Sequence record: SRR31156797_1377
Strand: one strand, 5' to 3'
DNA length: 20,000 bases
This document shows positions 1-20,000 of this stretch, piece by piece (positions within the stretch are counted from its first letter, which is position 1; each line of letters starts with the position of its first letter). The translations under genes and the position numbers were made by a program. Under the pieces are notes generated by a model. It made no database searches and had not been told where the DNA came from. It saw only the letters and a program-made list of their open reading frames with translations.

Positions 1-1
1 T

Positions 2-2272
2 GATACGCAAGAGAATACTGTAAAAAGGTTTGTTCATGATCCGGGAAATGAAAATAGTATTAGTGGAGATGGTGTTTATACAATTTTTGAGGAGTCGGAC
101 AGTACTTTGTTAGTAGGTACTACATTAGGATTAAATCGTTATAATAAGCGAACAGAGATATTTAGTTTACTGAAGACCAAACCAAGTTTACACAACTATA
201 GCATTTATAGTATAATTCCTGATGATAAAGGTAATTATTGGATGGCGTCGGATAATGGTTTAATTTGTTTAAACAAGAATACGCTGGAGTGTACCTTTTA
301 TAACGAAAGTGATGGATTACCAGCTAATGAGTTTAACACTACGGCTTCCTGTAAAAGTATAAATGGCGAAATACATATAGGTTCGCCTAAAGGCCTGTTG
401 AGTTTTAATCCGGATTTATTTAAGAAAAACCCATATTATGCTCAACCTGCCATCACTAACTTACAAGTATATAATAGACATATTGCGCCTGGAGATAGTT
501 TAAACGGAAGAGTGCTCTTAAAAGATCAAATTTGGGCAACACCTAAAATAATGTTAAAACATTACGAAAATGATTTTTCGTTACAGTTTTCAGCCATGCA
601 CTTTGCTGTGCCTGAAAATAATCAATACTGGTATATGCTAGAAGGGCACAGAAATCAATGGATTGAAAGTGAGACGACAGATCGACGTTGGGCCTCATTT
701 ACCGGTTTGCCTCCTGGAAATTATACATTCAGGTTAAAAGCTTCAAATAATGATGGAGTTATGTGTAAACCAGATGATGAGGTTTCTTTGCAAATTGTAA
801 TTTTACCACCGTTTTGGCAGAGGCTGGATTTTAAGATTATGATGCTGTTTTTAATACTTGTTTCAATTGTTGCTTTGTTCAGGTTGCGGGTTCGTAAAAT
901 TAAGGCAGCTAATATCAAGCTCGAAAAGAAAGTCGGAGAAAGAACAAAAGAACTGCAAGCAACCAATCATTCGCTAAGCGAGCATAAGGAAGAACTACTT
1001 GCTCAAAGAGAAACATTGGTTAATATTAATAAAAACCTTAAAAAGTCTCAAAACAAAGTTATCAGTCAGAATAAAGAGCTCGATTTACATAGAAATAAGC
1101 TTGAGTTATTGGTTGAAGAACGTACTGCAGAGTTAATTAAGGCTTTGGAAAAAGCAAATGAGTCGGATCGCCTGAAGAGTTCATTTTTGGCTAATATGTC
1201 TCATGAGATAAGAACACCTATGAATGCTATTATTGGTTTTTCATCGCTGTTGCTAGATAGGGATTTGAATGATGATACCAGAAATAAATATTTGGAAACG
1301 ATTATTAAAAACAGTAATTCATTATTGGTTTTAATTAACGATATACTCGATATTTCTCAAATTCATTCTGGTCAGTTAAATTTTAAAATTAAGCCTGTTA
1401 ATCTGGCTACTATTTTACAAGATAGCTATGATGTTTTTAAGTTAAATCATCAAGTGCATAACGTTAAGCTGATTTTAAATATTGAACAACTCAAAAATAA
1501 CGACCTTTGTTTAATGTCGGATGAGGTGCGTTTTAAGCAGGTGCTTACTAATTTGATATCTAATGCTTTAAAGTTTACTAAAGCTGGGCAGGTAGAGTTT
1601 GGTATAAAAGAGATTTCGGATGAGATTATTATTTATGTAAAAGATACCGGCATTGGGATTCCTAAAAATACGGGCGACGATATTTTTGAACGTTTTGCAA
1701 AACTGGAAGATGATCCAAAACATGTGTTTCGTGGAGCTGGTTTAGGCTTGGCGATTAGTAAAAGCCTGGTAAACTTATGGGGAGGAGAACTTTGGTATGA
1801 ATCTGTTGAAAACAAGGGTACTACTTTCTTTTTTTCCCATCCTCTTTCTAATAAAAAGAAAACAGAGAGCGTAAAAACAGAACCATTAAATAGGGATTTT
1901 TCGGCTGTTAAATTAAAAGGAATACAGATTCTTGTTGCTGAGGATGAGGAGTCGAATTTTCAATTGTTACAGGCCTACCTAAGTAGTTGTGAAGTGAAAA
2001 TATTTAGGGCAAAAAATGGAAAAGAAGCTTGTGAAATGGTGGAATCTCAAAAGGTAGATATAGTATTAATGGATATTAAAATGCCTGTAATGAACGGGAT
2101 TGAAGCTGCTAAATACATAAAACTCCAAAATCCCGAATTACCAATAGTTGCACAAACGGCATTTGTTTACACGAATAAAGAAGAATTGATGGAGCAGGGG
2201 ATTTTTGACAGAGTTATAGCCAAACCAATTAAACGTACTGAACTATATAAGATATTGACCGATTTTGTATAA
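2..2272 (+). CDS. Hybrid sensor histidine kinase/response regulator (beta-propeller repeats, Y_Y_Y, TM, HisKA, HATPase_c, REC); 5' end lies outside the window
   Basis: The frame is open from base 2 ([23 protein letters not shown]...), so the listed start at 107 is internal. It has propeller repeats ([10 protein letters not shown]), Y_Y_Y ([20 protein letters not shown]) and a TM after PPFWQR. Kinase boxes: [36 protein letters not shown]1 DTGIGI, G2 GAGLGLAI. The C-terminal REC has [19 protein letters not shown] and KP. No AraC domain. Confidence 0.95.
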
Positions 2273-2354
2273 AACTGTTAGGTGCTTGATAGAAGAAGTA
2301 TGTAATAATAAGGTTTGTTTGTCAAATATTTACAATTCAAGTAAAATAGATATA

Positions 2355-2362
2355 TACTTTTG
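2355..2362 (+). promoter_or_regulatory. Bacteroidota sigma-A -7 element (TACTTTTG) for the acyltransferase gene
   Basis: Exact TAnnTTTG match 26 nt upstream of ATG 2389; no clear -33 TTTG at canonical spacing. Confidence 0.5.
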
Positions 2363-2388
2363 GGGGTAAATAATAATAAAACTTAAGA

Positions 2389-3540
2389 ATGACCCCATCC
2401 AATCCTTTATTTGCATTAATTACATTTTCTATCTGTTTACTTACCGGATTTTTAATTCACCGAAGTTTTAAATTAAAAGCGGCAGTTAATCGCTTCGAAA
2501 CTATTGATGGCTTGCGCGGATTTTTAGCCATTAGTGTGTTTATTCATCATTCAAATGTATGGTATAATTATTTGCAATCGGGTGTTTGGCAAAGTCCTGA
2601 TTCTAGATTGTATGCGCAGTTGGGACAAACCGGAGTAACATTGTTTTTTATGATATCGAGCTTTCTTTTCGTAAATAAACTTTTAGAATTTAAAAATCGT
2701 GAGTTTAATTGGCAGTCTTTTTTTGTTAAGCGTTTCTTTCGTTTAGTACCCTTACACTTTTTTGTAGTTAGCATTATATTTTTTCTAGTGTTTTTAGATA
2801 GTAACTGGATGATTCATTCAAGTTATTTTGGGCTACTTAAAAGTATTCTTCGCTGGTTTGGTTTTGGCTTAATTGGATTGGGAGATATAAACCAAATGGA
2901 TGCATCTATTATTAATGCCGGGGTTTTGTGGTCTCTTTCCTACGAATGGTTACTGTACTTCTCTCTTCCTATTGTTGCTTTACTCGTAAAAAATATAAAG
3001 CCAAGTCTGTTTTATGTTGTTATAGGAGCTGGGTTTATTGCGATTGTGGTGCATTTTAAAACATTGGAGTGGCATCATATGTTATCATTTTTAGGCGGGG
3101 CTATAGCTCCAATTGTACTAAAGTATAATACTCGAAAAATCAACTTTAATCATCCAATTTTTAGCCTTCTTATTGTTGTATTATTGTTACTTACTTTTAG
3201 TTATTTTTCATCAACAAAAAACATAAGTAAATTATTTGTAAGCATTGTATTTACCTTGGTGGCATTAGGGAATGACTTTTTTGGTATACTTCGAAAACCC
3301 ACACTTAAGTTTCTTGGGGATATTAGTTATAGTACCTATTTATGTCATGGTATAATATTATATGTAGGTGTAAATTATGTTTGGGGCATCGATCAGGTTA
3401 AGCAATTTAGTTCCATGCATTATATGTTATTTGTTTTTACTATTGCTCCTGTTGTGGTTTTGAGCAGTTTTGTAACTTTTTATTTTCTCGAGAAGCCATT
3501 TATGAAAATTGGACAACGTATTACAACAGATAAGTTGTAA
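2389..3540 (+). CDS. Membrane-bound acyltransferase family 3 (OafA/YrhL-like O-acyltransferase)
   Basis: Motifs IDGLRGFLAISVFIHH, GVTLFFMISSF, KRFFRLVP, WSLSYEW, LGDISYSTYLCH and FLEKPF; about 10-11 hydrophobic segments; no SGNH domain. Confidence 0.9.
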   Translation: MTPSNPLFALITFSICLLTGFLIHRSFKLKAAVNRFETIDGLRGFLAISVFIHHSNVWYNYLQSGVWQSPDSRLYAQLGQTGVTLFFMISSFLFVNKLLEFKNREFNWQSFFVKRFFRLVPLHFFVVSIIFFLVFLDSNWMIHSSYFGLLKSILRWFGFGLIGLGDINQMDASIINAGVLWSLSYEWLLYFSLPIVALLVKNIKPSLFYVVIGAGFIAIVVHFKTLEWHHMLSFLGGAIAPIVLKYNTRKINFNHPIFSLLIVVLLLLTFSYFSSTKNISKLFVSIVFTLVALGNDFFGILRKPTLKFLGDISYSTYLCHGIILYVGVNYVWGIDQVKQFSSMHYMLFVFTIAPVVVLSSFVTFYFLEKPFMKIGQRITTDKL

Positions 3541-3631
3541 TAACATTTGTATTTCATTATGTAATAATATACTTTAGGAACTTAATAATTATAAATTAAT
3601 TAGAATCTACACTTAAATATTAACACCTGCT

Positions 3632-4816
3632 ATGAAAAAACTCTTATTAGCCTTATTAGTATTTACTACATTTACTGTATCTAAATCTTATGCTCAATTA
3701 AATTATCTTCCCGGATATATTGTTACATTAGATAAGGATACTATTCATGGAAGAGTTGCTTTTAAAGGAGATGAGGCTCTCTGTAAATATTGCCTGTTTA
3801 AATCAGAAGATAAAAAAGCAAAGAAATATTTTCCTGAAGAAATTAGAGCTTTTTGCATTAAAGGCACACGGTATTATGAATCTTTTAAGATTGACGAAAA
3901 ATCAAAATTTTTAGAACTACTTTTTAAAGGGGCATTAAATATTTATTATCACACCGATAAAAACAGCAAGAACTACTATGCTAAAAAGGAAAATGGAGAA
4001 CTGAAACCTCTGAAGTACTACGAACGATCTGTTTTGATAAATGAGAAAGGAACTGTTGAAGATGCAAAGGATTTTGATATTACAGAATACGATATGTCAT
4101 CTTGGAATTCAGGTAAGCAGAAGGTAGTGTTGCGCATTGAGGAATATAAGAAAACACTGGATACATTAATGAGTGATATGCCGGAGATGGCAGGTGAGAT
4201 TAACAGGTTGGGTAAGGTGGAACATAAGGAACTGATTGGTGTCTCACAGGTTTATCATCAGCTGAAATATAAAAATGAGGATTATATTGTTTATCATCAG
4301 AACAATAAAAAGGGTTTGCTTGAATTTTCAGTGGGATTGCTAAATATAGAATATAGCTATATAAAAATGAAAAATTCTTATACGATGTATGGGATGAAAG
4401 GATATACTCCTTTAAGGGGGAGTAACTTATTTTTTGGCTATGGGTTACAGTTTGCGGCTTTTGAAACTCCGCCAGGAATTGATATTATTGAATCACAGCA
4501 GGTACAAATCCCATCTATAAATTATGGGGTTTTTCGTATTCCTTTTTCTTTTGGATATATCTACCCGGGAAAAGTTTTATTGCCATATGCCTCAGTTGGA
4601 TTCAATGTGTATATTATAAGAGAGAAGTATTCTTTTGGAAAGGTAGTAACCCATGCAGAACCATTTTTACCATCTTATAGTTTGGGGTTAGCAGCAAACG
4701 TTTATAAAAATCTTCAGCTTACGGTTAATTTAGAAGGGGATTTCTGGGATTTGAATGTATTTTCGAGTTCAAAGTTTAGTCAAACGAAAAATATAGGCCT
4801 TCGTTATCGTTTTTAA
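3632..4816 (+). CDS. Hypothetical exported protein, probably with a C-terminal outer-membrane beta-barrel
   Basis: Signal peptide MKKLLLALLVF...SYA|Q. The N-terminal 'PGYIVTLDKDTIHG' domain is typical of Bacteroidota hypothetical proteins. The C-terminal half has alternating aromatic/Gly strands and ends GLRYRF, a BAM-type terminal Phe. Confidence 0.7.
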   Translation: MKKLLLALLVFTTFTVSKSYAQLNYLPGYIVTLDKDTIHGRVAFKGDEALCKYCLFKSEDKKAKKYFPEEIRAFCIKGTRYYESFKIDEKSKFLELLFKGALNIYYHTDKNSKNYYAKKENGELKPLKYYERSVLINEKGTVEDAKDFDITEYDMSSWNSGKQKVVLRIEEYKKTLDTLMSDMPEMAGEINRLGKVEHKELIGVSQVYHQLKYKNEDYIVYHQNNKKGLLEFSVGLLNIEYSYIKMKNSYTMYGMKGYTPLRGSNLFFGYGLQFAAFETPPGIDIIESQQVQIPSINYGVFRIPFSFGYIYPGKVLLPYASVGFNVYIIREKYSFGKVVTHAEPFLPSYSLGLAANVYKNLQLTVNLEGDFWDLNVFSSSKFSQTKNIGLRYRF

Positions 4817-4922
4817 CACAGTTTAAACTCTAGTGTTAGCTTTCAAAAGGTTAAACTTAAATGGTTTAAGATTGTTTCTAAAGTAATAAGCAGATTTGTT
4901 TTAAACCAAAAAAAGAAGCGCC

Positions 4923-5294
4923 ATGAGAGTATTTATTGAGTTTTGGAAAGCGAAAGAGACATGGTATCAAATGTCGAAGACCGAAAGAGCCAATTACGTG
5001 GATAGCACGGGAGCTTTAATGAAGAAGTTAATGACGGAAGGTTTGATTATTGTAGATGCCTGGGGAATAAACGAGGATGCTACATCGCATAGAGCTGATT
5101 ACGATTTTTTTGCGGTTACAAAAATGCCATCTGTTGAGTTATTGCTCCAATTTCAGGATATTTTAGAGGAGCATGGTTGGTACAAATATTTTGATCAGAT
5201 TAATATGTCAGGTAAAGATGTAGGAGTGGAGCAAACAACCAACCATATGATTAATCTGGAAAAAGAAGAACTGGTGATTGAAAAGAATATTTAG
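4923..5294 (+). CDS. DUF6616-like small protein (probable dimeric alpha/beta-barrel fold)
   Basis: Pattern FIEFW..K..W..MS..ER...AWG.NE......DYDFFAV...GWY.YF.Q.N.SG recalled as DUF6616; not verified by search. Confidence 0.6.
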   Translation: MRVFIEFWKAKETWYQMSKTERANYVDSTGALMKKLMTEGLIIVDAWGINEDATSHRADYDFFAVTKMPSVELLLQFQDILEEHGWYKYFDQINMSGKDVGVEQTTNHMINLEKEELVIEKNI

Positions 5295-5311
5295 AACTTA
5301 ATATAATTAAC

Positions 5312-5349
5312 GAGGCTATCCAATGAGATTTTTGGATAGCCTCTTTTTT
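5312..5349 (+). terminator. Intrinsic terminator between the convergent DUF6616-like gene and nth
   Basis: Perfect 12-bp stem GAGGCTATCCAA (5312-5323) / TTGGATAGCCTC (5332-5343), 8-nt loop, then T6. Confidence 0.85.
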
Positions 5350-5362
5350 AATTAATAAAGTT

Positions 5363-6022
5363 TTATTTCGACTTACTTTTCTGTTTTAGTGTATTTTGAT
5401 AATACTTGCAATATTCTTGTAATCCACATTTGGTGCACTTGGGATTGCGGGCAATACAAACATATCTTCCGTGTAAAATTAACCAATGGTGAGCTATGGG
5501 TAATAGTTCTTCGGCAAAATGTTTCACCAGCTGCTTTTCTGTTTCCAAGGGGGTTTTAGAATTGGTCGTCAATCCTATTCTTTCCGACACTCTAAAAACA
5601 TGGGTGTCTACTGCCATGGCTGGCTTTTCGTATACCACGCTGGCGATTACATTGGCTGTTTTTCTACCTACTCCCGGGAGTTTTTGTAGTTCCTTAATAT
5701 CATCTGGAACCACATTGTTGAAATCGTTTAACAACATTTTAGCCATGCCTATCAGGTGTTTGCTTTTATTGTTGGGATAGGTACATGAGCGAATATAATC
5801 GAATACCTCAGCAGGTTCAGCTTCCGATAATTCTTTGGCCGAAGGATAGCGTTTGAAAAGATCGGGAGTTATCATATTTACGCGTTTATCGGTGCATTGT
5901 GCAGAAAGAATGACAGCTACCAGCAATTCGTATGGGTTGGTATAGTCCAGTTCAGTTTCGGCAATAGGCATATTTTTCTGAAACCACGCTGTTATCTTTT
6001 CAAAACGTTCTTTTTTAGTCAT
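5363..6022 (-). CDS. nth: Endonuclease III (HhH-GPD DNA glycosylase/AP lyase, 4Fe-4S)
   Basis: LLVAVILSAQCTDKRVN, HhH LPGVGRKTANV, VDTHVFRV, ILHGRYVC and C-x6-C-x2-C-x5-C (CIARNPKCTKCGLQEYC). Confidence 0.97.
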   Translation of the reverse strand: MTKKERFEKITAWFQKNMPIAETELDYTNPYELLVAVILSAQCTDKRVNMITPDLFKRYPSAKELSEAEPAEVFDYIRSCTYPNNKSKHLIGMAKMLLNDFNNVVPDDIKELQKLPGVGRKTANVIASVVYEKPAMAVDTHVFRVSERIGLTTNSKTPLETEKQLVKHFAEELLPIAHHWLILHGRYVCIARNPKCTKCGLQEYCKYYQNTLKQKSKSK

Positions 6023-6072
6023 TGATATTGTATTGTCAAGTTGTTTATTTGTTGAGAGTAAGGTTTGGTTAA

Positions 6073-8382
6073 CTATAGGCTCGTCAACTTTAATCCAAAG
6101 AAAACTGTTCTTGGTCTCGAAGGGCCATAAATATAACCGCTGTCTCTGTTTTTACCTGTATCAAAATCATCCTGATACTGATTAAAAATATTCTGAATAC
6201 CTCCAAAAACTTCAATACCTACACCTTTTTCCAGCCATTTAAATTCGTAGGATGTTTTAATGTTGTTTTCTAAATACGATGTTGTTTCAATTAACTCATC
6301 TCTGCCATAATGCGGAACTAACATAGATCCTGTATATACCCCTGAAAGAGCCGCTTTAATATTGTACCTTGGCGTCCATGTAAAAGTATAGTAGCCATAA
6401 TCTTCAGGCGTACGCAAATAGTCTTTTAAACCCGGGTTGTTTTCTGACCAAACCACCTTTTTCTCAAACTGACTTTTTTGCAAGGTAATACCCGCTTCGA
6501 GTTGAACTCTTCGGTTATAATTACCCCTGATTTCGAAAGTACCTCCAGCTACAGTTGATCCATCTCCATTTCTTTTTTCTAGTATAGAATTACCATCTCC
6601 ATCAGTGCCAATTTCCTCTAAAATAAAAGCTTTATTTAATTGGGTGTAAAAACCTTCGAGGGTAAATCCCCAAACAAAATGTTCATTTGGTTTATCAAAG
6701 TTAATAGAAGTGCTCCAGCTCTGAGAGCGCTCTTCTTTTAAATCTTCGGCAAGTACAACGCGTTGAATTCCTCCTCCTGAAAAAGCAATATGCATATCGG
6801 CATCAAATGCCTGAGGTGCTCTGAATCCGGTAGACCAGCTCGATCTGAATTGCCAGTAATCCTGTTTGTAAAGCAAGGATATACGCGGGCTTAAAATCAT
6901 ATTGTTCACCATGTTGTGCTTGTCGGCTCTTAGTCCGGTTAATAAAGTCAGCTTTCTGTTAATGGACCAGTCACTTTGTAAAAATGCTCCGGTATTTTTA
7001 GTGGTTTGATCTAAGAAATATTCATAGGCTTTAATCTCATCATCCACCATATCGTAATTGTATTCTAAACCAAAACTCAGGTTGTTTTTACCCGAAATAA
7101 AATGATTTAGCATGTGGTTCAGTTGAATCCCACCGATATAGGTTTTGCTATCGGTAATCCCGTATGGAGGATTGGTAAAATGTTCATCGTATCCTTCTTC
7201 GTTATCATCGGGCATGATACCGGTATAATGATCCCTGTCGGTACTTTGACCAGCAATATAGGCTGCAAATGAAGACAGGTTATCATTAAATAATACGCTA
7301 TAATCCACTCCACCCATTAATACATTGTGGATGCGCTCTTCACTTTGATCAGCCAGATAAGCAGGTCCATCTTCTTTATTTCCTCCATATCTGTACTCAT
7401 ACATCGAAGAAATATTGAATTCTATTTTATGGTTGGGAGCAGGTAGCAAAAATGCGTTTAAGCCAAAAGAGTTGTTCTTTAATTGCGCCATCTCACTAAA
7501 TCCATCATTGTTGAGGTCGTAGGAATCTCGCTTACGATGCGATGCAAACAAGCTTAATCCGGCATTTCTTCTGTCGCTTACCGAACTGGCATTTCCATTG
7601 ATGATGAAGTCGCTGGATTCACCGTTTATAACAGCAGTATTGGTATTGATGGAATAAGCATCTCTATCCGGCAAACGGGTAATTACATTTACAGTTCCTC
7701 CAATGGCACCGGCACCGTATAATGCAGAAGCACCTCCACGAACCACTTCGATGCGTTCAATCATATTGGTAGGAATCTGCTCCAGGCCATATAATCCGGT
7801 TAAGGGGCTAAAAACAGGACGGCTGTTAATCAGGATTTGAGAATAACCACCTCCCAGTCCATTCATTCTTAATTGCGTATAATTACATGTCTGGCAATCG
7901 GTTTCAAGTCTTAACCCCGGCTGAAAAACCAAACCTTCGGAAAGGGTATTGGCCTGAATCATCTCCAGTTTTTTTCCTTCCATCACATTTACAATGACCG
8001 GGCTGTCGGTAATACGTTTAAATGTTTTGGTGCCGGTAATCACCACATCATCAATGGCCATGATATGCTCTTTTAGCTCAAAGTTGACCTCTATACTTTT
8101 ACCTGCAATAATTGTAATTTCTTTCTCAACAGGCATAAATCCAACACTATTCGCTACTAAAATATGTTTGCCCGGAGGTAAATCAATGAGCATATAGTGT
8201 CCGGATAAATCGGTGGCTGTGCCTAAATTGGTTCCTTTAATAAAAATGTTAACAAAAGGTAAGTGCTCTCCATTACTTTGAACGTCGCCAAAAACATTCG
8301 CATCAGAATGCTCCTGAGCATGGAGTGTACCTGTTGTAATAAGGATGCTAAAAATGACAAATGCGATATTTTTGATATTCAT
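6073..8382 (-). CDS. TonB-dependent outer-membrane receptor with N-terminal CarboxypepD_reg-like domain and plug CxxC motif
   Basis: Signal peptide ...LHA|Q; N-domain LPFVNIFIKGTNLGTATDLSGHY; TonB-box-like DDVVITGT; plug IERIEVVRGGASALYGAGAIGGTVNVIT; ETDCQTCNYTQLRMNGL; C-terminal GPSRPRTVFFGLKL. Confidence 0.95.
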   Translation of the reverse strand: MNIKNIAFVIFSILITTGTLHAQEHSDANVFGDVQSNGEHLPFVNIFIKGTNLGTATDLSGHYMLIDLPPGKHILVANSVGFMPVEKEITIIAGKSIEVNFELKEHIMAIDDVVITGTKTFKRITDSPVIVNVMEGKKLEMIQANTLSEGLVFQPGLRLETDCQTCNYTQLRMNGLGGGYSQILINSRPVFSPLTGLYGLEQIPTNMIERIEVVRGGASALYGAGAIGGTVNVITRLPDRDAYSINTNTAVINGESSDFIINGNASSVSDRRNAGLSLFASHRKRDSYDLNNDGFSEMAQLKNNSFGLNAFLLPAPNHKIEFNISSMYEYRYGGNKEDGPAYLADQSEERIHNVLMGGVDYSVLFNDNLSSFAAYIAGQSTDRDHYTGIMPDDNEEGYDEHFTNPPYGITDSKTYIGGIQLNHMLNHFISGKNNLSFGLEYNYDMVDDEIKAYEYFLDQTTKNTGAFLQSDWSINRKLTLLTGLRADKHNMVNNMILSPRISLLYKQDYWQFRSSWSTGFRAPQAFDADMHIAFSGGGIQRVVLAEDLKEERSQSWSTSINFDKPNEHFVWGFTLEGFYTQLNKAFILEEIGTDGDGNSILEKRNGDGSTVAGGTFEIRGNYNRRVQLEAGITLQKSQFEKKVVWSENNPGLKDYLRTPEDYGYYTFTWTPRYNIKAALSGVYTGSMLVPHYGRDELIETTSYLENNIKTSYEFKWLEKGVGIEVFGGIQNIFNQYQDDFDTGKNRDSGYIYGPSRPRTVFFGLKLTSL

Positions 8383-8403
8383 ATTTGATTCTTTTTCTTG
8401 TTT

Positions 8404-9222
8404 CTACAGAAATAGTAATAAACTAATAGCCATTACTACCATGCCGGCAATCAGTCCATAAATAGATAAATGGTGTTCACCATATTCTTGAGCAGCAGGT
8501 AAAAGTTCATCCAAACTGATGAAAACCATAATTCCGGCCACACCGGCAAAGATTACCCCAAACATAGTTGGTGATAAAAATGGCATTAAGATCAAGTAAC
8601 CTACAATGGCACCTATTGGTTCAGATAAACCGGAAAGAAAACTTAAACGGAAAGCTCTTCGTCTGCTTCCGGTGGCATAATAAATAGGTACAGAAACAGC
8701 GATTCCTTCCGGGATATTGTGAATGGCAATGGCTACTGCAATAGCAATACCCAGATTAGGATCGGTTAATGCGGCTGTAAAAGTTGCCAGTCCTTCCGGA
8801 AAGTTGTGGATTCCAATAGCTAAAGCTGTAAATAAGCCCATACGCATCAGGTGTTTTCCTTTTTTGTCAGCCTTACCTTCCATGCCTTCAATTTTTTCCA
8901 TTTCGTGTGGGTTTTCAGCTGAAGGAATAAATTTATCAATAATGGCAATAAGTGCCATTCCGGCAAAAAAGGATATAACTGTGTACCAGGTTCCGGCTAC
9001 TTCTCCATAGCCTTCAATTAAGTTATCTTTTGCCTTAAAAAATATTTCAACAAAAGATACATATATCATTACGCCTGCCGAAAAGCCTAAGGATAATGAA
9101 AGAAACTTTGTGTTCGTTCTTTTGGCAAAAAAGGCCATGGCACTTCCAATACCAGTGGCTAAACCGGCAAATAAGGTTAGCCCAAAAGCAGTTAAAACGT
9201 GCGAAAATTCAATGTTTTCCAT
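8404..9222 (-). CDS. zupT: ZIP-family divalent metal transporter ZupT
   Basis: [17 protein letters not shown], paired HNFPEG / HNIPEG metal-binding helices, [17 protein letters not shown]. Confidence 0.95.
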
Positions 9223-9253
9223 GATATGTTATTTTATCGTTTTCAGTAATTGT

Positions 9254-9916
9254 TTATTCTATGATTTTGCAAAATATTCTTTTTTGTATGGTTTGGGATA
9301 GGTGAATCTTATTTCCATTTAAATCCACTTCCATTGATTTATCTAGTTTAAATACCTTTAAGATTTTAAAACTGGCACCTGTTTCAATTTTATAATGTTC
9401 AAATAATTGTTGCACTTCTTCATCAGCATAAATTAACCTGACTATTGTTCCTTTATCTCCATTGGATAATTGATCCAGCTTTAATGCATTTTTATGTTTG
9501 ACGATAGAACCATCTGCTTGCGGAATGGGATCACCGTGTGGATCGAATTCCGGAAAATTCAAATATTCATCCAGTTTCTCTAATAAATTATCTGAAGTCT
9601 GATGCTCCAGTAATTCAGCTTCATTATGCACCTCTGTTAAATCTAAGTCTAATACTTGATGCAAGAACATTTCCCATATTCTGTGCCTGCGTATTACTTT
9701 AATAGCTACATTTTTTCCAGCGTCTGTTAATTGTAACTCTTTGTATGGCTCATAAATAAGCAAGTCTTTAGCTGCCAGTTTTTTTGCCATATCAGAAATC
9801 GCAGGACCCGAAATTCCTAAACGAGCAGACAAATTACTGGTAGAAGCTTTTTCACCTTCGTCGTATTTCAATGTGAATACGTTTTTTAGGAAGTTTTCAA
9901 CAGAAATCGAATTCAT
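9254..9916 (-). CDS. mntR: DtxR/MntR-family metal-dependent repressor with C-terminal FeoA domain
   Basis: wHTH N-terminus (ENFLK), RRHRIWEMFL, HNEAELLEH and FDPHGDPIP, followed by a FeoA/SH3-like domain. The symbol is tentative and based on Asn/Glu ligands instead of DtxR Met/Cys. Confidence 0.9.
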   Translation of the reverse strand: MNSISVENFLKNVFTLKYDEGEKASTSNLSARLGISGPAISDMAKKLAAKDLLIYEPYKELQLTDAGKNVAIKVIRRHRIWEMFLHQVLDLDLTEVHNEAELLEHQTSDNLLEKLDEYLNFPEFDPHGDPIPQADGSIVKHKNALKLDQLSNGDKGTIVRLIYADEEVQQLFEHYKIETGASFKILKVFKLDKSMEVDLNGNKIHLSQTIQKRIFCKIIE

Positions 9917-9936
9917 TTATTTAGTTTGCTTTTAGG

Positions 9937-9967
9937 CAAAGTTAAGTAAGCTTAATAAATAATCAAA
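9937..9967 (-). promoter_or_regulatory. Bacteroidota sigma-A promoter of the mntR-zupT-TBDR-nth operon
   Basis: Minus strand reads TTTG (9967-9964), 19 nt, TAACTTTG (9944-9937): a full TTTG-N19-TAnnTTTG consensus 20 nt upstream of ATG 9916. Confidence 0.8.
9942..9955. promoter_or_regulatory. Putative DtxR/MntR operator TTAAG-TAAG-CTTAA
   Basis: 5-4-5 inverted repeat with 11/14 identity to the DtxR core TTAGGTTAGCCTAA; overlaps the -7 element of the regulator's own promoter. Confidence 0.7.
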
Positions 9968-9971
9968 CTTT

Positions 9972-9990
9972 TATTAGAATAATTCTAAAT
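9972..9990. promoter_or_regulatory. Putative Fur-family box (7-1-7 TTAGAAT-A-ATTCTAA)
   Basis: Perfect 7-1-7 repeat at 9974-9988. The minus strand reads ATTTAGAATTATTCTAATA, 17/19 to the ATTTAGAATTATTCTAAAT Fur box I recall for Flavobacteriales. It lies 4 nt upstream of the -33 element. Confidence 0.6.
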
Positions 9991-10029
9991 TAATCATCAC
10001 TTTTTATATAAACTTCCTGTAAATAAGCT

Positions 10030-10059
10030 TTTGGAGTATCAGGCAAAAAATTATTTTTG
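10030..10059 (+). promoter_or_regulatory. Bacteroidota promoter for the amidase operon
   Basis: TTTG (10030-10033), 18 nt, TATTTTTG (10052-10059), upstream of ATG 10104. Confidence 0.6.
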
Positions 10060-10103
10060 TGGCTATAAGCAGATAAACTAAGGCTATTGTTAAAGAGGGA
10101 AAA

Positions 10104-11081
10104 ATGAAGATAAATTGGTTCGTATTGATATGTATGGTGTTTTTCTTTGTGCAAATACAAGCACAAAGTAGTTCTGAAATAACATATGTAGCTCCTCGGA
10201 ATGGTGAGGGTTTAACGGCTTTTTTATTTCGGAATAATTTAAATACCAATATCTTAAAGGATGAATTTTTTAAGATAAATGAAGGACGTTTCGGTAAAAA
10301 CAAATCATTACTCAAAGGAGTGAAATATAAGATTCCAACGGGCGACGTATTCTTGAATGAACCATTGTATGGAAAAGAAAGAGAAAAGTTTAAGAAGGAA
10401 TCTGATGATTTAAGTGGTGCAGTTTTTCATCTGGTGAGTGGACATGGAGGTCCAGATCCCGGAGCACTTGGAAAATATGGAGATAAAACTTTGGCCGAAG
10501 ATGAATATGCCTATGATATTACTTTGCGCCTGGCAAAAAAACTGCAGGAAAATGGAGCGATTGTTCATATGGTTATTCAGGATAAGAATGATGGAATCAG
10601 AGATCAATCATATTTAGCGATGGATAAGGATGAAGTTTGTATGGAAAAAACGATTCCCCTTGGGCAAAACGACCGTTTAAAGCAACGAACAGAAGCTGTT
10701 AATCAACAGTACATTAAATATAAATCCTCTTTTCAGCGCTGTGTAATTATTCATGTAGATTCGAGAAGTAAAGGAAAGGCCATTGATGTATTTTTTTATC
10801 ATGCACCCAAAAGTAAATCGGGTAAAAAAACGGCTGAAGCAATTCTAAAAGTATTTGATGAAAAGTACAATAAGCATCAACCGTCCAGAGGTTATTCAGG
10901 AGTAATTAATAGTAGGAATTTATACTTACTAAGAAAAACTTATCCTTCAGCGGTATTTGTTGAATTAGGAAATATCCGTAATTTTCGTGACCAACAGCGT
11001 TTTATTCTGGAAAACAACCGACAGGCTTTGGCAAATTGGATGTATGAAGGCTTGTTAAATGATTTTAAAGCAAATAAATAA
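10104..11081 (+). CDS. N-acetylmuramoyl-L-alanine amidase (Amidase_3) with signal peptide and degenerate LysM-like N-domain
   Basis: Zn ligands and catalytic residues SGHGGPDPGA, EDEYAYD, IIHVDS, VFVELGN; signal peptide ...IQA|Q; LysM-like segment GEGLTAFL...IN...LLKGVKYKIP. Confidence 0.9.
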   Translation: MKINWFVLICMVFFFVQIQAQSSSEITYVAPRNGEGLTAFLFRNNLNTNILKDEFFKINEGRFGKNKSLLKGVKYKIPTGDVFLNEPLYGKEREKFKKESDDLSGAVFHLVSGHGGPDPGALGKYGDKTLAEDEYAYDITLRLAKKLQENGAIVHMVIQDKNDGIRDQSYLAMDKDEVCMEKTIPLGQNDRLKQRTEAVNQQYIKYKSSFQRCVIIHVDSRSKGKAIDVFFYHAPKSKSGKKTAEAILKVFDEKYNKHQPSRGYSGVINSRNLYLLRKTYPSAVFVELGNIRNFRDQQRFILENNRQALANWMYEGLLNDFKANK

Positions 11082-11143
11082 ACTATAGAGAAAATAAGTA
11101 AGGGTTTGTGAAATTCTTACATCTAACGAATTAAATATATAAA

Positions 11144-12043
11144 ATGAAACCAACTTTATTAGTATTAGCTGCCGGAATGGGTAGTCGTTATGGCGGATTA
11201 AAGCAATTAGATACGCTAGGGCCGAATGGAGAATCGATTATTGATTATTCAGTTTATGATGCTATTCAGGCCGGATTCGAAAAAGTAGTTTTTGTTATTC
11301 GTCATTCCTTTGCCGATCAGTTTAAGGAGCGTTTTGATCCAAAACTGGCAGGTAAAATCGAAGTTGAATATGTTTATCAGGAATTAGATAAGTTGCCGGA
11401 AGGTTATAGTGTGCCGGAAGGTAGAGAAAAGCCATGGGGTACTGGTCATGCTATGCTAATGGCAAAAGAAGCCATTCAGGGACCATTTGCCATTATTAAT
11501 GCAGATGATTTTTATGGCAGAGAGGCCTATCAGGCGGTGGTTGATTTTGTTGAACAAAGCAAAGAGGAAACAGAATATGCGATGGTAGGATATGCTTTGG
11601 ATAACACGCTTTCGGAGCATGGAACAGTTTCAAGAGGAGTTTGTGAAACAGATGCAGAAGCGAATCTGGTGAATATTATTGAAAGAACGAAAATTGGTTA
11701 CCTCGACGGTAAAGTAGTTTACTGGGAAGATGAAAAAACGACTGAGCTTACAGGTAAAGAACCAGTATCAATGAATTTTTGGGCATTTAAAAATTCATTT
11801 TTTGCAGCACTGGAAGAAGGATTTTTAGCATTCCTTGAAGAACGAGGAAAAGAACTAAAATCGGAGTTTTATTTTAATGCTTTGGTAGATACGATGATAA
11901 AAGCCGGAAGAGCTTCAACAAAAGTATTGTCGAGTGATGCCAAATGGTTTGGAGTTACCTATCAGGAGGATAAGCCTATAGTTCAGGCCAGTTTACAGGC
12001 CTTAATTGATAAAGGAGTTTACCCAGAAAATCTTTGGGGATAA
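11144..12043 (+). CDS. Sugar-1-phosphate nucleotidyltransferase (NTP_transferase family)
   Basis: LAAGMGSRYGGLKQ signature, KPWGTGHA, INADDFYG. Confidence 0.9.
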   Translation: MKPTLLVLAAGMGSRYGGLKQLDTLGPNGESIIDYSVYDAIQAGFEKVVFVIRHSFADQFKERFDPKLAGKIEVEYVYQELDKLPEGYSVPEGREKPWGTGHAMLMAKEAIQGPFAIINADDFYGREAYQAVVDFVEQSKEETEYAMVGYALDNTLSEHGTVSRGVCETDAEANLVNIIERTKIGYLDGKVVYWEDEKTTELTGKEPVSMNFWAFKNSFFAALEEGFLAFLEERGKELKSEFYFNALVDTMIKAGRASTKVLSSDAKWFGVTYQEDKPIVQASLQALIDKGVYPENLWG

Positions 12044-12057
12044 AGCAAAGAATAGTT

Positions 12058-12097
12058 ATCGGTAAGCAGTTGTCAGAAAAAGTAGCTGCTTACTGGT
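12058..12097 (+). other. Intercistronic RNA hairpin (stabiliser, processing site or weak terminator)
   Basis: ATCGGTAAGCAGTTG (12058-12072) pairs with TAGCTGCTTACTGGT (12083-12097): 15 bp including 4 G-U pairs, with no U-tract. Confidence 0.6.
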
Positions 12098-12116
12098 TAT
12101 TAATAACTGAGTTAAT

Positions 12117-12635
12117 ATGACAAAACCTGAAAATGTACTAAAGTACTGCCCCAAGTGCGGATCTAATCAATTTAATTTTGAAGGAGAAAGATCATTCCTT
12201 TGTCAGGATTGTGGTTTTCACTTTTTTATTAATTCATCTGCAGCAGTGGCTGCCCTAATCGAAAATGAAAAGGGAGAGTTGATGCTGACCATCAGAGCAT
12301 TTGATCCGGAAAAGGGAAAGCTAGATCTTCCTGGTGGTTTTGTCGATCCCAATGAATCTGTTGAGGATGCTTTAAGAAGGGAAATCAAAGAGGAACTAAA
12401 TCTGGATATTATTAAAATGGATTATTTAACCTCTTTTCCGAATGAATATGTTTTTTCGGGATATTCTGTGTTTACTTCGGATTTAGCATTCCGTTGTCAG
12501 GTTAAAGGTTGGGACCATATGCACATTCAGGATGATATAACGGATGTGGTTTTTGTGACACAAGAAAATATCAATTGGGATGAGGTTTCTGCGAATTCAA
12601 TAAAACGCATCATTAAGGCTCATTGGGAACTGTAA
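12117..12635 (+). CDS. NUDIX hydrolase with N-terminal zinc ribbon
   Basis: YCPKCG...CQDCG zinc ribbon; Nudix box GGFVDPNESVEDALRREIKEELNL. Confidence 0.92.
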   Translation: MTKPENVLKYCPKCGSNQFNFEGERSFLCQDCGFHFFINSSAAVAALIENEKGELMLTIRAFDPEKGKLDLPGGFVDPNESVEDALRREIKEELNLDIIKMDYLTSFPNEYVFSGYSVFTSDLAFRCQVKGWDHMHIQDDITDVVFVTQENINWDEVSANSIKRIIKAHWEL

Positions 12636-12777
12636 ATTGAGTTTTACCTTTTTTTGGTAGCCAATTACTTTTAAAATCATTAAAAAATTAACCTTTCTTC
12701 TGTTAATTTGTTAACAAACTGCTGTTTTTTTAGCAATTTTGCAATGATAAGTTTTTACACACAAATCATATAAAAGA

Positions 12778-14070
12778 ATGAATCCGCAAGCACAAGAATT
12801 AAACGATGTAATTAATTCAAAAAATCCTGTTGTATACGAGTTGTTGTCGCAAAAAGGGAAGCATATATTTTTTCCTAAAAAAGGGATTTTAGGTCAAACG
12901 GCAGAAGCAAAAGGAACTAAAATTAATGCCACTATTGGAGCTGCAATCGAAGACGACGGTAGTCCGATGCGATTAGAGTCAATAGCTTCAAAAATTGATA
13001 TGGATCCATCAATGTCTTTTCCTTACGCACCAAGTTTTGGTCGTCCGGATTTACGTGCTAAGTGGAAAGAAATGATCTACGAAAAAAACAGTAGTTTAAA
13101 GGGTAAAGAATTGAGTTTGCCGGTTGTTACCAGTGCACTTACGCATGGAATAAGCATGGCGGGTTATCTTTTTATGGATGAAGGAGAAGATGTGATTGTT
13201 CCTAATTTATTTTGGGGTAATTATAACCTGGCTTTGGTAAATGCTTACGGTGTTAACCTGACTAAATTTAACTTGTTTAAAAATGGCGGATTCGATACAG
13301 AGGCTCTAAAGGCAAGTTTAATGACTGAGGGAGAAAAGAAAATATTGATTTTAAATTTCCCAAATAATCCAACAGGATATACACCTACTTTTGCAGAAAT
13401 GGATGCGATTACAGCAGTGATAAAAGAAGCTGCAGAAGCAGGTAAAAAGATTGTAGCTATTACAGATGATGCCTACTTTGGGTTGGTGTTTGAAGAAGGA
13501 ATTGCCAAAGAATCCATTTTTGCCTATTTATCAGATTTACATGAAAATGTGCTGGCAGTAAAAATTGATGGAGCCACGAAGGAAGATTATGTTTGGGGAT
13601 TTAGAGTGGGCTTTTTAACCTATGGTATGAAAGGTGCGGATGCCGACTTGTATCATGCCTTAGAAATGAAAACGGCTGGTGCGGTTCGTGGTAATATTTC
13701 CAACTCGTCTAATTTGAGTCAGTCTTTGTTATTACACGCTTTCGAAGCTCCGGATTATCAGGAGCAGAAGCACTCGAAGTTTGTGATTATGAAAACCCGA
13801 TATGAGGCTATTAAAGAGGTGTTGAAGGATGAGAAATATAAGACGTATTTTACCGCTTTGCCATATAATTCAGGGTATTTTATGTGTATTCAGCTAAAAG
13901 AAGGAATTGATGGGGAAACAGTACGCGATATCTTGATTAATAAGTATAGCATTGGTATTATTAATTTAAATAATATCCTAAGAGTTGCTTTTTCTGCCAT
14001 GGCAGCTTCTGATGCTAAAGAATTGTTTGATGGAATTTACGGAGCTTGTAAAGATGTGACTGCAAGCTAA
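12778..14070 (+). CDS. PLP-dependent aminotransferase class I/II (PRK08637-like, probable aspartate aminotransferase)
   Basis: NATIG, LNFPNNPTGY, TDDAYFG, PLP-lysine segment IDGATKEDYVWGFRVG, NSGYF, LRVAFS. Confidence 0.88.
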   Translation: MNPQAQELNDVINSKNPVVYELLSQKGKHIFFPKKGILGQTAEAKGTKINATIGAAIEDDGSPMRLESIASKIDMDPSMSFPYAPSFGRPDLRAKWKEMIYEKNSSLKGKELSLPVVTSALTHGISMAGYLFMDEGEDVIVPNLFWGNYNLALVNAYGVNLTKFNLFKNGGFDTEALKASLMTEGEKKILILNFPNNPTGYTPTFAEMDAITAVIKEAAEAGKKIVAITDDAYFGLVFEEGIAKESIFAYLSDLHENVLAVKIDGATKEDYVWGFRVGFLTYGMKGADADLYHALEMKTAGAVRGNISNSSNLSQSLLLHAFEAPDYQEQKHSKFVIMKTRYEAIKEVLKDEKYKTYFTALPYNSGYFMCIQLKEGIDGETVRDILINKYSIGIINLNNILRVAFSAMAASDAKELFDGIYGACKDVTAS

Positions 14071-14091
14071 AAGATACTTTAAGGAAATACT

Positions 14092-14132
14092 AAAAGGAGT
14101 TATCTGCCAGCAGTGCAAGTAGCTCCTTTTTT
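14092..14132 (+). terminator. Intrinsic terminator after the aminotransferase
   Basis: AAAAGGAGTTA (14092-14102) pairs with TAGCTCCTTTT (14120-14130) with one G-U pair and runs into a T-tract. Confidence 0.7.
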
Positions 14133-14196
14133 CTTTACGGTATTTCTTTCATAAACTCGTAGAAATAAATTAGCTTTAAACAGTAATTTATACACT

Positions 14197-14826
14197 ATGG
14201 AAGCACAAAATCAATTTTTGGAGGAACGGGAAGAGGTAGCTCTTTTTATGCGACGGTTGTATAGTAAAAACCTAACAACCAGTTTGGCAGGTAATATTAG
14301 TAAACGGGTAGGTGAGCATATCTTAATATCTTCCACAGGAGTGGATAAAGGTATGTTAAGGCCAGAGCAGGTAGCTATTTTGGATATGAATGGAAATAAT
14401 CTGACACCTCATTTAAAACCAAGCATGGAAACGATGATGCATATCCAGATTTATGAGGATCATCCCACAATTAATGCAATCGTTCATTGTCATACAATTT
14501 TTGCATCTGCTTTCTCAGCGATGGATATTCCAATTAATGCACGATTAATTGCTGAATCCAGAATGATTATAAAAGAACCAGTTGTCGCTCCGTATGGTTT
14601 GATGGGTTCCAAAGAGCTGGCTAAAAATGTGAGTGATACATTTGCAGAGAATAAAGTGCTGATTATGGAGAATCATGGTGTTACTGCTATTGGTTCTGAA
14701 ATGATTAAGGCCTTTAATCGGATTGAAGTGTTAGAAAATGCGGCAAAAATGACTTTTATTACGCACTTAATGAATGAAGAAAGAAGTTTATCGGATGATC
14801 AGTTAGAGCAGTTGGATAATTTATAA
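14197..14826 (+). CDS. Class II aldolase/adducin family protein (FucA-like)
   Basis: GNIS, KPSME (catalytic Glu), Zn ligands VHCH and NHG, final EVLENAAK. Confidence 0.9.
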   Translation: MEAQNQFLEEREEVALFMRRLYSKNLTTSLAGNISKRVGEHILISSTGVDKGMLRPEQVAILDMNGNNLTPHLKPSMETMMHIQIYEDHPTINAIVHCHTIFASAFSAMDIPINARLIAESRMIIKEPVVAPYGLMGSKELAKNVSDTFAENKVLIMENHGVTAIGSEMIKAFNRIEVLENAAKMTFITHLMNEERSLSDDQLEQLDNL

Positions 14827-14841
14827 AATGGTTTTTCCAGG

Positions 14842-16836
14842 TTAATTGTAGAGAGAAGTGTTTAAGGGATGTGTAAAGAAAAACTCGGAACCTTTATTTA
14901 TTTCGCTTTTAAACTCTAAGGCACCACCAAGTAACTCAACCATATTTTTAGCAATAGAAAGTCCAAGTCCGGTGCCTCCTAACTCCGTAAAATGCTGGTT
15001 GCCTTCCTTAAAAAAGCGATCAAAAATAACCTTCGATTTATCCATGGATATCCCATGCCCGGTATCTTTTACCGAAAAGATTAAGTGCTTGTTCAGTTTG
15101 TCAACGGAGAAAATAACACTTCCTTCAGTGGTAAATTTGATGGCATTTTCAATCAGGTTGCTTAGTATTTGTTTTAGTCGGGTTGGGTCGGTGTAGATTA
15201 CCTGCTCCACATCCTGCGAAATGATATAGTTTACTTCAAGATTATTACCCTTAATTTGTTTTGATTTTAGCGAGAAGTTATGGTAAAGATTATCGAAGAG
15301 TAGATAAATATCAACGGGTTCTTTTTTTATGGATATTTCTCCTACCTCAATTTTTGAAATATCAATGATGTCTGAAATAATTCTGAGTAATTGTAGTGAA
15401 TTATCTTCGATTATCCTGGCGTATTTTTGTTTGTCAGCATAAGGTATGTCATTTTGCTTTAGTAAATCAGAAAAACCAATTATTCCATTCATTGGCGTTC
15501 TGATTTCGTGGGACATATTTGAGATAAATGCGGACTTTAAGCGATCGCTTTCTTCAGCCTTAACTTTTGCCAATTCTAATTCGTGGTTAATCTTCTCTAT
15601 TTGAGTATTTCTGTCTTTTAAGATTTTGTTTTTTTCTTTAAGTTTTCGCTGATTAGATTTTAGTTTTTTGGCAGTTTTAATTAAATCATTGTAAATGATT
15701 TCTTTTTCATCAATTTCTTTTTTTAATACTTGATTCGAGATTGTAATTTCTTTCGTCTTTTTTAAGATGGCAAATCTAAGTTTGTAGTTGAAAAATAAAA
15801 TGATCACTACAGATGTAATTAAAATGCAAAGGAAAATTCCCAGAATCTTAATGAGGTTATCCTGAAAGCTCACCTTATTCTGAATAAAATCCTGGTAAAG
15901 AAAATTGTCCAGATTGTAATCTTTTTCTAATAGACCAAGCTGAACGTAGGTGTTTGCCATGTGCTCCCACCTGGCTTTGTGCATATATCCAATTTCAACA
16001 AAATTAGGTAAGATATATTCTTCCATCTTTCGCGCTTCGTATAATAGCTGATCTTTATTGGCATCAGGATTGTATTTCTGAAGAATGATGTCTGCTGTTT
16101 CTTTTTTGTTGTGCATAGCATAAGCCCAGCCTTTGTAGGTAGCTCGTAAAAATGCTTCCACCTTATCCGGATTTTTATTCAAATAATCTTCTGATGTAAA
16201 CAAGCAATCTCCGTAAAAATCTATTCCATATGAAAGGGGAGAAATAATTACCGGATGATAACCTCTTTTTTTTATCTGATAAGGAAGGTCGATAGCGTAA
16301 CCGTCAATAATTTCGTACTCGCCGTTTACTAAACCCGATACACGATCATTGCGGTGAGAAACCTCTATCTTGTTTTCTATTTCCTCTTTATTAATCAATG
16401 CTTTTAATGTGTACAGTCCATGTTCCGAAAGTCTTACCTTTTTATCCGAGAAATCTTCAATTTTATTTATCCCATAATTGGCAAGCGTAATAAAGGCTTC
16501 TGGTGAATGTTGGAAAATAGCACCCAGCACCACAATGGGTTGGCCCTGATTTTTTGCAATCATTAAATGTGGAGAGTGAACTCCTATTTGTGCTGAATTA
16601 TTAACTACCCTTTCAATCGAGTTTGTGCCTTGAATTCCTTCGAATAATTTTACATGTAAACCTTCTTCCTGGTAATAGCCATTTTCTATGGCCGCATAAA
16701 AGCCTGCAAACTGAAATTGATGAGTCCAGTTCAATTGAACATTGATAGTGTCTGTGTTTGCTGCAAAGCCGGTTGGCAAAAAGAAGACACTTAAACCAAT
16801 GAAAACAAGTATTTTTTTTATTAGGCTAATTGGCAT
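14842..16836 (-). CDS. Sensor histidine kinase with periplasmic NMT1/THI5-like (ABC substrate-binding) domain; no receiver domain
   Basis: Signal peptide; [48 protein letters not shown] and [12 protein letters not shown] (NMT1/THI5-like); TM; coiled coil; H-box [13 protein letters not shown]-box [22 protein letters not shown]. Confidence 0.92.
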
Positions 16837-16854
16837 GTTGAATACTTAATCGGT

Positions 16855-17268
16855 TTATAATGTTGCCCAAATTCGAGCCAAAGAATGACCGGGAGCATCA
16901 ATTTTTAAATCCAGAAAGTAACCGAATGGTGTTTGGTATACTTCATGTTCGCTGTTTTCTAATCGTTTTTGTGCTGCATTTAGTAAATCGAGTGTAAAAG
17001 CTGATGTTGCTTTTGATTCTGATAAATGTGCAAAGGAATGCAAAATGACACGTTTAGAATTATTTTTGCGGGCAGTCCATTTTAAATGATTTACCAGTTT
17101 TTTTTCGCGGCTAATTAAACTTTGCTCTTCATCAGTTTCTTCTACTTGAATAAAAGCCAAAATAGCATCCGTAATTACCTTGGCATCTCCTGCTGGCGGA
17201 GCATCAGGTAGATTTTGTATGCTGGCATTATATTCGAAGCTGTTAACGTAAAATACAAGTACTTTCAT
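16855..17268 (-). CDS. Free-standing archaeal-type threonyl-tRNA synthetase editing domain (tRNA-Thr_ED, DTD-like fold)
   Basis: AFIQVEETDE, ILHSFAHLS and PFGYF...GHSLA align colinearly with the archaeal ThrRS N-domain motifs AFISVE..DE, VYPFAHLS and APFGYYK...GHPLAE; 137 aa with no synthetase domain. Confidence 0.85.
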   Translation of the reverse strand: MKVLVFYVNSFEYNASIQNLPDAPPAGDAKVITDAILAFIQVEETDEEQSLISREKKLVNHLKWTARKNNSKRVILHSFAHLSESKATSAFTLDLLNAAQKRLENSEHEVYQTPFGYFLDLKIDAPGHSLARIWATL

Positions 17269-17550
17269 TATAAAGATCCTGATTTAGGTATGTGCAAAAT
17301 TGAAAGCACAATTTTACTAAAAATGATTTCATCGTATGTTATCAATTTTTAAAATATGGTGGATGGGTTTATTTACTTGGTTAATTGATTGATTAGTTGT
17401 TCAAAAGAATATTTAACTAAATTGGAAAAGTAATTAGTAATATTTCATCATGTTAATGTGGGTGAAAAGTGCCATTTGTAAAGGGAGGGAGTAGTTTAAA
17501 GCATAGGTATAAAAAACGTTTTTTGAAAAAAAATAAGCAAATAGCAAAAA

Positions 17551-17587
17551 AAGATGTTGACATCTTACATTTATGGTTGTAATTTGG
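17551..17587 (+). promoter_or_regulatory. Putative promoter of an intergenic transcript, with an overlapping 7-2-7 palindrome
   Basis: TTG (17557-17559), 20 nt, TAATTTGG (17580-17587; one mismatch to TAnnTTTG), with an A-tract upstream. AAGATGT-TG-ACATCTT spans 17551-17566. Confidence 0.5.
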
Positions 17588-17592
17588 GGTTA

Positions 17593-17710
17593 GTAAAAAT
17601 GCTCTCCTGGTCCCCAATAATAGGAACATTCAAAATGTGTGTGAGGTTTAGGTTAGTTTTTTTAGAATGTTTCCGATGCCTGTCTGTTCTAAGACAGGCT
17701 TTCTTTTTTT
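17593..17710 (+). ncRNA. Candidate small RNA (~120 nt), family not recognised; 5' end approximate
   Basis: Own promoter; stem GGAACATTCAAAA (17623-17635) / TTTTAGAATGTTTCC (17660-17674) enclosing a G/U-rich loop; strong terminator; the downstream gene has a separate -7 element. Confidence 0.5.
17678..17710 (+). terminator. Orphan intrinsic terminator (no annotated + strand CDS upstream)
   Basis: Perfect 8-bp stem GCCTGTCT (17678-17685) / AGACAGGC (17692-17699), 6-nt loop, followed by TTTCTTTTTTT. Confidence 0.85.
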
Positions 17711-17721
17711 AATACAATCCT

Positions 17722-17729
17722 TATTTTTG
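17722..17729 (+). promoter_or_regulatory. -7 element (TATTTTTG) for the LMW-PTP / fructosamine kinase operon
   Basis: Exact TAnnTTTG 23 nt upstream of ATG 17753. Confidence 0.55.
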
Positions 17730-17752
17730 TCTTTGAACTAAGGTATTGAATT

Positions 17753-18229
17753 ATGACTCCGAAAAAGATATTATTTGTTTGTTTAGGGAATATTTGTCGC
17801 TCCCCAAGTGCAGAGGCGGTTATGAATGCTAAATTGGAAGAGAAGGGCTTAGACGATAAATACATTGTGGATTCAGCTGGTATTACCGGTTTTCATGCAG
17901 GAGAACCTGCAGATGCCAGAATGCAGCAGCATGCATTCCAAAGAGGATATCGCTTAACTAGTATTAGCCGGCCTGTAAATCCTGCTGAGGATTTTAAGGT
18001 ATTTGATTATATAATTGGGATGGATCATCAGAATATGAAGGATCTAACGGCATTGACTTCTGGTGAGAATGATTTGAGAAAGTTGAGTAAAATGACGGAC
18101 TATTGTTCTGCTTTTGATTATGATTCGGTTCCTGATCCCTACTATGGTGGAGCTGCAGGTTTTGAGTTGGTGCTCGATTTGTTGGAAGATGCTTGTGAAG
18201 GACTTATTAATAAAATCGAAAATGAATGA
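17753..18229 (+). CDS. Low-molecular-weight protein-tyrosine phosphatase (probable ribulosamine-5-phosphatase)
   Basis: P-loop FVCLGNICRS, VDSAG, DPYYGG. Confidence 0.95.
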   Translation: MTPKKILFVCLGNICRSPSAEAVMNAKLEEKGLDDKYIVDSAGITGFHAGEPADARMQQHAFQRGYRLTSISRPVNPAEDFKVFDYIIGMDHQNMKDLTALTSGENDLRKLSKMTDYCSAFDYDSVPDPYYGGAAGFELVLDLLEDACEGLINKIENE

Positions 18230-19067
18230 TGTTTTAGTTCAGGTTGCTGCGTTTTTAAACGATGAAATTATAACTTCTCAAGGAGCTGCAGGTGGCTGTA
18301 TTGCACAAAGTAGTATTATTCGAACTATATCAGGAAAAACTTACTTTCTGAAGCAGGGCTTTAATAATGGCATGTTTAAATGCGAGGCAAATGGACTATT
18401 GGAAATTGAAAAAGCCAACTGTATTCGTGTACCTAAAGTGATCATGGTTGAAGATGAGTTTTTATTATTGGAAACAGTTCAGGAAGGGAGAAAAAGTGCT
18501 CGGGTAATGTATGATTTTGGCCGTGATTTCGCGAAGATGCATATGTTCAAAGCAGAAGCATTTGGTTTTTTCGAGAACAACTTTATTGGTTCCAATCAAC
18601 AAATTAATACGCATGAGGAAAAGTGGGATGATTTTTATTTTACCAATAGATTACTGTATCAGTACAAATTAGCTGAAAAAAATGGCTATGTGACAAAGGA
18701 GTTAGAAAGTAAATTTTTAAAGCTGGAAAGCCAGATTTCTAATATTTTGGAAGGTAGTGAAGAGGAACCTTGTTTATTGCATGGCGATTTATGGGGAGGC
18801 AATTATATGGTAGATGAGAACGGAAATGGAGTCCTGATTGATCCAGCTGTTTATTATGGTCACAGAGAGGCTGATTTAGCCATGACTAAATTGTTTGGTG
18901 GTTTTTCTTCTGATTTCTATCAAGGGTACCAGAATTGTTATCCATTACAAGAAGGGTATAATTACAGAGAAGGTATATATCTTTTGTATCATGTACTTAA
19001 TCACCTAAACTTGTTTGGATCTGGTTATTATTCGCAAACAATGTCTTTAATTTCGCAATATGTATAA
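18222..19067 (+). CDS. Fructosamine kinase family protein (ribulosamine/erythrulosamine 3-kinase-like)
   Basis: GGCIA, YFLK, EANGL, FGFFENNFIGS, LLHGDLWGGN, IDPAVYYGHREADLAM, LYHVLNHLNLFG. Start moved to ATG 18222 (MNDVL..., 281 aa), overlapping the PTP stop by 8 nt. Confidence 0.93.
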   Translation: MNDVLVQVAAFLNDEIITSQGAAGGCIAQSSIIRTISGKTYFLKQGFNNGMFKCEANGLLEIEKANCIRVPKVIMVEDEFLLLETVQEGRKSARVMYDFGRDFAKMHMFKAEAFGFFENNFIGSNQQINTHEEKWDDFYFTNRLLYQYKLAEKNGYVTKELESKFLKLESQISNILEGSEEEPCLLHGDLWGGNYMVDENGNGVLIDPAVYYGHREADLAMTKLFGGFSSDFYQGYQNCYPLQEGYNYREGIYLLYHVLNHLNLFGSGYYSQTMSLISQYV

Positions 19068-19097
19068 AAAAAACGACTGCCGTTTAACAGTCGTTTT
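19066..19097. terminator. Probable bidirectional terminator between convergent genes
   Basis: 10-bp stem AAAACGACTG (19070-19079) / CAGTCGTTTT (19088-19097), with an A-tract on the left and T's on the right. Confidence 0.8.
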
Positions 19098-19165
19098 GTG
19101 TTTCTATAGTCAATAAAGTTAAGGTCTTGTGTATTGAAAGAGGATTTTGTAAATATTATTTATTT

Positions 19166-19864
19166 TTAAATAAATCCTCTTGTTTCTGCAATAATTACCA
19201 TTAGTTCAACAATTTCATCATCTGTCATTTCTTTACAATTAAAGCAAGCATCATAGAACTCGACATCAGGAACACCTTTTTCAAAGTAGGATCTAAATAG
19301 AGCTCTTCTTCTATCCATTTCCATAGCTTCTCGTTTGGCTTCGGAAATTGTTTTTCCGTATGTGTTGCTAATAATTTCAGCTCTCCATTCAATTGGAGCC
19401 ATGAGTTTTACATGAAAAGATTTTTTAAAATTCTTAGTGATGGCTTCTGCAGCTCTACCTATAATCACTACGTTTCCTTCTGTAGCTGCAGTATGAATAA
19501 AGTTGGCAATGGTATTATTTATTTTGGCATCACTTGGGTAGTAAGTATCCGAGAAAAATAATGCCAGATTATCGAAAAAGCTCCTGTTTTTATATTCAGA
19601 AACATCTTTGATAAGAGAAGGGGTTAGTTTCAATTCTCTGGCTGATTCATCAATTATTTCTTTACTTAACCACTTCCATTCGCCTTTTTTATTCTCTCTT
19701 TTAAGTTTTTCAGATAATACTTCTGCGAGGTACTTGCCAATTCTTTTACCCGGACAGCCATATTCTCTGGAAATGGTGATAACAGGACCTTCAGATCTGG
19801 CGATTGCAGGTTCGTCTGATTTGCCGGTTCTTTCCCGCATATATTTTAAAAAAACATTATCCAT
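19166..19864 (-). CDS. Cytidylate kinase-like family protein (Cytidylate_kin2)
   Basis: VITISREYGCPGKRIG, NVVIIGRAA, HVKLMAPIEWR, DRRR...YF, YDACFN. Confidence 0.88.
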   Translation of the reverse strand: MDNVFLKYMRERTGKSDEPAIARSEGPVITISREYGCPGKRIGKYLAEVLSEKLKRENKKGEWKWLSKEIIDESARELKLTPSLIKDVSEYKNRSFFDNLALFFSDTYYPSDAKINNTIANFIHTAATEGNVVIIGRAAEAITKNFKKSFHVKLMAPIEWRAEIISNTYGKTISEAKREAMEMDRRRALFRSYFEKGVPDVEFYDACFNCKEMTDDEIVELMVIIAETRGFI

Positions 19865-19953
19865 AGTGCTATTGGTTCATAGGTTAATATCTATTCAAAA
19901 TATAACTAGAAAAACTTAAAGAATCAAGAAAAAAGATGGTAATAGGAGGAAAG

Positions 19954-19984
19954 AAAAAAGGATAGATGGAAACATCTATCCTTT
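19954..19984 (-). terminator. Intrinsic terminator, probably for a minus-strand transcript arriving from beyond the window
   Basis: AAAGGATAGATG-GAAA-CATCTATCCTTT perfect 12-bp inverted repeat (19957-19984); the A-tract at 19954-19959 gives a U-tract on the minus strand. Confidence 0.75.
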
Positions 19985-20000
19985 ACCCTTAAAATCAGCT

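Follow-up and report, generated by a model that had tools for sequence, protein, structure and literature searches.

Results

A stand-alone editing-domain gene and its surroundings

The window analyzed here, a stretch of DNA of 20,000 nucleotides, carries on its minus strand an open reading frame at positions 16855 to 17268 (stop codon included) that begins with ATG and encodes a 137-residue protein of the archaeal ThrRS N-terminal editing domain (NTD) type, with a predicted DTD-like fold. The protein matches PF08915 from end to end (residues 1-135 against a 137-position model, E 2.2e-33, 115.7 bits against a cut-off of 30.2), and this is the only Pfam family that it matches at E ≤ 1; there is no second family, and in particular no match to PF02580 (Tyr_Deacylase). 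The ThrRS catalytic core and anticodon-binding domain are both absent from the 137-residue reading frame, which is itself flanked by other genes, and the original prediction of a stand-alone, end-to-end archaeal-type ThrRS editing domain is thus confirmed. A single longer relative (267 amino acids) was found among 5.8 billion proteins, in a type of search whose own caveat makes this weak evidence. Against NF011500, the NCBIfam model for the crenarchaeal Ser-tRNA(Thr) hydrolase, the protein scores 39.9 bits compared to a cut-off of 362, and therefore falls below the equivalog level. Its sequence contains no cysteine, and the gene is under purifying selection, with dN/dS values of 0.07 against a 96%-identical orthologue (L009) and 0.11 against each of two others (L013 and L028).

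Genes for a sensor kinase, an aldolase and an aminotransferase lie nearby in the window, an arrangement conserved in the closest genera only. The 18-bp gap between the gene and the kinase gene holds no terminator-like site, no riboswitch or T-box was found by Rfam anywhere in the window, and sigma-70-like promoters were no more numerous than in shuffled sequences, in a scan that does not cover Bacteroidota promoters. A low-molecular-weight (LMW) phosphatase gene at 17753-18229 was considered as an ArsC-type arsenate reductase, and thus as a link to metalloids, and was rejected on the basis of its CLGNICRS and DPYY motifs, which we take to be those of a phosphotyrosine phosphatase; such a gene adjoins the editing-domain gene in just 4 of 80 loci.

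Predicted structure and dimer

An AlphaFold2 model of the protein (pLDDT 97) superposes closely on the P. abyssi NTD chains in Foldseek comparisons (TM 0.94-0.96, rmsd 1.0-1.2 Å) and on the M. jannaschii NTD (TM 0.93), and more loosely on DTD (TM about 0.65). The superposition on the P. abyssi domain and on DTD that had been put forward earlier as a check places the protein with the former, at a TM of 0.95 (1.1 Å) against about 0.65. It is also predicted to form a homodimer, with a score of 0.86 (the best of three controls gave 0.02). Among proteins solved as pairs 21 of 30 attain this mark, and among those solved as single chains 0 of 23; the high score may derive from NTD dimers of known structure that the model had learned. 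In this predicted dimer R132 makes contact with H81 and F79 of the other chain, and so would reach into the partner's pocket.

Correspondence with the P. abyssi pocket

A phmmer search of the PDB aligned P. abyssi NTD chains to the protein at E about 1e-13, with the C-terminal half free of gaps, and the residue equivalences given here derive from this ungapped alignment and the low rmsd rather than from measured distances. The aligned PDB rows are engineered mutants; for Lys121 in wild-type P. abyssi NTD we rely on the entry title 'K121M mutant', on Ahmad et al. 2015, and on the presence of Lys in 20 of 20 archaeal-type representatives. Three segments make up the putative active site. The codons for H77-S78-F79-A80-H81 (17026..17040, minus strand) correspond to Y79-P80-F81-A82-H83 of the P. 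abyssi domain, the strand with the main-chain oxyanion hole and His83, in which Tyr79 and Pro80 have become His and Ser, and F81, A82 and H83, whose roles in the NTD are described by Ahmad 2015, are retained. The codons for P114-F115-G116-Y117-F118-L119 (16912..16929, minus strand) align with P116-F117-G118-Y119-Y120-K121 and include the adenine-stacking Phe (Phe117 stacks on A76, according to the eLife 2013 paper), the RNA-protein interface, an unchanged Tyr (Y119 to Y117) and two changed pocket residues, F118 for Y120 and L119 for K121. Finally, the codons for P126-G127-H128-S129-L130-A131-R132 (16873..16893, minus strand) align with K128-G129-H130-P131-L132-A133-E134, the cross-subunit loop and strand, and by this alignment R132 stands where the P. 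abyssi domain has Glu134, which holds the alpha-amino group of the substrate.

All three substitutions listed in the original prediction (Tyr to Phe, Lys to Leu and Glu to Arg) are therefore present, and the description of Tyr120, Lys121 and Glu134 as key residues holds for one of them. Lys121 positions the catalytic water in the NTD, and the K121M change leaves three archaeal NTDs severely impaired in Ser-tRNAThr editing (Ahmad 2015), so that the change at this position alone has an experimental precedent for loss of that activity. Tyr120 and Glu134 do not qualify, since the Y120A, E134A and double mutants of the P. abyssi domain retain both activity and Ser/Thr discrimination, with specificity and catalysis resting on the main chain and the tRNA (Ahmad 2015); two of the three residues are accordingly weak evidence for a changed specificity. 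The same paper bears out the earlier remark that DTD has a hydrophobic Met at the Lys121 position, where it occurs naturally in an enzyme that is nevertheless active.

A large bacterial family with a conserved signature

The gene is not the oddity of a single bacterium that it had been taken for, and belongs to a large bacterial stand-alone family that carries an NCBI name without a function and whose members, by their source names and Atlas clusters, come from Bacteroidota, Binatia, Myxococcota and Chloroflexota. More than 2,600 proteins came back at E ≤ 0.001 from a word-index search with the query, and again from one with a distant Lys-type member; PF08915 is present in 52 of 301 sampled genomes of the host's order. 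We searched the literature for this bacterial family and found no paper describing it.

Residue columns were counted in 89 near-full-length representatives, 20 of them archaeal-type and 66 stand-alone. The archaeal-type proteins have the expected pocket (Y79 in 18, P80 in 20, Y120 in 19, K121 in 20 and E134 in 18), in contrast to the stand-alone proteins, where the Y79-P80 positions hold His (66/66) and Ser (62/66), the K121 position most often holds Leu (24), Cys (15) or Asn (13) and never Lys, and the E134 position is basic in 61 of 66 (34 Lys and 27 Arg). The expectation that the substitutions would mark a clade is thus met more strongly than had been claimed, since the basic residue at E134 and the loss of Lys121 extend to the whole family. 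His occupies the His83 position in 65 of the 66, and the Bacteroidota-type copies (n=132) are close to invariant through all three segments: H77 131, S78 132, F79 132, H81 132, F115 129, G116 132, F118 131, L119 127, P126 132, G127 132 and R132 132. Judged from these columns, the PFG backbone, His83 and the adenine-stacking Phe are preserved in the stand-alone family, and the changes in the predicted pocket extend through the family and are under selection. W64, K68 and R102, basic and aromatic residues of the surface that are specific to the stand-alone proteins, are also conserved among the stand-alone representatives, and would suit tRNA binding by a protein that has no synthetase body.

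We note that W64, K68 and R102, together with H77 and S78, are clade-defining changes that the original prediction had missed.

Gene contexts across the family

An operon partner common to the whole family was looked for and not found, and contexts differ by clade. In two genomes of one genus (L118 and L138) canonical dtd lies 3 bp away on the same strand, an adjacency that suggests a related job. Other neighbors are often genes concerned with RNA, translation or amino acids, namely PNPase, RuvX-Def-Ffh, TrmO, a MiaB-like protein, a DEAD helicase, TatD with ThiF, trpE-trpG, FTCD and aminotransferases; trpE-trpG is directly upstream in 24-29 of 77 Lys-type loci, and Sir2 adjoins the gene in 4 of 52 loci. 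One Bacteroidales sub-clade houses the gene in a methyltransferase/ArsP_2/MFS/NifX-like cluster that is unconnected with translation. Of 52 Bacteroidota loci, 11 have a methyltransferase, ArsP_2 or NifX-like gene within 2-3 genes, all of them from this single sub-clade, and the count becomes 12 of 52 with L109, which has the SDR-MFS part of the methyltransferase/ArsP_2 arrangement. The query's own sub-clade is not among these stress (methyltransferase/ArsP_2/redox) clusters.

Some features of gene context count against reading the protein as a deacylase, in that it is not conserved family-wide, one sub-clade cluster lacks a translation link, and the neighbors in the window are a kinase, an aldolase and an aminotransferase.

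Co-occurrence with DTD and bacterial ThrRS

Whole-genome statements refer to the nearest genome (G001), which has 50% of the sampled words in common with the window and carries a 96%-identical copy of the gene. This genome encodes a canonical DTD reading SQFTL and NDGPVT, and DTD is found in 287 of the 301 genomes of the order and in 48 of the 52 that carry PF08915, the four carriers with no match being 88-94% complete. The suggestion that the genome might lack dtd is thus contradicted, and replacement of a missing DTD was rejected as a role. The ThrRS of G001 is a separate bacterial-type gene with TGS and tRNA_SAD domains, and its editing region reads HSSAH and CRGPH, which we take to be the HxxxH/CxxxH editing motifs. 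A role as stand-in for an absent ThrRS editing domain was rejected on account of these two domains. As the stand-alone protein occurs alongside a canonical DTD and a bacterial ThrRS competent in editing, it has replaced neither.

Discussion

What the stand-alone protein is likely to do

We favor, with a probability of roughly 55%, the reading that the protein is a homodimeric, free-standing NTD-branch enzyme of the DTD-like fold, predicted to act in trans as a 3'-aminoacyl-tRNA deacylase. The stacking Phe, PFG backbone, oxyanion-hole strand and His83, which bind the terminal adenosine in the P. abyssi NTD and in DTD, are preserved, and by analogy to the solved relatives the RNA would take part in catalysis through the 2'-OH of A76, which would activate the water. 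The amino-acid pocket is remodelled in a manner conserved throughout the family, with Ser at P80 and a hydrophobic Leu/Met at K121, both of them DTD states, and with a cross-subunit Arg or Lys replacing the Glu by which the archaeal NTD holds the alpha-amino group of L-Ser. A pocket so remodelled suggests that the natural substrate is not recognized in the archaeal way and, to judge from these residues, is probably not Ser-tRNAThr. The Arg would suit a group that is neutral or anionic at the site of the L-Ser ammonium, such as an N-blocked, acidic, hydroxy-acyl or non-protein amino acid, and the consistent alteration of the substrate pocket across the family points to the probable removal of a different misattached group from tRNA. 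Counting against this is the full function of the Y120A and E134A mutants, with specificity set by main chain and tRNA, as a result of which side-chain changes need not alter specificity.

That same property of the NTD, whose main-chain-set specificity survives loss of the Y120 and E134 side chains (Ahmad 2015), favors an ordinary trans-editor of Ser-tRNAThr (or of Ala- or Gly-tRNA), serving as back-up when oxidants or thiol-reactive metalloids inactivate the thiol- and zinc-dependent N2 site of bacterial ThrRS. The query would itself be suited to such a role in having no cysteine, the ThrRS of G001 has the TGS and tRNA_SAD domains and the HSSAH and CRGPH sequences already described, and the methyltransferase/ArsP_2/redox clusters house one sub-clade of the family. 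Ser-tRNAThr mistranslation follows when the editing-site Cys of E. coli ThrRS is oxidized (PMC4041444), and the Animalia-specific tRNA deacylase (ATD) becomes essential when oxidative stress inactivates ThrRS editing. We nonetheless consider this back-up role unlikely: none of the 66 stand-alone representatives has Lys121, the one side chain without which Ser-tRNAThr editing is crippled in three archaeal NTDs, 61 of them carry the opposite charge in place of the Glu that holds the alpha-amino group, a Cys at the K121 position in 15 of 66 means that the family is not generally thiol-free, and the stress clusters exclude the query's own sub-clade. A protein that is no tRNA enzyme, its fold reused to bind or hydrolyze a small adenosine or ribose ester or other metabolite (for example O-acyl-ADP-ribose from Sir2 enzymes, or a metalloid or aromatic intermediate) or to serve as a ligand-binding accessory protein, would account for the recurrent non-translation contexts of the one Bacteroidota sub-clade, the adjacent Sir2 genes and the trpE-trpG genes upstream of the Lys-type members, and an Arg or Lys in place of the amine-binding Glu would suit an acyl group lacking an amine, or a phosphate. 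It seems quite unlikely, as every element that holds the 3'-terminal adenosine and the ester is conserved, the lack of a family-wide context is typical of a housekeeping stand-alone factor, and the dtd adjacency and RNA-related neighbors point the opposite way; moreover, O-acyl-ADP-ribose is acylated on a ribose other than that of its adenosine, and the known binding mode would thus not be expected to carry over.

Redundancy with DTD, as a second deacylase of D-aminoacyl- or Gly-tRNA, is to our minds very improbable. The P80 (Ser) and K121 (Leu/Met) positions are DTD-like, the gene adjoins dtd in L118 and L138, and the literature reports that the NTD binds D-amino acids and deacylates Gly-tRNAGly; however, the query reads HSFAHL and APGHSL, without the SQFTL and NxGPVT (Gly-cisPro) motifs that the DTD of G001 has, it does not match PF02580, and the presence of a canonical DTD in 48 of 52 carriers means that the two do not have complementary distributions. 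An hhalign comparison with the DTDs of related genomes was likewise not significant (probability 0.8%), and likeness to DTD is therefore drawn from the literature and from motif spacing.

Relation to other members of the fold

RNA-assisted proofreading has a textbook example in the DTD-like fold. The NTD branch of this fold is described as confined to archaea, as Pfam's name for the family also states, and a 2024 review lists only DTD, the archaeal NTD and ATD. The searches described above show a bacterial free-standing NTD branch to be widespread, with a pocket that is invariantly re-charged. With the P. abyssi NTD (PDB 1y2q, 2hl1, 3pd3) the query shares Pfam family, length and fold, a predicted homodimer with a cross-subunit pocket, and His83, the stacking Phe117, the PFG interface and the oxyanion-hole strand; unlike it, the query is bacterial, is not fused to a synthetase, is known here from sequence and models, and has Leu, Arg, Phe and His-Ser for Lys121, Glu134, Tyr120 and Tyr79-Pro80, changes that are conserved in its family.

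DTD (PF02580) is also free-standing and bacterial with a DTD-like fold, and is dimeric, as the query is predicted to be. The two are alike in having Ser where the 2'-OH of A76 is held, a hydrophobic residue at Met141(Pf)/K121(Pab), and 12 residues between the stacking Phe and the Gly of the cross-subunit loop, but differ in motifs, in a TM of only about 0.65, and in that they co-exist in genomes. ATD is similarly a free-standing DTD-fold paralogue with altered pocket chemistry, in its case with a new specificity, and is a precedent both for a small pocket change that retargets the fold and for a back-up role in ThrRS editing. Compared here by description, ATD differs in deriving from DTD, with a Gly-transPro motif, and in being limited to animals and a few protists, whereas the query is bacterial and of the NTD branch; a Gly-Pro motif is absent from its aligned loop, which reads G127-H128.

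We tentatively propose that the bacterial stand-alone NTD-like proteins could form a fourth functional class beside DTD, the archaeal NTD and ATD, combining an NTD scaffold, DTD-like Ser and Leu/Met residues and a unique cross-subunit Arg/Lys, and clearing mis-acylated tRNAs beyond the reach of any known editing factor (N-modified, acidic, hydroxy-acyl or non-protein aminoacyl-tRNAs), with some clades perhaps recruited to aromatic amino-acid synthesis (trpEG) or to metalloid/redox stress islands. If so, a new trans-editing factor would be added to bacterial translation quality control, and the family would provide a test case, set up by nature, of how the chemistry of a pocket determines specificity in a fold reputed to make no use of side chains.

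A free-standing crenarchaeal ThrRS editing protein was reportedly described by Korencic in 2004. The crenarchaeal protein modelled by NF011500 likewise carries an NTD domain that acts in trans, and differs from the query, which is the NTD alone, in spanning about 387 model positions that include an anticodon-binding part.

A Stand-Alone Relative of the Archaeal ThrRS Editing Domain

The 137-aa open reading frame at 16855..17268 (-), which begins with ATG, is matched by the Pfam family PF08915, titled 'Archaea-specific editing domain of threonyl-tRNA synthetase'. On the 137-position model the match covers residues 1-135 (E 2.2e-33; 115.7 bits, cut-off 30.2); the Pfam scan returned no other family at E<=1. 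The NCBIfam matches, to the archaeal ThrRS N-terminus (70.7 bits versus 484) and the crenarchaeal Ser-tRNA(Thr) hydrolase (39.9 bits versus 362), all scored below threshold. A phmmer search of PDB sequences matched the N-terminal editing domains (NTDs) of Pyrococcus abyssi, A. pernix and M. jannaschii at E 2e-13 to 6e-6, with the C-terminal half of the query aligned without gaps. The gene is genuine and under constraint, with a dN/dS of 0.07 relative to its 96%-identical orthologue L009 and of 0.11 relative to each of L013 and L028; dS was saturated in four other pairs.

The query is not the singular oddity of one bacterium that the original prediction took it to be. A word-index search with it returned 2,922 relatives of 75-240 aa at E<=1e-3; among the best 120 of these, 118 are 137 aa long and two are 145 and 161 aa, and the sources named are Saccharicrinis, Plebeiibacterium, Labilibacter, Carboxylicivirga, Sunxiuqinia, Draconibacterium and Maribellus. 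A single longer relative was found, P0121 (267 aa), whose extra length could reflect a fusion or a mis-called start; it is 52% identical over 95% of the query and lies on a 3.5-kb contig. In species-representative genomes 308 relatives were confirmed, the best locus being a Saccharicrinis MAG at 96% identity. When 1.84 billion cluster representatives were searched exhaustively with HMMER, 344 relatives emerged at E<=1e-3, mostly stand-alone proteins of about 135 aa and 27-60% identity with a few long archaeal-type ThrRSs. A distant Lys-type member, used as query, added 2,619 proteins, with Candidatus Binatia, 'Deltaproteobacteria' and Anaerolineae MAGs named, and Atlas clusters of the family indicate Binatota, Bacteroidota and Myxococcota. 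Distribution within the Bacteroidota is patchy: the gene is present in 4 of 401 genomes drawn evenly from the phylum and in 52 of 301 from the order of the query.

A Rewired Pocket on a Conserved Scaffold

In the phmmer alignment, whose PDB rows are engineered mutants rather than wild type, P. abyssi NTD (PabNTD) residues Y79, P80, F81, A82, H83, Y119, Y120, K121 and E134 correspond to query H77, S78, F79, A80, H81, Y117, F118, L119 and R132, respectively. The PDB title 'K121M mutant', Ahmad et al. 2015 and 20 of 20 archaeal-type representatives all place Lys at position 121 of wild-type PabNTD, and the Tyr to Phe, Lys to Leu and Glu to Arg replacements named in the original prediction are therefore correct.

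Published mutants bear on how much these replacements mean. According to Ahmad et al. 2015 (PMC4491819), PabNTD Y120A, E134A and the double mutant remain active on Ser-tRNAThr and still reject Thr-tRNAThr, with the same activity and discrimination in the A. pernix ThrRS-2 equivalents, so that two of the three residues stressed in the original prediction are weak evidence alone; the Lys change and the charge reversal at Glu remain informative. The same account describes K121M, K116M and K122M as badly impaired through misplacement of the catalytic water, and H83A as dead in PabNTD and moderately active in ApNTD. It places the oxyanion hole at the main-chain N of F81 and A82, has the Ser beta-OH held by the main-chain N of residue 121 and the 2'-OH of A76 used in catalysis, and reports that the NTD also deacylates Gly-tRNAGly.

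Some of the altered positions resemble those in D-aminoacyl-tRNA deacylase (DTD), which natively has Met at the K121 position and Leu at the His83 position (PMC4491819). In the description of Ahmad et al. 2013 (PMC3845328), A76 is stacked by an invariant Phe (F117 in PabNTD, F137 in PfDTD), PfDTD holds the 2'-OH through Gly138 N and Ser87 OH, the side chains within 6 Å of the scissile bond are Ser87, Gln88, Phe89, Thr90, Met141 and cross-subunit Pro150, and a Ser87 to Pro mutant is active; the PabNTD list is Pro80, Phe81, Ala82, His83, Tyr120, Lys121 and Glu134'. Set side by side, the two lists suggest that the stand-alone family shows DTD states in its Ser at the P80 position and its Leu or Met at the K121 position. 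The Arg or Lys of that family at E134 appears in neither DTD nor the archaeal NTD. A profile-profile alignment with DTDs from related genomes fell short of significance (probability 0.8%); it nevertheless pairs F115-G116 with the DTD F-G and L119 with the DTD Met. As in DTD, 12 residues separate the stacking Phe from the Gly of the cross-subunit loop in the query family.

The substitutions do define a clade. We aligned the query with 95 representatives, each 120 aa or longer; 89 of the 96 cover at least 115 query positions, and three of those are unclassifiable. Archaeal-type sequences have Y79 (18/20), P80 (20/20), Y120 (19/20), K121 (20/20), H130 (19/20), P131 (18/20) and E134 (18/20), whereas the 66 stand-alone members have His at Y79 (66/66), Ser at P80 (62/66), a variable residue at Y120 (F27, S13 and others), never Lys at K121 (0/66; L24, C15, N13 and others), a variable residue at H130 (E25, D11, H10 and others), S27, P21 and others at P131, and a basic residue at E134 (K34 plus R27, 61/66). 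H83 is shared by both (20/20 and 65/66), and W64 (62/66), K68 (61/66), R102 (54/66) and T113 (55/66) are conserved specifically in the stand-alone type. Across 132 Bacteroidota-type copies S78, F79, H81, P126-G127 and R132 are invariant, H77 and F118 occur in 131 each, and L119 in 127 (M in 4, I in 1). As judged from these alignments, a basic residue at E134 together with loss of Lys121 marks the whole stand-alone family, and F-L-R its Bacteroidota branch. On the FastTree phylogeny, which is unrooted and gives no direction of transfer, the archaeal-type sequences cluster, their closest stand-alone neighbours being two 'HSF...KGHPLSRV' sequences.

The AlphaFold2 model of the query, built from a 57-sequence alignment, has a mean pLDDT of 97 and a pTM of 0.91. 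Its superposition on the P. abyssi NTD, which the original prediction proposed, is close: Foldseek ranks P. abyssi chains first in the PDB (TM 0.94-0.96, rmsd 1.0-1.2 Å, 27-28% identity), then the M. jannaschii and A. pernix NTDs, with DTD chains lower (TM about 0.6-0.74, 8-12% identity). A two-copy complex prediction scored 0.86 (best of three controls, 0.02). Among proteins solved as pairs 21 of 30 attain that mark, and among those solved as single chains 0 of 23; since NTD dimers have already been solved the score may reflect memory of them, and it indicates likeness, not binding. Contacts agree 100% between runs, with partner pLDDT of at least 93, and the predicted interface comprises residues 79, 81-84, 118-129 and 131-134. 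R132 of one chain is predicted to contact H81 and F79 of the other, much as Glu134 has cross-subunit geometry in PabNTD according to Ahmad et al. 2015.

Gene Neighborhoods and Possible Functions

No gene partner common to the whole family was found among the close-clade, divergent Bacteroidota and Lys-type loci, a pattern seen for stand-alone housekeeping factors, and clade-specific recruitments exist. Among 80 close-clade loci (61-96% identity), Pfam identifies a divergent trypsin-like peptidase in 41, a haem-binding-domain protein in 26, a DEAD-box helicase in 25, an upstream formiminotransferase-cyclodeaminase in 18, and, in 19, a same-strand TatD-family hydrolase as the next gene downstream, after which a putatively TcdA-like ThiF-family protein comes in 18. 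The TatD- and ThiF-family genes overlap or nearly so in Prolixibacteraceae-type loci (L032:4368-5072, 5065-5793; L128:4317-4988, 3629-4396).

Of the more divergent Bacteroidota loci, 52 in number (34-61% identity), 11 encode within two to three genes a methyltransferase of UbiE type (9), a NifX-like protein (7) and/or an ArsP_2 exporter (5). Frequent companions are MFS transporters (in 9 loci), SDRs, cupins, and glyoxalase-fold or Fe-S/flavin redox proteins; L109, a twelfth locus, shares the SDR-MFS portion of this arrangement. These loci form one sub-clade on the tree, with the query outside, and the cluster looks like a metalloid or redox-stress island. We note that its carriers (L089, L090, L091, L094, L101, L102, L109, L110, L112, L115, L120 and L129, each with the PF08915 gene near 5000) are anaerobe-type Bacteroidales, and that the products are a UbiE/TehB-like SAM methyltransferase, a 10-TM ArsP_2 exporter and a NifX-like protein (PF02579). 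A Sir2-family deacylase gene is directly adjacent in four of the 52 (L105, L116, L124, L132). One JGI record names a family member 'predicted deacetylase'. MgsA (6/52), a DEAD helicase (3/52) and YidC (2/52) also occur, with PNPase, RuvX-Def beside Ffh, TrmO, MiaB-like, S16/RimM and TatD plus ThiF as single cases. In two loci of one genus a canonical dtd gene and the PF08915 gene share a strand and are separated by 3 bp (L118, 4537-4989 with 4992-5411 (-); L138, 1371-1790 with 1793-2245 (+)); the neighbours differ in L104, a third genome from this genus.

In the Lys-type metagenome loci where an ORF was called (77), trpE (24) and trpG (29) lie ahead of the gene on its strand, and an SH3-domain protein (27) comes after it. 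The 29 trpEG-linked proteins are 59-100% identical (median 74%), and clustering at 90% identity divides them into 23 groups; the linkage thus predates a single species, but may be confined to one family-level lineage. The one-strand order trpE - trpG - PF08915 - SH3-domain recurs in this soil-metagenome clade at 29 loci among L145-L218 (for example L157:1899-3425, L164:1194-1925, L171:4184-4915), and probably explains why some members carry the odd JGI label 'transcriptional regulator of aromatic amino acid metabolism'.

We favor, at a probability of roughly 0.55, the reading that the query remains a trans-acting aminoacyl-tRNA deacylase, because the scaffold for the 3'-terminal adenosine and the ester is kept, a dimer with a cross-subunit pocket is predicted, and one lineage pairs the gene with dtd. 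Its target would be a different acyl group; the archaeal Ser-tRNAThr mode is unlikely because loss of Lys121 and the change of Glu to Arg or Lys are conserved across several phyla. It does not stand in for DTD or for ThrRS editing. In the nearest genome, G001 (5.7 Mb, 99% completeness, 50% of the window's sampled words in common), PF08915 occurs once. The original prediction had asked whether dtd is absent; G001 encodes a canonical DTD (200 bits). Its bacterial ThrRS (729 bits) comprises TGS, tRNA_SAD, core and anticodon domains, with HSSAH and CRGPH in the editing region. Over the order, 287 of 301 genomes have DTD, including 48 of the 52 that carry PF08915, the remaining four carriers being 88-94% complete; 10 of the 249 non-carriers gave no DTD match.

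A serious rival, to which we give a distinctly smaller chance, is an ordinary back-up of Thr-codon fidelity, independent of the thiol and zinc site of ThrRS. ATD, the Animalia-specific tRNA deacylase, does likewise in animals under oxidative stress, according to the abstract of that work, and the redox and metalloid clusters of one sub-clade would fit. These clusters, with the Sir2 and trpEG linkages, would also suit a role away from tRNA, which we consider improbable. A role redundant with that of DTD is the least probable of all, as the query is missing the Gly-cisPro motif and DTD co-occurs in the same genomes.

In the literature searched, subscription journals and supplements being outside its scope, no paper on bacterial stand-alone NTD homologues was found; one preprint mentions PF08915 in connection with domain-combination trees, and the 2018 ATD paper and a 2024 review, where they enumerate the DTD-like fold, name DTD, the archaeal NTD and ATD. 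NCBI annotates the stand-alone family by domain name only, the best-listed relatives being called 'threonyl-tRNA synthetase editing domain-containing protein'. Widespread, conserved and amenable to experiment, the family represents a fourth branch of a proofreading fold that has been well studied.

Local Context of the Query Gene

In the window the query gene lies 18 bp upstream of a same-strand gene for a sensor histidine kinase with an N-terminal NMT1/THI5-like solute-binding domain (14842-16836 (-)); no terminator-like site was found in the 18-bp gap, and the two are probably co-transcribed. This pairing is kept in the closest genera only (19 of the 80 close-clade loci by tblastn, 12 by clustering), and the aminotransferase (15) and aldolase (15) neighbours of the window likewise recur only in the nearest genera. 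Divergent from the query gene and 484 bp away is a LMW phosphotyrosine phosphatase gene (17753-18229 (+)), followed by a fructosamine-kinase-family gene (18114-19067 (+)) whose true start is probably further downstream, because its longest reading frame, from a TTG, overlaps the phosphatase end. An Rfam scan of the window gave no family match. Elsewhere in the window a metal-homeostasis block at 6073-9916 (-) carries, on one strand, genes for a TonB-dependent receptor, a transporter of the ZIP family and a DtxR/iron-dependent repressor.
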